A DNA stretch of 64,000 nucleotides from Archangium sp. (GTDB lineage: Bacteria; Myxococcota; Myxococcia; Myxococcales; Myxococcaceae). Below are positions 1 through 64,000 of this stretch, piece by piece. The stretch spans positions 6,720,259 through 6,784,258 of the forward strand of contig JASGKS010000001.1 of NCBI GenBank assembly GCA_047600485.1. Direction: 5' to 3'. A program made the translations under genes and the position numbers. The notes below the pieces were generated by a model that was given only the letters and a program-made list of their open reading frames with translations, did no database searches and was not told the DNA's origin. The number at the start of each line of letters is the position of its first letter. The stretch's first letter is position 1.

Positions 1-595
1 AGTCCCGGGCTGCAGCACGGTGCTCGGCTTCGGTGAGTCGGTGTTGAGCGACGCCGACGTCGTGGCGCGCATCGAGCGCGACTTCGTTCCCGTCGCGGTC
101 TTCAACAACATCGGCGGCGCTGACGCGAAGGTGCTCGCGTCGTTCGGTGAGCCGACGTGGAACAACCCCGTGGTGCGCGTGATGGACGCCAATCGCCGCG
201 AGCTGACCGCGCGCTTCGAAGGGCCGTACACCAAGGACGCGTTCGCGAAGGTGCTCGACGCCGTGAAGCCGAAGCTCGAGACGCTCACGCTCGGCGCGGC
301 GTGCTTCTGGGAATGCGAAGCGAAGTTGGGAACGCTCGACGCCGTGCGTGCGTCACGCGTCGGTTTCCTCGAGGGCGCTGAGGTCGTCGAGGTGCAGTTC
401 GACCCGAGCGTCACGCCGCGCGCGAAGTTCCTCGAAGAAGCGAAGCGCCTCGACTGCGCGCCGAAGGTCTACGCCAACGGCGTGATGCGCTACTCCGAGA
501 AGGACACCAAGTACTTCGTGAAGGGCTCGGCGCGCTCGACGCCGGGCTTGAGCGAGCAGGACCTGGTGCGCCTCAACTCCAAACTCAGTCGATGA
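1..595 (+). CDS. msrA: Thioredoxin-like domain fused to peptide methionine sulfoxide reductase MsrA (5' partial)
   Basis: ORF runs off the window start. The C-terminal half carries MsrA signatures (GAACFWE, AEVVEVQFDP). The N-terminal part resembles a thioredoxin-like/DUF255 tail. Confidence 0.7.
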   Translation, partial: VPGCSTVLGFGESVLSDADVVARIERDFVPVAVFNNIGGADAKVLASFGEPTWNNPVVRVMDANRRELTARFEGPYTKDAFAKVLDAVKPKLETLTLGAACFWECEAKLGTLDAVRASRVGFLEGAEVVEVQFDPSVTPRAKFLEEAKRLDCAPKVYANGVMRYSEKDTKYFVKGSARSTPGLSEQDLVRLNSKLSR

Positions 596-3500
596 GGCCG
601 TCCCACTCGGCGCGCGACCACTTGAAGACGCGGCGCAACACGCGGCTCGTCTCGAACGCGCGGCCACCGGTGCCCAGGCTGTCGACCGGCAACGCCGAGA
701 GCATTCCGTACGCGGCGGCCCATGCGCGCGGCTCGGGTTTTTCGGCGAGGCGTTCTCCGAGCGCGACCGTGACCTCGGGAATCGCGTAGCTGCGTTTGGT
801 CTTCGGCATGCGCTGCAGCACGGCGAACGCTCCGTCGTCGTCGCCGCCAGTCACGAGGCGCGCCGCCACCTTGCCGATTTCCCAGTGGCGCTCGAGATCG
901 AGGTTCTCGATGGCTGCCGCGCGCGCGCGTGTCGCAGCGTCAGGAGCCGCTCCACGCATCGCAGCGATGACGAGACCCGCGAGCTGCGCCGGGTCCTTCT
1001 CTTCCAGCGCGCGAGCGAGCGCCTTCTCTCCGAGCTGCGGCCAGAGGCGACCGTCGGCCTCGAGCGCGTCGATGGCGGAGTCGAGCTCACCGTCCGCCAG
1101 CGCCTCGAGCGCCGGAGCCGCATCACCGAGCGACGCGGCCGCGAGACAGCGGGCGCGTGAAGAACCACTCTCCCTGTCGAGCCACGAGCGCGCGAGCGTC
1201 GCGTCGAGCTGCGCCATCAGCCGCACGCACTGCAGCCGCTCGTCGACCGTCGTGGCCTTCTCGTGACGGCGCGTGACGTATTCCGGCGCGGTCTCGAAGT
1301 TGCGGCGCATGCCTTCTTCGAGAATGCGGGCGCGCACCTCGGTGGTCGACAGGCCGTTGAACCACGAGAGGCACTCGAACGCGTCGTCGATGGCGCCGAG
1401 GCCGAGGAAGCCGTCGACCGTCATGTACATCACGTCGAAGTCGTTCGACGCGCAGGCCTTCGCCAGCTTCTTGAAGTCGGCGAGCCCACGCGGAGTCGTC
1501 TCACGCAGCAGCACCACCTTCTGACCCGAGCGCAGCTTCGGCGCGTGCGCGAGTGCGTTGTCGAACTCCCCCAACGCCAGTCGCGCAAGGGCGACGCGCA
1601 GCCGCTTCTCACCCGGGTTGTTCTCGGGCTCGATGGCTTTCTCGGCTGCGTCGAGCTCCGCGCTCGCGTCTTTGCCTTCGAGCAACTGCCGCAGCGCCGC
1701 ACGCAGCGCCTGCCCCTGCGGAGCGAGTGACGGCGTCTGCTCGTACGCTCGCGTGTAGAGCGCATCGTCGACGGTCGCGAAGTAGCGGCGGGCGCGGTCG
1801 AGTTCTCCACGCACCGCGCACGAGAGCGCGAGCTCCAATCGCACGCGCACGGCTTCGTAGAGCTGTGACGCCTTCTCCATCGCCTTGAGCGCGGCGTCGT
1901 CCATTCCCGCGCGGTGGTAGAGCCGACCGAGCAGCAGCGCGTACCAGTTGCCACGCCACGCATCTTTCGCCTCGGCCGCTTCGAGCTCGATGAGGGCCCA
2001 CAGGTCGAAGAGCTCACGCGGCTCGACCGACACACCCCAGCTCGGAGCAGCCTTCGCTCCGCCGCCGTGCACGTCGCGCACTTCGGGCGGCAACGACTTC
2101 GGCTCGGCGCGAATCGCGTCGGCGAACGAGGCGAAGCGTTTGAGCGGCGCACTGTCCAACGGAGCGCTGGTGCGACCGTCAGCCCAGCCGAGCAACTCGA
2201 AGGCTTCAGCGTCGTGGCCGTCGGGCACGATGAGCACGTCGCCGAGCAACGCTCCCCACACGCGCGCGCCCGGTTTTCCGAGCGGAAACTGTCCCGAGGC
2301 GTAGCCCTTCAAGCGCTCGTTATTGAGCGGCCCGTCGTCGGTCGGCGTGTCGAACAGCGCGCGCAGCGTGAACTTCGGTTTGTCGGCGACATCGATGAAG
2401 GTGAGCGTGCGGCCGCTCCACGCAATCAATCGCTCACACGGAGCCCACAACAACCCGCGCGGCTCGCTGACCTCGAAGGTGCTGATCAACCGCGGCGCCG
2501 CGCTGACGCTCCACACCTGCACGCGCTCTTCGGTGTCGATGAAGGCGACGGCATCACTCTTCGGGCCCCACGCGAACGGGTCGAAGTCACCGGGCCACGA
2601 GCCACGCGCGTGCGGCGGCACGTCGATTCTTCCGAGCAGCGACACGCTCTTTGCCGACGCGTTCACCTCGAACAACGCGATGCGCTGAGGCTCGTCTTCG
2701 TCTTCGCCTTCGATGACCGCCAGCCGCTTGCTGTCGGGGCTCCACGTGAGCGACTGCACGCCGTTCGCTTCGAAGTTCGCCCAGTCGAGTCGCGCGCCGT
2801 CGGCGTTCCACAGCTGCAGGCCGTCGTTGATGCGAGCGATGAACGCTCCGTTCGGAGAGAACGCGACGGGGCCGTACGACGACTCGAGCCACGCCAACTT
2901 TCGCGTTCGCAGATCGATGGCGAAGAGCTGGCTGTGGGAGTTCTCGGCGAGCAACTTGTCCTTCGCCCAGCGCAGCCGCCCGGGAGGCTCGATGCGGCGC
3001 TCTTCTCCGTCGGCGTCGTTGGCTCCACGCCAAGCACCGTCGGGCACGCCGGGCTCCATCCACTTCACATCGCCGTCGAGCGTCGCGAAGCAGCCTGGAA
3101 TGTCGGTGCCCTCGATGGGCGGAATCGGTTTGCGCGTCTTCGGGTCGTAGGAGGAGCGCCAGCACGAGACGAACACGCGCTTCGAATCGGCAGCCCAGGT
3201 GAAGGACGGTGGACGGCTCCAGCCGTCGGTGAGGTACAGCTCGTCGTCGATGCGCCCGCCGAGCACGAACGGGTCGAGGAACACGATGGCGTTGGTGTTC
3301 GCTGCGAGCGCGAGGGTCTTGCCGTCGGGGCTCCACTGAATGCAGCCCGCGTAGTCGGGCCAGCCGACGCCGCCGTCGATGGAGAAGTGATTCACCACGC
3401 GGCCGCTCGCCACGTCCCAGATGAGCAGGTCGCCGCCCGCGTCGTAGTCCTCTCCGACGAACGAGCCGGTCGCGAGGTGTTTGCCGTCGGGGCTCAGGCC

Positions 3501-3719
3501 AACCGCGATGAGCTCAGTGCGGTGGAGGAAGGGATGCAGCAGCTGCTTGCCGCCGCCCTTCGCCTTTTTCGCCGGTGCTGGCGCTTTCTTCGCCGGCGCT
3601 GGCGCCTTCTTCGACTTCGCCGGCGCGGCCTTCTTCGCGGGCTTCTTCGCAACCTTCTTCACAGGCGCAGACGGCTTCTTCGCCGCCGCCTTCTTCGCCG
3701 GCTTCTTCTTGCTCGCCAT
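585..3719 (-). CDS. Large WD40/beta-propeller repeat protein with Lys/Ala/Pro-rich histone-H1-like N-terminal tail and C-terminal TPR/HEAT-like helical repeats
   Basis: 1069-aa ORF. The likely true start is MASKKKPAKK at 3719, preceded by GGGGG about 10 nt upstream, which avoids overlap with the esterase gene. KKPAKKAA/KKAPAPAKK repeats. WD40-like strands (LATGSF, IWDVASG, WSPDGK). Helical repeats in the C-terminal half. Confidence 0.7.
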   Translation of the reverse strand: MASKKKPAKKAAAKKPSAPVKKVAKKPAKKAAPAKSKKAPAPAKKAPAPAKKAKGGGKQLLHPFLHRTELIAVGLSPDGKHLATGSFVGEDYDAGGDLLIWDVASGRVVNHFSIDGGVGWPDYAGCIQWSPDGKTLALAANTNAIVFLDPFVLGGRIDDELYLTDGWSRPPSFTWAADSKRVFVSCWRSSYDPKTRKPIPPIEGTDIPGCFATLDGDVKWMEPGVPDGAWRGANDADGEERRIEPPGRLRWAKDKLLAENSHSQLFAIDLRTRKLAWLESSYGPVAFSPNGAFIARINDGLQLWNADGARLDWANFEANGVQSLTWSPDSKRLAVIEGEDEDEPQRIALFEVNASAKSVSLLGRIDVPPHARGSWPGDFDPFAWGPKSDAVAFIDTEERVQVWSVSAAPRLISTFEVSEPRGLLWAPCERLIAWSGRTLTFIDVADKPKFTLRALFDTPTDDGPLNNERLKGYASGQFPLGKPGARVWGALLGDVLIVPDGHDAEAFELLGWADGRTSAPLDSAPLKRFASFADAIRAEPKSLPPEVRDVHGGGAKAAPSWGVSVEPRELFDLWALIELEAAEAKDAWRGNWYALLLGRLYHRAGMDDAALKAMEKASQLYEAVRVRLELALSCAVRGELDRARRYFATVDDALYTRAYEQTPSLAPQGQALRAALRQLLEGKDASAELDAAEKAIEPENNPGEKRLRVALARLALGEFDNALAHAPKLRSGQKVVLLRETTPRGLADFKKLAKACASNDFDVMYMTVDGFLGLGAIDDAFECLSWFNGLSTTEVRARILEEGMRRNFETAPEYVTRRHEKATTVDERLQCVRLMAQLDATLARSWLDRESGSSRARCLAAASLGDAAPALEALADGELDSAIDALEADGRLWPQLGEKALARALEEKDPAQLAGLVIAAMRGAAPDAATRARAAAIENLDLERHWEIGKVAARLVTGGDDDGAFAVLQRMPKTKRSYAIPEVTVALGERLAEKPEPRAWAAAYGMLSALPVDSLGTGGRAFETSRVLRRVFKWSRAEWDGLID
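3548..3716 (-). repeat. In-frame DNA tandem repeats (about 24-nt units cttcttcgccggcgctggcgcc) encoding the AKKPAKKA tail
   Basis: Directly visible near-identical tandem units at 3548-3716. A likely length-variable coding repeat. Confidence 0.6.
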
Positions 3720-3754
3720 TTCCGCGTGACCCCCGAATCGAGGAAGAGGTGCAG

Positions 3755-4885
3755 CTACTCGTAGACGAGGCGCAACGGGCCGGGGAACAGCCACGCGAGA
3801 CCTTCACGCAGCCGGTCGCGCCAGTTCTCCCAGTTGTGACCGTCGCGAGACTCGACGTACCGAATCTCCATCTCGGTGTTCTGGAGCATCGGCACCAGCG
3901 AGCGGTTCTCGTAGATGTTGCGCTCGTGCATGCCGCAGCTGATGAACACGCGCTCCGCGACCATGCTCGGGTTCTCGCGGAACTTGTTCATGAACTTGGT
4001 GATGGGCTGAACGAGGTCGCCGCGCTCCGACTTGTTGCCGAGGTCGGTGAAGGTGAACGTGCCCGACTGCAGCAGCAGCCGGCTGTAGAAACCCGGGTAG
4101 CGCACCGCGGTCGAGAGTGAGGCCACCGCTCCGAGCGACGCGCCCATCAGACAACGGCCGCGCGGTTGTCCGAGCAGCGGCAGTCGCGACTCGAGGTCGG
4201 GCACGGCCTCTTCAGTGACGAAGCGCGCGTGACGCTCGTCGTTCATGTACTCGCCCATGCGATTACGGCTGCCGCTGAACGCGACGATGAGGTCGGGGAT
4301 TTCGAGACGGTGAATCAGGTTGTCGAGCACCGTGCCGAGGTTCGCGAAGCGCAGGTAGTCGGGGCCGTCGTGCACGAAGACCAGCGGGTAGCGACGCGTC
4401 TTGCGGAAGCGCGCGGGCCGGTACACGAGAAAATCGCGGCGCTCGCCGAACGCCTTGCTGTTGACGACCCACTGCTCGAGCTTGCCCTCGGCCGCTTCAG
4501 GGTCGCGCTGCGTCCACGGAGGCACGACGTAGCCATCGCCGTGCACCACCGAGTTCGCGCCGTAGGGATCGATCGCGTGGTGGCGGTTGAGCGGGTCCTG
4601 AATCCACTGGCCGTGACCGCCGCGAACGACCTCGAGTTTGTATTCGAAGCGCGATTTGCGAGGGAGATCGAGCGTGAGGTACCAGAGGTTGGTCTCGGGC
4701 AACCGCACCAGCGCGTTCGAGTTGTCGAGGCCCCACACCCACGTCTTCAGGTACACGCCCTCGGCGTCGCCGCGGAACACGAAGGTGACCTTGGTGCCCT
4801 CGACGATGGGGAACGTGTGGTCGCGCATGAACGCGTCGACCGCGGCGGTGTCGGGCGTGTTCACCTTGAGCAGGTCGATCGCCAA
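3755..4885 (-). CDS. Putative esterase (enterochelin/ferulic esterase-like alpha/beta hydrolase with N-terminal E-set domain)
   Basis: 376 aa. The N-terminal beta-sandwich is followed by PLVFVHDG, GxSxG-like MGASLGA and a C-terminal His region, typical of the putative esterase family. Confidence 0.65.
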   Translation of the reverse strand: MAIDLLKVNTPDTAAVDAFMRDHTFPIVEGTKVTFVFRGDAEGVYLKTWVWGLDNSNALVRLPETNLWYLTLDLPRKSRFEYKLEVVRGGHGQWIQDPLNRHHAIDPYGANSVVHGDGYVVPPWTQRDPEAAEGKLEQWVVNSKAFGERRDFLVYRPARFRKTRRYPLVFVHDGPDYLRFANLGTVLDNLIHRLEIPDLIVAFSGSRNRMGEYMNDERHARFVTEEAVPDLESRLPLLGQPRGRCLMGASLGAVASLSTAVRYPGFYSRLLLQSGTFTFTDLGNKSERGDLVQPITKFMNKFRENPSMVAERVFISCGMHERNIYENRSLVPMLQNTEMEIRYVESRDGHNWENWRDRLREGLAWLFPGPLRLVYE

Positions 4886-4906
4886 GAATCTGCGTCGCGC
4901 CGGTGA

Positions 4907-5995
4907 TCATGACGTCCACCCCGGGCTCACGGTGCCGTCCTGCTTCAGGAGCAACGTACCTTCCGAGCCGAAGAAGCGGTCTCCGTCGAACAGCACGAAG
5001 TCGCCCTGGTCGAACGCCACACACTTGCTGTGCGAATAGCGGCGGCTCAACCAGCCCACGCGCAGCGGATCATCGAGCTTCAAGCGCAGCTTCGGGTTCG
5101 GCAGCGGCACCACGCCGCGGTGCAACCCGAGGCCCTGCTCGAGCACTTCGCTGATGCCCGCGCCCTCGGGCGGACTCTCGTGAAAGAGAATGACGCGCTC
5201 GCTGGTGACCATCGCGCCGCCGCTCCAGGCGACCAGCGCGTGGTTCTCGGTGAGCAGCTCGTCGAAGCCGAACATGCGCAACCGGTTGAGCAACACCGCG
5301 ACGTGACCACCGGCGATGGCCACCACGCCGACTCCCGACAACAGCTTGGTGAGCTCAGCGCGATGGCGCGCGATGGCGGGCCGCTGCAGCGGTCGCGTCT
5401 GCAGCTCGTACGCCTCGCGCAACGCGGTGACGCGCTCGAGATGCTCCGCATCGATGCGGCGAATGTGCTCGAGCGAGACGCGCACTTCTTCGGCCTCGAG
5501 GTCGGTGCCCGCCGCCTTGCGCGCGATGTCGAGCGCGGCGTCGAAGGTGCGCTCGAGGCGCAATTTGTAGAATTCCTGAATTTGCCGCAGCTGGTCCTGC
5601 CGGGCGCGATGCGCGCGCGCGTACTCGGGGTCGGCGGCGAACACCTGCTCGCCACGCTCGTACAAGCGCAGGTTGATGATCGGCCGCTCGAACTGCGCCG
5701 CGAGGTCTTCGTCCTGGTCTTCGCGTTCCTGCCAACCCGCGGTGACGAGCGCGATGGGTCCCTCTTTTCCGAGCGCGCGAACGACCGCTCCGAGGCTTTG
5801 CTTCAGCTGCTGGGGACCCAGCAGTGCACCCTTGAACTTGAACGACGACACGCGGCGCGGATGATGCGGCGCGAGGGTCGCGTTCTCAAGAGCGAATGCC
5901 GCTCGATGTACGCCTGCACGCGACACCTGCACGGACGGTGAGTCACCTGAGGCGATGCTGCACCAGCGCGAACACCTTCTCGCGCAGCCATGCAT
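4907..5995 (-). CDS. Hypothetical protein, possible class-I glutamine amidotransferase-like/peptidase S51-like fold
   Basis: Protein-like composition with weak AIAGGHVAVLL / WSGGAMV motifs. The annotated N-terminus overlaps the LysR gene, so the real start is probably internal (GTG/TTG). Confidence 0.4.
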   Translation of the reverse strand: MHGCARRCSRWCSIASGDSPSVQVSRAGVHRAAFALENATLAPHHPRRVSSFKFKGALLGPQQLKQSLGAVVRALGKEGPIALVTAGWQEREDQDEDLAAQFERPIINLRLYERGEQVFAADPEYARAHRARQDQLRQIQEFYKLRLERTFDAALDIARKAAGTDLEAEEVRVSLEHIRRIDAEHLERVTALREAYELQTRPLQRPAIARHRAELTKLLSGVGVVAIAGGHVAVLLNRLRMFGFDELLTENHALVAWSGGAMVTSERVILFHESPPEGAGISEVLEQGLGLHRGVVPLPNPKLRLKLDDPLRVGWLSRRYSHSKCVAFDQGDFVLFDGDRFFGSEGTLLLKQDGTVSPGWTS

Positions 5996-6854
5996 GACCT
6001 TCGTCGTGCTGGTAGCGCTCGTGCCACATCAACGCCGCCGGAAATTTCGGCAGCGGCGCGGGAGCCTCTCGCGTCACGAGGCCCAGCGTCACCGCGAGCT
6101 CATCGACCAACGCGCTCGGCGCGTTCATCAACAGGTCCGAGCCGGCGACGAGCATCAGCCCGGCGAGGAAGGTCGGCACTTCGGCGCCAACGCGACGCGT
6201 GAGGCCTTGCTTCTCGAGTGAGCGCGACACCGCGTTGGGGCTCGCGTTGCCGGTGCGGACGACGACGTGACCGAACGAGAGCCACCGCTCGACGGTGAGA
6301 GCACCTTTGAGAATCGGGTGGCCGCGGCGGGCGACGACTCCGAACTTCACGTCGCCCAATGAACGAGAGCGAGTCGACGGCGGCGCAGAGCGCATCGGAG
6401 CGAGCGCGAGCTCAGGCTCTCCCGCGGCGAGCCCTTCACCGAGCGCCGGAGGGAGTGTCACCACCCGCAACGAGATGCCCGGCGCTTCGCGGGTGAGCGC
6501 GCCCACCAACACCGGCAAGAGCGGAGCGAGAAGGTCGGGCATGCCGAGCACGAACGTGCGGTGACTGGTGCGCGGAGAGAACGGCTCGCTCGGCAACACG
6601 ACCTGCTGCAACGCCCTCAGTGCATCCGCCAGCGGCTTCGCCAGGGCCAGCGCCCGCGGAGTCGGCACGAGCTTGCGGCCGTCGGGCACCAGCAGCGGGT
6701 CTCCCAGCTCGGCGCGCAGCTGCCGCAGGCGGTGACTCATCGACGACTGCGAGAGGCCCACCCGCTTCGCCGCGCGCGTGACGTGGCGCTCCTCGAGCAG
6801 CGCGTGGAGCACGTAGAGCGACGCGGGGTCGAAGGCACCGTACGGACTAGTCAT
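5943..6854 (-). CDS. LysR-family transcriptional regulator
   Basis: N-terminal HTH (LYVLHALLEERHVTRAAKRVGLSQSSMSHRLRQLR) plus a LysR substrate-binding domain. Divergent from the epimerase gene. Confidence 0.85.
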   Translation of the reverse strand: MTSPYGAFDPASLYVLHALLEERHVTRAAKRVGLSQSSMSHRLRQLRAELGDPLLVPDGRKLVPTPRALALAKPLADALRALQQVVLPSEPFSPRTSHRTFVLGMPDLLAPLLPVLVGALTREAPGISLRVVTLPPALGEGLAAGEPELALAPMRSAPPSTRSRSLGDVKFGVVARRGHPILKGALTVERWLSFGHVVVRTGNASPNAVSRSLEKQGLTRRVGAEVPTFLAGLMLVAGSDLLMNAPSALVDELAVTLGLVTREAPAPLPKFPAALMWHERYQHDEGHAWLREKVFALVQHRLR

Positions 6855-6925
6855 CGACGTACACCATGCCTCGCATGAATTGCATCGATTGGAACCATAC
6901 CTTGCTGATGCGTACCGTGGAGCCC

Positions 6926-7885
6926 ATGAAGATCTTCATCACTGGCGGTTCAGGCTTCGTCGGCGGTCACCTCATCGAGCGGCTCTCGAAGCACCACGAC
7001 GTGCGCGCGCTCGCCCGCAGCGAGGCCTCGGCAAAGACGGTGCGCGGCTACGGAGCGACTCCGGTCGACGGCGACTTGAGCTCGGTCGACGCGAAGCTGC
7101 TCGGTGACGCCGAGGTGGTGGTGCACGCCGCCGCGTGGGTGAAGTCATGGGGCAAGCGCGCCGACTTCGTCGAAGGCAACGTCGAGGGCACGCGCCGCAT
7201 GGTGGCCGCCGCGAAGGCCGCGGGCGTGAAGCGCTTCATTCACATCGGCACCGAGGCGGCGTTCTTCGACGGTCACGACCTGCTCGACCTCGACGAGACG
7301 GCGAAGACTCCGGCGAAACAGAAGTACCTCTACAGCGAGACCAAGGCCGAAGCGGAACGACTCGCGCTCGCTGCCAACGCCGACGGCTTCACGGTGCTCG
7401 CGTTGCGGCCGCGGCTGGTGTGGGGCCCGCGCGACGCGTCGGTGCTGCCCGAGGTGCTCGAGGCCGTGCAGAAGGGAGCCTTCGCGTGGATCGACCGCGG
7501 CGAGCAGCGCACCAGCACCACGTGGGTCGGTAACCTCGCGCTCGCGGTCGAAGCAGCGCTCACTCGCGGCGTCGGTGGTCAGGCGTACTTCATCGCCGAC
7601 GAAGGCACGCGCACCATGCGCGAGTTCCTCACGGCGCTCGCGGCGACGCGCGGGGTCGCGCTGCCCGAGCGCAACGTGCCCGGCGCACTCATTCGCCCGC
7701 TGGCGTCCGCGGTCGAGTCGGTGTGGAGCGTGTTCGCCCCGAAGTCGAAGCCGCCGATGGTGGGCTTCAGCGTGTCGATGCTCTCGCGCTCGGTGACGGT
7801 GAAGACCGAGAAGGCAAAGCGTGAGCTCGGCTACGTGCCAACTGTCAGCGTCGACGAAGGGCTCGCGCTCCTGCGCACAATGTGA
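6926..7885 (+). CDS. NAD(P)-dependent epimerase/dehydratase (SDR family)
   Basis: MKIFITGGSGFVGGHL Rossmann motif and a YxxxK-like YSETK. Divergent from LysR. Confidence 0.85.
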   Translation: MKIFITGGSGFVGGHLIERLSKHHDVRALARSEASAKTVRGYGATPVDGDLSSVDAKLLGDAEVVVHAAAWVKSWGKRADFVEGNVEGTRRMVAAAKAAGVKRFIHIGTEAAFFDGHDLLDLDETAKTPAKQKYLYSETKAEAERLALAANADGFTVLALRPRLVWGPRDASVLPEVLEAVQKGAFAWIDRGEQRTSTTWVGNLALAVEAALTRGVGGQAYFIADEGTRTMREFLTALAATRGVALPERNVPGALIRPLASAVESVWSVFAPKSKPPMVGFSVSMLSRSVTVKTEKAKRELGYVPTVSVDEGLALLRTM

Positions 7886-7977
7886 CTTGCTGCACGTGGG
7901 TGTGCAGCTCCCTGCACACGCCTGCCACCCAGTCGGCCGGAGTCACTGGGGCACGTCACCTGCAGCGCCCGTCCACC

Positions 7978-8586
7978 ATGCGCTTCGTCTTACTCGTCGT
8001 GTCGTGCCTCGCGTCGCTTTCCCTGGCGCAAACGCAGCCGGACACGCTGACTCCGCCGCCGCCTCCTCCGCAGCAAGACGTCGAGCTGCAGCAACTGCCG
8101 CCGATTCCGCCGAGCACTCCCACGTCGGGCTACGTGCCGCAGCCGCTCAACCGCAAGCGCGACACGGGCCGCTACAAATACGACCCCGCGTACGGCGTGC
8201 CGCCCGGGTACCAGTTGATCAGCGAGCCGCGGTGGGCCCTCGTCGCGGTCGGCGCAGCGATGTTCGCTGGAGCTACGGCGTGGACCGTCGTCCTCGGCAG
8301 CTCGATGAACGAACCCATTCACATCGTTCCCATCGTGGGGCCCATCGTCAGCACCGTGAACGCGTGGAACTGGGCCGGGACCAACTCAGGGCGCGGCGTC
8401 GCGGCGTTCTTCTACACGTGGCTCACCATCGTGGAGATTGGCCTGCAGGCCGCGGGCATCGCGTGCCTCGTCGCGGGCTTCACCGCGCAGACGCAGTACC
8501 TCGAGCGTGAACGCCCACCGCGCGTGACGCTCGTGCCCGTGCTCGGGCCCGGCTTCGCCGGTGCGTCACTCGCAGCGCGTTTCTGA
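7978..8586 (+). CDS. Hypothetical secreted Pro-rich membrane protein
   Basis: Signal peptide MRFVLLVVSCLASLSLA, a PPPPPPQQ stretch, and two or three predicted TM helices. Confidence 0.5.
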   Translation: MRFVLLVVSCLASLSLAQTQPDTLTPPPPPPQQDVELQQLPPIPPSTPTSGYVPQPLNRKRDTGRYKYDPAYGVPPGYQLISEPRWALVAVGAAMFAGATAWTVVLGSSMNEPIHIVPIVGPIVSTVNAWNWAGTNSGRGVAAFFYTWLTIVEIGLQAAGIACLVAGFTAQTQYLERERPPRVTLVPVLGPGFAGASLAARF

Positions 8587-8662
8587 CGAACGATCGTTTC
8601 TTCTCTCGTCGGCAACCAACGCCCTGTCGCGTTGGCTGATCAGTCACACCCTGGAGAACGCC

Positions 8663-9496
8663 ATGAGCCTCTCACGCCGCGCCCTTCTCGTCGGAGCCGT
8701 CTCGTCAGCCGCAGCCCACGCCGCGCGCAACGAGCACGGCTTCGAGCAGACCAACGTCGAGCTCATCGTCGAAGGCCTCGACCCCGCGCACGACGGCATC
8801 CGCATCGCGCAGATCTCCGACATTCACGTCGGCATGTGCACGCCCGAGAAGCGCGTGCGCGCGGCGGTGGCGAGCATCAACGCGATTCGGCCCGACCTCG
8901 CGGTGCTCACCGGCGACTTCGTGACGTATTCGAAAGACCCGCTCCCGCACGTCGGTGAACAACTCTTCGGCATCGACGTGCCGACCGTCGCGGTGCTCGG
9001 CAACCACGACCACTTCGTCGACGCCGATGACGTCACGCGCTCACTCGACAAGTGCGGCTACGCGGTGCTCCGCAATCAACACGCCGAGCTGCGACTGCGC
9101 GGCGTGCGCTTCAACATCTTCGGCGTCGACGACGGAGGCACCGGGAGCGACGACGTGCACCGCACCTTCGACGGCGCTCCGAAAGACGGCTCGCGCGTGG
9201 TGCTCACCCACAACCCCATCACCGTGCGAAAGCTCCCGCGCGACGAAGGGCTGCTCTGTCTCTCGGGCCACACGCACGGCGGGCAAATCGTCATTCCGCC
9301 CATCACCGATGCGCTCTCGACCGCGCTCGGCCAGCCGTACATTCGCGGGCGGTACCTGGTGGGCGGCAACCAACTCTACGTGAACCGCGGCCTCGGCTTC
9401 GGCCGCGAGATGGAGTTCGCCCATCACGGCTCGGAGCCGGAGCTCTCGGTCTTCACACTCCGCTCGCCCGAGGCGTTCGGCGGCATCGGGCGTTGA
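8663..9496 (+). CDS. Calcineurin-like metallophosphoesterase with Tat-type signal
   Basis: SRRALLVGAV twin-Arg signal. Metallophosphoesterase motifs DIHVG, GDFV, GNHDHF, GHTHGGQ. Confidence 0.8.
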   Translation: MSLSRRALLVGAVSSAAAHAARNEHGFEQTNVELIVEGLDPAHDGIRIAQISDIHVGMCTPEKRVRAAVASINAIRPDLAVLTGDFVTYSKDPLPHVGEQLFGIDVPTVAVLGNHDHFVDADDVTRSLDKCGYAVLRNQHAELRLRGVRFNIFGVDDGGTGSDDVHRTFDGAPKDGSRVVLTHNPITVRKLPRDEGLLCLSGHTHGGQIVIPPITDALSTALGQPYIRGRYLVGGNQLYVNRGLGFGREMEFAHHGSEPELSVFTLRSPEAFGGIGR

Positions 9497-9523
9497 AGAA
9501 AGGTTGCACGCGCTGGCGAGTCG

Positions 9524-12070
9524 GTGCGTCCTCTGCACGTGCTGCCTCCGATTCCCCACTCCACCGCCAACGCGCATCACCTGCTGTGGCACCCGACCGA
9601 GAAGAAGCTGTGGCTGCTCGACCTGCACGGCAAGCAGCTGTGGCGCGTCGAGAAGGACGGCACCGGTGAGCTGCTCTTTCGCGGAGACGCGCTCGGCCTC
9701 GACTCGCTGAACCTCGCCTACCAACACGCGAGCGGTTTCCATTTCGACGCGGCTCGCAAAGGCGTCGTGTGGTTCGTCGCCACCTACGACCGCGTCTTGC
9801 TCTTCGTGCAGAAGAACAAGAGCTTCGTCGAAGTGAAGCTCGAGAACGGCTTCACGCCCGCGAGCGCAGACGTGTTCGTCTTCGACCCGAAGCGCAACGT
9901 GCTGGTGCACTTCGTCAGCACGCGAGCGATGAGCGTCGACGAGAACGCGGTGCGCGAAGCGCGTGGTGGAACGACGGTGCGTGAGCTCGGCGTCGACGGC
10001 ACGTGGAAGGACGTCGGCACGCCGCTCCCGAGCGCGCGCGGCATGTACACCGTCGGCGGTTGGGACGCGGAGCTCGGCATGAGCGTGCTCGTCGACGACG
10101 CGAAGAACGAGACGTGGGGTTGGAACGGGAAGGAATGGAAGAAGCTCGGGCTCTACCCATTCTCTCCGTGGCAGCCCTTCACTGCCGGCCAGTCGCCGAA
10201 AGGCGGCCTCGTCATCGTGCAGAAGGAACGAGGCCAGAGCGAGACCGCGCAAATCGCGCAGCTCGAGAAGGGAAAGTGGTCGACGCGCGACGCCATCGGG
10301 CTCACCGAGTGGGGCGGGCTCGCGAATGGCTTCATCGCTGGCCCGTGGTTCGGCGCAGGCACGCTGCAGGCCACGCTCGGCACGTACGACGGCAATCGCA
10401 TCTTGCCCACGGGTCGGCCCGTGCCGCAGCTCGAGTTCGGGAGCGTCTCGGGGACTCCGCGTTTCTTCGGCACGCGAAGTCACGTGCGAACCAACGCGCC
10501 GAAAATCGCGCCGCTCAAGTTGTCGACGGAACTCAAGAGCAGCGGCTCGCTCGCCGACGATGCGCTCGCGCACTTCGCCGAGACCGCCGGCGATTTCAGC
10601 GTGAAGGGCGATGGCGAGGTGCTGCTCGACGGCAAGCCGTTCGCGAAAGCGCCGAAGGCCTTCGTCGCGCGCACCGAGACGAACTTCGGCGGCGACGGCG
10701 CGGGGACGCTGATGCTCGTCGGCGGCGAAGTCACCTACGGCAGCAAGCGGCTCACCGACACGTGGCGCGTCACCAACGGCAAGTTCGAGCAACTCGCGGT
10801 GACCGGCAAACCACCGGTCGTCACCAACGCGCTCGTCGGTTTTCACGCTCCGAGCGCGACGTGGGTCGTCTGCGGAGGTCGCGACAAGAACTACCGGCGG
10901 CCCAACACCACCAGCACGCTCGACGGAAAGAAGTGGGCCTCGTTTCCCTCGAAGCTGAGCGACGAGAAGCGGTCGACGCCGGAGACGTACGACACGCACT
11001 CGTTGCTCGCGAGCGACGGGGTGAGCGGTGAGCTGCTGCTCGTGCGCGGCGGGTATTTCGCGAAGAAAATCTACGCGTGGCGCGGCGAAGGAAAGTGGCT
11101 GTTCGTCGCGAGCTGCGAAGACGAAACGCTCACGGGTTTTGCGTGGGACCAGGCGACGCGCTCCATCGTCGCGGGGAGCAGCACCGGCACCACGACGCTA
11201 CAGCTCGGCGCAAAGCTCGATGCGCTCCCGCGACCGAAGGGCAGCAAGCCGCTTGCGCCGAAAATCGCGAAGCAGGTGTGGCTGCAGCGCGACGCGGGCG
11301 ACGCACATCACTTCTGGTTCGCACACCTCGAGGGAACGGGCTGGGTCGAACGCTGGGGTGCGCGCAGCCCAGCGGCGAAGCTGAAGACGAAACGCCACGC
11401 GAAGGCAGAGACGTACGCCGCAGCAGTGCAAGCGCGGCTCGACGCCGGCTTCGAGCACGCGCCCGAGAAGGAGCTCGCCGCGGTCGTCGACGGGCGCACG
11501 TCGTTCCGCCCGAAGTTCGGCAAGAAAGGCGACGACCTCGCTGGCGGAGTCGCTCCCGGCATCACGGCGAAACAGTGGCCTCACTGCGAAGAGTGCAAGA
11601 AACCGATGACGCACCTCCTCACGCTGAACGCACACCCGCAGCGCTTGCCGCTGAAGAAGCACGCCGCGCTCTCGGCCTTCATCTGCAACAACGAAGAGAC
11701 CGCCGGCATTTGCGAAACGTGGGACCCCGACTACGGCTCGAGCGCGGTGCTGCTCTCGAAGAGTACGAAAGGTGGCTTGAAGCGCGCGCCGGGCGACCAA
11801 CTCTCAGCGTTCCGCCTCAGCTACGAAGAAAAGTTCGAGCCCAACCCCGAGCACGCCGACGAAGAGGATGCCGAGGCGGTGCCGAAGGTGAACGGCTACC
11901 CGGGTTGGTTGCAGCAAGACGCGACGCCCAATTGCGGCAAGTGCAAGAAGCCGATGCGGTTCGTCGCGCAGATTGGTGAGTTCGACGACGCGCTCGGGTT
12001 CGCGGGCGGCGATGCGTACATCTTCTGTTGCGAGTCGGAGCACGGCGGCGCGGTGCTCTGGCAGCACTGA
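9524..12070 (+). CDS. Multidomain protein: Kelch/galactose-oxidase-like repeats + WGR domain + C-terminal DUF1963 (YwqG-like) domain with two CxxC pairs
   Basis: 848 aa with good composition (K/E/W/F). Repeated G(T/K)WK..G motifs, a WGR-like HFWFAHLEGTGWVERWGARS, and a C-terminal WPHCEECKKPM ... CGKCKKPM. Confidence 0.7.
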   Translation: MRPLHVLPPIPHSTANAHHLLWHPTEKKLWLLDLHGKQLWRVEKDGTGELLFRGDALGLDSLNLAYQHASGFHFDAARKGVVWFVATYDRVLLFVQKNKSFVEVKLENGFTPASADVFVFDPKRNVLVHFVSTRAMSVDENAVREARGGTTVRELGVDGTWKDVGTPLPSARGMYTVGGWDAELGMSVLVDDAKNETWGWNGKEWKKLGLYPFSPWQPFTAGQSPKGGLVIVQKERGQSETAQIAQLEKGKWSTRDAIGLTEWGGLANGFIAGPWFGAGTLQATLGTYDGNRILPTGRPVPQLEFGSVSGTPRFFGTRSHVRTNAPKIAPLKLSTELKSSGSLADDALAHFAETAGDFSVKGDGEVLLDGKPFAKAPKAFVARTETNFGGDGAGTLMLVGGEVTYGSKRLTDTWRVTNGKFEQLAVTGKPPVVTNALVGFHAPSATWVVCGGRDKNYRRPNTTSTLDGKKWASFPSKLSDEKRSTPETYDTHSLLASDGVSGELLLVRGGYFAKKIYAWRGEGKWLFVASCEDETLTGFAWDQATRSIVAGSSTGTTTLQLGAKLDALPRPKGSKPLAPKIAKQVWLQRDAGDAHHFWFAHLEGTGWVERWGARSPAAKLKTKRHAKAETYAAAVQARLDAGFEHAPEKELAAVVDGRTSFRPKFGKKGDDLAGGVAPGITAKQWPHCEECKKPMTHLLTLNAHPQRLPLKKHAALSAFICNNEETAGICETWDPDYGSSAVLLSKSTKGGLKRAPGDQLSAFRLSYEEKFEPNPEHADEEDAEAVPKVNGYPGWLQQDATPNCGKCKKPMRFVAQIGEFDDALGFAGGDAYIFCCESEHGGAVLWQH

Positions 12071-13429
12071 TCAGCGTTCCGTCAGGCCGACTCGACGCGA
12101 GAGGTTCGACGAGAACACGCCTTGCGGGTCGTACTTCTGCTTCACCGCGCGCCACGCCGGGAGCCGCGGGTACATGCGCGCGAACGTGTCGGCGTGCAGG
12201 AACGCGTCCTTGCCCAGGTACACGCGACCGCCGAAGTCAGCGACCATCGCGTCGAGCCGCGCGAACAACTCAGCGAGCCCGTCGATGACCGGAAAGTCGA
12301 TGGCCAGCGTCCACCCCTCGGTGGGAAACGAGAGCGGCGCAGCGTTTTCCTTCCCCAACTTCTTGAGCACGTTGAGCGACGGGAGCTGATTCGCCGCGAC
12401 GATGGTCTCGAGCAACGCGCGCAGGTTCCGCGCTCCGTCTTCTTTCGGAATCACCAACTGGTACTGCGTGAAGCCGCGCTTGCCGTAGCCGCGGTTCCAC
12501 GCGCCGAGCAGCACGTCGAGTGGGTAGAAGAACGAGTCGGCGTGCGCGATGGGCGCTCCGCGCATGAGGAACTGGTGGCCGAGCAGGTGCACCAACCGCA
12601 GCGTCGCCGCGTTGACGGTGAACTCCGGCAGCATGAACGGCACGTCGAGAAACGCGTTGCCGTTTCCCCGCAACGGGTCGCTCGCGAACTTCGCCGGCAA
12701 TTCCTCGGGAGCCGCGTGGTCGCCCGCGGTGAGCACGCCGAAGCCGAGCCGCTCGCCGGTGTAGAGCGGGTTGATGCTCGCCACCGAATACGGGAACTGC
12801 TTGTCCTGCTCGAGAATGAGGTCGAGCAGCGCCTCGAGGTTCTTCGCTTCGAACGAGCGCTGCTTGAAGAAGGTGGTGCTCACCTTTCGCAGCTGCACGG
12901 TCGCTTCGAGGATGACGCCGAGCAGGCCCATGCCGCCGAAGCTCGCGAAGAAGAGGTCGGCGTTCTCGGAGCGGCTCGCGGTGACGACCTGCCCGCTCGC
13001 CAGCAGCACGCGCATCGACTTCACCGATTCGAGGAACGAGCCGTGCGCGTGGTGCGCTTTGCCGTGCACGTCGTTGGCGATGCAGCCGCCGATGGTGACG
13101 TAGCGCGTGCCCGGAGTGATTTTCGGAAACCACCCGCGCCCCGCGAAGTGCTCGATGAGCTGACTCAACGACACGCCCGCTTCGCAGCGCACTTCGCCGG
13201 TCGCTTCGTCGAAGCCGAGCACGCGATCGAACTTCGTCAGCCCGAGCACCGTGCGCCGGTCGTTGACCGCGGCGTCTCCGTACGAACGGCCGAGCCCTCG
13301 AGGAATCGTGCCTTCGACGTCGAGCGCGCGGCGCACGTCGCGCTCCGTGTCGGGCTCGACGAGTTTGCACTGCACGCGCGGATACAGACCCCAGCCAGAC
13401 AGCTCGACCATCGCCGCTGCAAGATACAC
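12071..13429 (-). CDS. FAD-binding PCMH-type oxidoreductase (DprE1/arabinono-lactone-oxidase-like)
   Basis: RGLGRSYGDAAV, TPGTRYVTIGGCIANDVHGK and further FAD-linked oxidase signatures. Confidence 0.8.
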   Translation of the reverse strand: MYLAAAMVELSGWGLYPRVQCKLVEPDTERDVRRALDVEGTIPRGLGRSYGDAAVNDRRTVLGLTKFDRVLGFDEATGEVRCEAGVSLSQLIEHFAGRGWFPKITPGTRYVTIGGCIANDVHGKAHHAHGSFLESVKSMRVLLASGQVVTASRSENADLFFASFGGMGLLGVILEATVQLRKVSTTFFKQRSFEAKNLEALLDLILEQDKQFPYSVASINPLYTGERLGFGVLTAGDHAAPEELPAKFASDPLRGNGNAFLDVPFMLPEFTVNAATLRLVHLLGHQFLMRGAPIAHADSFFYPLDVLLGAWNRGYGKRGFTQYQLVIPKEDGARNLRALLETIVAANQLPSLNVLKKLGKENAAPLSFPTEGWTLAIDFPVIDGLAELFARLDAMVADFGGRVYLGKDAFLHADTFARMYPRLPAWRAVKQKYDPQGVFSSNLSRRVGLTER

Positions 13430-13438
13430 TCGACCGCC

Positions 13439-13786
13439 ATGGTGGCGACTTTCACTCTGCTGCTGGCGTTGTCGGCCGAGCCTGCGACGCCGGTACCCAC
13501 ACTCAAGTCGCTCTCGGGCCTCAACGTGAAGGCACTCAAGCCGTGGCTGATTCAGAACCTGCCCTCACTCGCGAAGTGTGGCCGCGCTGGCGCACCGAAT
13601 GACAGTGAAGAGGTGCGCGTGCGCGCGCAGTTCTCGAGCACCCCCGACGTGAAGGTCGAGCGCGTCGACGCCGCGTTGAGCGACGTGACGTGCGTGAAGA
13701 CCGAAATCGAGAAGTGGAAGAACGACGGCCAGCAGCCGCGCGCTGGCGCGTTCAGCTTCGTGTACCGCTTCCGCGCGACGCGTTGA
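13439..13786 (+). CDS. Small secreted hypothetical protein
   Basis: 115 aa with an N-terminal hydrophobic signal (MVATFTLLLALSA). It fills the gap between two minus-strand genes. Support is composition only. Confidence 0.4.
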   Translation: MVATFTLLLALSAEPATPVPTLKSLSGLNVKALKPWLIQNLPSLAKCGRAGAPNDSEEVRVRAQFSSTPDVKVERVDAALSDVTCVKTEIEKWKNDGQQPRAGAFSFVYRFRATR

Positions 13787-15010
13787 CTACCGCGCGATGA
13801 CCTTCACGGTTTCACCAACGGTGTTGAGCATCGAGCGCAGCTGGTCGTAGTCGGGGTGCTTGAAGCGCAGCCACGCGTTGGCCATGTAGCCCGCCGACAC
13901 CGGCTGGGTCGGAGTGCCCTCGGGCGGCAGATGCGCGTCGATCATCCACTGGCCGAACGCGCGCTCGACCTTGTCGACGCCCTTGTACCCGGCGATGCGA
14001 CCGTCCTGCGTGGGACGCAGCGCGATGATGCCCGTCGAGAACCGACGCGAGAGCCGCGCGCCCGGTCGGCCGTGCACCACGGCCATCGCCCACTCCCGGT
14101 ACAGGTCGACGTCGTTGGCGACGTTGTAGAGGTCCCACGCGCGCACGCCCGGCGGCCGGCAGCCGATCTCGGAGAACTTGAGACCCTTGGGGCCCGCGAA
14201 CCATTCCATGTGCGTGGCCGAGGTGCCGATGTCGAGCGCGCGCACCACCTTCGCGCCCAACTTGCGCAGCTCCTGGTAGCCCTCGGCCGAGTCGATGCGA
14301 TTGGTGGTGACGAACTGAGGGCTGATCCACCGCGTGCGCATCGCCTCGAGCACGTTGGGGTAATAGTGCGTCGCGAAGTCGTGAACGATGCGGCCGCCGA
14401 TGGTGATGGTGTCGTAGAAACCTTCGTGGCCTTCGATGAACTCTTCGATGGCGACCGAGCGGCCCTTGTCGAGCCCCAGCTCACTCGCGGCGCGCTGAAG
14501 GTCGGCGATTGAATTCACGCGCGCGGTGCCTGATGCGCCGGCGCCATCGCGCGGCTTCAAGATGAGCGGGAAGCCGACCTGCTTCGCGAACTCGATGGCC
14601 TCTTCGACTGACGACACTGCGCTCGAAGCGGCGCACGGAATTCCCGCTTCGCGCAGCGCGGCCTTCATCGACGGCTTGTCGCGGCACAGGAACGACGTCT
14701 TCACCGACGTGCCCTCGATGCCCATCGCCTCGCGCACCTTGGCGGTCGACATGATGTGCGCTTCGACCGACGCCTCGAGACGATCGATGCGCTTCTTCGA
14801 GTTGATGAACTTCGCCGCGCGCAGCACCGCGCCTTCGTTCACCACCGAGTCGACTTGCTCGTAGTGCGAGAGCCACTGCCGCATTTCACCGTTGAGCGAG
14901 TCCTTGCTGCCTTCGCCGATGGCGGTGACGGTCGCTCCGACTTCTTTGAGCGCGCGTACGAAGAACCGCTGATTCGTCGGGAAACGGGGCTCGATGAAGA
15001 CGACGTGCAT
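13787..15010 (-). CDS. ATP-grasp domain protein
   Basis: FPLILKPRDGAGASG and an EEFIEG..FYD ATP-grasp core. First gene after the glgA cluster lipoprotein. Confidence 0.75.
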   Translation of the reverse strand: MHVVFIEPRFPTNQRFFVRALKEVGATVTAIGEGSKDSLNGEMRQWLSHYEQVDSVVNEGAVLRAAKFINSKKRIDRLEASVEAHIMSTAKVREAMGIEGTSVKTSFLCRDKPSMKAALREAGIPCAASSAVSSVEEAIEFAKQVGFPLILKPRDGAGASGTARVNSIADLQRAASELGLDKGRSVAIEEFIEGHEGFYDTITIGGRIVHDFATHYYPNVLEAMRTRWISPQFVTTNRIDSAEGYQELRKLGAKVVRALDIGTSATHMEWFAGPKGLKFSEIGCRPPGVRAWDLYNVANDVDLYREWAMAVVHGRPGARLSRRFSTGIIALRPTQDGRIAGYKGVDKVERAFGQWMIDAHLPPEGTPTQPVSAGYMANAWLRFKHPDYDQLRSMLNTVGETVKVIAR

Positions 15011-15043
15011 GCGCGAACGGTACCAGCCGCGCGAACGCGTGAG

Positions 15044-15598
15044 TCACTTCTTCGTCGCCGCGAGCGCGTCGCGAATCGGCGCCACGATTTCTTCGCGAAC
15101 CGTTTCCACCAGCTCGGTCGCGGTGCGGTCGTACGAAATCACCGGGAGTTTCTTCGACGACGGGTTCAGCTTGCCGGTGCTCGTCGCAAGTTGAGCGACG
15201 TTCTCGACCTCGATGAGCCGCACGTCGTATTCGCCGAGCACCGGGAAGACGCTCCCCACCGGCAGAATTCCCTGCCCTTCGACGGCCATCGACTTGAAGC
15301 GCGCGTTGCCCGTCACGGCCCACGCTGCTCCTTTCTCACGCGCAGCCTTCGCCGCCGCAGCACCGGTCGGGTCAGCCACACCCAGCGGAGTGAGCTCGAC
15401 CACTTCCCACCCCGCACTCGAGAGCGCTCCCACGATGGCCGAGGTGAAGTGATGCGCGGCCTCGGCCGAAGGCGCAGTCGCCAGCGGCTCCGCTTCGCGC
15501 TTCTCGTCGATGAACACCGCCACGCGCTTGCTCGAGAGCGCGCTCGTCGTCGCACAACCCGTGAGCAGCATCGTCACTGCGAGCAGCACGACACGCAT
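15044..15598 (-). CDS. Lipoprotein (TolB-N/LpoB-like periplasmic domain)
   Basis: True start MRVVLLAVTMLLTGC with lipobox LTGC. About 184 aa. Confidence 0.6.
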   Translation of the reverse strand: MRVVLLAVTMLLTGCATTSALSSKRVAVFIDEKREAEPLATAPSAEAAHHFTSAIVGALSSAGWEVVELTPLGVADPTGAAAAKAAREKGAAWAVTGNARFKSMAVEGQGILPVGSVFPVLGEYDVRLIEVENVAQLATSTGKLNPSSKKLPVISYDRTATELVETVREEIVAPIRDALAATKK

Positions 15599-15609
15599 GT
15601 GAGTCCCCC

Positions 15610-17058
15610 TCAGCGCAGCTTCGCGTAGAGCGCTTCGTACGACTGCACCTGATGTTCCCACGAGAAGTCCTGCAGCATGCCGTTGCGCTGCAGCCGCCGG
15701 TACACGGGCCGGTCGCGGTAGATGTTGAACGCCGCTTCGAGCGCCCAGTGCACCGCCTGCGCGTTGTAGTCGTCGAACACGATGCCGGTGCCGGTGCCCG
15801 TTCGCGGTGACCAGAGCTGCACGGTGTCGGCGAGGCCGCCCGTCTTCCGCACGATGGGCACCGTGCCGTACTTCAGCGCGTAGAGCTGCGTGAGCCCGCA
15901 CGGCTCGTACTTGCTCGGCATCAAGAAGAAGTCGGAGCCCGCCTGAATCCAGTGCGCGAGCGCGTTGTCGAACTGCGTCTGAAAACGCACCTGCCGCGGG
16001 AAACGGCGACGCAGGTCGTGGAAGAGCCGCTCGAAGCGCTTCTCTCCGCTGCCTTGCACCACCAACTGGAACTTGCCCTCACGCAGCGCGAGGCCGAGCG
16101 CGTCGGGCAACAGGTCGAAGCCCTTCTGACTCGCGAGGCGCGACACGATGCCCAACAGCGGAACACCGGGGAGCGACGGCAACCGCGCACGTGAGAGCAG
16201 CTCGCCCTTGCACAGCTCTTTTCCCTCGAGCCAATCGGGGCCGTAGCGCTGGGGAATGTGCTTGTCGGCCTGCGGGCTCCATTCGTCGTAGTCGACGCCG
16301 TTCAGAATTCCGAACACCGACGATTCGCGCGCCCGAAGGAAGCCGTCCATGTTGGCGCCGAACTCCGGCGTACGAATTTCGCGCGCGTAGGTCGGCGACA
16401 CCGTGGTGACCGCGCTCGCGTAGAGAATGCCGTGGAGCAGGAAGTTGATGCGGCCGTCGCGCAGCTGGTCCTGATGCAGCAGGTGCTTGTCGCGCAGCAG
16501 GCCCGTCTCGGGCAGCACGCTCGCGGGAAACGCGCCCTGGTAGTTCAAGTTGTGAATCGTGAGCACCGACCTGGTGCGCCCGAAAATCGCTCCGTCCCAC
16601 GCGAAGCGCGTCTTGAGCAGCAGCGGCACCATCGCCGTCTGCCAGTCGTTGCAGTGCACGACGTCAGGAGCGAACCGCATGCGCTGCGCCGACTCGAGCG
16701 CCGCGTAGCAGAGCACCAGGAAGCGCAGGTGTTCGTCGCCGTCGTGCGCGTAGATGGCGTGCCGCGCGTAGAGCTGCGGGCAGTGCACGAAGAACATCTC
16801 GAGCGTGGAGCCGGGGAGCTGCGCCGCGAAGATGCTCACCTCGAACGACCGCGTGCCGAAGCTCACCCGCAGCCCGCGCAGCGAATCGATGGAGCGGAAG
16901 CGGTACTTCTGCTGCTCGATGCGCGAGTAGAGCGGCATGAACACGCGCACGTCGTGACCCTTGCGGTGCAACGCACGCGGGAGCGCAGCGGCGACGTCTC
17001 CCAGCCCGCCCGTCTTCGCGAAGGGCGCTACCTCGGAGCTCAGGAACAGCACGTTCAT
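15610..17058 (-). CDS. glgA: Glycogen synthase (GT5)
   Basis: MNVLFLSSEVAPFAKTGGLGDV N-terminus and a C-terminal KTGGLADTV. The true start at 17058 is internal to the long ORF. Confidence 0.9.
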   Translation of the reverse strand: MNVLFLSSEVAPFAKTGGLGDVAAALPRALHRKGHDVRVFMPLYSRIEQQKYRFRSIDSLRGLRVSFGTRSFEVSIFAAQLPGSTLEMFFVHCPQLYARHAIYAHDGDEHLRFLVLCYAALESAQRMRFAPDVVHCNDWQTAMVPLLLKTRFAWDGAIFGRTRSVLTIHNLNYQGAFPASVLPETGLLRDKHLLHQDQLRDGRINFLLHGILYASAVTTVSPTYAREIRTPEFGANMDGFLRARESSVFGILNGVDYDEWSPQADKHIPQRYGPDWLEGKELCKGELLSRARLPSLPGVPLLGIVSRLASQKGFDLLPDALGLALREGKFQLVVQGSGEKRFERLFHDLRRRFPRQVRFQTQFDNALAHWIQAGSDFFLMPSKYEPCGLTQLYALKYGTVPIVRKTGGLADTVQLWSPRTGTGTGIVFDDYNAQAVHWALEAAFNIYRDRPVYRRLQRNGMLQDFSWEHQVQSYEALYAKLR

Positions 17059-17105
17059 CGCGAGCCGAACGGTATCACCGGCCCTCGGCGAGCCGGTCCC
17101 AAGAA

Positions 17106-17846
17106 TCAGCGCGTGCGCACCTTGCCGACCTCGAGGGCGTCGAACCAGTCGATGAACCGCTGCACGTCGTCGCCGCGGTAGATCGCTCCGTGTTGAGGGC
17201 AGAGCATGCGCGGCTCGAGCTCGCGAGCGAGCTTGCACCAGGCGGTCTTGGCGTCGGCGCTCCCCATCCACCGTTGGTGAAAGCCGCGCGCGTGCGCGAT
17301 GTGCTCCTCGAAGTTCTCGACGAACAACGGCGCCCCCGCAGGCACCAGCGCGGCACCGATGTCACCGGTGAAGAGGATTCGCGAGTCATGATCGAACAGG
17401 TGGTGATTGCCGGGCGAGTGGAGGAAGTGCGCGGGCACCGCTTGCAGCTCGAGCGTGCCGACCGTGATGCGCCCGCCCGCGTCATCGAGCGGAATCAAGG
17501 TGTGCTCATCGCCACCGAAGTGGGGAATGAAGGTGCACCACATCCAGCTCGTGTAGCAGCGGATGGCGGGGTTGAAGTCGAGCCACAGCGCGAGCGACGA
17601 GATGACGTCGGGGTCTTGATGGCTCGAGAAGATCCACTGCACGTGGCGCGGGTCGGCGCCTTCGCTCAGCGCCGAGAACACCGCCGGGAAAATCTCCTGG
17701 CCGCCCGGGTCGGTGAGCAGGCTCACGGTGCCGTCGCTGATCAGATACTCGTTGGTGTCGATCAGATGATTCGGCCGCGACGGGTCGCGAGCGATGACCT
17801 TCCAGCTACGAGCTCCCTTCTCATGGAGCGTGACCATCTTCTTCAT
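17106..17846 (-). CDS. MBL-fold metallo-hydrolase
   Basis: HSPGNHHLFDHDS and other metallo-beta-lactamase-fold His/Asp motifs. Its stop overlaps the start of the upstream gene. Confidence 0.7.
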   Translation of the reverse strand: MKKMVTLHEKGARSWKVIARDPSRPNHLIDTNEYLISDGTVSLLTDPGGQEIFPAVFSALSEGADPRHVQWIFSSHQDPDVISSLALWLDFNPAIRCYTSWMWCTFIPHFGGDEHTLIPLDDAGGRITVGTLELQAVPAHFLHSPGNHHLFDHDSRILFTGDIGAALVPAGAPLFVENFEEHIAHARGFHQRWMGSADAKTAWCKLARELEPRMLCPQHGAIYRGDDVQRFIDWFDALEVGKVRTR

Positions 17847-18415
17847 GCTGCCTCCCGTGTAGACCGTTGAAGTGCTCGCCCGCAGTCGAGGACCTGCGCG
17901 GCACGTTCTCCGAACTCGCGCGCGGCCAACATCAAGACGGTGCGGTCGTCACCACTCGCCGCGGTCGCTTCGATCATCGCGGTGCGGGAGAGCGCGGTCG
18001 CCATCAAGCCGAGCTGCCGGAGCTCGTCGAGCGTCTCGCGCAACGCCAGCAGCTCGGTCCTGCGTCGAGCCCGGGTCGCTTCCTCGCGCTGCAGGATTCT
18101 CGCGTCGGCCTCGTGACAGCGCGCCATCTGCACCAGCCGACGACGGCGCACGAGCGTCTGAGCCACGCATTCGGCGGAGACGGCCGAGGCGCACGCCTTG
18201 CGCAGCCGCTCGACCAGCAGCGTGAGGTCATCGGCCCAGGATCGCATCTGCGATGACACCTCTCGAAACCCGGCCAGCGTCAACGAACGGTCTCGGGCGC
18301 TGCGCACCAGCGCGTCGAGCGCGTGCACGCGAACCTCACAGGCCCGTGACTCCATGGCCTTCGCTGCCTCGTTGAATTCGACGATCAACTCGAGGCCAGA
18401 GGCGCCGGCGTTCAT
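17843..18415 (-). CDS. Hypothetical helical protein
   Basis: 190 aa, 4-nt overlap with the MBL gene. No recognisable domain. Confidence 0.45.
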   Translation of the reverse strand: MNAGASGLELIVEFNEAAKAMESRACEVRVHALDALVRSARDRSLTLAGFREVSSQMRSWADDLTLLVERLRKACASAVSAECVAQTLVRRRRLVQMARCHEADARILQREEATRARRRTELLALRETLDELRQLGLMATALSRTAMIEATAASGDDRTVLMLAAREFGERAAQVLDCGRALQRSTREAA

Positions 18416-18469
18416 GCCCGCAGGTTCAGCAAGTGGTGGACCAGCGATGTGCGCGCAGAAGTTTCGCCG

Positions 18470-19366
18470 TCACTCCCGCAACGGATTCGCGCTCTGCGCG
18501 ACCTGCTCACGCAGCCACTGATGCGCTCCGTCGGCTTGCCGCAAGGGATGCCACAACTGCACGACGTCGAGCGCGTCATGCGGAATCGGCGAGGGATGAA
18601 GCTCGAGCGGGAAGTGCTCCACGAAGCGCGCTGCGACTCGCTCTGGCAACGCGGCGATGACGTCCGACGACGCGAGCACCCACGGCGCGACGAGGTAGTG
18701 CGGAAGGAACGCCACGATGTTTCGGCGCAGCTTCGTCTTGCGCTCGAAGCGGCCCTCGGTGCCTCCGCGCGGTGAGACGTGCAGCTGCGGCATGGTCAAA
18801 TCGAGCTTCGCGCGCGGGCCGCGAAACGCGGGGTGCTTGCGGCGCGCCACCACCACGAACTTCTCGCGCGCGAGCACCTGACGCTTCAAACCCTGCGGCG
18901 GGGCGTCACCCGGAGCGAGCCCGAAGATGCCGAGCACGAGGTCGACCTCGCCGGTCTCGAGCTCACGGAGCGGAAAGTCCCGGGGAGGTGCGAGCACCCG
19001 CAGCCTCAACCCGGGGAAGCGCGCCAGCCGCTTCATCAACTCGGGCAGCACGATGAGCTGCGCGTGGTCGCTCGCGGTGATGACGAACGTGCGCCGGTCT
19101 GTGCTCGGGTCGAACGGCCGCGGTGGCTGCAGCGCCTCGGAGAACTGCTTGAGCGTGGCCGCCACCGTTCCATGCAGCGCGAGCGCGCGGGGCGTCGGCA
19201 CCATGCCGTCTCGCGTGCGCACCAGCAGCGGGTCTTTCAGCGCCTCTCGCAGCCGTGCCAGCGCGTTGCTGGTCGCCGGCTGCGACAGCTTGAGCCGCGT
19301 CGCCGCCCTGCTGACGCTGCCTTCCGTGATGAGCGCGTCGAAGACTCGGAGCAGGTTGAGGTCCAT
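18470..19366 (-). CDS. LysR-family transcriptional regulator
   Basis: True start MDLNLLRVFDALITEGSVSRAA. HTH plus LysR substrate domain. Confidence 0.85.
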   Translation of the reverse strand: MDLNLLRVFDALITEGSVSRAATRLKLSQPATSNALARLREALKDPLLVRTRDGMVPTPRALALHGTVAATLKQFSEALQPPRPFDPSTDRRTFVITASDHAQLIVLPELMKRLARFPGLRLRVLAPPRDFPLRELETGEVDLVLGIFGLAPGDAPPQGLKRQVLAREKFVVVARRKHPAFRGPRAKLDLTMPQLHVSPRGGTEGRFERKTKLRRNIVAFLPHYLVAPWVLASSDVIAALPERVAARFVEHFPLELHPSPIPHDALDVVQLWHPLRQADGAHQWLREQVAQSANPLRE

Positions 19367-19381
19367 ATTCACGAATTGAAT
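19367..19381. promoter_or_regulatory. Candidate LysR box (T-N11-A dyad TTCA-N5-TGAA) in the LysR/MBL divergent intergenic region
   Basis: ATTCACGAATTGAAT is AT-rich against a GC-rich background and sits between the divergent starts at 19366 and 19440. Confidence 0.45.
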
Positions 19382-19439
19382 ACTCCAGATTCGTTCATTG
19401 ATGCGGCGGATGTGGCGCCCACGGCCCATCTTCCGCGCC

Positions 19440-20390
19440 ATGAAGAAGCTCGCGCTCGCTGCCGTGTCCGTCGCCGTGCTGGCCGTCGTGCTCTGGCCTG
19501 CGTCTCTCCCCGCGGTTCAGCCGCACTCCTTCGTGCCCTTGCCGACGGCGACCACGCCGCTCACCGTGTGCTGGGTCGACACGGGAGGCCTCGACGCTCC
19601 CGCGCGCTACGGAGCTGCGGGGTTGCCGACCGCCGATGCATGGCACGTCACCTCAGCGGCGCTGCTGGTGCGCCACCCGAAAGGCGACGTGCTCATCGAC
19701 GCAGGGCTCTCGCCGAACGCCCAGCACGAAGCGAACGAGCTCGGGGCGTGGAAGCGCTTCGTCTTCTCGCAGACTGCGGGGCGCAATCAGCCGCGACGCT
19801 CGCTCACCGAAGCGCTGCGGCAGCTCGGCGTGACGAAGCTCACCGCCGTGATTCTCTCGCACGCGCACCCCGACCACATGGGTGGACTGGTGGCGCTCCG
19901 TGACGCGCCTGTGTGGCTCGCCGCCGAAGAGAAGACGTTCATCGAGAGTGGCAACACGGTGGTGATTCCCGCGCACGCTCGAGCGGTGAGCGGTCGCATG
20001 GCCGCGTTGAACTTCGAGCGCGTGCCATTCGCGAACTCCGATACGCGGGCCGACGTCTTCGGCGACGGCTCGGTGGTGGTGACACCCGCGTTCGGCCACA
20101 CGCCCGGCAGCATCAACACCTTCATCAATGCTCCCGGCGGGCGGCTGGTGCACGTGGGTGACCTCATCAACCTCCGCGAGTCGCTCACGCGCGAAGTGCC
20201 GAAGTCGTTCGCCATGCGAATGCTCACCGACGAAGACGTGCACGCCACGTCGGAGCAGGTCGCGCGTCTGGTCGAGCTGAGCAAGGCCGACCCGAAGCTC
20301 ACCATTCTCCCCGCGCACGACAGGCCCGGGTGGTCGGCGCTCTTCGGTGACGACGGCCTCGCGGGCGCGCCACCGTGTGTCCAGTGGTGA
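19440..20390 (+). CDS. MBL-fold hydrolase, N-acyl-homoserine-lactonase-like, secreted
   Basis: Signal peptide [28 protein letters not shown] zinc motif. Confidence 0.7.
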
Positions 20391-20454
20391 AGCCGGCGCG
20401 CGTAATACTTCCGAGCTATTTCCGGCTCTCGCCCGCGCAGCTACGAATCGACGG

Positions 20455-21435
<981 letters not shown>

Positions 21436-21438
21436 AGT

Positions 21439-22866
21439 TCAGAAGCGATCGTCGGCCGGCCCGACCGTCGTGACCGGCGGAGTGATGAGCACCTGCTGCT
21501 GGCTGCCCGGAGTGACCGGCAACACCAGCGTGAAGCGGCTGCCCTTGTTCATCTCGCTGGCCACGCGCACCACGCCGCCGTGGCCCTCGACGAAGCTCTT
21601 CACGATGGCGAGCCCGAGGCCCGCGCCGCCGTACTCGCGCGTCGACGACGAATCGACCTGGTAGAAGCTGTGGAAGATCTTGTCGAATTGATCAGCCGGA
21701 ATGCCGACCCCGGAGTCCTCGACGAGAATGCGGTAGCCGGGCGCGTTCAGGTCGGGTTGCTGCTGCACCTCGGTCAACGTCACCGACACCTTGCCGCCCT
21801 TGGGCGTGAACTTCACGGCGTTGGTCAGCAGGTTCACGACCACCTGGCGCAGGCGATCTCGATCTCCGGTCACCATCGCCATGCGCGGCGGCACCTTCGC
21901 CTCGAGAATCACGCCCTTCTTCGCGGTCTGCGGCTTGAGCGAGCTCACCGACGAATTGATCAGCTCCACCGCGTCCATCGGCTCGAAGTTGAGACGCACC
22001 TTGCCCGCTTCGATCTGCGAGATGTCGAGAATGCTGCTGATCAACTTCAGCAGGGTCTCGCCCTTCTCCATGATGGTGCGCACGTAGTCGAGCTGCTCAC
22101 CGTTGAGCGCGCCGGCGAGCCCTTCAGCCAGCATCTCCGAGTAGCCGATGATGCTGGTGAGCGGCGTGCGCAGCTCGTGACTCACCGTCGCGAGGAAGGC
22201 GCTCTTCAGGCGATCGAGTTCCTTCAGCTTGGTGTTCGCGTCTTCGAGGCGCTTGTTCCGTTCTTCGAGCTCGCGGTTGCTGTCGAGCGTCGCCTCGATG
22301 TGCAGCTGCGAGGTGAGGAACATCTTCTGGCCGCCGAACAACATCGTCTGCAGCAGCTGCCCGAAGTGCAGCATCACGCGCGCGATGGTGCCTTCCGGAG
22401 CGCGACGCACCTTCTCGACCAGCGCCTTCGCGTTGCCGATGTCGAAGCCTTCCGAAATCTCGGTCAGCGTGCGTGGCGCGAAGTCGCGCAGGTCTTCGGG
22501 GAAGAACGGGCCGAACACCACGCGGCCGAGCGTGTCGCCTTCCCACATGATGGGCACGATGAGGTACCGCAGCCCCGTGAAGCACGGCACGGTCAACATG
22601 CCCTTGCTCGCGGGAATCAGGTCGGGCTCGAGCACCGGCAACCGCGCGCCGTGCGAGAGCGCGAGCGGCCCGTCTTTCACGCGACCGACCGTCGCCGTGC
22701 AGCGCCGCCGCCCCTCGGGGAACGAGAACACGTAGCCGCAGAAGTCGCCGTTGCCGATCTTGATGTCGGCGATCTTCCCGCCCTTGTCGTCGAACACCTT
22801 GATGCCCACCCGGTACAGCTCGACGAAGCCCTTCACCACCTCGGTGAAGGACTCGGTGTCGAGCAT
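21439..22866 (-). CDS. Cytoplasmic sensor histidine kinase (N-terminal PAS-variant/PocR-like sensor, HisKA, HATPase_c)
   Basis: H-box ATVSHELRTPLTSI. N/G boxes LLTNAVKFT, DSGVGIP, GGAGLGLAIV. No TM segments. The true start is MLDTESF at 22866, and the upstream part of the long ORF is out-of-frame artefact. Confidence 0.85.
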   Translation of the reverse strand: MLDTESFTEVVKGFVELYRVGIKVFDDKGGKIADIKIGNGDFCGYVFSFPEGRRRCTATVGRVKDGPLALSHGARLPVLEPDLIPASKGMLTVPCFTGLRYLIVPIMWEGDTLGRVVFGPFFPEDLRDFAPRTLTEISEGFDIGNAKALVEKVRRAPEGTIARVMLHFGQLLQTMLFGGQKMFLTSQLHIEATLDSNRELEERNKRLEDANTKLKELDRLKSAFLATVSHELRTPLTSIIGYSEMLAEGLAGALNGEQLDYVRTIMEKGETLLKLISSILDISQIEAGKVRLNFEPMDAVELINSSVSSLKPQTAKKGVILEAKVPPRMAMVTGDRDRLRQVVVNLLTNAVKFTPKGGKVSVTLTEVQQQPDLNAPGYRILVEDSGVGIPADQFDKIFHSFYQVDSSSTREYGGAGLGLAIVKSFVEGHGGVVRVASEMNKGSRFTLVLPVTPGSQQQVLITPPVTTVGPADDRF

Positions 22867-22910
22867 CTCGGAGAGCGAGATGCGTCGCTGAAGGACGGAC
22901 TCGCCCTGTC

Positions 22911-23615
22911 TCACGGGCGCGCTCCCTGCCGCGGAGGCAGCACCTTCTCGAGCTCGGTGCCGGTGACGTCGATGTTGGCGAAGACCTGGGTGAGGAATTC
23001 CTTCTCGGTGAGGCCGATGGCCTTGCTCAACGACGCGCGCGCTTCGAGCGAGCGGTAGGCGCTCTGCAGCACCGCGAACAACGTCTCGAGCACGCCGACC
23101 CCGCGAATGGCGATGGCGCCGACCACCGGCTCCTTGCCCTTCTTGCGCGTCTCTTCGATCTCCGCGTCGGTCTTGGTGTCGGGGAGATCTCGCTTGTTGT
23201 ACTGAATGACGATCGGCGTCTGCGCGGGGTCGAGGTTGTTCTCCCGCATGTTCTCCTGCAGGTTCTTCCAGTACGCGTTGTTCTCCTGCGCGGCGGAGCG
23301 GCGGCTGTCGGCGATGAAGGCCACCGCGTCGGCGCCCTGCAACACGATGCGGCGCGTGGCGTTGTGAATCACCTGGCCGGGCACGGTGAACAGCTTCACC
23401 TTCACCTTGAAGCCGTTGGCGGTGCTGAAGAAGACGGGGAGCAGGTCGAAGAACAGCGTGCGGTCGTCGTGCGTTTCGACGGTGAGCAGCCGGCCCCTCA
23501 CCTCGGGGCTGGTCCGCTGATGCACCATCTGCAGGTTGGTCGTCTTCCCCGAGAGACCGGGGCCGTAATAGACGATCTTGACGGTGAGCTCGCGCTGCGC
23601 GTGATTCAGTTGCAC
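22911..23615 (-). CDS. MglA-family Ras-like small GTPase (MglA paralog) with about 40-aa C-terminal extension
   Basis: IVYYGPGLSGKTTNL P-loop, TDRTLFFD (Arg-finger position), YTVPGQV (catalytic Gln), IQYNKRD (G4). Closely parallels M. xanthus MglA. Sits 44 nt upstream of the histidine kinase. Confidence 0.85.
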   Translation of the reverse strand: MQLNHAQRELTVKIVYYGPGLSGKTTNLQMVHQRTSPEVRGRLLTVETHDDRTLFFDLLPVFFSTANGFKVKVKLFTVPGQVIHNATRRIVLQGADAVAFIADSRRSAAQENNAYWKNLQENMRENNLDPAQTPIVIQYNKRDLPDTKTDAEIEETRKKGKEPVVGAIAIRGVGVLETLFAVLQSAYRSLEARASLSKAIGLTEKEFLTQVFANIDVTGTELEKVLPPRQGARP

Positions 23616-23724
23616 GTCGGCGGAGTCTGCGTCCGAACGCGCGGCTCACCAAGCACAACCCTCCACAACCCGATCGGTGCGGTCACACCGTATTGCTGAT
23701 GTCCGAGCGCCACTGTGGCCGTTA

Positions 23725-23741
23725 CGCACACACGGTGTGCG
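23725..23741. promoter_or_regulatory. 7-bp inverted repeat CGCACAC-ACG-GTGTGCG in the MglA-like/GNAT divergent intergenic region
   Basis: Perfect 7-bp arms directly visible. A candidate regulator binding site. Confidence 0.3.
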
Positions 23742-23828
23742 TCATGAAATGTCTGCTCGTGCACGCCGTTGAAGTTGGTGGTTAGGATCAGATCCAACAG
23801 GCCGAGCAGAACTACTTACGGAGAGGCA

Positions 23829-24350
23829 ATGACTGAAAAGCAGCTGGACTCGGCCGGTTCGACTCCCACTCCCCCGATGCCCGTCCCGACCGACTGGAAG
23901 CAGGTGAAGTTCGCGGCGCCGACCGACGAAGACATGAACGCGCTCGCGCAGCTCCGCTCGGGTTCCGACCCGTGGAAGTCGCGCGGCGAGACGCAGGCCG
24001 AGAGCCTCGAGGCACTCACCAAACTTCGCCCGTTCATCTCGGTCGGCAAGTTCAACGGCGGGTTGAGCGGCTACGTGACCATCGAGCGTGACGGCCCGGT
24101 GCCCGGCGCGGCGTACCTGCGCAACATCGTCGTGAAGCCCGAGTTCCGTCAGAAGGGCCTCGGCCACGTGATGCTCGAGCAAGGTCTCTCGATGGCGCGC
24201 GACATGAACCGCAAGACGCTCGCGCTGCGCGTCGACCCGGCGAATGGCCCCGCCGTTTCCTTCTACCGCAAGGCCGGCTTCACCACGGTTGCCACGGTGG
24301 TGTCGAAGAAGAGCGGCAAGCTGCGGCTGTTGATGAGCCGCGAGCTGTAA
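23829..24350 (+). CDS. GNAT family N-acetyltransferase
   Basis: True start MTEKQ with GGAGAGG RBS. GNAT motif RQKGLGHVMLEQ and FYRKAGF. Confidence 0.8.
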   Translation: MTEKQLDSAGSTPTPPMPVPTDWKQVKFAAPTDEDMNALAQLRSGSDPWKSRGETQAESLEALTKLRPFISVGKFNGGLSGYVTIERDGPVPGAAYLRNIVVKPEFRQKGLGHVMLEQGLSMARDMNRKTLALRVDPANGPAVSFYRKAGFTTVATVVSKKSGKLRLLMSREL

Positions 24351-24434
24351 GTCGCCCGCACTCACTCTTCGCGCGGTGCACGAGCGCCCTGATCTCCCAC
24401 GAGGTCAGGGCGTTGGTGTTTCCAAGCTCGTCGA

Positions 24435-25013
24435 CTACTTGAGCGCCTGCGTCTCTTTGTCCTGCGGGAGCGTGGCCTTCGCGAGCTCGAGCAATTTCTT
24501 CCGCGCGGGCTTCATGTCGAACGTGCCCTGCGGCACCCAGCGACCGCCCTGCTTGCCGAGCGCGAACAACACCTCGTTGCACGAGAAGCTCACCACCGCT
24601 TCGAGCGTGTCGAGGCCCACCTGCATCTGGAACGAGAGGTGCGGCACGAAGCGGCACTTCGCGACGTCGGCGTCGAAGCGGTAGCTCTTGTCGTCGTAGA
24701 GCGCCGAGCGCAGCGCCTCGAGCGACTTGGCGTCGAGCTCGTTGCCCGGGTTGCCGCGCACGAAGTCACTCAAGATGGCCTTCGTCGGGTCAGGCCGCAG
24801 CCCGCCTGAATCAGCCACGCGAAACACCTGCACCTTCGTCGCGTTGGCGATGCCGTTGAGCACCGTGTCTCCGAGTGCTTCGCTCACCTTCGGCATCGGC
24901 TCGGTCACCGGCGGAGGCGGAGGCGGCGGCCCCTTCTTCTTCGGCGCCTTCGGTGCCGCGGCTGACGCGACGAACGCGGTGAGGAAGACGACGAGCAGAG
25001 TGAGGCGCTTCAT
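24435..25013 (-). CDS. Secreted hypothetical protein
   Basis: Signal peptide MKRLTLLVVFLTAFVASAAA followed by a PPPPPPP linker. Confidence 0.55.
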   Translation of the reverse strand: MKRLTLLVVFLTAFVASAAAPKAPKKKGPPPPPPPVTEPMPKVSEALGDTVLNGIANATKVQVFRVADSGGLRPDPTKAILSDFVRGNPGNELDAKSLEALRSALYDDKSYRFDADVAKCRFVPHLSFQMQVGLDTLEAVVSFSCNEVLFALGKQGGRWVPQGTFDMKPARKKLLELAKATLPQDKETQALK

Positions 25014-25025
25014 GGCGCCCTTCTG

Positions 25026-26180
25026 TCACGAGCCAGCGGCGAGGGGAAAGAAGTCCGCCAGCAGCTGCTCTGACCGTCGTGGTGGTGTCCCGGGAACCCG
25101 CTTCAACGGAGGCAACACCGGGCTCACCGTGCGCGCCATCACCACTCGCAACGAGTCGCGCAGCCGCACCCAGTCTTCGTCGTCGCGCGGGAGCGTGTCG
25201 GCCAGCTCGGCCCACGCGCGCACACGGTGCACGCCGCCCGTGAGCGGAATGCGACCCGGCGCTCCGCCCATCAACTCGTGCGCGAGCATCAGCAACGCCG
25301 CGCGCGCGTCTTCACCGAGCACCGCCGCGCCCTCGGTGTGCCGCTGCAGCAGGAACTTGAGCGCCTCGCTCTCCTCTTCTTCCTGCACGCGCACGGGCGC
25401 GAAGTGCTCGGTGACGAACTGCGTGCGCAGCGCGAGGGCGTGCGTGCGCCAGAACTCGGCGGCGGCCAGCACCGCCGGGCCGCTCTTCGTCTTCGCGCGC
25501 CCACTCTGTCGCGGTGCGACGGCCGCGCGGCTCTTGAGCCACCGCTCGACGCCGCCGGTGCTGTCGACGCGCGCGATGCGAGCCCAGGCTTCGGCGAGCG
25601 CGTTCTCTCCGTCACGCCACACCGGCCGCAGCCGCTCGTGGTCTTCGAACGTGAACGACACGGTGCGCGCCTGCCGCGGGCGGCCGAACACCTTCGACAC
25701 CTCTTCGTGAAAGCGCGCCAGCCGCGCGACGAGCGGGTCTTCGGCGTCGAGCACTTCGCTGGCCGCCGTCTCCCGCTCGTGAATCGCCACCTTGCGCGTC
25801 AGGCCGATGGTCGAGACGACCAATTGCTCGAGCGACTCGTACTCGCGCGACGTCACCGCTTCGTCGAGCGACGAGAGCAACTTCGCGACGCGCTCCACGA
25901 GGGTGCGCACCGCGCTGGCCTTCGCCCAGTTCTCGCTCGTGGCGCGTCGACGTGCGCGTTCCACCAGAGGCCGCAGCTCGGGCAGCGAACGAATCACCGC
26001 GCGCGCGATGTCGGCCACTTCACGCACCCGCGTGCGCCAACGCCAGCTCTCGAGTGCGGGCACCAGCGCCTCGAGCCGCAATCTCGACGCTTCGAGGAGA
26101 GCCGCTCCACCTTCGAGCGCACGCACGTGGTCCTGGTCGGAAGCCGAGCTCAACGCGAGGGAGTCTGACCCAAAACGCAA
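25026..26180 (-). CDS. Hypothetical protein
   Basis: 384 aa, co-directional and 12 nt upstream of the secreted protein. No recognisable domain. Confidence 0.45.
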   Translation of the reverse strand: MRFGSDSLALSSASDQDHVRALEGGAALLEASRLRLEALVPALESWRWRTRVREVADIARAVIRSLPELRPLVERARRRATSENWAKASAVRTLVERVAKLLSSLDEAVTSREYESLEQLVVSTIGLTRKVAIHERETAASEVLDAEDPLVARLARFHEEVSKVFGRPRQARTVSFTFEDHERLRPVWRDGENALAEAWARIARVDSTGGVERWLKSRAAVAPRQSGRAKTKSGPAVLAAAEFWRTHALALRTQFVTEHFAPVRVQEEEESEALKFLLQRHTEGAAVLGEDARAALLMLAHELMGGAPGRIPLTGGVHRVRAWAELADTLPRDDEDWVRLRDSLRVVMARTVSPVLPPLKRVPGTPPRRSEQLLADFFPLAAGS

Positions 26181-26224
26181 CTCCGCGGGGCTCAGCGTGT
26201 TGGTTCAGCTACGGTTCTCCTCCC

Positions 26225-27079
26225 ATGTTCCTCCCGGTGGTCGTCTGTCTGCTCGCGCTCGGCGCGGCACCCGAGAAGTCCGCGCCCGCGCCGGCCGATG
26301 CCAGGCCTCGCCTGGTGGTGAACGAGTTCGTCGGGCTGCGGGTCGCGCCAGAAGAAGCGCAGGCCGTGAGCGACGCGGTGGTGACGTACCTCGCCGGCCG
26401 TGGGCTGTTCGAAGTGCTCGGGCCGCGCGACATTCAGACGCTGCTGGGCGCTGACCGTCAGCGCCAGCTGCTCGGCGCCTGCGAGTCGGACGCCGTCGGT
26501 TGCAGTCTCGATTTGTCGAAGCTGGTGTCGGCGCGCTTCGTGTTGTCGGGCCAGCTCGCGCGCGTCGGCACCGCGTACCAGCTCACGCTGCAGATGGTGG
26601 ACACCGAGCGCACGCAGACCTCGGCGCGCAGCAGCAAGCTCGCCGGTTCGCTCGAGGCGATTCGCGAGTTGGTGCCGTACGCCGCGTCGGAAGCGACGGG
26701 TTCGCCGCTGCCTCCGCCGCCCTCACGCGCGATTCCCATCACGTTGCTGGTGGTGGGGGCGGCGACGGCGCTCTCGGGTGCGGGCGTCGAAGTGCTCGCG
26801 CTGTCGCGTGAAGCCCAGCTCAACGACGAGCTGTGCCCGGGTGGGCCGTTGCCCGATGGCCGGTGCGCCGGAGTCAGTCTGCGTCCGCGCGACTTCTACG
26901 TGCAGCAGCAAAACTCGCTCACCGTGCAGAAGGTCGTCGGCATCGGCGTGATGGCAGCGGGCGCGGTGTTGCTCGGTCTGGGCATCTGGTTGATGCCGCC
27001 CGACGACGCGCGCACGCGCATCAGCGCGCGGCTGGTGCCCACGCCCAACGGCTTCGCGGTCGCAGGAGGGTTCTGGTGA
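26225..27079 (+). CDS. Secreted/membrane-anchored hypothetical protein (TolB-N/CsgG-like periplasmic fold, C-terminal TM)
   Basis: True start MFLPVVVCLLALGAA. Its stop overlaps the start of the next gene (TGATG). Confidence 0.55.
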   Translation: MFLPVVVCLLALGAAPEKSAPAPADARPRLVVNEFVGLRVAPEEAQAVSDAVVTYLAGRGLFEVLGPRDIQTLLGADRQRQLLGACESDAVGCSLDLSKLVSARFVLSGQLARVGTAYQLTLQMVDTERTQTSARSSKLAGSLEAIRELVPYAASEATGSPLPPPPSRAIPITLLVVGAATALSGAGVEVLALSREAQLNDELCPGGPLPDGRCAGVSLRPRDFYVQQQNSLTVQKVVGIGVMAAGAVLLGLGIWLMPPDDARTRISARLVPTPNGFAVAGGFW

Positions 27080-29517
27080 TGCGTCGCGCTCTGCTCTTCC
27101 TCGGCGTCATCGCGCTCGTCACCGCCGCGTGCACCGGCGTCTTCTTCGACAAGGGCAACGCGTTCCCCTGCGACTTCAACGCGGGCCTCGGAGTGCGCGA
27201 CGCGGTGTGTGTCACCGGCGACGTGTGCGGCACCGACAATCTCTGCCACTCCTATATCTATGAGGGCCCGCGCTTCGAGGGCCCGGCGCGCGTACCGACC
27301 TTCGAGGACAACGAGTTCACGAAGCTGCACCCGCTCACGCTCGACCAGCCCGTGGTGTTCCTCGCCCGCGCGCCGACTGCGGAATCGGGGCCGCTCATCG
27401 CGCAGCTGGCCGACGGTCGCGTCATCACGTCGAACAAGAAGGGTCAGCTCGCGACCAGCCCCAACCCGCCCGACGCGTCGATTCGTGACGCCGTTTTCTA
27501 TCGCGGTGAGTTCGAGCTGCCGGGCAACAACGTCGTCGAGGCGCAGGCGCTCGCCGGTGTGCGCGCACTCCCGGGACAGTACGGGCCGCTGGCGTACTTC
27601 GCGGTGGTCATCGACGGTGGGCCGAGCGTCTCGAACAGCTCCGGCGACATCGCGCGCTCGCTGCGCATCACGCCGCCCGCGGGGCACGACTTGCTCCCCA
27701 CGCTGCAGGGCATCACGCCGCCGCAGGGCGGGCCGCAGGGTCAGATTTTCGCGGGAGAAATCGGGCTCGGCCCGCCCGCACTGGAGTTCAAGACGCTGTA
27801 CCCGTTGAGCATCGACGCGGGAGATCCCATCGACGTCGGGCTGTTGATGCGCAGCGCGCCGCTCGTCACCCCCGAGCCCGTCATCCTCACGCAGACCGCG
27901 CTGTGGGTGATGCGCACCGATGCAGGCTTCGACGAGTTCCCGGCTGGGCCGTTTCCCGGGACGGCGGTGATGCGCTTCAACGGGCCGGGGACGTTGATGT
28001 CGGTCGAGACCGCGAACGTGCTCTCGGCGTGGCAAATCGGAGTGACGCGCGGCGAACACACGCTGCAGCAGCCGTGGGCCGACTGCACACCGTGCCGAGG
28101 TACCGGAAATGTGATGCGGCGCGCGACGCCTCTCCCGCCGCAGCTCGGGTTGGGCGTCGAGGTGTTCTGCTTCAAGCCGTCGGGGCCGGGACAGACCGAG
28201 CCGCAGCTCCAGTTGTTGCAGGTCACCGGCAGCACCGCGGTGATGCCGAGCGACCCGTGCACCACCGAGACCGTCGCGCTTCCGCTCGACACGCGGCAGC
28301 TCAACGTCGTGACGAACATGGGGACGCAGGTGTCGGTGGTCGGCGCGGCGGGTCAACGCGGCGTCGCGGTGGGAGGCAAAGCCGGCCAGGTGTGGTTCGG
28401 CGAGACGCTCTCGACGATGCAGCCCATCAACCTCGATCGCGTTCCGCTCGACGTGACGACCACCGGCGTCGAGGCCGATGGCGTGACCTCGAATCGGCTG
28501 CTCGCCATCACCGACCGCTACACCGCGGTGAATCAGCCTCCGGTGCTCGGAAAGTTGCCTTCCGGTTTCCGCCGGCTCGACGCGCTCGAATTCGGCGGCA
28601 AGAGCTCGCTCACGTTGCTCGCCGCGATTCACGGCATCGAAGGCTGGGGCATTCAGAACGACGGCGTGCTCGTGAAGTTCGACATCGACGAGAGCGAGGC
28701 GACGGACTCGACGGTCTCGTTCGGGCCGCGCATCGTGACGCCCGCGGGTCAACCCATCGCCCAGACCATCGGTGGCGAGGCGTTCCTCGATCGCGACGGT
28801 GGGCCGCTCGCGATGGTCATCGCCGCCGACGACGCGCTCTATTACGTGCAGACCAAAGACGTGCAGCTCGGCGAACAATCGCTGACCAGCCTCGCGCCCG
28901 AACTGCAGCCCGAGCCGTCGGTTCCCATTCGCAGCCTCGCGCTCGAGCGCACGCCGCTCGGCACCGATGGCGTCGACCGCGCGCGCGGTTACCTCGTCAC
29001 CTCGCGCAACGTGTTCGAGTGGAAGCTGGGTGGCGCTCCGGCGCGTTGGAGCAGCCGGCCGCTCATCGTCTCCGACGGAGAGCCGATGGAAGTGTGGTTC
29101 GACACCACGCGCAGCGCACTCGGGCGCGTCGGCTATTCGGACGGTCGCATCTTCACCTTGCCCGGCGGCTACCAGCTCTCGGTACCGCTGCCCGCGGCCG
29201 ACGGCGGCACGCTCAAGATTCTCGACTACGAAAACTTCGGCGGCTGGCCGGTGGTGCTCGCGAGGCACGGCCTCTTCGTCGCGCGCTGGGACACCGACCC
29301 CAGCGGCAAGCTGCTCAACAAGTTCCCCGATGGCGGCGTGAATCGCCCGATGGAGTGGCGTGAAATCACCCAGCCGGGAGGACTTCGCCCGTGGGCCGAC
29401 CGTGAGCACGGCAAGCTGTTCGTCTCGAGTGAGCGAATCGCCGACGCGGGCACCGAGTACAAACTCTTCGTCTTCGTCGACGACGCCGTCTACCAGGCAG
29501 GCGCGTTCACCCGCTGA
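27079..29517 (+). CDS. Large lipoprotein (812 aa), hypothetical
   Basis: MRRALLFLGVIALVTAAC signal/lipobox. Gly/Thr/Pro-rich beta-rich composition. Its stop overlaps the recF start. Confidence 0.6.
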   Translation: MRRALLFLGVIALVTAACTGVFFDKGNAFPCDFNAGLGVRDAVCVTGDVCGTDNLCHSYIYEGPRFEGPARVPTFEDNEFTKLHPLTLDQPVVFLARAPTAESGPLIAQLADGRVITSNKKGQLATSPNPPDASIRDAVFYRGEFELPGNNVVEAQALAGVRALPGQYGPLAYFAVVIDGGPSVSNSSGDIARSLRITPPAGHDLLPTLQGITPPQGGPQGQIFAGEIGLGPPALEFKTLYPLSIDAGDPIDVGLLMRSAPLVTPEPVILTQTALWVMRTDAGFDEFPAGPFPGTAVMRFNGPGTLMSVETANVLSAWQIGVTRGEHTLQQPWADCTPCRGTGNVMRRATPLPPQLGLGVEVFCFKPSGPGQTEPQLQLLQVTGSTAVMPSDPCTTETVALPLDTRQLNVVTNMGTQVSVVGAAGQRGVAVGGKAGQVWFGETLSTMQPINLDRVPLDVTTTGVEADGVTSNRLLAITDRYTAVNQPPVLGKLPSGFRRLDALEFGGKSSLTLLAAIHGIEGWGIQNDGVLVKFDIDESEATDSTVSFGPRIVTPAGQPIAQTIGGEAFLDRDGGPLAMVIAADDALYYVQTKDVQLGEQSLTSLAPELQPEPSVPIRSLALERTPLGTDGVDRARGYLVTSRNVFEWKLGGAPARWSSRPLIVSDGEPMEVWFDTTRSALGRVGYSDGRIFTLPGGYQLSVPLPAADGGTLKILDYENFGGWPVVLARHGLFVARWDTDPSGKLLNKFPDGGVNRPMEWREITQPGGLRPWADREHGKLFVSSERIADAGTEYKLFVFVDDAVYQAGAFTR

Positions 29518-30641
29518 TGCGTCTGCTGTCGCTCTCGTACTCGCGCTTTCGCAACCTCGAGCCGCTGACGCTCGAGCCGTCGCCGCGCGCGACCATCGCC
29601 GTCGGGCAGAACGGCCAGGGCAAGACCAACTTGCTCGAGGGGCTGTACCTGCTCGCGACGTTGAAGCCGCTCCGCGCGAATCGGTTGAGTGAGTTGATTC
29701 GCTTCGGAGAGCACGACACGAAGGTGACCGGCCGCTTTCTCATCGCCGGCGCCGAGCGGGAAATCAGCGTCGAGGTGATTCCCGGTGGGCGCACCGCGTT
29801 CGTCGACGGAAAGCGCGCGTCGTCGCTCGAGGCGTATTTCGGCGGTGTGTCGGTGGTGGCGTTCACGCCCGATGACTTGTCGGTGGTGAAGGGCGGGCCC
29901 GATGGCCGCCGCGCGTTTCTCGATCGCAGCGTGTTCAACGTGCAGCCCGCGTATCTCGACGAGAGCCGCGAATACGGCCGTGCGTTGAAGAATCGAAATC
30001 GGCTGCTCAAAGACCGCGCGCCCATGAGTCACCTGCAGGCGTGGGACGCGACATTGTCGAAGCTCGGCGCGCGGCTGTGGGCGCGACGGCGAACGTTGAT
30101 GGTGTCGCTCGCCGAAAAAGCGCGCGCGGCGTTTCAGCGCATCGGCCGTTCGGAGCTGGAAGCGAGCTGGCTCTACGAGCCGTCGCACTTCGGTGAAGGC
30201 CTGGTGTTCGCCACCGCGTCGGAGAGCGAGCTGGCGGAGCGCATGTTGTCGCAGCTCGACGCGCGGCTGACCCGGGACGTCGAGCGCGGTTTCACGTCGG
30301 TGGGCCCGCACGCCGATGACGTCGACATCACGCTCGGAGAGAAAGCTGCACGCGCGTTCGCGAGTCAGGGCCAGAGCCGCGCGCTGGTGCTGGCGTGGAA
30401 GGTGGCGGAGATCGAACACCTGCGCGAGCGAAACGGCTTCATGCCGCTGCTGCTGCTCGACGACGTGTCGAGTGAGCTCGACCCCGAGCGCAACGCGTTC
30501 CTCATGAACTACCTCGCCGAGTCGGGTGCGCAGACGTTGCTGACGACGACCGATGCCGCGTTGGTGCAACGCGCGGCGGGCCCGGAGACGCGGTGGTTGA
30601 ACGTCGCGAACGGACGCATCGAGGTGCAGCCGTCGCCGTGA
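29517..30641 (+). CDS. recF: DNA replication and repair protein RecF
   Basis: MRLLSLSYSRFRNLEPLTL...GQNGQGKTNLLE Walker A and a C-terminal LLLLDDVSSELD D-loop. 374 aa. Confidence 0.85.
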   Translation: MRLLSLSYSRFRNLEPLTLEPSPRATIAVGQNGQGKTNLLEGLYLLATLKPLRANRLSELIRFGEHDTKVTGRFLIAGAEREISVEVIPGGRTAFVDGKRASSLEAYFGGVSVVAFTPDDLSVVKGGPDGRRAFLDRSVFNVQPAYLDESREYGRALKNRNRLLKDRAPMSHLQAWDATLSKLGARLWARRRTLMVSLAEKARAAFQRIGRSELEASWLYEPSHFGEGLVFATASESELAERMLSQLDARLTRDVERGFTSVGPHADDVDITLGEKAARAFASQGQSRALVLAWKVAEIEHLRERNGFMPLLLLDDVSSELDPERNAFLMNYLAESGAQTLLTTTDAALVQRAAGPETRWLNVANGRIEVQPSP

Positions 30642-30677
30642 ACGGAATGGAGTTCAGGCGTCGCTGTTGAGGGGAGC

Positions 30678-31385
30678 GTGCGCTCGACCCTGCTGGTGTT
30701 CGCGGTGCTCCTGAGTTCAGCGTGTGCTCGCAAGCCCGGCCCCGTCGAAGGGCTGTGGGTCGCGGCGGAAGACGAGGGATTTCTCGAGGTGGTGAAGCTC
30801 GACGAAGGGCGCTGGAGCTTCGCGCTCGCCGAGGAACCGACGACTTCGTATTGGCTCTGCGCGGCTGAGGGCGCGACTGGTGACCTGCAGTGCGCGGAGC
30901 GACTCGGTTGTTCGCGACGCGTGCGTATCGTTCCTTCGGGCGACGCAATGCAGGTGGTGTTCGGCGAGGGCTGGAGCGGAACGTGCGCAGTGAAGAGCAC
31001 GCAGCATGAGTGGCGGCTGCATCGCACCGACGCGCTGAAGATCGTGGTGCACCCCTGGGTCGAGGCGATGCGCGAGAGCGACCTGGGCGCGTCGGGCGGC
31101 CGAATGCTCTACGCCGCGCTGGGCCCCGACCCGATTCAGACCGCGACGTTGCTGCGAGATCGACTCGCGAAGGAGCTGCGCGCGGCGGACGTCGACGTGA
31201 GCACGCTGAGTCTCGACGACGCCTCGACGTTGCTCACCGGCATGCAGTTCAGCCTCGCGCTCTCGTGCGTCCAGCTGAGCCCGCTGGGAGATCGCTGTGC
31301 GTTGCCAGGAGAGAAGGAAGAAGACCCGCTCCCCGTCATCGATGCCGCGGCCAGAGAGAGCTGGCGCCGGTTCTCGACGAGATGA
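30678..31385 (+). CDS. Hypothetical lipoprotein
   Basis: MRSTLLVFAVLLSSAC lipobox. Confidence 0.5.
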   Translation: MRSTLLVFAVLLSSACARKPGPVEGLWVAAEDEGFLEVVKLDEGRWSFALAEEPTTSYWLCAAEGATGDLQCAERLGCSRRVRIVPSGDAMQVVFGEGWSGTCAVKSTQHEWRLHRTDALKIVVHPWVEAMRESDLGASGGRMLYAALGPDPIQTATLLRDRLAKELRAADVDVSTLSLDDASTLLTGMQFSLALSCVQLSPLGDRCALPGEKEEDPLPVIDAAARESWRRFSTR

Positions 31386-31395
31386 CCGCTCGCAC

Positions 31396-33960
31396 TCAGC
31401 GCAGCGGAACGCGGGTCTCGCCGACGCCGACGTCGACCACGCGCGCCTGACCGTCGGGCATCAAGAGCGTCACGCCCTTCACTTCACGCGCGCTGCTCAA
31501 CACCACCGCGTCCGCGTCGAGCGTGAGCCGCAGTTGCTGCACCGCGAGCAGATGCTCGGCGAGCGCGCGCAGCGTCGTGACCCACAGCTTGTTCTGCTTC
31601 TGATGTTTGCCGAGCCGCGCGAACACCTCGTCGGCCTCGTCACTCAAGCGATAGCCGTTGGGAATCTTCTCGAGGAGCGACCATTGGTCGAGCCGTGTGC
31701 CGGATTCCTCGATGAAGATGTCGAGGTAGGTGTGCGCGATGAGCAGGCCGCGTTCGTTCTCGAGCCGCTCGAGTGACTTCTGCGACAGCCGCTCGAAGAA
31801 CTCGCCGCGCTCGAGCGCCATCCACCGCGAGGGAAACAGCCACAGGTCGCCGGCGAGCGGGTGTTGGTAGAGCAGCGGCGTCTTCCCCGAGAAGAGATTC
31901 AAGTCCTTCAGGTGGTCGTCGTCGCCGCTCCATGCGTAGCGAAACTTCGCGTCGGTCAACGCCTTCAGCGTGTCGGCGCGCCCGGAGTTGGTGAGCGCTT
32001 CGCAGTTCGTCGTGGGCTGATGATCGATCCACGTGGTCGGCTTGAACTTCGCGAGCAGCTCGAGCCCCTCGACCGTCTTCTCGGGCGAATCAGGATCTCC
32101 CGAAGCGGAGTGTGAGCCGATCTCGATTCCGTCGGCGGCGAGCGCGTCGAGCAGCTCAACGAAGCGCGGGTCTTCCAGCTGCGCGGCGTAGCCATTCGAC
32201 GGCAGTGAGAACACCGCCTTGGTCATCGTCAGCCCGCGATTGGCGAAGCCCTTGTTGCCTCCGCGCGCGGCGAGCGGCGCCTTGTACGTCGATTTGCCGT
32301 ACATCAACGCGCCGAGCCGCGTGACGTTGGCTTGATCAGCGTGATCAGTCAGCACGAACGCCGCGCGAAAACCGTTCGGAAAACGCGACAGCAGCGGAAC
32401 GCTCGTGGTGCCGGGCAGCACCTGCAGCGACACGCTCAGCTTCTCACCGGCGATCACCTTGCGCGCCGAGAGGTCGACTTGCGGAGGCCGCGTGACGATG
32501 GGCTTGTCGGTCGCTTCCTTCACGCACTCGCTCCACAGATGAAACGGGTGCGAGGTCGCCACGTCGACGTCGAGGCGCAGCTTCGAGCTCGTGAGCGACA
32601 TCGCCTGCGCATGACCGATGAACGTCACGTCATCGAGCACCGCCACCTGCGGCGTCAGCGCATCGGCTCGCACCGGCGGCGCGCGGAACTTGAAGTTCTC
32701 GTCGAGCATCTTCGGCTTCGACGCGACGACCGGCAGCTCGACCCACGCGCTCTGGACTTCTCCGCTCTTCGAAAAGGTGACGGTGGTGTCGATGCCCCGA
32801 GTGGTGGCGTCGAACTTCCAGCTCGCGCTCGGCGTAACGAGCGTCGCGACGAAGCCGCCGTCGGTGCGTTCCCATCGCGCGTCCTTCGCGTCTTCGGTGG
32901 GCAGGCCGTTCAGCTGCACGTGCGCTTCAGGTTTCAGCGCGAGCGGCGTTCCTCCATCGGGGCGCGCGAGCGCGAGCGTGGTGCCGTCGAGCGTGAGCGA
33001 CCAGCTGCCGCTCTCATCGCGAGTCGGAGCTGGAGACGGAGGCGGCGCTCGCGACTTGCCGCGCTCGAGCATCAGCGCATGCAGTGACTGACCGAATTCC
33101 TGAAACGCGGGGTCGTCTTTGTCGAGCCCCTTCATGACGATGGCGACGATGTAGCGAGCGCCGGGCGACTCGATGAGCATGCCCTCGGCGATCTCCTTCC
33201 CGAGGATGCCGGGCTTCCCGTAGTACTCGGTGTCGCCGAAGCGCTTCTGAATGCCCTTCGAGAACAGCGCGAGGCCCGCGTTGTGAAACACCGACTTGAT
33301 CAGCCGCGAGTCGTCGGGAGTGACGAGCTTTCCCTGCTCCATCATCAAGAAGTAGCGAGCGACCTGGCGCGCGGTGGCGGCGATGCGCAGCTGGCCTTTG
33401 GGGCTCTTCGGCCACGGAGCCGACGGCGTCCACCACAGCCCTCCGGCCTTCTCGTCGTAGAGCTTGTGACGCGCGACGGCCTCGACGATCGACGCGTGCG
33501 TGGCCCACGCAAACAACGCGCTCGCGTCTTCGTTCGACGACGCCTTGATCATCCGGTCCATCGACGCGCGCAGGTTGATCAACTGCTGCGGCTGCTTCGT
33601 GACGTGCGCCTTGTCGACCACTCCGAGGAGGATGGCGATTTTCCCGAGCGAGGCGGGGAACGTCTCCCAGTCAGGACGCACCGCGGCGGCGGCGAGCGCG
33701 TGAGGATTCGTCAGATCCACCAGCACCAGCGAGAGCTGTTCATCGGCGAGCGCCTTCGCGAACGCAGGCCGCGCTTTCAACAGCGCGTCGACCTGCGCCT
33801 GCAGCTCTTCGTCGGGAGCGCCCCAGAGATCGGTCTCGAGATCACCCTTCGCGTCGAAGAGCGAGAGCTTCTCGGGGCCGGAGTGCTTCTTGATCTTCTG
33901 CGCGTGCGCGACGCCAGCGAAGGCGAAGGTCACGATGATCAACACCCACGCGCGCATCAC
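31396..33960 (-). CDS. Large secreted protein with N-terminal class-A beta-lactamase-like serine-hydrolase domain and possible C-terminal CE4/NodB-like domain
   Basis: Signal peptide MMRAWVLIIVTFAFAGVAHA. SxxK-like ASLGK and SSNED loop. C-terminal motifs LTDHAD, IGSHS, LLIAHT resemble deacetylase motifs. This is a tentative call. Confidence 0.5.
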   Translation of the reverse strand: MMRAWVLIIVTFAFAGVAHAQKIKKHSGPEKLSLFDAKGDLETDLWGAPDEELQAQVDALLKARPAFAKALADEQLSLVLVDLTNPHALAAAAVRPDWETFPASLGKIAILLGVVDKAHVTKQPQQLINLRASMDRMIKASSNEDASALFAWATHASIVEAVARHKLYDEKAGGLWWTPSAPWPKSPKGQLRIAATARQVARYFLMMEQGKLVTPDDSRLIKSVFHNAGLALFSKGIQKRFGDTEYYGKPGILGKEIAEGMLIESPGARYIVAIVMKGLDKDDPAFQEFGQSLHALMLERGKSRAPPPSPAPTRDESGSWSLTLDGTTLALARPDGGTPLALKPEAHVQLNGLPTEDAKDARWERTDGGFVATLVTPSASWKFDATTRGIDTTVTFSKSGEVQSAWVELPVVASKPKMLDENFKFRAPPVRADALTPQVAVLDDVTFIGHAQAMSLTSSKLRLDVDVATSHPFHLWSECVKEATDKPIVTRPPQVDLSARKVIAGEKLSVSLQVLPGTTSVPLLSRFPNGFRAAFVLTDHADQANVTRLGALMYGKSTYKAPLAARGGNKGFANRGLTMTKAVFSLPSNGYAAQLEDPRFVELLDALAADGIEIGSHSASGDPDSPEKTVEGLELLAKFKPTTWIDHQPTTNCEALTNSGRADTLKALTDAKFRYAWSGDDDHLKDLNLFSGKTPLLYQHPLAGDLWLFPSRWMALERGEFFERLSQKSLERLENERGLLIAHTYLDIFIEESGTRLDQWSLLEKIPNGYRLSDEADEVFARLGKHQKQNKLWVTTLRALAEHLLAVQQLRLTLDADAVVLSSAREVKGVTLLMPDGQARVVDVGVGETRVPLR

Positions 33961-35147
33961 TTCGTCTTCACGCAGTTGGCGATGATCAGGTGGTCGTTTT
34001 TCTGCTCGGTGCCATCGGCGTAGCCGAACCGCATCGGCACCTTCTTCGCGTTCTCGAACAGCGCCTTCACTTCGTCGACGTGCGGATCATTCTGCGCCTC
34101 GACGAGGAACGGCTTCTCGAATTTCCCGAACGCTTCGACCTTGCAGCCCTTCTCCTTCCATTCCGAAGGAGGCACGCCGGTCGAGTCGCTCACCATGAAC
34201 ACCGCGTTGGCGAGCAGCCAGTTGGTCAGCTTGCTGAAGCCGCCGTCCCACAAGAGGTAGCTCGCGGCCTTGGTCATGGCGGTGACGCGGCCCTTCTTCT
34301 CGAGATGCGCGATGAGCCCTGCCGGCAATTTCTTGTTCGCGAGGTTGGCGGCGAAGTGGCGATGAATGCGCGGAGTCGCGTCGCGCTGACCCTTCGGCAC
34401 GAACTGCACCTCGACGTTCGCGAACGCCGGAGAGAAGTCAGGGCTCTTCCACTCGTCGTTGAGCTTCTTCGCCTTCTTGCCGTCGAGCGCGTCGATGTCG
34501 TCGAGCGTGAGGTAGTGCAGAGAGCCGTCACTCTCGAGGCGGAAGAAGCGCACTGAGACCGGCTCCTGGCCTGCGAGCGCGAGCCCCATGAGATGCATCG
34601 AGAGCTGCGCCGGCAATTCACCGCGCTGCGCGTCGGACATCTCTTCGGAGACCGAGTCGTTGTTGATGAGCGTCGACTCGCTGACGTCGGCGATGACCTT
34701 GAGCGACTTCTTCAGCACCTTCGCGTCGCTCAACGACTTCCACCGTCGCGGGTCGCCGGCGAGCTCGAGCGAGATGGTGGTGACTTCCTGCGCCTCCGGG
34801 AAGAGCTGCAGCGCCGACATCAAGTCGCCACCGCCGAACGGGTACACCACCGAGGTCGGGAGGCCGGCCGGTTTGTGCGGAGTGAGAAAGCCGTTCGCCT
34901 TCTTCCCCCACTTCGAGGTGAAGCGGTCGTAGCGGCGCTTCTGCTTCACGCACCACTTGTCGACCACGCTCGCGTCGATGCCCGATGGCGTCGCCTGGCA
35001 GGTCACCAACTCGAAGATGGGGCGAACGTCGTCGATGAACTCCGCGGGCGCGGGCGAAGCGACCGCGGGTTGATCAGCCGCGGCCAACGTCAATGCGAGA
35101 GCGAGTCCGAACACGCCTTCGAAGAAGACCACGAAAGCGCGGGCCAC
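33957..35147 (-). CDS. Secreted hypothetical protein
   Basis: Signal peptide. 4-nt overlap with the upstream 854-aa gene. Confidence 0.55.
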   Translation of the reverse strand: MARAFVVFFEGVFGLALALTLAAADQPAVASPAPAEFIDDVRPIFELVTCQATPSGIDASVVDKWCVKQKRRYDRFTSKWGKKANGFLTPHKPAGLPTSVVYPFGGGDLMSALQLFPEAQEVTTISLELAGDPRRWKSLSDAKVLKKSLKVIADVSESTLINNDSVSEEMSDAQRGELPAQLSMHLMGLALAGQEPVSVRFFRLESDGSLHYLTLDDIDALDGKKAKKLNDEWKSPDFSPAFANVEVQFVPKGQRDATPRIHRHFAANLANKKLPAGLIAHLEKKGRVTAMTKAASYLLWDGGFSKLTNWLLANAVFMVSDSTGVPPSEWKEKGCKVEAFGKFEKPFLVEAQNDPHVDEVKALFENAKKVPMRFGYADGTEQKNDHLIIANCVKTK

Positions 35148-35177
35148 TCGATTTCGTGACCCGCCCGAATTGCATCC

Positions 35178-35657
35178 TCACTTCGCCGGCGGGAGCAAGA
35201 CCGCGTCGACGATGTGCACGATTCCGTTGCCGGCGCGGGCCGAGCCGAGAATCTGCGCGTCGTTCACGTACGTCTTTCCGTCCTTCACGTGGAAGACGAC
35301 GTTGCCGCCGTTCGCAACGCCCAGCTTCATGCCTTCCTTCATGGAGCGCACTTCGTAGACCGACACCGCCACGTGGAACTTGAGGATGTTCTGGAGCGCT
35401 TCTTTGCTCTCCGGCTTCATCAAGCCATCGAGCGTTCCTTTGGGGAGCTTGTCGAACGCTGCGTTGGTGGGCGCGAACACCGTGAACGGTCCGGCGTTCT
35501 GCAGAGAACGCACGTACTCGGCGGCCTTGAGCGCTGTGACGAGCGTGGTGTGGTCAGGCGAGCTCACGGCGATGTCGACCACCGTCGCGGGAGGTGCGTC
35601 GGCCGCGAGTGTGAACGACGAGAGGAGACAGATGATGGCGAGGGAAGTGCTTCGCAT
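35178..35657 (-). CDS. Fasciclin (FAS1) domain protein, secreted
   Basis: Signal peptide plus FAS1 motifs (TVFAPTNAAF, GIVHIVDAVLLP). Sits 34 nt downstream of nosY. Confidence 0.8.
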   Translation of the reverse strand: MRSTSLAIICLLSSFTLAADAPPATVVDIAVSSPDHTTLVTALKAAEYVRSLQNAGPFTVFAPTNAAFDKLPKGTLDGLMKPESKEALQNILKFHVAVSVYEVRSMKEGMKLGVANGGNVVFHVKDGKTYVNDAQILGSARAGNGIVHIVDAVLLPPAK

Positions 35658-35690
35658 GTGAACCTCCGGGTGCGACGTGAAAGCAGGGCC

Positions 35691-36524
35691 TCAAGCAATG
35701 AGGTCCATGCGCTGCGCTCGACGGAGCGCAGCAAGCGTGGCGATGGTGCCCAGCGCGGCGGGCCAGGCGATGGCGACCGTCAGCGCGAGTGCCGGGCCCA
35801 GCGTGTTGGCGAGCCAGAAGCCGACGGGGCCGAGCACTGACAGCTCGGGGTCGGTGCTCGCCAGAATTCCCACGCGCGCGGCTTCGACGGGGTTGATGGC
35901 CGAGAGCGCGAAGACGAGCTGCGGCGGCAACGAGGTTCGCAGCAGCACGGTGATGAGCAGCACATCGTGGAGCGCCGCGGTGACGACGAAGAGCAGCAGC
36001 GACCACACCATCGCGCGCTCGGCGTTGCGCGCCCAGGTTGAGATGAACAGACCCAGGCCGATGAACGCGAAGACCAGCGCCACGCTGACCCCGACGCTCT
36101 TGAAGGCGATGACGGCCAACCCGGGTTCGGGCTCGACGAAGAACGCGGCGACGAAGCTGCCGATGAGCAGCACGAGCAGCGGGCCGACGAGCACGATGAG
36201 CCGCGAGACGAGCAGCGAGAAGAACCACGTCGAGCGCTTCACCGGCTGGGTGAGCATCAGCTCGCAGAAGCCGCTGGTGCGCGCGCGCACGACGGCAGCG
36301 TGGGTGGCCACCAGCACCACCAACGGAAACACGAGGATGATGGCGTTGGCGAGATTGAGCAGCACTCGCGAGAGACCGGTGAAGCCGAGCACGGTCGACT
36401 CGCGCAGGCCGAACCACACGAAGGCCCCGGCGAGCCCGAGGTAGATCAACCCGGTCAGCGCCACCCAGCGCGAGCGGAGCGCGTCGGCAAGCTCGAGCCG
36501 AAGGAACGCAGCGAAGGGACTCAT
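35691..36524 (-). CDS. nosY: ABC-2 type permease NosY
   Basis: Six-TM ABC-2 permease. Its start ATG overlaps the nosL stop (ATGA). Confidence 0.75.
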   Translation of the reverse strand: MSPFAAFLRLELADALRSRWVALTGLIYLGLAGAFVWFGLRESTVLGFTGLSRVLLNLANAIILVFPLVVLVATHAAVVRARTSGFCELMLTQPVKRSTWFFSLLVSRLIVLVGPLLVLLIGSFVAAFFVEPEPGLAVIAFKSVGVSVALVFAFIGLGLFISTWARNAERAMVWSLLLFVVTAALHDVLLITVLLRTSLPPQLVFALSAINPVEAARVGILASTDPELSVLGPVGFWLANTLGPALALTVAIAWPAALGTIATLAALRRAQRMDLIA

Positions 36525-36949
36525 GGCAACACCTGCTCGGTGCCCGGCCGCGCCTTCTTCGCGACAGCCGCGCGCACCTCGTCGAAGCCCACGCCCTCGT
36601 TGGCCGGGAGGAAGCCGAAGTCCATCGGGGTCTTGCCCGCCGCGAAGCGCGTCTGCGCGGGGTCCACCCACCCTTCTCCACGCGGATCACGGACCCAGCG
36701 CGCGACGACCTGAGGGTGCTCGCGGTCTTCCCACGAGATGAGACAACCGACGTCGTCGAAGAACTTTCGCTGGCCGTTCTCGAGCAACAGCTGCGCGCTC
36801 GGCGCCTTCTCGCTCACCAGCATCGAGCAGTGCGCGCACGCCTGCTTTCCCCACCAGGGTTCCTGCGGAGCGGCCGGCCCGCGCGCGCAAGCGGTGGCGA
36901 GCAACACCACCGCGACGAGCCGATTCCAGGTCATCGCGGAGCACTTCAT
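36521..36949 (-). CDS. nosL: Copper chaperone lipoprotein NosL
   Basis: Lipoprotein signal (LLATAC). CAHCSM and DDVGC motifs typical of the NosL family. Confidence 0.7.
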   Translation of the reverse strand: MKCSAMTWNRLVAVVLLATACARGPAAPQEPWWGKQACAHCSMLVSEKAPSAQLLLENGQRKFFDDVGCLISWEDREHPQVVARWVRDPRGEGWVDPAQTRFAAGKTPMDFGFLPANEGVGFDEVRAAVAKKARPGTEQVLP

Positions 36950-37650
36950 CGGACACCTCCCGGGCGCAGCGTGATGACGTTGTCGACGCTGGCCTGCGCG
37001 CCCCACTGCATGTGTTCGAGCGCGGCGTCCTGCACCACGCGGCCCTCGTCGAGCTGCACCACGCGCTGCACGAGGTGACGCACCTCATCGACGCGGTGGC
37101 TGCACAGCACGAGAATCGACGTCGCGGGCCGCGCGAGCACGTCGTCGAAGAAGGCGTTCCGCGCCGCGGCGTCGAGGTTGGCGGTCGGCTCGTCGCACAC
37201 CAGCACCGGCGCTTCGGCGGTCAGCGCCAGCGCGGCGAGCAGCTTCTGCTTCATGCCGCCCGAGAGGTCGCGCACGCGCGTCTTCGCCACGGCGTCGAGG
37301 TCGAGCCCGAGCCGCCGCGCACGCAACGCACACGCCCCCGGCTCGCGCGAGCGCAGGGCGCAGAACGCAGTGACCAATTCCCGCACCGGCGCGTCGAGCG
37401 GCGGAGCGACCTGGGGCATGCACGCCAGACTGCGCAGGGCGACCTCGGGTTCGCGCGCGACGTCACTCCCGAACAAGGTGACGCGCCCCTCGACGCGCAG
37501 CAACCCACACAGCGCGCGCAGCAGCGTGGTCTTGCCCGAGCCGTTGGTGCCGACGAGAGCCACGCGCTCACCGGGCTTGATGTCGAGCGACACCGCGTCG
37601 AGCGCACGCACGCGGCCAAACGTCTTGCTCACGTTCTGAAAGGAGATCAT
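36946..37650 (-). CDS. nosF: ABC transporter ATP-binding protein NosF
   Basis: Walker A GTNGSGKTT, LSGGMKQK signature, Walker B LVCDEP. Confidence 0.85.
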   Translation of the reverse strand: MISFQNVSKTFGRVRALDAVSLDIKPGERVALVGTNGSGKTTLLRALCGLLRVEGRVTLFGSDVAREPEVALRSLACMPQVAPPLDAPVRELVTAFCALRSREPGACALRARRLGLDLDAVAKTRVRDLSGGMKQKLLAALALTAEAPVLVCDEPTANLDAAARNAFFDDVLARPATSILVLCSHRVDEVRHLVQRVVQLDEGRVVQDAALEHMQWGAQASVDNVITLRPGGVR

Positions 37651-38888
37651 CGCGGCACCTCACGGTGGGGACGCATCGCGGGCGTCGGGTCTTGCAGCAG
37701 CAACGTCGCGCCGAAGTACGGCAACGCCGAGGCCACCGCGTCGTAGAGCCCGAAGGCCGCGGTGCCGTGGAACCAGTGGAGCTCGGGGTGGGCGTCGCTG
37801 ATGCCCGAAGACGCGCGCTTCACCTGGAACGCGACGTCACCCACGCCGTCGGAGTCGAGGTCGTAGCCGGCGTACGCCGCCCAGTGGTTGCCCGCGAAGT
37901 CGATGCCCAGCGCGTCGCCGTTCCCGTCGACCTCGACCAGCGCGTCGTTGTCGAGGAAGTCGTTGTCGGTGAACCGCGCGCCTCGCTCGCTGGAATGGGT
38001 GCGCAGCGCGCAGGCGTTGAGCGCCAGCATGTTCTCTTCGAACACCACCGGCTGCTTCGGGTCGCGCGGCGTGTAGTCGAGGTACAGGCCGGTGGTGTTG
38101 GCGACGATGGCGTTGCGGCGCAGCGTCACTGCGTCGCTTTCCTTGAAGCCGATGCCCATGCCCGCTGGCCCGCGCGCGCCAGACAGCTCGTTGTCCTCGG
38201 CGAGCACGCGGGCCGAGTACATGAAGAAGATGCCGACGGTGTTGCCGCGGAGCACGCTGCGCCGCACCGTCGAGTCGTGCGCGTACATGAAGTGCGTGCC
38301 GTAGCGGCCGCCGGTGATGCGGTTGTCTTCCAGCGTGACGTGGCGCGAGTACCAGACGACGAGGTCGCGCACGCCGCGCACGTCGAGCCGCCGCACCGTC
38401 GAGCCGTGCGCTTCCCACAGCTTCACGCCGTCGCCGCGCTGGTTCTCTTCGATCTCCGCGCGCCCCTCGATGCGGGTGTCCTCGAGCAGACAGGCGTGGC
38501 ACTGCTCGAACGCAATTCCATACAGCGTGTCACGCACCGCGACGCGACGGACGGTGGCGCGCTCTCCGGTGAGCTTGAGCGCGCCGTCTTCGAACGACAC
38601 GCGCGCGCCGGAGCCCTGGAAGGTGACGTCTTCCACCACCACGTCGTCGCCGTGAATGCGCAGGATGGTGGCCTTGCCGCTGCCCTGCAGCACGGCGTTC
38701 TCGCAGCCGTGAAGCGCGAGGCCACGCTTCACCTCGAAGTCACCCTGCACCGTGCCGCCGATCCACACGTCGCGGTCGCTGCCCTCGAGCGCGGCCTTCA
38801 ACGACGCCGCGTCACGGCTGGCGTTGGGAGGGCACGGCGGCGAGAGCGGACCGGCGGCGGTCAGCAGCGTGAGGAGCAGGGCGCTCAC
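37647..38888 (-). CDS. nosD: Periplasmic parallel beta-helix protein NosD
   Basis: Signal peptide plus repeated right-handed beta-helix units (NxxxGIxxxxS-type). Overlaps nosF by 4 nt. Confidence 0.8.
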   Translation of the reverse strand: MSALLLTLLTAAGPLSPPCPPNASRDAASLKAALEGSDRDVWIGGTVQGDFEVKRGLALHGCENAVLQGSGKATILRIHGDDVVVEDVTFQGSGARVSFEDGALKLTGERATVRRVAVRDTLYGIAFEQCHACLLEDTRIEGRAEIEENQRGDGVKLWEAHGSTVRRLDVRGVRDLVVWYSRHVTLEDNRITGGRYGTHFMYAHDSTVRRSVLRGNTVGIFFMYSARVLAEDNELSGARGPAGMGIGFKESDAVTLRRNAIVANTTGLYLDYTPRDPKQPVVFEENMLALNACALRTHSSERGARFTDNDFLDNDALVEVDGNGDALGIDFAGNHWAAYAGYDLDSDGVGDVAFQVKRASSGISDAHPELHWFHGTAAFGLYDAVASALPYFGATLLLQDPTPAMRPHREVPR

Positions 38889-38889
38889 G

Positions 38890-39348
38890 TCATTTCTCCA
38901 CGCTCTTGAGGTAGCTCAAGATGAATGGGAGCTCGGTCTGCGGGTTCACGCCCTGGTTCGGCATCGGCGTGAGGTGCTCGACGAAGGGCTTCTTGGCGGT
39001 CTCGTCGTCTTTGATCATCACGTCGGGGCGCAGAATCATCTTCTTGATCCACGTTTCGTCGCGGCGCGCGGTGACGCCCTTGAGATCAGGACCGACGAGC
39101 TTGCCGCCGCCGATCTTGTGACACGCCGAGCAACCCTTGGCGGCGAACGTCTCCTCGCCCTTCTTGATGTCGGCGGGCGCGGTGCTGATGGTGAAGGTCG
39201 GCACTTCGATCTCCACCTTCGCGGGCGCCGCGGGCTCGGCCGGTGCGGGAGCCGCGACCGCCTGCGGCTCGGGTGATTTGGGCGCTTCGGTCGGCTTTTC
39301 GTTGCACGCGGACAACACGAGTCCCGCGGCGAGGATGATTCGCTTCAT
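38890..39348 (-). CDS. Monoheme c-type cytochrome lipoprotein (clade II nos-associated)
   Basis: Lipobox LSAC. Single CSACH heme motif. The Met ligand is in MILRPDVM. Confidence 0.8.
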   Translation of the reverse strand: MKRIILAAGLVLSACNEKPTEAPKSPEPQAVAAPAPAEPAAPAKVEIEVPTFTISTAPADIKKGEETFAAKGCSACHKIGGGKLVGPDLKGVTARRDETWIKKMILRPDVMIKDDETAKKPFVEHLTPMPNQGVNPQTELPFILSYLKSVEK

Positions 39349-39388
39349 GACTGCTCTCCTGGTGGTGAACGGGTGAGGTGGGAACCGG

Positions 39389-41350
39389 CTACTTCGCCTT
39401 CGGCTTCACCATGAAGTAGCCCATCATCTCGAGGTGCAGCGCCGAGCAGAACTCGGTGCAGTACATCGGGAAGACGCCCGGCTTGTCGGCGACGAACTTC
39501 ACGTTCTCGTGCTTGCCGGGCTCGAGCGACAAGTTGATGCCGTACATGTCGATGGTGAAGCCGTGCACCTGGTCCTCGGCCTGCTCGACCGAGGTGATGT
39601 GCAGGTAGACGATGTCGCCCTCTTCGACCTCGATGCGGTCGGGCGTGAAGTGGCTGCGAATGGCAGTCATGTACACGTTGACCACGTTGCCGTTGCGCTC
39701 GATGCGCTCCTTGCCCGGCGTGACGGCGAACTCGTCCTTCTGATCAGTGTAGGGGTTGGTGCCCATCGGGTAGACCTTCATGGGCGCCAACTTGTCCGCC
39801 TTGATCATCTGCGCGTAGTGCGGCTCGCCGATGCCGATGGGCATGTCGGCCAGCAGCTTCATCTTTTGTCCGTCGATGCCGACCAGCTGGAAGTTCTGCG
39901 GGTAGAGCGGACCGATGTTCGCGAAGCGGTCGATGCTCATCTTGTTCATCGCCACTACGTACTTGCCGTCGGGGCTGACCGTGTCGCCCTCCGCCGCGAG
40001 GATGTGGCCGATGTTGTAGTGAACCGGCAACTTCTCGACGACCTTCAGGGTCTTCAGGTCCCACTTCGCGACCACGCTCTCGATGAACACCGAGGTGTAG
40101 GCGAAGCCCTTGTCGTCGTAGACGGTGTGCAGCGGCCCAAGGCCGATCTCCACCTGCCCGCGAATGCTGTCCTTGAACGGGAGGATGTTGAGGCCGTAGC
40201 TGTCCTTGCCCTCGAACGTTCCCGCCTCGATGAGGTTCTTGATCTTCTCGAAGCGATACACGGTGGCGTGCGTGTCGAGCTTGCCGCCGACCACGATGTC
40301 TTCACCGTCGGGAGTGACGTCGACGCCGTGCGGTGACTTCGGCTCTGCGATGAGCGTGAGCACCTTCTCCGGCCCGGTGACCTCGAGCGGCAGCACCTTC
40401 ACGCCCTTGATGGTCTTCGCCTTGCCTTCCTTCACCAGCGCTTCGGCCTTCTTCCAGTTGATGACGTGGAGGAAGTCGGTGTCGTTCTGCGACGCGCCAG
40501 ACTCGACGGGCGGGTTGCCTTCGAGAATTCCGCCCGTAGCCATCTCGGTGTTGAAGCTGTTGATGAAGATGTAGCCGTCAGACGCGCGCTTGCCGGAGTC
40601 GGCGAGGTCCTGCGTGTACGGCGGCAGCTCGACGCCGAACGACTCGCTCTCGACGATGCGGCCCTTCGTGCGGTCGAACTTCCAGAACATCGCCAGGCCG
40701 CGGTACTTCTCCTTGTACTGGCTGACCGGCACGTACTCGCGGCCCAGCGGCGACGGGTACTGGCTGGTCTCGATGACGTAGTCGGTGTTGGGCGTGACGA
40801 AGGCGCCGCCGTGGTCGGACGCGACCAGCGGGTTGGGCACGATCTGCTTCGTCGCGAAGTCCGACAGGTCGACCACCGCCACGCGCGCGTTCGCCTTGTC
40901 GTTCACGAAGAGGAACTTGCCGTCGTAGTCGCCGTTCATCTCGCTCAGGTTCGGGTGGTGCACGTCGGCCCACGCGAGCTTGCCGCCCTTGTATTGCTGG
41001 CCACCCTCGAGCACCTGATCAGACAGACCGCCGTAGCCGTAGCCCTGCCACGGCTCGGGCGTGAACACGCCGAGCACCTTCAACAACCGCATCGAAGGCA
41101 CGCCGATGGTGAGCACCTGACCAGACTGACCACCCGACGCGAAGATGACGTAGTCGTCCTTCTGCCCGCTGGGCTTGTACGTGAGGAGCGCGGCCTCGAC
41201 GTCGGCTTCGCTCAACTTGCGCTGAGCCATGATGTCCTTGAGGCCCGCGCTGGCTTGAGCGACGGGAGCGGAAGACGGCGTGCCCGGCGTCGAGCCCGAA
41301 GAGCAGGCGCTCACGGACAGAACGACGAGGGCGAGGAGAAGACGTTTCAT
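39389..41350 (-). CDS. nosZ: Nitrous-oxide reductase NosZ, clade II (Sec/lipoprotein type)
   Basis: 653 aa. N-terminal MKRLLLALVVLSVSAC with no twin-Arg. Beta-propeller CuZ His region. C-terminal CuA motif CTEFCSALHLEMMGYF. Strong GGAGG RBS. Confidence 0.95.
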   Translation of the reverse strand: MKRLLLALVVLSVSACSSGSTPGTPSSAPVAQASAGLKDIMAQRKLSEADVEAALLTYKPSGQKDDYVIFASGGQSGQVLTIGVPSMRLLKVLGVFTPEPWQGYGYGGLSDQVLEGGQQYKGGKLAWADVHHPNLSEMNGDYDGKFLFVNDKANARVAVVDLSDFATKQIVPNPLVASDHGGAFVTPNTDYVIETSQYPSPLGREYVPVSQYKEKYRGLAMFWKFDRTKGRIVESESFGVELPPYTQDLADSGKRASDGYIFINSFNTEMATGGILEGNPPVESGASQNDTDFLHVINWKKAEALVKEGKAKTIKGVKVLPLEVTGPEKVLTLIAEPKSPHGVDVTPDGEDIVVGGKLDTHATVYRFEKIKNLIEAGTFEGKDSYGLNILPFKDSIRGQVEIGLGPLHTVYDDKGFAYTSVFIESVVAKWDLKTLKVVEKLPVHYNIGHILAAEGDTVSPDGKYVVAMNKMSIDRFANIGPLYPQNFQLVGIDGQKMKLLADMPIGIGEPHYAQMIKADKLAPMKVYPMGTNPYTDQKDEFAVTPGKERIERNGNVVNVYMTAIRSHFTPDRIEVEEGDIVYLHITSVEQAEDQVHGFTIDMYGINLSLEPGKHENVKFVADKPGVFPMYCTEFCSALHLEMMGYFMVKPKAK

Positions 41351-41391
41351 GTGAACCTCCGGGAGTTGCGAGTCGTGACGGCGCGCTGAAG

Positions 41392-41407
41392 TGCGAGCGA
41401 TGTGCCA
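41392..41407 (-). promoter_or_regulatory. Candidate sigma-54 (-24/-12) promoter upstream of nosZ
   Basis: The minus strand reads TGGCAC-ATCGC-TCGCA. The GG/GC spacing is exact and there is one mismatch to the TTGCA -12 element. The -12 element lies about 40 nt upstream of the nosZ ATG. Confidence 0.45.
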
Positions 41408-41515
41408 GCGCTGATCAGGAGCGCGGAGCGAGCGCAGCGCGTCGATTCGCTGCAGCGCGTGCGCGCGAGCCCGAATTCACGCAACCAGTGCGCACCGGCA
41501 TGTTCCGCCGCCGGT

Positions 41516-42495
41516 TCACTTTGAAACCGCCTCGTATTGCTTGAGCTTGCGCCACAGCGTGGTGCGCCCGATGCCGAGCACGCGCGCGGCGTCGACCAGC
41601 TGACCTCCGCAGGCGTCGAGCACGCGCAACACGTGCCGCTTCTCCGCCTCGTAGAGCGAGAGGAGCGGGTCGTTCACCGTCAGCGCCGGCTGCAGCACCA
41701 CCTCGGGCAGATGCGCCGGCTCGATGGCCTGGCCACGCGCGAGCTGTGCGGCGCTGCGCACGGCGTTGTGAAGCTCGCGCACGTTGCCCGGCCACGAATA
41801 GGCGCGCAGCGCACCGAGCGATGCCGGCACGAAGCCGGCGTGGTTGCCCTGCTGCTCGAGGAACATCTCGGCGAGCGAGAGCACGTCGTCACCGCGCGCG
41901 CGCAGCGGCGGCACTTCGAGCGTGAACACGCTGAGCCGATAGAAGAGGTCTTCGCGAAACCGCCCGTCGCGCACGAGTCGTTGCAGGTCGTGCACGGTCG
42001 AGCACACCAGCCGTACGTCGACGTGCACGGGTGCGCCGCCGCTCGGGTGAACTTCACGGTCTTCGACGACGCGGAGCAGCGGCCCTGCACCACGAGCGGG
42101 AGGTCTGCCACCTCGTCGAGAAAGAGCGTTCCCCCGTGCGCCACTTCGAATGCGCCGTGGCGCAACACCGCGCCGAAGAGCTCGAGCGACAGCGCGTCGA
42201 CTTCGCCCGCGGCGCAGTTGAGCACCACGAACGGCCGGTCGCGCCGCGGACTGTTCACGTGGAGCGTGCGCGCGAGCACCTCTTTCCCGACGCCGGGCTC
42301 TCCACGCAGGAGCAGCGGCTCGGGAGCACCCGCGAGCGCCTCGAGGCGCGAGAGAATGGTCTGCATCGTCTCGCTCTGCGCGACGAGTCGGCGGCAGGTG
42401 CGCGGGCCGGCGTGCTGCTCGGCCGCGGCGCTGCAAATCCTGCACAGCGTGCCTCGCTCGACCGGGCTGCTGCACGTGAAGGGTCCCAGAGCCAT
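41516..42495 (-). pseudogene. Sigma-54-dependent activator with Cys-rich N-terminus, interrupted by a -1 frameshift (or sequencing error)
   Basis: The N-terminal part (GEPGVGKE...GGTLFLDEVADLPLVVQGR) and the C-terminal part (LLRVVEDRE...VDVRLVCST...GNVRELHN...HTH) are each contiguous but lie in two frames. The junction at about 42079-42083 is consistent with one missing C. Confidence 0.7.
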
Positions 42496-42561
42496 GCGCA
42501 GATGCGGTGCATGGACGGTACCGGCGCGACGCTGGCGTGCCCGATGCACCGCAGGCTGCGC

Positions 42562-43221
42562 ATGAAGATCTACCTCTCGCGCTTCTACGCCTTCCTCGCG
42601 CAGCCGCTCCGGCCGGTCTCGCGCGTCGTGCTCGCGACGCTGGCCGTGCCGCTGGCGCTGGCGTTCTTCCAGCCGCTGTGGCGCATCTCGATGGAAGCGC
42701 CGCAGTACCCCGCGGGGCTGTACCTCGACATCTACGCGCACACCGTCGAGGGCGGGAACGGCGGCCAGCACCTTCAGGAAATCAACACGCTCAATCACTA
42801 CATCGGCATGCGCACGCTCGATCGCGCGGCGATGACCGACCTCGACTGGATTCCGTTTGCGCTCGGCGCGCTGCTCATCTTCGCGCTGCGCGTGGCCGCC
42901 ATCGGCAACGTGAGCTCGCTGGTCGATCTCGCGGTCGCCACCTTCTATGTGAGCGCCTTCGCGTTCGGCCGCTTCGTCTACACGCTGTGGGTGTTCGGTC
43001 ATCACCTGAAGCCCGATGCGCCCGTGAAGGTGCCGGGGTTCATGCCCGCGGTGCTGGGCAGCAAGCAGATCGCCAACTTCACGACGCACAGCGGGCCACG
43101 CGAGGGCTCGTTCCTCCTCGGCGTCTTCGTGTTGGGCGTGCTCGGCGTACTCCTCTTTCACCTCGTCGCAGGGCGGCGTGAGGCCGTGCGGCAGGCGGCG
43201 CTCGCTGGCGCGGCGGCTTGA
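42562..43221 (+). CDS. Hypothetical integral membrane protein (4 TM)
   Basis: Divergent from the sigma-54 activator. Hydrophobic helices. First gene of the plus-strand operon. Confidence 0.5.
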   Translation: MKIYLSRFYAFLAQPLRPVSRVVLATLAVPLALAFFQPLWRISMEAPQYPAGLYLDIYAHTVEGGNGGQHLQEINTLNHYIGMRTLDRAAMTDLDWIPFALGALLIFALRVAAIGNVSSLVDLAVATFYVSAFAFGRFVYTLWVFGHHLKPDAPVKVPGFMPAVLGSKQIANFTTHSGPREGSFLLGVFVLGVLGVLLFHLVAGRREAVRQAALAGAAA

Positions 43222-43224
43222 CCC

Positions 43225-44499
43225 ATGACGACGCTCACGCAACGCCACCTGCGTCTGGGCGTGGTCGCGACGCCCGCACGTCAGGCCGCGCCATGGACAC
43301 CGTTCGTCGTCGCGTCGCTCGTCTTCACCGTGCTCGTCGGAGCGCTCACCGGCGCGCTCGACTTGTGGACGTTGCGCGTCCTCCAGACTGCGGTGCCCGA
43401 GGCGCATCGGCAGGCGCACGCGCTCGGTCAGCTGTTCGGCTTCCTGTGGCTGCTGACGCTCGGCGTCTCGCTGCACCTCGCTCCGAAGTTCTTCGCGCAC
43501 CCCGAGCCACGCCCTGAGCTGGTGCGCGCGCTCGCGTGGTTCGGCATCGGCGGCGTGGTGCTGCTCGTCATCGGCCGCTTCGGCCGGCTGGTTCCGCACT
43601 CCGCTTCACTCGGCGCCGTCGGTGCGTTCGCGCTGCTGGTGACGATGACCGCGTGGCTCCACTGGCTCTCGCAGGCGTGGAGACAGGGCGTCGCGCCGAA
43701 GGAGCCGCTCCACGCCTTCATCACCGCGGGCGCCGCGTGGTGGTGGCTCGCTTCGCTCGGCGTCATGGCGTGGACGTGGTGGCCCGCGAAGGTGCCGCTC
43801 GAGGCCGTGTGGCGCATCGCGCTCTTCGGCGGCGTCGCGTCGTGGCTGTGGGGCGTCTTCTTCCGCGCAGGAATCTGCACCTTGCGCGTGCAGCGACCGA
43901 CGCTCCGCTCGCAGTGGGTGCTCTTCGGCATGTGGCAGCTCGCGAGCGCCTCGAGCGTGCTCGCCGTGGTCTTCGACGCGCGCGCGCTGCAATTCACCGC
44001 CGGCCTCAGCATGGCCGCGGCGTGCGCGCTGTTGTGGCGCAACGTGCGGCCCTTCTCGGGTGACGGCGTCGCGGCGCTCGGGGCGCTCCAGCCGCGCGCG
44101 GTGCAGGCCGGCCTGGTCTTCGTCGCGCTCTTCGGCGCACTGCAGGCGTGGGTGGCGCTGCGCGCGCTCGAGGTGTGGAGCCCTGCGTTGCTCGACGATG
44201 CCGCTCGGCACGCGTTCACGCTCGGCGCGGCGACTCTGCTCGCGTTCGGCTTCGCCGGGCGCATGGTGCCCGGCTTCCTCGGAACCTCTCTGCGTTGGCC
44301 GCGCGTCTACGACGTCGGCGTGGTGCTCGTGGCGTGCGGCGCCGCCGGTCGATTCGCCGAGCTGTCGGCCCTGCCCGTGATGCAGCGCCTCGCGGGGGGC
44401 TCCGGTGCGCTCGCGGCCCTCGGCGTCACGGCCCTCACCGCCTCGCTGCTGCGCTCGATTCGCGCAGGACGCGCTCTGCAGCAGGAGCGCGCGTCATGA
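43225..44499 (+). CDS. Polytopic membrane protein, NnrS-like (NO-response heme-copper membrane protein family)
   Basis: 424 aa, about 12 TM helices, Trp/His-rich. The NnrS assignment rests on size, topology and denitrification context. Confidence 0.45.
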   Translation: MTTLTQRHLRLGVVATPARQAAPWTPFVVASLVFTVLVGALTGALDLWTLRVLQTAVPEAHRQAHALGQLFGFLWLLTLGVSLHLAPKFFAHPEPRPELVRALAWFGIGGVVLLVIGRFGRLVPHSASLGAVGAFALLVTMTAWLHWLSQAWRQGVAPKEPLHAFITAGAAWWWLASLGVMAWTWWPAKVPLEAVWRIALFGGVASWLWGVFFRAGICTLRVQRPTLRSQWVLFGMWQLASASSVLAVVFDARALQFTAGLSMAAACALLWRNVRPFSGDGVAALGALQPRAVQAGLVFVALFGALQAWVALRALEVWSPALLDDAARHAFTLGAATLLAFGFAGRMVPGFLGTSLRWPRVYDVGVVLVACGAAGRFAELSALPVMQRLAGGSGALAALGVTALTASLLRSIRAGRALQQERAS

Positions 44500-45392
44500 G
44501 CGTCAGAAAAGTAAGTCTTTGCTTACTTCTATTGGCGGCTCCTGCGGCACAAGGCGCGGCCTGCTGCCTGTCGGTCTCGGTGGTCGGGGCCGGCCGGCTC
44601 ACCGCGTGGGAAGCGGGAGCAGCGGGCGTCTCGTCTTCTTTCGCGCACAGCACCGGGCGCTGGAACGGCGCCAGCACCTGGCGAGCCTTCGACGGCGGCC
44701 TGCTGGAAGACGAGCTGCGCTTCGAAGCGTGGGGCATCGTGCGGCTCGCCGACGCGTGGCAGCTCTCGGCGCGCGTGCCGTGGGTCGTCGGTTTCCGCTC
44801 GGCGGGTGACGTGAACTCGGTCGGCACGGGCCCGGGTGACGTCAGCGCCGCGATTCGCTGGGAAGCGGTGCCGCTCGGAGCGTGGCTGCACGTACCGGGC
44901 ATCGCGTTCACCGCCGGCGTCACGGGTCCGACGGGCCGACGGCCGGAGCAGGCCACCGACACGCTCGGAGCGAGCATCACCGGGCGCGGCGCGTTCGGCG
45001 GAAGTCTTGGCGTGACGGTCGAGGAGACGTGGAACCCGTGGTTCGTGCGCGGAGACGGTGGAGCGACGGTGTTCGCTCCGTTCACGCGGCAGGACCTCGG
45101 CGCGTCGCAGTGGCTCGGCCCCAACCTGCAGGTCGCGCTCTCGGGTGGCCGCGAGTTGTTCGAGAAGCTGGTGCTCGCGCTCTCGGTGCGCGTCGACCAC
45201 GACTTCCCGTACGCGCTCGACGGTCGCGTCATCGCGGGTTCCGCGGCGACCACGCTCTCGGCTTCGGCCTCAGCCGCATGGAAGGTGACCAACCACTGGA
45301 CCGTCACGGCCGCCGTCACCGGCGACGCGCTGGGCGTCAACCGCGAGGCGCGTCTCGCCGCCACCCTCGGAGTTCGTCATGGCTTCTTCTGA
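44496..45392 (+). CDS. Outer-membrane beta-barrel-like protein
   Basis: Signal peptide, alternating amphipathic strands, C-terminal ...HGFF. ATGA overlap with the upstream gene. Confidence 0.45.
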   Translation: MSVRKVSLCLLLLAAPAAQGAACCLSVSVVGAGRLTAWEAGAAGVSSSFAHSTGRWNGASTWRAFDGGLLEDELRFEAWGIVRLADAWQLSARVPWVVGFRSAGDVNSVGTGPGDVSAAIRWEAVPLGAWLHVPGIAFTAGVTGPTGRRPEQATDTLGASITGRGAFGGSLGVTVEETWNPWFVRGDGGATVFAPFTRQDLGASQWLGPNLQVALSGGRELFEKLVLALSVRVDHDFPYALDGRVIAGSAATTLSASASAAWKVTNHWTVTAAVTGDALGVNREARLAATLGVRHGFF

Positions 45393-46011
45393 GCTGCGCC
45401 GCGCCATCGCTGTCGCCGTGCTGGTGTTCGCGGGCTGCGCGACGTCGAGCTCGTCGCGCGGGTTGCAGCACGCGACGCTGACCTCGACCACGCGCGCGCG
45501 CACCACCGCGCAAGAACTCGTCGCCGCGTCCGACGGCACGGTGTTCGTCTTCTGGTCGGGCGGCTGCCCGTGCGTGCGCCGCTACCAGGCGCGCATCGAA
45601 GCGCTCGCGGCCGAGTGGAGCGTTCGCGGCATCGCGTTCGTGCAGGTCTCGAGCAACGCGGGAGAGAGCATCGACTCGCTCGCCGACGTGGCGCGAAACC
45701 GCGGGCTGAAGCTGCCGCTGTGGCGCGACGACGAAGGCGCGCTGGCCGAAGCGCTCGACGCGCGCACCACACCGACCGTGGTGTTCGTCGCGCGTGATGG
45801 CCGCGTGCTCTACCGCGGGTGGATCGACAACGAGCGCGCGCCCGGAGAAGACGGTCGCGAGGCGTGGCTCGAAGACGCGCTCGTAGGCTTCACCGCGGGC
45901 AGGCCGTTCGCCAGCCGCACGCCGACCTGGGGCTGCACCATCACCCGCTCACTCGCGCGCTCGTCGGCGCCGCTGTGTCACGTCGTCACCGAAGAAGGAG
46001 TCACGCCATGA
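45379..46011 (+). CDS. Thioredoxin-fold lipoprotein (TlpA/Sco-like thiol-disulfide oxidoreductase)
   Basis: Lipobox FAGC. FVFWSGGCPCV redox motif. Confidence 0.6.
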   Translation: MASSELRRAIAVAVLVFAGCATSSSSRGLQHATLTSTTRARTTAQELVAASDGTVFVFWSGGCPCVRRYQARIEALAAEWSVRGIAFVQVSSNAGESIDSLADVARNRGLKLPLWRDDEGALAEALDARTTPTVVFVARDGRVLYRGWIDNERAPGEDGREAWLEDALVGFTAGRPFASRTPTWGCTITRSLARSSAPLCHVVTEEGVTP

Positions 46012-46793
46012 AGTTCTTTGGGCTCTGCGTCGTTGTGTCGCTGTTCGCATGTGGGCCGCAGCCATCGGCCACTCCCGACTCCACGCTTCGTGCGAGCGCG
46101 ACGAGCGGTGAGCTGACGGTCGAACTGCGCTCCGACGAGCCGCTGCACGTCGGGCAGAACGTGGTGCGCTACCGGGTGTTGCACGACGGCGTCGACGCAC
46201 CGCACGCGCTGATCACGCAGACGCCGCGAATGCAGATGATCATGGGCTCGGGCGAGACCCCGCACGGGTGCCCGCTGAAGAACCCCGACCACGAGCCGAA
46301 CGCCGACGGCTTCTTCGAGGGGCTGCTGGTCTTCACCATGCCGAGCTCTGTCGACACGCGGTGGTCGCTCACGCTCGAGGTCGAGCTGCACCACGGCGCG
46401 GCGCCACTGCTCGTCGACTTCGGTGAGCTCGAGATTGCTGACTCCACGTCGCGGCAGTTCGCGATGCGTGACGGGCAGCGCGTGATGCTCACCGCGGCGC
46501 TCGAGTCGAAGCCGAAGCTGGGAGCGAACACCTTCATCGTCACCGCGCATCGCGCCGAAGACGCGGCCCTGCTCTCGTGGGTGCCGGTGACCGACCTGAC
46601 GTTCAGCGTGACGCCCGAGATGCCGGTGATGGGCCATGGGTCGTCGAACAACGAGGCTCCGGTGCCCGGCGAAGACGGCCTGTACCGGGGCACGGTGAAC
46701 TTCATGATGGCCGGTGACTGGGTGGTGCACGTGGGCGCGCGCGCTGGTGACGTCGCGCTGACGACCTTCGACGTGCCGTTCACCGTCGAGTGA
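46008..46793 (+). CDS. Lipoprotein with Met/His-rich putative Cu(I)-binding motif (CopC/YtkA/PCuAC-like)
   Basis: MKFFGLCVVVSLFAC lipobox. TPRMQMIMGSGETPHG and MPVMGHG Met-His clusters. Two beta-sandwich-like halves. Confidence 0.5.
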   Translation: MKFFGLCVVVSLFACGPQPSATPDSTLRASATSGELTVELRSDEPLHVGQNVVRYRVLHDGVDAPHALITQTPRMQMIMGSGETPHGCPLKNPDHEPNADGFFEGLLVFTMPSSVDTRWSLTLEVELHHGAAPLLVDFGELEIADSTSRQFAMRDGQRVMLTAALESKPKLGANTFIVTAHRAEDAALLSWVPVTDLTFSVTPEMPVMGHGSSNNEAPVPGEDGLYRGTVNFMMAGDWVVHVGARAGDVALTTFDVPFTVE

Positions 46794-46841
46794 GCATTGC
46801 TTCGTTTTGACGAAACATCGGTCGGCGCGTAGCTCACGCGC

Positions 46842-47279
46842 ATGTTGAAGACTCAAGTGCGCGCCGTACAGCGCGCGTATCCCCGCATCTACGTCGCGTG
46901 TCACACCGACCACCGCGGCCGTGGAACCACGCGCGACTCGGTCTCGCCGCGCGACGAGGCCATCCTCTCGCACCTCGACTTGAAGGAACCGCTCAAGCCC
47001 TCGACCCTCGCGAAGCACCTGGCGATTGGAATGCCGACGTTGTCGGAAGCCATCGATCGACTCGAGGTCGCCGGGCTCGTGGAACGCCGTCGCGCGGTGA
47101 AGGACCGACGTGAGGTCGAGCTGCGACTCACCGCTCGCGGAGAAGCGCTGTCGGCCGCACAGTCGGTGCTCGACGCGACACGGCTCGCTCGCGTGCTTCG
47201 CCGCCTGAGCGCCACCGAGCGAAAGTTGGCGGTGCGCGGCATGGAAGTGCTCGCGCACGCGTGTCGGGGCACGCCTTGA
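46842..47279 (+). CDS. MarR-family transcriptional regulator
   Basis: Winged-helix region LKPSTLAKHLAIGMPTLSEAIDRLEVAGLVERR. Confidence 0.8.
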   Translation: MLKTQVRAVQRAYPRIYVACHTDHRGRGTTRDSVSPRDEAILSHLDLKEPLKPSTLAKHLAIGMPTLSEAIDRLEVAGLVERRRAVKDRREVELRLTARGEALSAAQSVLDATRLARVLRRLSATERKLAVRGMEVLAHACRGTP

Positions 47280-47782
47280 AGCTCGCGCTCATCATCATCG
47301 CGGTGCTCGTCGCGCTGGTCCTCGTGATGTTCATCGTCGGAGCCATGCTGCCGAAGGACCACGTCGCGTCGCGTTCCGTCACGCTGAGCGTCCCGCCTGA
47401 GGTGGTGTTCGCGCTGATCAGCGACGTGAAGAACGCGCCGTCGTGGCGCTCGGGCCTGAGCGCCGTCGAAGGTGATGAGCAGCGCTTCATCGAAGTGACA
47501 CGACACGGGCGAATTCCGTTTCGCGTGCTCGAGAACACCGCGCCGAGCAAGCGGGTGGCGCAGATTGATGATCCGTCGCTGCCGTTCGGCGGAACGTGGA
47601 CGTGGGAGCTCGTTCCCGAGGGAACGTCAGGCACGCGCGTCACCGTCACCGAGCGAGGCACCGTGGGCCCGCCTCTCTTCCGCTTTCTCTCGCGCTTCGT
47701 GTTCGGCCACGACGGCACGCTGAAGCAGGTGCTGAACGACCTGCAGCGTCACTTCACGACGACGTCCCAGAGCGCTTCGTAG
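47261..47782 (+). CDS. SRPBCC (polyketide cyclase/dehydrase-like) protein with N-terminal TM anchor
   Basis: N-terminal TM helix followed by a START/Bet v1-like fold. Confidence 0.55.
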   Translation: MSGHALKLALIIIAVLVALVLVMFIVGAMLPKDHVASRSVTLSVPPEVVFALISDVKNAPSWRSGLSAVEGDEQRFIEVTRHGRIPFRVLENTAPSKRVAQIDDPSLPFGGTWTWELVPEGTSGTRVTVTERGTVGPPLFRFLSRFVFGHDGTLKQVLNDLQRHFTTTSQSAS

Positions 47783-48366
47783 AAGCTCGTCGCTCCGCGA
47801 AAGTCGGGCTGCGTTCCGAGGAAGAACGGAGTCTCTTCCGCGCTGATGGTCGCCACGCCGAAGAACGGGCGAAAGAACCACGCGGCCTGCGCTCCGACGA
47901 GCAGCGACATCGCGAGCCAGCACGCGACCAACGCTCGGCCACGCGAAGCGGAAAGTGAAGTCGCCGCCACGACGCTGCGCGACTGCCGAATCAACGCCAG
48001 CGTGCCGCAGATGCCGATGAGCACCACGTTCGCCGCCATGAACAGCGGGTACTCGTGCAACCCGCACTCGTCAGGCCGCTCGAGCGCACGCGAGAGAAAC
48101 AGGCTCACCGTGGCGAACGACGCCAGCAACACCGAGGCGTCGCGGAACAGCGAGAAGCTCAGCGTCTGCACCTGCGCGAATCGCAGCCGCGCTCCGAACG
48201 CTGCCGCGACGACGAAGTACGCCACCGCGCATACCGTCGCCGTCACCAGCAGGAACAGCGGGAACTTGATGACGTTGTGCAGACCGAACCGAAGGCTGTG
48301 CACACAGCCGATGGAGAAGCCGTACAGCGCCGCTCCGCCGATGAGCGTCAGCACCAACCGCTTCAC
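47749..48366 (-). CDS. Hypothetical membrane protein (paralog of upstream gene), GTG start
   Basis: Five to six TM helices. The GTG start overlaps the stop of the upstream paralog (GTGA). Sequence is similar to 48363-48980. Confidence 0.45.
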   Translation of the reverse strand: MKRLVLTLIGGAALYGFSIGCVHSLRFGLHNVIKFPLFLLVTATVCAVAYFVVAAAFGARLRFAQVQTLSFSLFRDASVLLASFATVSLFLSRALERPDECGLHEYPLFMAANVVLIGICGTLALIRQSRSVVAATSLSASRGRALVACWLAMSLLVGAQAAWFFRPFFGVATISAEETPFFLGTQPDFRGATSFYEALWDVVVK

Positions 48367-48980
48367 AGCTCGAGCACCGACGCCAGCCGCCACGTGATGA
48401 CGAGGAACAACACCGTCCACATCACGAACAGCGGCGTGAGCGGCCCACGAAATTCTCGCAACCTGCCGACCGCGTGCTGCGAGCGCAGCGAATGAACCAC
48501 GCCCGCGAGCACCGAGACGCTGAGCAGCACTCCGGCGATGCCGCGCGCGGTGACGAGCCCATCGCCCACCGTCGCGCCCAGGAACCACATGATGGGGAAG
48601 AAGCCGAAGGTGAAGAGCGACGCGACAGAGCAGATGAGCAGGCTCAAGCTCAGCGTCTGCGGCAACGTGAGGCGCGTGCCGACGAACGCTCCGACGACGT
48701 GCAGTGATGGAGCGCAAATCGCGACCGACCCGAGCAACAGCGCGGGCACCTTCCAGAACCCGGCGCCCGACAGCACCACACCGAACGGCACCGCATAGAG
48801 CACCGTGCCCGCGAGCAACGCACCGACGAGCCACCACAGGTTGGCGGCACGCGCGACGCTCGTGAAGAGACGTTCGCGACGGGTGAGCACCAGCGAAAGC
48901 AATTCATGAGGGCGAAGCGCGGCTTCGCGAAGTTCTTCTTCGGAGTGCGCGGAGACGTCGACGGTGAGCGGCGCGTTCAT
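48363..48980 (-). CDS. Hypothetical membrane protein
   Basis: 205 aa, multi-TM. Tandem paralog of the downstream gene. Confidence 0.5.
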   Translation of the reverse strand: MNAPLTVDVSAHSEEELREAALRPHELLSLVLTRRERLFTSVARAANLWWLVGALLAGTVLYAVPFGVVLSGAGFWKVPALLLGSVAICAPSLHVVGAFVGTRLTLPQTLSLSLLICSVASLFTFGFFPIMWFLGATVGDGLVTARGIAGVLLSVSVLAGVVHSLRSQHAVGRLREFRGPLTPLFVMWTVLFLVITWRLASVLEL

Positions 48981-49060
48981 GAGGACAGACGCTGCTGCAA
49001 TACGACTCGACGCCGAGCGGCTCCTCGGTGAACGGTCGATTTCTCGAGCCGAGTGGTCTC

Positions 49061-49492
49061 TCAGGCACCGCCGTGCACGGGGAACAACGCGCTCGCCAAC
49101 ACGCGCGCCGGCATCGTCAGCCCCTGCCCCGCGAGCTCATCGCGCAGCACCTGCAACCGCGCGGGCCCGAGCGGCTGCCGTTCCCAATACGAATCGGTCG
49201 CGGTCGGCACGGTGGCGAGCTCTTCCATCACCAGCTTCACGTGCGGCGACACCTCGGTGAGCGCGAGCAACTTCTTCCACCGGTCGACCAGTTCCTGAAT
49301 CGGAGCCCCGCACCCGCCGTTCCAGTGCGCGCGCCGAAAATCGTTCGAGTCCATCACTGCGCGCCGGTAGCTCGCTCCGCAGGTCTGAAAGCACTCGCAC
49401 GGTTTCACCAGCGCGCCGCCGCCGCATTCCGCGCACGACCATTTCCATTGGCCCCGGTCCCAGTCGGCCCCGCAGCTTCGGCATGCGCTCAT
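49061..49492 (-). CDS. Cys-rich zinc-ribbon/SWIM-like protein
   Basis: CRSCGADW...CAEC and CECFQTC cysteine clusters. Confidence 0.5.
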   Translation of the reverse strand: MSACRSCGADWDRGQWKWSCAECGGGALVKPCECFQTCGASYRRAVMDSNDFRRAHWNGGCGAPIQELVDRWKKLLALTEVSPHVKLVMEELATVPTATDSYWERQPLGPARLQVLRDELAGQGLTMPARVLASALFPVHGGA

Positions 49493-50765
49493 GAATCAGG
49501 ATGGTAGCGTCTCGCGCACCTTGGCGAACGTGACCCGAAACATCGGCCTGTCGCTCGGCGCAGACATCTGTTGGCCCCTCTGCTTCGAGCACATCATGAA
49601 GAGACTCGCGCTCCGCATTCCGTACCGCGGAGACACCGTCGACTTTCACGTCGAGCGCGTGACCATCGAGCCGTTCAACCTCGCGCAGCCCGTCAAATAC
49701 GACGTGGTCATCGACCGCCTCACGCACTGGTACGACGTGACGCGCGAGTGGATCAAGAAGTCGGTGTTGATGGACGGCTTGTACGTCTTCAACAACCCGT
49801 GGGCCGTGCAGTCGATGGAGAAGCACACCAGCTACGCCGCGATGATGGCGCTCGGCATGCCCATCCCCGAGACGTGGATGGTGCCTCCCAAGTCGTACGA
49901 GCAGCTGCCCGACTTGAAGCCGACGCTGAAGCAGTACGCGCAGCTCTTCGACCTCGCCGCGCTCGGCAGGAAGATGGGCTACCCGCTCTTCATGAAGCCG
50001 TACGACGGCGGCGGGTGGAAGGGCGTCACGCGCATCAAGGACGAGGCGGCGCTCAAGAAGGCGTACGACGAGTCGGGCACGCTGGTGATGCACCTGCAGA
50101 AGGCCGTCGACCCCTACGACCGCTTCGTGCGCACCATCGGCTTCGGCCCGCAGACGCACTCGGTGTTCTACGACCCCGACGCGCCGCTCCACGACCGCTA
50201 CACGATGAAGAAGGAAAAGGAGTTCCTCACCGACGCCGACGCTCAGGTGCTGCGCGACACGACGCTCACCATCAACGCGTTCTTCGGTTGGGACTTCAAC
50301 TCGTGCGAAGCGCTGCGCAGCACCAAAGACGGAATCTGGTACCCCATCGACTTCGCCAACCCGTGCCCCGACTCGCAGGTGACGTCGCTGCACTACCACT
50401 TCCCGTGGATGGTGAAGGCGTACCTCAAGTGGGCCATCTTCACGTCGACCACCAAGCGGCCGATGCGCAAGGCGTTCGACTGGGAACCGTTCTACGCCAT
50501 CGCGAAGGAACAGCTCCCGTACGCCGAGAAGCTGAAGAAGTACGGAGCGCTCAGCCGAAAAATCCTGCAAGCGGACGAGTTCGAAGAATTCTGCGCCACG
50601 CACCTCAAGCACCTCGATGAAGTGGCCTGGGAGTTCTTCTCGACCGACGCGGCGAAGGACGCGATCCGAAAGAAAGTGACAGCGCTCTTCCCGGCCCACG
50701 AAATCGAGCAATTCACCGAGCTCTTCTTCAAGCGCATTCAACAGTGGCGCGCTGATCAGAAGTGA
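49491..50765 (+). CDS. ATP-grasp-like ligase family protein
   Basis: GYPLFMKPYDGGGWKGV is an ATP-grasp-like nucleotide-binding segment. GC looks locally lower. Confidence 0.55.
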   Translation: MNQDGSVSRTLANVTRNIGLSLGADICWPLCFEHIMKRLALRIPYRGDTVDFHVERVTIEPFNLAQPVKYDVVIDRLTHWYDVTREWIKKSVLMDGLYVFNNPWAVQSMEKHTSYAAMMALGMPIPETWMVPPKSYEQLPDLKPTLKQYAQLFDLAALGRKMGYPLFMKPYDGGGWKGVTRIKDEAALKKAYDESGTLVMHLQKAVDPYDRFVRTIGFGPQTHSVFYDPDAPLHDRYTMKKEKEFLTDADAQVLRDTTLTINAFFGWDFNSCEALRSTKDGIWYPIDFANPCPDSQVTSLHYHFPWMVKAYLKWAIFTSTTKRPMRKAFDWEPFYAIAKEQLPYAEKLKKYGALSRKILQADEFEEFCATHLKHLDEVAWEFFSTDAAKDAIRKKVTALFPAHEIEQFTELFFKRIQQWRADQK

Positions 50766-52915
50766 ACGCCGAGACGCGCGGTCCCGGGCATCGACTCACC
50801 GAGCGCTACACCCTCATTCGCGTCGTCGGGCGCGGCGGCATGGCGACGGTGTGGGAAGCGGTGAACGCCGCGGGCCAACGCGTCGCGCTCAAGCTGCTCC
50901 ACGACACGCTCGCGCAGAATCAAGAGAACGTGGCGCGCTTCTTTCTCGAGGCACGCAACGCCACGCGCATCGCGCACCCCGGCATCGTGCGCGTGCTCGA
51001 CACCGCGCAGACCGACGACGGCACTCCGTTCCTCGTCATGGAATACCTCGAGGGCGTTTCGCTCGAGACCTTCCTCGAACGGAACGGGCCACTCGATGCG
51101 CAGCAGACCGTGAGCGTGCTGGTGCCCATGCTCGACGCGCTCGCCGCAGCGCACGCCGCCGGAGTGATTCACCGCGACTTGAAGCCCGGCAACGTCTTCA
51201 TCGCGCTCGGCAAGTCGCCGTCGGTGAAGCTGCTCGACTTCGGCATCTCGCGCGCCATCACCAACGAGACGCGCCTCACGCAGACCGGCATGTTGTTCGG
51301 CACGCCCGCGTACATGTCGCCGGAGCAAATCGAAGGCACCAAGGACGCCGGGCCGCCCGCTGACCTCTACGCGACCGGAGCCATCGCCTTCGAGCTCGTC
51401 ACCGGCGCGCCTCCGTACACCGCTGCGAGCGCGCTCGCCCTGGCGGCGATGGTGGTCGCCAAACCGCCACCCGCACTCGCGAGCGTGAAGCCCGGCCTGC
51501 AGCCCGCGTTCGCCGCCGCGATTGATGCATCGCTTCGACGCGACGTGAACGAGCGTCCGGCAGACGCGATGGCGTTCAAGCGTGCGCTGGTAGCTGCCGT
51601 CACTCCCGACTTGCAGTGGCCGTTCGAGCGCGCGGCGCAGTTGCTCGAGCAGAAGCCGCGCGACGACGTCGAACCGCATCGCCTGCGGCGCGTGCCTCAG
51701 CCGACGCCGCCCATCGGTGCCGAGGTGACGCTCGCGGTGCTCGCCGAGCGCCTTCGCACCACCGAGCGCACGTTGCCTCCCGCGCTCGCCGTGCGGATTC
51801 TCTGCGACTTGCTGCTCGACCCCGAGACGCCTCCTTCGTTCGGGCTCTCGCACATTCGCGTCGCCAGCAACGGAGCGGTGCGTGCCGTCGCTGGAGTTCC
51901 GAAGCGACTGCGCTTCGCCGCCAGCGTGCAGTCGACGCTCGCGCCCGAAGCGTGGGACGGAAAGCCGGGCGCGCTCAGCTCGCAGTTCTCGGCCGCGGCG
52001 GTGCTGACGCAATTGCTCACCGGCGTCGCTCCATTCGAGGCCGCCGATGAAGCGACGCTCGAGCAGAAGCTCCGCGCGGGTGCGCCCGACCTCGCTGCGC
52101 TCCCTGCTTCGTTGCGCGCGACGGTGCAGCGCATGCTCGCCGCCGACCCGCTGCACCGTTTTCCCGACGCCGGCTCGTGCGCGAACGAGCTCGCCGCGCC
52201 GTTCAAGAGCGCACCGCTCTTCTCGCGCGCGCACGAAGAGCTCGCGGCGTTGTTGCGCGCGACGAGCCAGGTGCAGCCGCCGGCACCGGAGGTTCCGAGC
52301 GCACGCGCAACACCGCCCGAGACGCGCCGCGTGGGCCCGTTGCTCGCGCTGCTCGTCGTCATCGCGGTGGGCATCGTGGTGTGGCGTACGCGCGGGCCGT
52401 CGCAGGTGTTGGTGCAACGCGAAGACGGAACGCTCGAGCTGATGAACGTAGACGCGTTCGACGCGAGCGCGCCTGTGGCCCAGACGGTGGTCACGTCGAG
52501 CGAATACGCCGTGCAGACCAGCCCACCCGGAGCGGCGCTGTGGCTCGATGGTCAGTTCCGCGGCAACGCGCCCGGCACGCTCGCCCTCGAGGGAAACGGA
52601 AAGGCCACGCTGCACCTCGAACTCCCCGCGCACGTTCCGCTCGACGTGCCGCTCGTGCCCGACGGCAAGCCACACCCGTTGACGCTGAGGCTCACGCGCG
52701 CGCCCGACGTCACGCTCGCCTTCGCGACCTTCGAGGTGCTCGACGACGATGTGCTCTGGCTCGACGACGTGCTGGTGGCACGCGGCCCGATTCGCTTGCC
52801 GGTCGAGGCCGGAAAGACACACCGCTGGGAAGTGGAGCGCGGTGGCACGCGGCTCGAGGGGCGCGGCTTCTCGTTGAGCACCGGCGAGGAGAAGACGCTC
52901 GATGCACCGCGATGA
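50762..52915 (+). CDS. Ser/Thr protein kinase with TM segment and C-terminal PEGA domain
   Basis: VGRGGMATVWEA..ALK, HRDLKPGNV, DFGIS, APE-like MSPEQ, then a TM helix and a PEGA-like beta domain. GTG start overlapping the previous stop. Confidence 0.85.
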   Translation: MNAETRGPGHRLTERYTLIRVVGRGGMATVWEAVNAAGQRVALKLLHDTLAQNQENVARFFLEARNATRIAHPGIVRVLDTAQTDDGTPFLVMEYLEGVSLETFLERNGPLDAQQTVSVLVPMLDALAAAHAAGVIHRDLKPGNVFIALGKSPSVKLLDFGISRAITNETRLTQTGMLFGTPAYMSPEQIEGTKDAGPPADLYATGAIAFELVTGAPPYTAASALALAAMVVAKPPPALASVKPGLQPAFAAAIDASLRRDVNERPADAMAFKRALVAAVTPDLQWPFERAAQLLEQKPRDDVEPHRLRRVPQPTPPIGAEVTLAVLAERLRTTERTLPPALAVRILCDLLLDPETPPSFGLSHIRVASNGAVRAVAGVPKRLRFAASVQSTLAPEAWDGKPGALSSQFSAAAVLTQLLTGVAPFEAADEATLEQKLRAGAPDLAALPASLRATVQRMLAADPLHRFPDAGSCANELAAPFKSAPLFSRAHEELAALLRATSQVQPPAPEVPSARATPPETRRVGPLLALLVVIAVGIVVWRTRGPSQVLVQREDGTLELMNVDAFDASAPVAQTVVTSSEYAVQTSPPGAALWLDGQFRGNAPGTLALEGNGKATLHLELPAHVPLDVPLVPDGKPHPLTLRLTRAPDVTLAFATFEVLDDDVLWLDDVLVARGPIRLPVEAGKTHRWEVERGGTRLEGRGFSLSTGEEKTLDAPR

Positions 52916-52948
52916 CCCACGAATCGCGGCTCGGACGACGAACGTCAG

Positions 52949-53614
52949 ATGATTCGCTGGTTGTGGTTGTTGACGCTCGCTGCGGGCCCCTCTGAGCCGA
53001 CGCTGGCGCAGCGCAAGGCGTTCGCCGAGCAGCACCGCATGAAGCTCAGCTTCGATTGGAAGAACTACGACGACTGCCAGAAGGTCGTGGGGCCCGCGGC
53101 GCTGCGGTGCGACAAGCCGGTGTGGATTTGTCAGCGCGGCATGTCGGGCGGCATGTGCAACGGCAGCTTCTTCGAGTCGCGTGGAGTCACCTTCGAGCTG
53201 CAGGAACCGACCGCCGCGGTGCTCGACGCCACGCCGCTGCCGGAGCTGATTCTCGAAGAAGAAGCGGGCGACTCGTGCCCCGAGTGCGAATGCAACAGCG
53301 ACATCGGCATCACGTTCGCTGCCGGAGCGACGGAAGCGCAGAAAGAACGCGAGCGCCGTGAGTTCGCGAAGCTCGTCGCGCGTGAGCACGAGAAGTGTCT
53401 CAAAGAAACCGCGCGGCGGCAGAAGGCCGAACGCCTGGTGCGCAAGTGCACGCTGTTGATGGTCGACCCGTGCCGGCAGGAAGCGTTCATCCGCTGCACG
53501 GGAAAGAACGTGGGCGACATGGCGCTCAACAAGACGCTCCACTTCTCGTTCGCGCAGCAGAGCGACGGCGGCGCACCGCTCGGTGGCGAGTGGGAAGTGC
53601 AGGAAGAAGAGTGA
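52949..53614 (+). CDS. Cys-rich secreted hypothetical protein
   Basis: Signal peptide and about 12 Cys residues. Confidence 0.45.
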   Translation: MIRWLWLLTLAAGPSEPTLAQRKAFAEQHRMKLSFDWKNYDDCQKVVGPAALRCDKPVWICQRGMSGGMCNGSFFESRGVTFELQEPTAAVLDATPLPELILEEEAGDSCPECECNSDIGITFAAGATEAQKERERREFAKLVAREHEKCLKETARRQKAERLVRKCTLLMVDPCRQEAFIRCTGKNVGDMALNKTLHFSFAQQSDGGAPLGGEWEVQEEE

Positions 53615-53636
53615 GCGGTCGAGTACATCGCGGCTC

Positions 53637-54368
53637 ATGAAGACGACAGCGAAGTGGTACTCGCAACGCCTGCAGCGCGACGTGCGCATGGTGCGCTGGG
53701 GCACGTTCGGTCAGCCGGTGCTCTGCTTCCCCACCGCGGGCGGCGACTTCGAGGAAATCGAGCGCTTCTTGATGATCAAGGTGCTCTCGCCGCTCATCGA
53801 CGCGGGGCGCATCAAGCTCTACTCGTGCGACTCCATCGCGGGCATGGCGATGGTGCAGCAAGAAGGTTCAGGCCCGCACCGCCAGTGGGTGCTCAACCAG
53901 TTCCACCAGTACATCCGCCACGAGCTGGTGCCCGCGGTGCGCACCGACTGCGAGAACCCGAACATCGAGCTCATCTCGACCGGAGCGAGCATCGGCGCCT
54001 TCCACGCCGCCGCCGTCATCTGCCGCTTCCCCGACGTGTTCAGCAAAGCCATCTGCATGTCGGGCACCTTCGACATTCGCCGCTTCATGAAGAGCGACCG
54101 CTTCACCGACGACTACTGGGTGAGCTCTCCGCTGCACTTCGTGCCGACGCTCAAAGGGCCGCACCTCGACAAGCTGCGCGAACGCTTCATTCTGATTCCC
54201 AGCGGCGAGGGCAAAGCCGAAGACATCAGCGAGTCGTGGGCGCTCGCGAAGGTGCTCGGCCGCCAGGGCATCCCCAATCGCGTCGACTCGTGGGGCAAGC
54301 AGACGCCGCACGACTGGATGACGTGGCGCGAGATGTTGCCGAAGTACCTCGACCAGCTCGTGAAGTGA
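53637..54368 (+). CDS. Esterase family alpha/beta hydrolase (esterase D-like)
   Basis: TGASIGAFHAA nucleophile elbow, as in the putative esterase family. Confidence 0.65.
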   Translation: MKTTAKWYSQRLQRDVRMVRWGTFGQPVLCFPTAGGDFEEIERFLMIKVLSPLIDAGRIKLYSCDSIAGMAMVQQEGSGPHRQWVLNQFHQYIRHELVPAVRTDCENPNIELISTGASIGAFHAAAVICRFPDVFSKAICMSGTFDIRRFMKSDRFTDDYWVSSPLHFVPTLKGPHLDKLRERFILIPSGEGKAEDISESWALAKVLGRQGIPNRVDSWGKQTPHDWMTWREMLPKYLDQLVK

Positions 54369-54452
54369 GCCGCGCGGTTTCGTGGCTGAACTGCAAAGGC
54401 GCTGAACATCGACGCGGTGAGTCGCAGAAGCACCCACGTCGAGAACAGCGCC

Positions 54453-55952
54453 ATGACGATCCATCGACGACATTTCCTGAAGGCCTCGGGCGTGCTCGGT
54501 CTCGCGCTCACCGGCTGCGGGCCCGACGCGACGCTCGTCAGCGCTGACGACTTCGGTGGCGACGAGCTCGCCTACGACGAGTCGGAGCTCACCGCTTCCT
54601 TCACGCTCGACAACACCATCTTCCCGCTCGGCGTGATGGCCGGCGACGTGTTGCCGCACCGCGCGGTGGTGTGGACGAAGGTCGACACCAGCTCGCTCGA
54701 GCCGATTCGCCTGCGCGTCTACAAGGAGAACGCCGACGGCACGCGCACGCGCGTTCACGGCGCTCCGCTCGAGGCGACCGAAATTTCAGACGCCGGCTTC
54801 GTGCACGTCGACGTCACCGACCTCGAGCCCAACACGCGCTACGCGTACCGGTTCCTCATCGACCCGGGCGCGCAGAACAAGAAGTACCGCGTCAGTCACA
54901 CCGGCTTCTTTCGCACCGCGCTGGCGAACGGCTCACGCGGCACGTTCAGCTTCGCAGGCATCTGCTGCACCAACCCCGTCACCGGCGAGCGCGACGAGTT
55001 CAAGGTGCTCAACGACGCGAGCCGGCGCAGCGACCTCGCGTTCATGCTCCACATCGGCGACCACGTGTACGCGGACCACGCGAAGACGCGCGAGGAGTAC
55101 CGCACCGTCTACGAGCGGCAGTGGAATCGGCGCGGCATGAAGAACCTCCACAAGTCGGTCGCGCACTGGGAAATGTGGGACGACCACGAGGTCGACAACA
55201 ACTGGAACGTCGAGACCATCAGCGACGCGCGGCTGCGCGCTGCGCGGGGAGCGGCGTTCGAGCACCGCCCGCTGCGTCGCAACGCCGAAGACCCGAACCG
55301 CTGGTACCGCTCGTTCAAGCAAGGTGACTCGGCAGAGTTCTTCCTGCTCGACGTGCGCAGCGAGCGCCTCGCGTCGACGCGCGGCAACGCGATGAGCGAC
55401 AACCCGCCCGAGCAATTCATCTCGATGGCGCAGCTCAGGTGGCTCAAAGAAGGCCTGCGCAACTCGACCGCGGTCTTCAAGTTCATCGTCACGCCGCAGC
55501 CCATCACCAACTGGCCCAACTCCGACGCCGACCGGTGGGACGGCTACCGCCACCAGCGCGCCGACCTGTGCGATTTCATTCTCTCGCGCGGAAAGTTCGA
55601 GGAGCGCGGGCTCACCGGCGCGCAGCGTCGCGGCATCTTCTTCCTCGGCGGCGACGTGCACATGGGCAGCATCGGGCACCTCGATGCGCCGGGCGGCGCG
55701 TTCCACTCGCTGCGCGAAGTCGTCATCGGTCCGGGCGGAGCGGCGAACCCCAGCGAGCGCGTCGGCTCTCTGCAGCGCAACCACACCGGCCCACGCGAGC
55801 AGTTCCAGTTCGTCACCGGCCGCAACAACTACACCGTGCTCACCGTCAACCCCGACGCTACCGGGCGCGGAGGCAAGCTCACGATTCGGTATGTGGGTGT
55901 GCTCGGCAGCGAGGACCGCGACGTGTTCCACGAACAGGTGTTCGAAGTCTGA
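54453..55952 (+). CDS. phoD: Alkaline phosphatase D family protein (PhoD) with Tat signal
   Basis: HRRHFLKASGVLGLAL twin-Arg signal. PhoD metallophosphatase motifs (GDHVYADH, WDDHE). Confidence 0.75.
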   Translation: MTIHRRHFLKASGVLGLALTGCGPDATLVSADDFGGDELAYDESELTASFTLDNTIFPLGVMAGDVLPHRAVVWTKVDTSSLEPIRLRVYKENADGTRTRVHGAPLEATEISDAGFVHVDVTDLEPNTRYAYRFLIDPGAQNKKYRVSHTGFFRTALANGSRGTFSFAGICCTNPVTGERDEFKVLNDASRRSDLAFMLHIGDHVYADHAKTREEYRTVYERQWNRRGMKNLHKSVAHWEMWDDHEVDNNWNVETISDARLRAARGAAFEHRPLRRNAEDPNRWYRSFKQGDSAEFFLLDVRSERLASTRGNAMSDNPPEQFISMAQLRWLKEGLRNSTAVFKFIVTPQPITNWPNSDADRWDGYRHQRADLCDFILSRGKFEERGLTGAQRRGIFFLGGDVHMGSIGHLDAPGGAFHSLREVVIGPGGAANPSERVGSLQRNHTGPREQFQFVTGRNNYTVLTVNPDATGRGGKLTIRYVGVLGSEDRDVFHEQVFEV

Positions 55953-56079
55953 GGCGTTCGCGTCTGATCAGCTATGATTCCCTCGAAGGCGACCTTCGGA
56001 GGGGTTTCTGGGAACCGAGACGACCAGGGCGCACAAAGAGATCGAAGTCGAACGCGACGCGAAATCCGGCCGGGCTTTC

Positions 56080-57930
56080 GTGCGCGCAGTGCTCGCAGAC
56101 CTCCGCGCGCTCGAGCGAATGCTCGCGGAAGGCCGTTTCGAGAAGGGCGTCAAACGCATCGGCGCCGAGCAGGAGATGTTCCTCACCGACGCCTCGTATC
56201 TCCCAGCGCCCGGCGCGCTGAAGATGCTCGAGCGGTTGAAGGACCCGCACTTCACGACCGAGCTGGGCGCGTTCCAGCTCGAGATGAACGCTGATCCCCA
56301 CTTCTTCGCGGGCACGGGCTTCTCGGAGCTCGAGCGCGACATGTCGGGGCTCGTGAAGAAGGCATGGGACGCCGCCGACGCGCTCAACCTCCACGCGGTG
56401 CTCATCGGAATTCTCCCCACCATGCGCCAGGCCGACCTCGGCCTCGAGAACATGGTGCCGTCGCCGCGCTACCTCGCGCTCAGCAAAGCGGTGCACGACC
56501 TGCGCGGGAGCGATTTCGAGTTCTCGATTCAGGGTCTCGACGAGCTCGTCATCTCGCACGACTCGGTGATGGTCGAAGCGTGCAACTCGAGCTTCCAGGT
56601 GCACCTGCAGGTCGACGCCGACGACTTCGCGCACCAGTACAACCTCTCGCAGGTGCTCGCCGGGCCGCTGATGAGCGTGGCCTGCAACTCGCCGCTGCTG
56701 TTCGGCAAGCGGCTGTGGGCCGAGACACGCATCGCGCTCTTCCAGCAATCGGTCGACACGCGGAGCAAGACGCAGCACCTCCGTTCCGCCGCGGGCCGCG
56801 TCACGTTCGGCACGCGCTTCGTCGAGAAGAGCATCACCGAGATTTTCCGCGAAGACATCGCGCGCTTCCGGGCGCTGGTCGGCACCGACCTCGACGAAGA
56901 CCCGATGGCGGTGTTGGACCGCGGGGGCGCTCCGCAGTTGAAGGCGCTGCGGCTGCACAACGGCACCATCTACCGGTGGAACCGCGCGTGTTACGGAATC
57001 ATCGACGGCAAGCCGCACCTGCGCATCGAGAACCGCGTGATGCCTTCGGGCCCGAGCGTCGCCGATGAAGTGGCCAACGCCGCGTTCTGGTGCGGAATGA
57101 TGGTCGACTTCGCGAAGCGCTACGAAGACATCACGAAGCACATCGACTTCGACCACGCGGCCGGCAATTTCTACACAGCGGCGCGCGAGGGCTACGTGGC
57201 GCCGATGTACTGGCTCGACGGCCAGGAAATCTCCGCGCAGAAGCTGGTGCTCGACACACTGTTGCCCTCGGCTGAAGCGGGCCTGCGCTCGCAGAAAATC
57301 GCCGAGGCCGACATCAAGCGGTACCTCGGCATCATCGAGCAGCGCGTGCGCACCGGCCGCACCGGAGCGCGTTGGCTCACCGGCTCGCTGCAGCGCATGA
57401 AGGACGAAGGTAGCGCGGGCCAGCGAGCGAGCGCGCTGGTGGCGGCGACGTTGGCGCGACAGCGTTCTGGAAAACCGGTGTCAGAGTGGGAGCAAGCACA
57501 CTTGAGCGAAGCAGGCGCGACCAAGCACACCTACCAGCGGGTCGAGCAGTTCATGACCACTGACCTCTTCACCGTCGAAGTCGACGACGCCGTCGATCTC
57601 GTGGCGCACATCATGTCGAGCGAGAAGGTCCGCTACGTGCCGGTGGAAGACAAAGAGCATCGGCTGGTGGGTCTCATCAGCAACCGCGCGGTGCTGCGCT
57701 TCCTCGCCGACGGTGGCCACACGAAGGACATCAGCGTCTCCGAGCTGATGAAGAAAGACGTGATGAGCGTCGGCCCGCACACACTCACGCTCGAGGCGAT
57801 TCACCTGATGCGGAAGAATCGCATCGGCTGTCTGCCCGTGTTGCAGGACGGCAAGCTGGTCGGCGTGTTGACCGAAGAGAACTTCCTGAAGATTGCGGGC
57901 GATCTGCTCGAGGCGCAGCTGCGCGAGTGA
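56080..57930 (+). CDS. Glutamate-cysteine-ligase family 2 (carboxylate-amine ligase, YbdK-like) fused to tandem CBS domains
   Basis: N-terminal GCS2-type sequence (GAEQEMFL). The C-terminal 120 aa form a CBS pair (VPVEDKEHRLVGLISNRAV... CLPVLQDGKLVGVLTEENFL). Confidence 0.75.
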   Translation: MRAVLADLRALERMLAEGRFEKGVKRIGAEQEMFLTDASYLPAPGALKMLERLKDPHFTTELGAFQLEMNADPHFFAGTGFSELERDMSGLVKKAWDAADALNLHAVLIGILPTMRQADLGLENMVPSPRYLALSKAVHDLRGSDFEFSIQGLDELVISHDSVMVEACNSSFQVHLQVDADDFAHQYNLSQVLAGPLMSVACNSPLLFGKRLWAETRIALFQQSVDTRSKTQHLRSAAGRVTFGTRFVEKSITEIFREDIARFRALVGTDLDEDPMAVLDRGGAPQLKALRLHNGTIYRWNRACYGIIDGKPHLRIENRVMPSGPSVADEVANAAFWCGMMVDFAKRYEDITKHIDFDHAAGNFYTAAREGYVAPMYWLDGQEISAQKLVLDTLLPSAEAGLRSQKIAEADIKRYLGIIEQRVRTGRTGARWLTGSLQRMKDEGSAGQRASALVAATLARQRSGKPVSEWEQAHLSEAGATKHTYQRVEQFMTTDLFTVEVDDAVDLVAHIMSSEKVRYVPVEDKEHRLVGLISNRAVLRFLADGGHTKDISVSELMKKDVMSVGPHTLTLEAIHLMRKNRIGCLPVLQDGKLVGVLTEENFLKIAGDLLEAQLRE

Positions 57931-58397
57931 AGTTCGACAAGAAGGCGCTGAAGGCCGAGCTGGTGGCGACGCTCGAGAAGACGCTCGCCACGCTCGAGGC
58001 CGCGCACGCCGACACGCGTGAAGCGGCGACGCACGAAGAAGCGAAGCCCGAGAACGACAAGGACACGCGCGCGCTCGAGCAGAGCTACCTCGCGCGTGGC
58101 CAGGCGATGCGCATCGAGACCTTGAAGGCAGGTCTCGCCGCCACCGGAGCGATGTCGCTCGCGAAGACCGACGTGGCGAAGGCCGGCGCGCTGGTCGAAG
58201 CCGAAGACGAAGACGGCGAGACGCTGCGCTACTACCTCGCGCCCGAAGGCGGCGGCACCAAGCTGAAGGGCGGAGTGCAGGTGCTCACGCCCGTCTCTCC
58301 ACTGGGCGGTGCGTTGATGGGCAAGCGCGACGGTGACGAGGTCGAACTCACGCTCGCGGGCAAGAAGCGCGTGCTGAGCGTGACGTCGGTGAGCTGA
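57927..58397 (+). CDS. GreA/GreB C-terminal-domain (Rnk-like) protein
   Basis: C-terminal GVQVLTPVSPLGGALMGKRDGDEV FKBP-like motif. Confidence 0.55.
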   Translation: MKFDKKALKAELVATLEKTLATLEAAHADTREAATHEEAKPENDKDTRALEQSYLARGQAMRIETLKAGLAATGAMSLAKTDVAKAGALVEAEDEDGETLRYYLAPEGGGTKLKGGVQVLTPVSPLGGALMGKRDGDEVELTLAGKKRVLSVTSVS

Positions 58398-58910
58398 TCA
58401 ACGACCCGCGGCGCGGAGCATCGCCGTCGCGCCGCGCACGCGGAAGGCGCTGGAGTCGAGGAACGTCAGCCGCGCGCCACCGAGCTCGAGACCGTCTCCG
58501 CTGCCGAGCAGAATCACCGAGCCGGGCTGCACCACGATGTCTCCCACGCGCGTGCTCGCGCCGTCGGCTGCGACGCTGAGGTGCCACAGCTCGCCCTTCT
58601 TCTCGAGCACCGCGTGCGTTCGCGAGACCGTGGCATCCGACACCACGATTTCGTTCTCCGCCGCGCGGCCAATCTGCAGGCGATCTCCACGGCGCAGCGG
58701 GAAGCAGAGAGGATCTCCGTTCACCGGGCGCGACTCCGCGTCGTGCCGCGTGTCGACCACGCTCTGATCAGCGCTCGCCTCGGGTGGCGTCCAACCGCTG
58801 AGTTCCCACACCAACCAGGAGCACGGGTAGCGCTTGTCGAACCCGCTCGCGTCGAACGCAAGCTGCCGCGACAAGAGGGACATTGGAAAGCCGACGATGG
58901 AATTCAGCAT
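58398..58910 (-). CDS. FHA domain protein
   Basis: LQIGRAAENEIVVSDATVSRTHAVLEKKGELWHL FHA core. Start at 58910, and the upstream part of the long ORF is artefact. Confidence 0.75.
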   Translation of the reverse strand: MLNSIVGFPMSLLSRQLAFDASGFDKRYPCSWLVWELSGWTPPEASADQSVVDTRHDAESRPVNGDPLCFPLRRGDRLQIGRAAENEIVVSDATVSRTHAVLEKKGELWHLSVAADGASTRVGDIVVQPGSVILLGSGDGLELGGARLTFLDSSAFRVRGATAMLRAAGR

Positions 58911-59015
58911 CTGTACTGAATTGAATAGCGGCGCGTTTCTGGCTCGCCGCTCCGTCTGCGCGAGTGAGATTTGACTCGCCACGCGACCGCTCCCGCTGAG
59001 TACAACCGCACCATC

Positions 59016-61034
59016 ATGCGACTGATGTACGTGCTGAGCGCTGTGCTGATCACAGCGTGCAAGATCAACGAGCCCGGGCTCACGCTGCTCGCCTCGGCCG
59101 AAGACGCCGCGCTCATCAACGACGGCGTCGCGTTCGTCGGGGACGAGCGCATTCACGTGAAGGTGGTCGGCAATCCCACCGCGGAGCTCGCGTCGCGCGC
59201 GGGCGTAGTCATCGCGCTCAGCACGTCGAGCGAGCTCTGCGATGAGTGCTACCGGCTCGAAGGCAGCGGCACGTTGCTCCACGCGAAGGGCGGCGGAGTG
59301 CTCGGGCGGCAGTACGCGCTGTGGAACGCGCTCGAAGCGCTCGGCTACCGCTTCCCGCACCCGCGCTTCACGAAGAAGCCGGCCGAGTTCGCGAGCGCTC
59401 CGGCCGACGCGTTGAACCGCACCTTCACGCCCGAGGTGAAGCGGCGGCGCGGGCTGCATCTGCACACGCTCCACCCCATCGAGACGCTCTACGACTTCTG
59501 GATTCCCGGCGAAGGCAACCTCGACGGAGCGAAGCGCACCATCGACTTCCTGGTGAAGAACCGCGGCAACTTCCTCGAGTGGTGCGCGCTCGACGACATC
59601 ATGAAGGCCGACACGCTCGCGAAGTGGAAGCCGCACACCAGGGCCATCGTCGACTTCGCGCACGCGCACGGAGTGAAGACCGGCATCGCGATTCAGCTCT
59701 TCGGCCAGAGCAACCTGCAGAACGCGTTCGACCTCATCGACGACACGAGCGGCGACCCGATTCCCGAGATGGAGCGACGGCTGCATCTGCTCCTCGACGA
59801 CAGCGGCGGGTTCGACCTCATCGCGCTCAGCTTCGGTGAGTTCTTCGGAGCGGAGCCGGCGCGTTTCGTGGCTGAAGTCGACAGCGCGTACGCAGCGATG
59901 CAGCGTGTGTCACCCGGAGTGGCCGTCAGCGCCGCGATTCACGTCGGCAACTTCGACAACCTGCGCGTCGACTACATGGGAACGCGGCAGCTCTATTACT
60001 TCCTCGTGCGCTACGCGAACCCGGCCATCGTGCCGTGGGTTCACACCACGATGTGGTTCAACCTCTACGAAGACGCGGGCCTCGCGTACCTGCACGACCA
60101 GTTCGACGAGCACCGCGCGTTCCTCGAGGCGCGACTGCGAGCGGGCCAGAGCGCGGGCTACTACCCGGAGTCGGCGTACTGGGTGGCCTTCGACATCAAC
60201 ATTCCGCTGTTCGCTCCGGTGTACGTGCGCTCGCGGCACCTCGACCTCACGCAGCTCGCGCTCGCCGGCGAGCTCGACGACCACATCTTGTTCAGCTCGG
60301 GGTGGGAATGGGGCTACTGGCTCACCGACGCGACGACGTTGCGCATGAGCTACACGAAGGGCGCCGCGTGGGACGACTCGGTGCGCGACGTGTACGCGGG
60401 CTGGGGTGCCGATGGCACGAAGGCCGCGTCGTTGATCAGCCGGCTCGGCGAAGCACAGCACCGCGCGCTGATTCTCGAGCGGCTCGCGGCGTACGCGGCG
60501 AGCAGAGATCAGATCATCGACACGGGTGATCAACTCGGCATCTTCAGTCAGCCCGACCGGCCGGAATTCAGCGAAGTGGTGGCGATGATGCCGACCACTC
60601 GCGAAGACTTCCGCACGCGCGTGGTCGCGAAGCTGAAGGTGCACGCCGACGAGCTCGCGGTGCTGGCCAGCGAAGCCGACTCACTGCCCGGCGACGACCC
60701 GGTGCTCGCCGAACTCAAAGATGGAATTCAAATCACCGCGACGCGCATGGCGTTCATTCACGCGCTGTTCGGCGCGACGGTGGCGAACGACACGGCGCTG
60801 CTCAACTCAGCCGACGCGTCACTCGCGCGCGCGAAAGAAATCGTTGCCCGGCGTCGCCGCGCGCTGTGGGACCCGGACCCGCTGTCCATCTTGCGCAACA
60901 ACGCGAACCCGACCTTCTACCAATACGGCTACCTGCGCGAAGGCGACACGCTCTGCTTCTGGGAACGTGAACGTGCGCAGGCGCGCAACGCGATGCTCGC
61001 CGAAGGCAACTTCGTCGCGGGCTGCGTGCTGTGA
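59016..61034 (+). CDS. Large lipoprotein, possible glycoside-hydrolase-like (DUF4838-like) fold
   Basis: MRLMYVLSAVLITAC lipobox. About 670 aa. The domain call is weak. Confidence 0.55.
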   Translation: MRLMYVLSAVLITACKINEPGLTLLASAEDAALINDGVAFVGDERIHVKVVGNPTAELASRAGVVIALSTSSELCDECYRLEGSGTLLHAKGGGVLGRQYALWNALEALGYRFPHPRFTKKPAEFASAPADALNRTFTPEVKRRRGLHLHTLHPIETLYDFWIPGEGNLDGAKRTIDFLVKNRGNFLEWCALDDIMKADTLAKWKPHTRAIVDFAHAHGVKTGIAIQLFGQSNLQNAFDLIDDTSGDPIPEMERRLHLLLDDSGGFDLIALSFGEFFGAEPARFVAEVDSAYAAMQRVSPGVAVSAAIHVGNFDNLRVDYMGTRQLYYFLVRYANPAIVPWVHTTMWFNLYEDAGLAYLHDQFDEHRAFLEARLRAGQSAGYYPESAYWVAFDINIPLFAPVYVRSRHLDLTQLALAGELDDHILFSSGWEWGYWLTDATTLRMSYTKGAAWDDSVRDVYAGWGADGTKAASLISRLGEAQHRALILERLAAYAASRDQIIDTGDQLGIFSQPDRPEFSEVVAMMPTTREDFRTRVVAKLKVHADELAVLASEADSLPGDDPVLAELKDGIQITATRMAFIHALFGATVANDTALLNSADASLARAKEIVARRRRALWDPDPLSILRNNANPTFYQYGYLREGDTLCFWERERAQARNAMLAEGNFVAGCVL

Positions 61035-61035
61035 C

Positions 61036-61383
61036 TCAGGGCTCGAGGAACTTGCCGTTGTCGCTCATGCACGAGCTCTGCACGTCGGCGCGCGTCTTCG
61101 GCGGGTAGAACCAGTCGTTCACCTTGCTGCCGTCGCCCTGCGTTCCGACTTCGCAGCCACCGACCGAGCCGGTGCGCGGACACTTGCCGTCCGACGACAC
61201 GCCCTGCGCGACGGAACAGGTGCCCTTGAACGCCGCGGCCGCGAGCGAGTCGACGCGCTCCTGGCAGCGATCTTCGGTGTGCATCGCTCCGGCATCGGCG
61301 CGGAAGTCACAAGCCGCCGAGCCCAGCGCACCGCAGCCCGAGAAGACGAAGCACACCAACGCAGAGATGAGGATTCGGGTCAT
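61036..61383 (-). CDS. Small Cys-rich lipoprotein (115 aa)
   Basis: MTRILISALVCFVFSGC lipobox. Eight Cys residues. Confidence 0.5.
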   Translation of the reverse strand: MTRILISALVCFVFSGCGALGSAACDFRADAGAMHTEDRCQERVDSLAAAAFKGTCSVAQGVSSDGKCPRTGSVGGCEVGTQGDGSKVNDWFYPPKTRADVQSSCMSDNGKFLEP

Positions 61384-61406
61384 GGACGCGAAGTATCGAC
61401 TACGAA

Positions 61407-61694
61407 GTGCGGGTGCGCACGATTCTGCTCGGTGTGGCGGTGTTGCTGCTCGACGTGTTCCCCGGTGGCTGTGGCTGTCGGCCTTCGACCACCGCCGGCC
61501 CGTGCAACACCACGTGCGACTGCAACGCGAGCATGAACGCGCCGCTTCGCTGCGTCGGTGAGTGGGCCTGCAACGCCCAGAAGACCTGCGAGTACTCGTG
61601 CTTCGACAGCTGCGGCACCGACGGCGGCTGCGCCAACGCGGGTGAGACCTGCGTCGACGGCGCGTTCTGCAAGACGACCCGCACCTGCCCTTGA
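61407..61694 (+). CDS. Small Cys-rich secreted protein (95 aa)
   Basis: Signal peptide MRVRTILLGVAVLLL. Fourteen Cys in 70 mature residues (CNTTCDCN..C..C). Confidence 0.5.
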   Translation: MRVRTILLGVAVLLLDVFPGGCGCRPSTTAGPCNTTCDCNASMNAPLRCVGEWACNAQKTCEYSCFDSCGTDGGCANAGETCVDGAFCKTTRTCP

Positions 61695-61747
61695 CGCATC
61701 GATTACCAACAGTCATCAACGAAGCATGAATTCGTAACCAGACCTGA

Positions 61748-62467
61748 TTGCTCCGCCGTGCGTTGATGCACGTCATGGAAGCGAACACGGTGTGGAAGCA
61801 GCGGTTCTCGAACTGGGCGTGCGGAGCGCTGACCGGCGCGGTCGGGCTGGTCACCGGCGGCGTGGTGATGGCGGTCTACCGGCTCATCAGCGCGCACACC
61901 TGGGGCACCTTCCCTTCGACGCCGCTCACGTTCGCCCTCACCTTCGTGGCGCTCGACGTCCTCTATTACTGGCAGCACCGCGCCGAACACCGCCTGCCCG
62001 CGCTGTGGGCGATTCACGCGGTGCACCACCAGTCGAACATCTGCGACACGTCGGTCTCGCTGCGCACCTCGATGTTCGCGCCGCTCAGCGTGCTCACCTT
62101 CCACCTCGTGCTCGCGGTCGTCGGAGTGCCGTTCAAGACGTACTTCCCCGCGTACCTGCTCCACACGGGGCTCATCTTTCTTCTGCACTCGCGCACGCCG
62201 CGAGCGCTCGACCGCGCGGGCTGGCTGCTCAACTCGCCGTTCCTGCACCGCGGCCACCACAGCAATCACCCGCGACTGCGCGGCAAGAACTTCGGCGGCG
62301 TGTTCATCGTGTGGGACCGGTTGTTCGGCACCTTCGAAGCGCAGTGCGAAGACGCGACGGAGTTCGGCATCGGTCAGGCCGGGACTCCGCTCAACCCACT
62401 GGTCGCGAACTTCGCGCCGCTCAGAGCGGCAGCCGCACGCTGGCTTCCCCGGCGAGCAGCGCGCTGA
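61748..62467 (+). CDS. Fatty-acid hydroxylase/sterol desaturase superfamily membrane protein
   Basis: Histidine boxes HRAEH, HAVHHQS, HRGHHSNH with TM helices. Confidence 0.7.
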   Translation: MLRRALMHVMEANTVWKQRFSNWACGALTGAVGLVTGGVVMAVYRLISAHTWGTFPSTPLTFALTFVALDVLYYWQHRAEHRLPALWAIHAVHHQSNICDTSVSLRTSMFAPLSVLTFHLVLAVVGVPFKTYFPAYLLHTGLIFLLHSRTPRALDRAGWLLNSPFLHRGHHSNHPRLRGKNFGGVFIVWDRLFGTFEAQCEDATEFGIGQAGTPLNPLVANFAPLRAAAARWLPRRAAR

Positions 62468-63524
62468 GAATCTGCGCGGGCGCTCCGGCCGAGAGGTCTC
62501 CGCCAATCTCGAGTGAGCGCTCGGTGAGCACCACCTGCGCGACTCCCGGCGTGAAGACGATGGGCGGCGCGTGCATCGAGAACGCGACCAGCTTGCGACC
62601 GAACCCGACACGCCCGCGCAGCGCGTTGGCGAATCGCTCGGCGCCCTGCTTGCTCTCCGGCAGGTGCAGCTCGACGCCGTCTTGCGTCTCGTCCCACACC
62701 AGGTCGAACAACGCGGCGTCGATGTCGCTGCCTTCGCTCGCGAACCGCTTCTCGACGGTGGCGCCGAAGCCCGCATCGTCGAGCAGACACCGGCGCGTCA
62801 GCGGAGAGAGCAGCAGCGGGTCGGCCTTGCGCAGCTCCTCGAGGAAGCCCTTCGCGCTCCACGTCTCTGCGCGGTCGAGCTCGCGCGAGTCGATGCACAC
62901 CAGACGTCGCACTTCGACGGCCCCGTGCGGCGTGTCGATGCGCGGCAGCACCGGGTCGATGGTGGCGAGCATTCCGACCAGTGAGCTGTCGGGCATCATC
63001 GCGTGGTGCGCCGGCTGAAACGGAATGCGCGTCATCGCCACGCCGCGAAACGGCACGCAGTCGTTGGGGCGAATGTCGCTCCCCTGCGTGAGCACGTAGC
63101 GCGCCTGGTGGCGCAGAAACGCGTCGGCCCACGGAGACAGCGGCGTTCCCTTCGGCACCGCGAAGCTGAACTCGTGCATCAGGCCTTCGCGAAACTTCTC
63201 GGGAGAGAGCGCGTGGCTGAAGCCGTACGTCATGAGCAACGTGTAGGAAGGAAGCTCGACCATGCCCACGCTCCAGATGGGCGGACCGCCGTGCTCGAAG
63301 CTCAAGAGGCGCGAGGGGTCCATGGCGTGCATCACGTTGCCGCCCAGTGACTGCAGCGCGTCGTCGAAGAGCGTCACCACGTCGTCGCGCACGGGCCGCG
63401 TGTCGCCGCCTTTGAGCGAGAACTCGGTGCGCACCGTCTGCGAACCGTCGGAGTTGTGCTGCACCGAGGTCTTCACGGCGTCACGCGGTGGATCGCTCTT
63501 GAACAACTTTCCGAGGAAGCCCAT
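62421..63524 (-). CDS. Hypothetical protein
   Basis: Start MGFLGKLFK at 63524, about 367 aa. No confident domain. Confidence 0.45.
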   Translation of the reverse strand: MGFLGKLFKSDPPRDAVKTSVQHNSDGSQTVRTEFSLKGGDTRPVRDDVVTLFDDALQSLGGNVMHAMDPSRLLSFEHGGPPIWSVGMVELPSYTLLMTYGFSHALSPEKFREGLMHEFSFAVPKGTPLSPWADAFLRHQARYVLTQGSDIRPNDCVPFRGVAMTRIPFQPAHHAMMPDSSLVGMLATIDPVLPRIDTPHGAVEVRRLVCIDSRELDRAETWSAKGFLEELRKADPLLLSPLTRRCLLDDAGFGATVEKRFASEGSDIDAALFDLVWDETQDGVELHLPESKQGAERFANALRGRVGFGRKLVAFSMHAPPIVFTPGVAQVVLTERSLEIGGDLSAGAPAQILSALLAGEASVRLPL

Positions 63525-63594
63525 GCGCGCCTGACACGCCAGTGGCCTGCGAAGTGCAATCCGCGAGGGCGCGCCGTGCGTACAGTTCGACGCC

Positions 63595-64000
63595 ATGACG
63601 CTGGTGCTGATCAGTCTGCTGCTGGCTGCTCCGACTGCGACTGAAGACATCGCGGTCGCGCGTCAGACCGCGAGCGCACAGAAGTTCGAATGGCTCGCGT
63701 ACGCGCCCGAGTCGTTCGCGCTCGCGAAGAAGCAGAAGAAGGTCGTGCTCATCGATTGCGCGGCGGAGTGGTGCCACTGGTGCCACGTGATGGACGAGAC
63801 GACCTACCGCGACCCCGAGGTCGGGGCGTGGCTCGCGGCGAACGCCATCACGATTCGCGTCGACATCGACGAGCGGCCCGACATCGCCGACCGCTACGGA
63901 GACTGGGGGTGGCCGGCCACGATTCTCTTGAGCCCCGACGCCGAAGAACTCGGCAAGTTCCGCGGCTACCTGCCGCCCGAGAAGCTGCTCGGCATTCTGA
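63595..64000 (+). CDS. Thioredoxin-like DUF255 family protein (3' partial)
   Basis: Signal-like N-terminus. DCAAEWCHWCHVMD thioredoxin-like CxxC. Runs off the window end. Confidence 0.65.
   Translation, partial: MTLVLISLLLAAPTATEDIAVARQTASAQKFEWLAYAPESFALAKKQKKVVLIDCAAEWCHWCHVMDETTYRDPEVGAWLAANAITIRVDIDERPDIADRYGDWGWPATILLSPDAEELGKFRGYLPPEKLLGIL

Follow-up and report, generated by a model that had tools for sequence, protein, structure and literature searches.

A candidate second transcription unit of the clade II nos regulon in Archangium sp. with a conserved three-gene envelope cassette

In denitrifiers, the protein NnrS (PF05940) contains haem and copper and has been linked to NO tolerance. 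Other described systems with components resembling those of the locus studied here are the Pco/Cop copper resistance determinants, with the multicopper oxidase PcoA, the outer-membrane barrel PcoB and the chaperone PcoC/CopC, as well as COG4313 outer-membrane channels and FapF, through which amyloid is secreted. NosB, the signature accessory factor of clade II nos clusters, has been described from Wolinella succinogenes, Gemmatimonas and Flavobacterium (NosB-NosL fusions), and genetic evidence for its requirement in N2O respiration comes from Wolinella only (cited in PMC9697520). The motifs published for NosB are LNHYIGM at position 76 and YGHN at position 144 (PMC9697520). Known nosB genes usually lie immediately beside nosZ within the same cluster and are described as downstream of it, in one paper as upstream (PMC9697520). 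Clade II NosZ itself takes the Sec export route (PMC11096178). For CuA assembly in cytochrome oxidase, Bacillus subtilis employs CtaK together with Sco, and proteobacteria employ PCuAC together with Sco/TlpA. CtaK/YtkA, a lipoprotein in which His/Met residues are conserved, is needed for CuA assembly along with the thioredoxin-like Sco, and adding copper rescues ctaK mutants (PMC9145763, PMC13344008).

We analysed a 64-kb stretch of DNA (the window) from an Archangium sp. MAG, in which a clade II nos cluster is accompanied by five tightly packed genes on the plus strand (Table 1). The original prediction of five co-oriented genes with short overlaps, diverging from the nos regulator, was confirmed at the same positions: a 3-nt gap separates genes 1 and 2, ATGA overlaps join genes 2 and 3 as well as 4 and 5, a 14-nt overlap joins genes 3 and 4, and the group diverges from the sigma-54 AAA+ activator gene that adjoins nosZ. 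In the claimed frames, GC content was 0.84-0.91 at third codon positions versus 0.43-0.59 at second positions, which supports all five ORFs as coding. L003, the closest relative, carries these five genes in an unchanged order, and sub-blocks recur in many other loci, which argues against a chance arrangement. On balance, we favour the interpretation that the five genes form an operon headed by nosB and driven by sigma-54, which serves a clade II nos regulon as its second transcription unit, and that genes 3-5 were recruited into this regulon as a copper-trafficking cassette. The operon would then consist of two blocks, namely NosB paired with a divergent NnrS-family protein in the inner membrane and an envelope cassette comprising a Cys-Cys channel (gene 3), a non-CXXC thiol lipoprotein (gene 4) and a two-domain YtkA/CtaK lipoprotein (gene 5).

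Table 1. Features of the nos cluster and the adjacent nosB operon, with positions in the window
Feature	Position	Strand	Product length	Basis or remark
nos cluster, clade II	35178-41350	-		Pfam matches
fasciclin-domain gene	35178-35690	-		Pfam
nosY	35691-about 36530	-		Pfam
small nosL, between nosF and nosY	36536-36940	-		NosL 23.1 bits (cut-off 24); 74% identical to NosL of L003
nosF	36946-37659	-		Pfam
nosD	37647-38888	-		Pfam
cytochrome c gene, after nosZ	38890-39348	-		Pfam
nosZ	39389-41350	-		Pfam; Sec/lipoprotein signal
predicted sigma-54-type box TGGCACATCGCTCGCA	41392..41407	-		upstream of nosZ
sigma-54 AAA+ activator gene	41516-42496	-		short 4-Cys N-terminus; 1-nt deletion near 42076-42079
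predicted sigma-54-type -24/-12 box TGGCGTGCCCGATGCA	42533..42548	+		13 nt upstream of nosB ATG
five-gene nosB operon	42562-46793	+
gene 1, nosB	42562-43221	+	219 aa
gene 2, NnrS-like	43225-44499	+	424 aa
gene 3, predicted outer-membrane barrel	44496-45392	+	298 aa
gene 4, thioredoxin-fold lipoprotein	45379-46011	+	210 aa
gene 5, tandem YtkA/CtaK-type lipoprotein	46008-46793	+	261 aa

Both nosB and nosZ are preceded by a sigma-54-type box. The one before nosB, TGGCGTGCCCGATGCA, is the sole match to TGGC-N7-WTGCA in the window, and its short distance from the ATG predicts a near-leaderless transcript. An equivalent box was found 12-14 nt before nosB in eight of eight loci; GG and TGCA belong to the small number of fully conserved columns before the start codon, in an upstream alignment that is otherwise 51% identical. 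The box before nosZ, TGGCACATCGCTCGCA, is likewise unique in the window as a match to TGGCAC-N5-TNGCA (0.16 expected), and similar boxes precede nosZ in six of the seven loci examined. Given the GG-N10-GC element, the conserved distance and the activator gene nearby, we consider both boxes predicted sigma-54 promoters and infer their promoter activity. A scan of positions 41300-47900 for sigma-70 promoters and terminators gave nothing exceeding background. The activator gene is frameshifted in this assembly, an observation that counts against the favoured interpretation; its match is split across two frames, and the frame switch is also visible in the GC3 profile. Intact homologues with Sigma54_activat, AAA_lid_14 and HTH_8 domains were identified in L003, L004 and L008.

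Gene 1 is assigned to NosB, a polytopic membrane protein and accessory factor of clade II nos systems, on the basis of the published motifs, since it encodes LNHYIGM (residue 77) and FGHH (residue 145). The original prediction had seen correctly that this is a membrane protein (four TM helices are predicted from hydrophobic segments) but had missed its identity as NosB. Neither Pfam nor NCBIfam contains a model that matches it. Among 2076 homologues some bear the JGI name 'NosL', which fits the known NosB-NosL fusions, and LNHYIGM was present in all 120 homologues among the matches listed. The protein thus resembles the described NosB in its motif positions, its small polytopic character and its proximity to a Sec-type nosZ. 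The arrangement differs, however: nosZ lies 1.2 kb away and is divergent rather than directly upstream of nosB, and in the window and related Myxococcota nosB heads its own operon behind its own putative sigma-54 box.

The product of gene 2 appears to be a divergent inner-membrane protein of the NnrS family, belonging to a small subfamily. The earlier assignment as NnrS-like stands at the family level but not by the score of the window protein itself, which reached 11.9 bits against PF05940 (E = 0.15; gathering threshold 28 bits) in an end-to-end alignment covering profile positions 8-351 of 371. PF05940 was matched at E <= 0.01 by 14 of 25 aligned relatives that are 38-67% identical to it (best 3.5e-9), and 11 of 58 search hits carried a precomputed PF05940 annotation. 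Similar to NnrS of denitrifiers, the subfamily combines this full-length alignment with several predicted membrane-spanning segments, conserved histidines (H61, H65 and H329 are invariant) and association with nirK or nosZ. The subfamily differs from the canonical NnrS encoded after nosB in L001 and L005, to which there was no BLAST match, and hhalign of the family with a single canonical NnrS sequence gave a probability of 3%.

This family membership, the link of NnrS to NO tolerance and the NO-producing contexts of more distant gene 2-like genes, which lie beside nirK-nirV-Sco (in L049 accompanied by hemerythrin and a sigma-54 activator, in L009 with a hemerythrin gene a few genes away), would be consistent with an operon that chiefly counters nitrosative stress. 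NosB and the NnrS-like protein would then shield NosZ or the cell from NO, and the remaining products would be thiol-redox helpers without a copper role. We regard this as improbable, because most loci that have genes 3-5 as a unit lack NnrS, nir and nos genes altogether, L012 carries nosB followed by genes 3-5 without gene 2, and the invariant Met/His motifs and copper-protein neighbours described below indicate metal handling. Fusions of gene 2 to a gene 3 homologue (P0137 and P0160) argue for functional coupling of the two.

Gene 3 is predicted to encode a secreted 12-stranded outer-membrane beta-barrel channel of the FapF/COG4313 type, in agreement with its initial description as an outer-membrane barrel. 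Besides the predicted fold, it has a signal peptide, directly followed by an invariant Ala-Ala-Cys-Cys, and a C-terminal aromatic beta-signal (GVRHGFF). It differs from COG4313 channels and FapF in its low identity to them (14-18%), its own signature (invariant N-terminal AACC, GxGRLxxWE) and its genomic context. No Pfam match was found, and FapF and COG4313 were matched far better than PcoB. The suggestion that the protein is not located in the outer membrane, given its fusion to gene 2 in two relatives, was rejected, as the signal peptide persists internally in both fusions, and so does the A|AACC site.

Profile and structure comparisons place the gene 4 product among thioredoxin-fold (AhpC/TSA-type) lipoproteins of the 2ywi/3u5r/2cvb family, for which we know of no described function. 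The Pfam domain AhpC-TSA was matched with 35.4 bits against a cut-off of 26, and Redoxin with 32.2 bits against 26.6; the protein has a VFAGC lipobox, a CPC motif and a C-terminal GC. The family profile matched 2ywi (E = 1.3e-28), 3u5r (4.1e-23) and 2cvb (3.2e-20), solved proteins that share the CP...GC pattern, and these were also the top Foldseek matches of the AlphaFold2 model (pLDDT 90.5). C63, P64, G185 and C186 are invariant, whereas C65 is confined to the close subfamily. Thus fold, lipoprotein character and CPC motif of the original prediction were recovered, but with C63 and C186 as the invariant cysteines the protein is neither a Sco nor a CXXC-bearing TlpA-type protein: it showed no PF02630 (SCO1-SenC) match and no CxxxC...H copper site, and a test for TlpA/ResA/CcmG types found the thioredoxin fold without CXXC (C-P-C, with an unconserved second Cys). 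ResA structures among the Foldseek matches, weak NCBIfam matches to StoA and ResA (E about 1e-4) and the cytochrome c gene after nosZ would fit a ResA/CcmG/TlpA-type reductase that matures a nos-linked c-type cytochrome, its neighbours being unrelated passengers. This explanation is highly improbable in our view, since the missing CXXC and the better matches to the 2ywi/3u5r/2cvb family speak against it, and genes 3 and 5 nearly always flank gene 4, irrespective of a cytochrome gene in the vicinity.

Gene 5 is, judging from domain and motif matches, a tandem YtkA/CtaK-type Met/His lipoprotein. It matched PF13115 (YtkA) with 54.5 bits (cut-off 25.9) at residues 163-242, both of its halves align to the single-domain YtkA protein of L004, and its lipobox is LFAC. 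Across 20 homologues drawn from the retrieved cassette loci, MxM...H..P...F.M and P(E/Q)MPxMGHG...M.G.W were invariant, with Met/His in both domains. A joined query of genes 3 and 5 returned gene 3 relatives only, and a scan of the genome collection with gene 5 alone returned one locus (L007). The motifs first noted in the window, MQMIMG...H and MPVMGHG here and CPC in gene 4, are present, and a Met/His lipoprotein of copper-chaperone character remains a fitting description; the suggested likeness to PCuAC or CopC does not, as YtkA is the only Pfam match at E <= 1. Genes 4 and 5 resemble the CtaK-Sco and PCuAC-Sco/TlpA systems in pairing a membrane-tethered Met/His lipoprotein with a thioredoxin-fold lipoprotein beside a CuA-bearing enzyme. 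They differ in the two YtkA domains of gene 5, in having a CP...GC protein instead of Sco or TlpA as the partner, in the dedicated outer-membrane channel of the unit, and in that the neighbouring CuA enzyme is NosZ instead of cytochrome oxidase.

Genes 3-5 form a conserved three-gene cassette, which we found in about 40 loci. Gene 4 follows gene 3 in 26 of the 28 loci having at least 700 nt downstream, and genes 4 and 5 both follow, with their order kept, in 19 of 21 having at least 1500 nt; the metagenome loci were retrieved with patterns from gene 3 relatives, and the sample may be biased. Literature searches turned up no description of such a cassette, which was apparently undescribed before. 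The expected association of the operon with nos in relatives is present in L003 (all five genes), L012 (nosB followed by genes 3-5) and L004 (nosB, a fusion of genes 2 and 3, and YtkA), all beside nosZ. These are the exception among cassettes, as nos genes were adjacent in three of 16 loci having at least 3 kb upstream and absent from the other 13. The genes are therefore associated with nos in the nearest relatives, but genes 3-5 are not nos-specific; with most cassettes away from nos and beside other copper or efflux genes, 'serving NosZ', as originally proposed, would be a lineage-specific recruitment. Beside the non-nos cassettes, tblastn gave no match to any of COX1, COX2, Sco, NirK, NirV, Rieske or cytochrome b.

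The neighbours give an indication of possible functions. Multicopper-oxidase-like proteins are encoded beside the cassette in L018, L039 and L045, a cupredoxin gene directly follows gene 5 in L038, and MbnP is encoded beside the cassette in L012. In L039 and L045 these proteins are encoded downstream of the cassette, together with an HMBD protein resembling CusB and an RND pump of the AcrB/CusA type, an RND pump lies about 3 kb downstream in L003, a MacB-type ABC exporter precedes the cassette in L036, L022, L028 and L043, and a NikR-type metal regulator follows it in L036. The cassette thus resembles Pco/Cop resistance systems in combining a barrel with a periplasmic Met-rich copper-type protein, often near multicopper oxidases and efflux pumps. 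The exporters, pumps and NikR would suit a tolerance or detoxification module like PcoB/CopB with PcoC/CopC, which sequesters periplasmic Cu(I) and passes it out, and which beside nos merely protects the envelope or NosZ. We consider this rather unlikely, though less so than the other alternatives: in the window lineage the cassette is predicted to be transcriptionally joined to nosB behind a nosZ-like sigma-54 box, the partners in L038 and L012 are a cupredoxin and a copper-acquisition protein, CtaK as the sole characterised YtkA protein delivers copper to CuA, and the barrel resembles PcoB far less than FapF and COG4313.

From the sequence evidence, the cassette probably handles copper for NosZ, and its role may be copper supply or copper removal. 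In a supply route, copper would cross the outer membrane through the gene 3 channel, and the tandem YtkA protein would capture it as Cu(I) at its Met/His sites. The gene 4 product might keep acceptor cysteines reduced, e.g. the CuA cysteines of apo-NosZ, or reduce or relay the metal, in parallel to Sco/TlpA with PCuAC or CtaK in cytochrome oxidase CuA assembly. Copper would then be passed to NosZ, perhaps also to NosL/NosDFY and the NnrS-like protein. Copper binding, transport direction and target are all inferred here. The Sec/lipoprotein signal of NosZ implies export in an unfolded state, so that both copper centres would need to be loaded in the periplasm. The idea that YtkA stands in for a missing NosL was rejected, as a small NosL is encoded within the cluster. 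With NosL already there, a further chaperone is not obviously required, which counts against copper supply. The same applies to the 13 of 16 cassettes without nos, several of them beside Cus-like RND, MacB/NikR or multicopper-oxidase-like genes that fit detoxification equally, and to the lack of both the TlpA/ResA CXXC and the Sco CxxxC...H in gene 4.

The cassette travels with several different copper proteins. It is conceivable, though doubtful, that genes 3-5 constitute an undescribed, widespread diderm pathway for copper import and insertion, in which a dedicated outer-membrane Cu(I) channel gated by its N-terminal Cys-Cys acts with a thiol protein of the CP...GC kind and a CtaK-like chaperone in tandem form to metallate diverse periplasmic cuproenzymes and, together with NosB and the NnrS-like protein, to supply the copper for CuA/CuZ assembly of Sec-exported clade II NosZ. 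If true, this would give NosB its first functional context. Biologically, the greenhouse gas N2O is consumed mainly by organisms with clade II NosZ, and the locus bears on how Sec-exported NosZ acquires twelve copper atoms per dimer and on the role of NosB in this process. By bringing together NosB, an NnrS-type protein and three envelope proteins in one operon under predicted sigma-54 control, it provides concrete candidates for the copper supply of NosZ.

The five co-oriented genes of the original prediction and their short overlaps proved real in coordinates and junctions: genes 1 and 2 are separated by a 3-nt gap, genes 2/3 and genes 4/5 share ATGA overlaps, and genes 3 and 4 overlap by 14 nt. 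All five reading frames are supported by a GC content of 0.84-0.91 at third positions. The sequence stems from a metagenome-assembled genome of Archangium sp., and the gene 1 product is 100% identical to QM817_30795. A clade II-type nos cluster lies on the opposite strand and comprises nosZ, a cytochrome c gene, nosD, nosF, a small nosL, nosY and a fasciclin-domain gene. NosZ is predicted to be lipid-anchored besides being Sec-exported, since its N-terminus, MKRLLLALVVLSVSAC, is a lipoprotein-type signal.

Features of the divergent nosB operon and the facing nos genes in the window
Feature	Position	Strand	Remark
Gene 1 (putative nosB)	42562-43221	+	ORF confirmed
Gene 2 (NnrS-like)	43225-44499	+	ORF confirmed
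Gene 3 (predicted outer-membrane channel)	44496-45392	+	ORF confirmed
Gene 4 (predicted thioredoxin-fold lipoprotein)	45379-46011	+	ORF confirmed
Gene 5 (predicted tandem YtkA/CtaK-type lipoprotein)	46008-46793	+	ORF confirmed
Sigma-54-type box TGGCGTGCCCGATGCA	42533-42548	+	13 nt 5′ of the nosB ATG
Sigma-54 AAA+ activator	41516-42496	-	opposite strand to operon
Sigma-54-type box TGGCACATCGCTCGCA	41392-41407	-	5′ of nosZ
nosZ	39389-41350	-	
Small nosL	36536-36940	-	23.1 bits (cut-off 24); 74% identical to nosL of L003

Some further genes accompany the nos loci of myxobacteria. Fasciclin-domain genes recur, being located 3′ of nosY in the window (35178-35690, minus strand) and in L003 (2403-2882), the closest relative with the same five genes in order, and at the distal end of nosB operons, namely in L004 (13215-13697) and L008 (12722-13213, on the strand opposite to that operon). 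A hemerythrin-domain gene occurs in nos/nirK loci of relatives, adjoining the sigma-54 activator in L008 (7559-8056), a few genes distant in L049 (5408-5923) and L009 (8619-9128), and also in L012 (8723-9295), unlike in the 64-kb window, from which it is absent. Genes for a MarR-family regulator and for a polyketide cyclase-like SRPBCC protein come 3′ of gene 5 (46842-47782, plus strand); they are not conserved in L003 and therefore probably lie outside the operon.

Gene 1, previously left unrecognised as a "membrane protein", is by its motifs a putative nosB. NosB is a clade II-specific membrane protein that is essential in Wolinella and has two conserved motifs, LNHYIGM at about residue 76 and YGHN at about residue 144 (PMC9697520). 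The gene 1 product has LNHYIGM at residue 77, FGHH at residue 145 and four predicted transmembrane segments; searches of Pfam and NCBIfam gave no match. NosB-NosL fusions exist in some bacteria (PMC9697520), which explains why several of the 2076 gene 1 homologues bear the JGI name "NosL". Whereas published nosB genes usually directly adjoin nosZ within the same cluster (PMC9697520, PMC11096178), nosB diverges from nosZ in the window and in every fetched related myxobacterial locus carrying nosZ. Another nosB operon was observed in other Archangiaceae (L001, 10675-13297; L005, 10672-13174), which begins with nosB, continues with genes for an outer-membrane protein bearing CxxCxC at its N-terminus and for a lipoprotein, and ends with a canonical NnrS. 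This CxxCxC protein is weakly similar to gene 3 (hhalign E = 4e-4), and L012 has both the CxxCxC type and genes 3-5.

The box 5′ of nosB is the sole TGGC-N7-WTGCA match in the window, and an equivalent sigma-54 box lies 12-14 nt 5′ of nosB in all eight loci examined (the window, L001, L003-L006, L008 and L012). The upstream alignment is otherwise 51% identical, with GG and TGCA among the few invariant columns 5′ of the start codon. From this geometry a nosB transcript leader of 2-4 nt, without a Shine-Dalgarno sequence, would be predicted. The same geometry was seen 5′ of gene 2-like genes not beside nos (L009, L010). The box 5′ of nosZ is likewise the only match of its type in the window, and similar boxes precede nosZ in six of seven loci. 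The activator gene between the two promoters is interrupted near 42076-42079, where the loss of one base shifts the frame (…VVQGR / LLRVVEDREV…); an indel error of the long-read assembly or a real pseudogene could account for this. L003, L004 and L008 have intact homologues. The activator has no receiver or GAF domain; its short N-terminus contains four Cys (GPFxC-x9/10-CxxC-x11/12-C; 42380-42496, minus strand), which are conserved in L004 (8891-9922, minus strand) and may serve in sensing metal or redox state. Elsewhere in the window, another sigma-54 activator paralogue (~20476-21390, plus strand) shares 38-41% identity with the nos-linked regulators.

Gene 2 appears to encode a divergent NnrS. 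The NnrS assignment was borne out by the family rather than by the window protein itself, which aligns with nearly the whole PF05940 model at only 11.9 bits (cut-off 28), whereas 14 of 25 aligned family members match at E <= 0.01. The family is small (58 hits) and has three invariant histidines, H61, H65 and H329. Relatives at 50-68% identity come after nosB (L003, L004, L008); more distant ones (46-47%) adjoin not nos but nirK-nirV-Sco, namely a nirK-cytochrome c fusion, nirV (FGE-sulfatase family) and Sco (L049, 6253-11329; L009, 3036-7022), and no denitrification neighbours were found beside one 43%-identical relative. The L049 gene diverges from a short sigma-54 activator of the same kind as that in the window. 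A mainly nitrosative-stress role of the operon, centred on its NnrS-like protein, seems to us quite improbable.

Gene 3 is predicted to encode an outer-membrane channel. Its signal peptide is followed by an invariant Ala-Ala-Cys-Cys, its N-terminal segment is strongly conserved (GxGRLxxWE), and its C-terminal motif is GVRHGFF. Homologues of genes 2 and 3 form one ORF of ~720 aa in two relatives' proteins, P0137 (L004, 10642-12801) and P0160, which suggests that the two are functionally coupled. The fusions would be compatible with the barrel being cleaved off and released, because each retains an internal signal peptide, with its run of positive charges and its hydrophobic segment, and the A↓AACC site.

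Judging from sequence and a structure model (pLDDT 90.5), gene 4 is predicted to encode a thioredoxin-fold lipoprotein that is neither a Sco protein nor a CXXC enzyme. The fold had been proposed correctly (AhpC-TSA and Redoxin both score above the Pfam cut-offs), but the second Cys of the CPC is restricted to a close subfamily, and the Sco/TlpA guess failed: C63, P64, G185 and C186 are invariant among 46 representatives, with no CXXC. Model and family profile best match the structural-genomics proteins 2ywi (E = 1.3e-28), 3u5r and 2cvb, which have the Cys-Pro and Gly-Cys residues in common with gene 4. ResA-type reductases rank lower in the match lists, and a role of gene 4 in cytochrome maturation is regarded as very unlikely.

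Gene 5 is a predicted tandem YtkA/CtaK-type lipoprotein. Instead of PCuAC or CopC, the families suggested earlier and without a match in the Pfam search, its C-terminal half matches PF13115 (YtkA) with 54.5 bits, and a single-domain YtkA protein of L004 aligns with each half. Among 20 homologues two motifs are invariant: M-x-M ... H-x-x-P ... F-x-M in domain 1 and P-(E/Q)-M-P-x-M-G-H-G ... M-x-G-x-W in domain 2. In B. subtilis, CtaK (YtkA), a lipoprotein that is tethered to the membrane and contains conserved His and Met, takes part with a thioredoxin-like Sco in CuA assembly of cytochrome caa3, and added copper rescues the loss of CtaK (PMC9145763, PMC13344008).

Genes 3-5 are a mobile cassette. 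When metagenomes were scanned with the gene 3 alignment, 37 loci came up, and scan loci together with other fetched loci provided a sample of 40 loci with a gene 3 homologue. Where the downstream sequence reaches 700 nt or more, gene 3 is followed by gene 4 in 26 of 28 loci; where it reaches 1500 nt or more, 19 of 21 loci have both gene 4 and gene 5 behind gene 3. The expected nos association was found in L003, L004 and L012, but the cassette is not nos-specific, these being the only linked ones among 16 loci whose upstream sequence spans 3 kb or more; within that set they have the most window-like gene 3 homologues. Copper is a recurring theme of the neighbourhoods, which include multicopper-oxidase-like proteins (L018, L039, L045), an HMBD/CusB-like protein with an RND pump (L039, L045), a cupredoxin directly 3′ of gene 5 (L038) and MbnP (L012); a MacB-type ABC exporter with NikR (L036 and relatives) and a Rieske/cytochrome b/c set (L011) also occur. 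Cuproenzymes are mixed with efflux/resistance genes in these contexts, so that copper might flow in either direction; a copper-detoxification role of the cassette is a possibility, if an unlikely one. In a Bacteriovoracaceae contig (L007, 1791-4430), genes for an ECF sigma factor and its anti-sigma factor adjoin those for a redoxin with CPC...GC and for two YtkA lipoproteins of one domain each, a variant of the cassette that lacks the barrel gene as far as the sequence extends.

The original prediction is thus partly supported: its gene classes and the copper idea hold, yet it did not recognise NosB, three of its family suggestions fail and genes 3-5 lack specificity for nos. NosB, NnrS, YtkA/CtaK and the thioredoxin-fold partners are known kinds of proteins; our literature searches returned no description of a conserved cassette of three genes with an outer-membrane channel of its own, of such a cassette fused to nosB and NnrS, or of a conserved near-leaderless sigma-54 promoter. 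On balance we lean towards the view that, in this Archangium lineage, a copper-trafficking cassette joined the nos regulon by recruitment into its nosB operon. The cassette, made up of a predicted channel in the outer membrane, a thiol-redox lipoprotein and a Met/His carrier resembling CtaK, would probably serve to supply or prepare copper for the Sec-exported apo-NosZ, much as Sco/TlpA act with PCuAC or CtaK when the CuA centre of oxidases is assembled.
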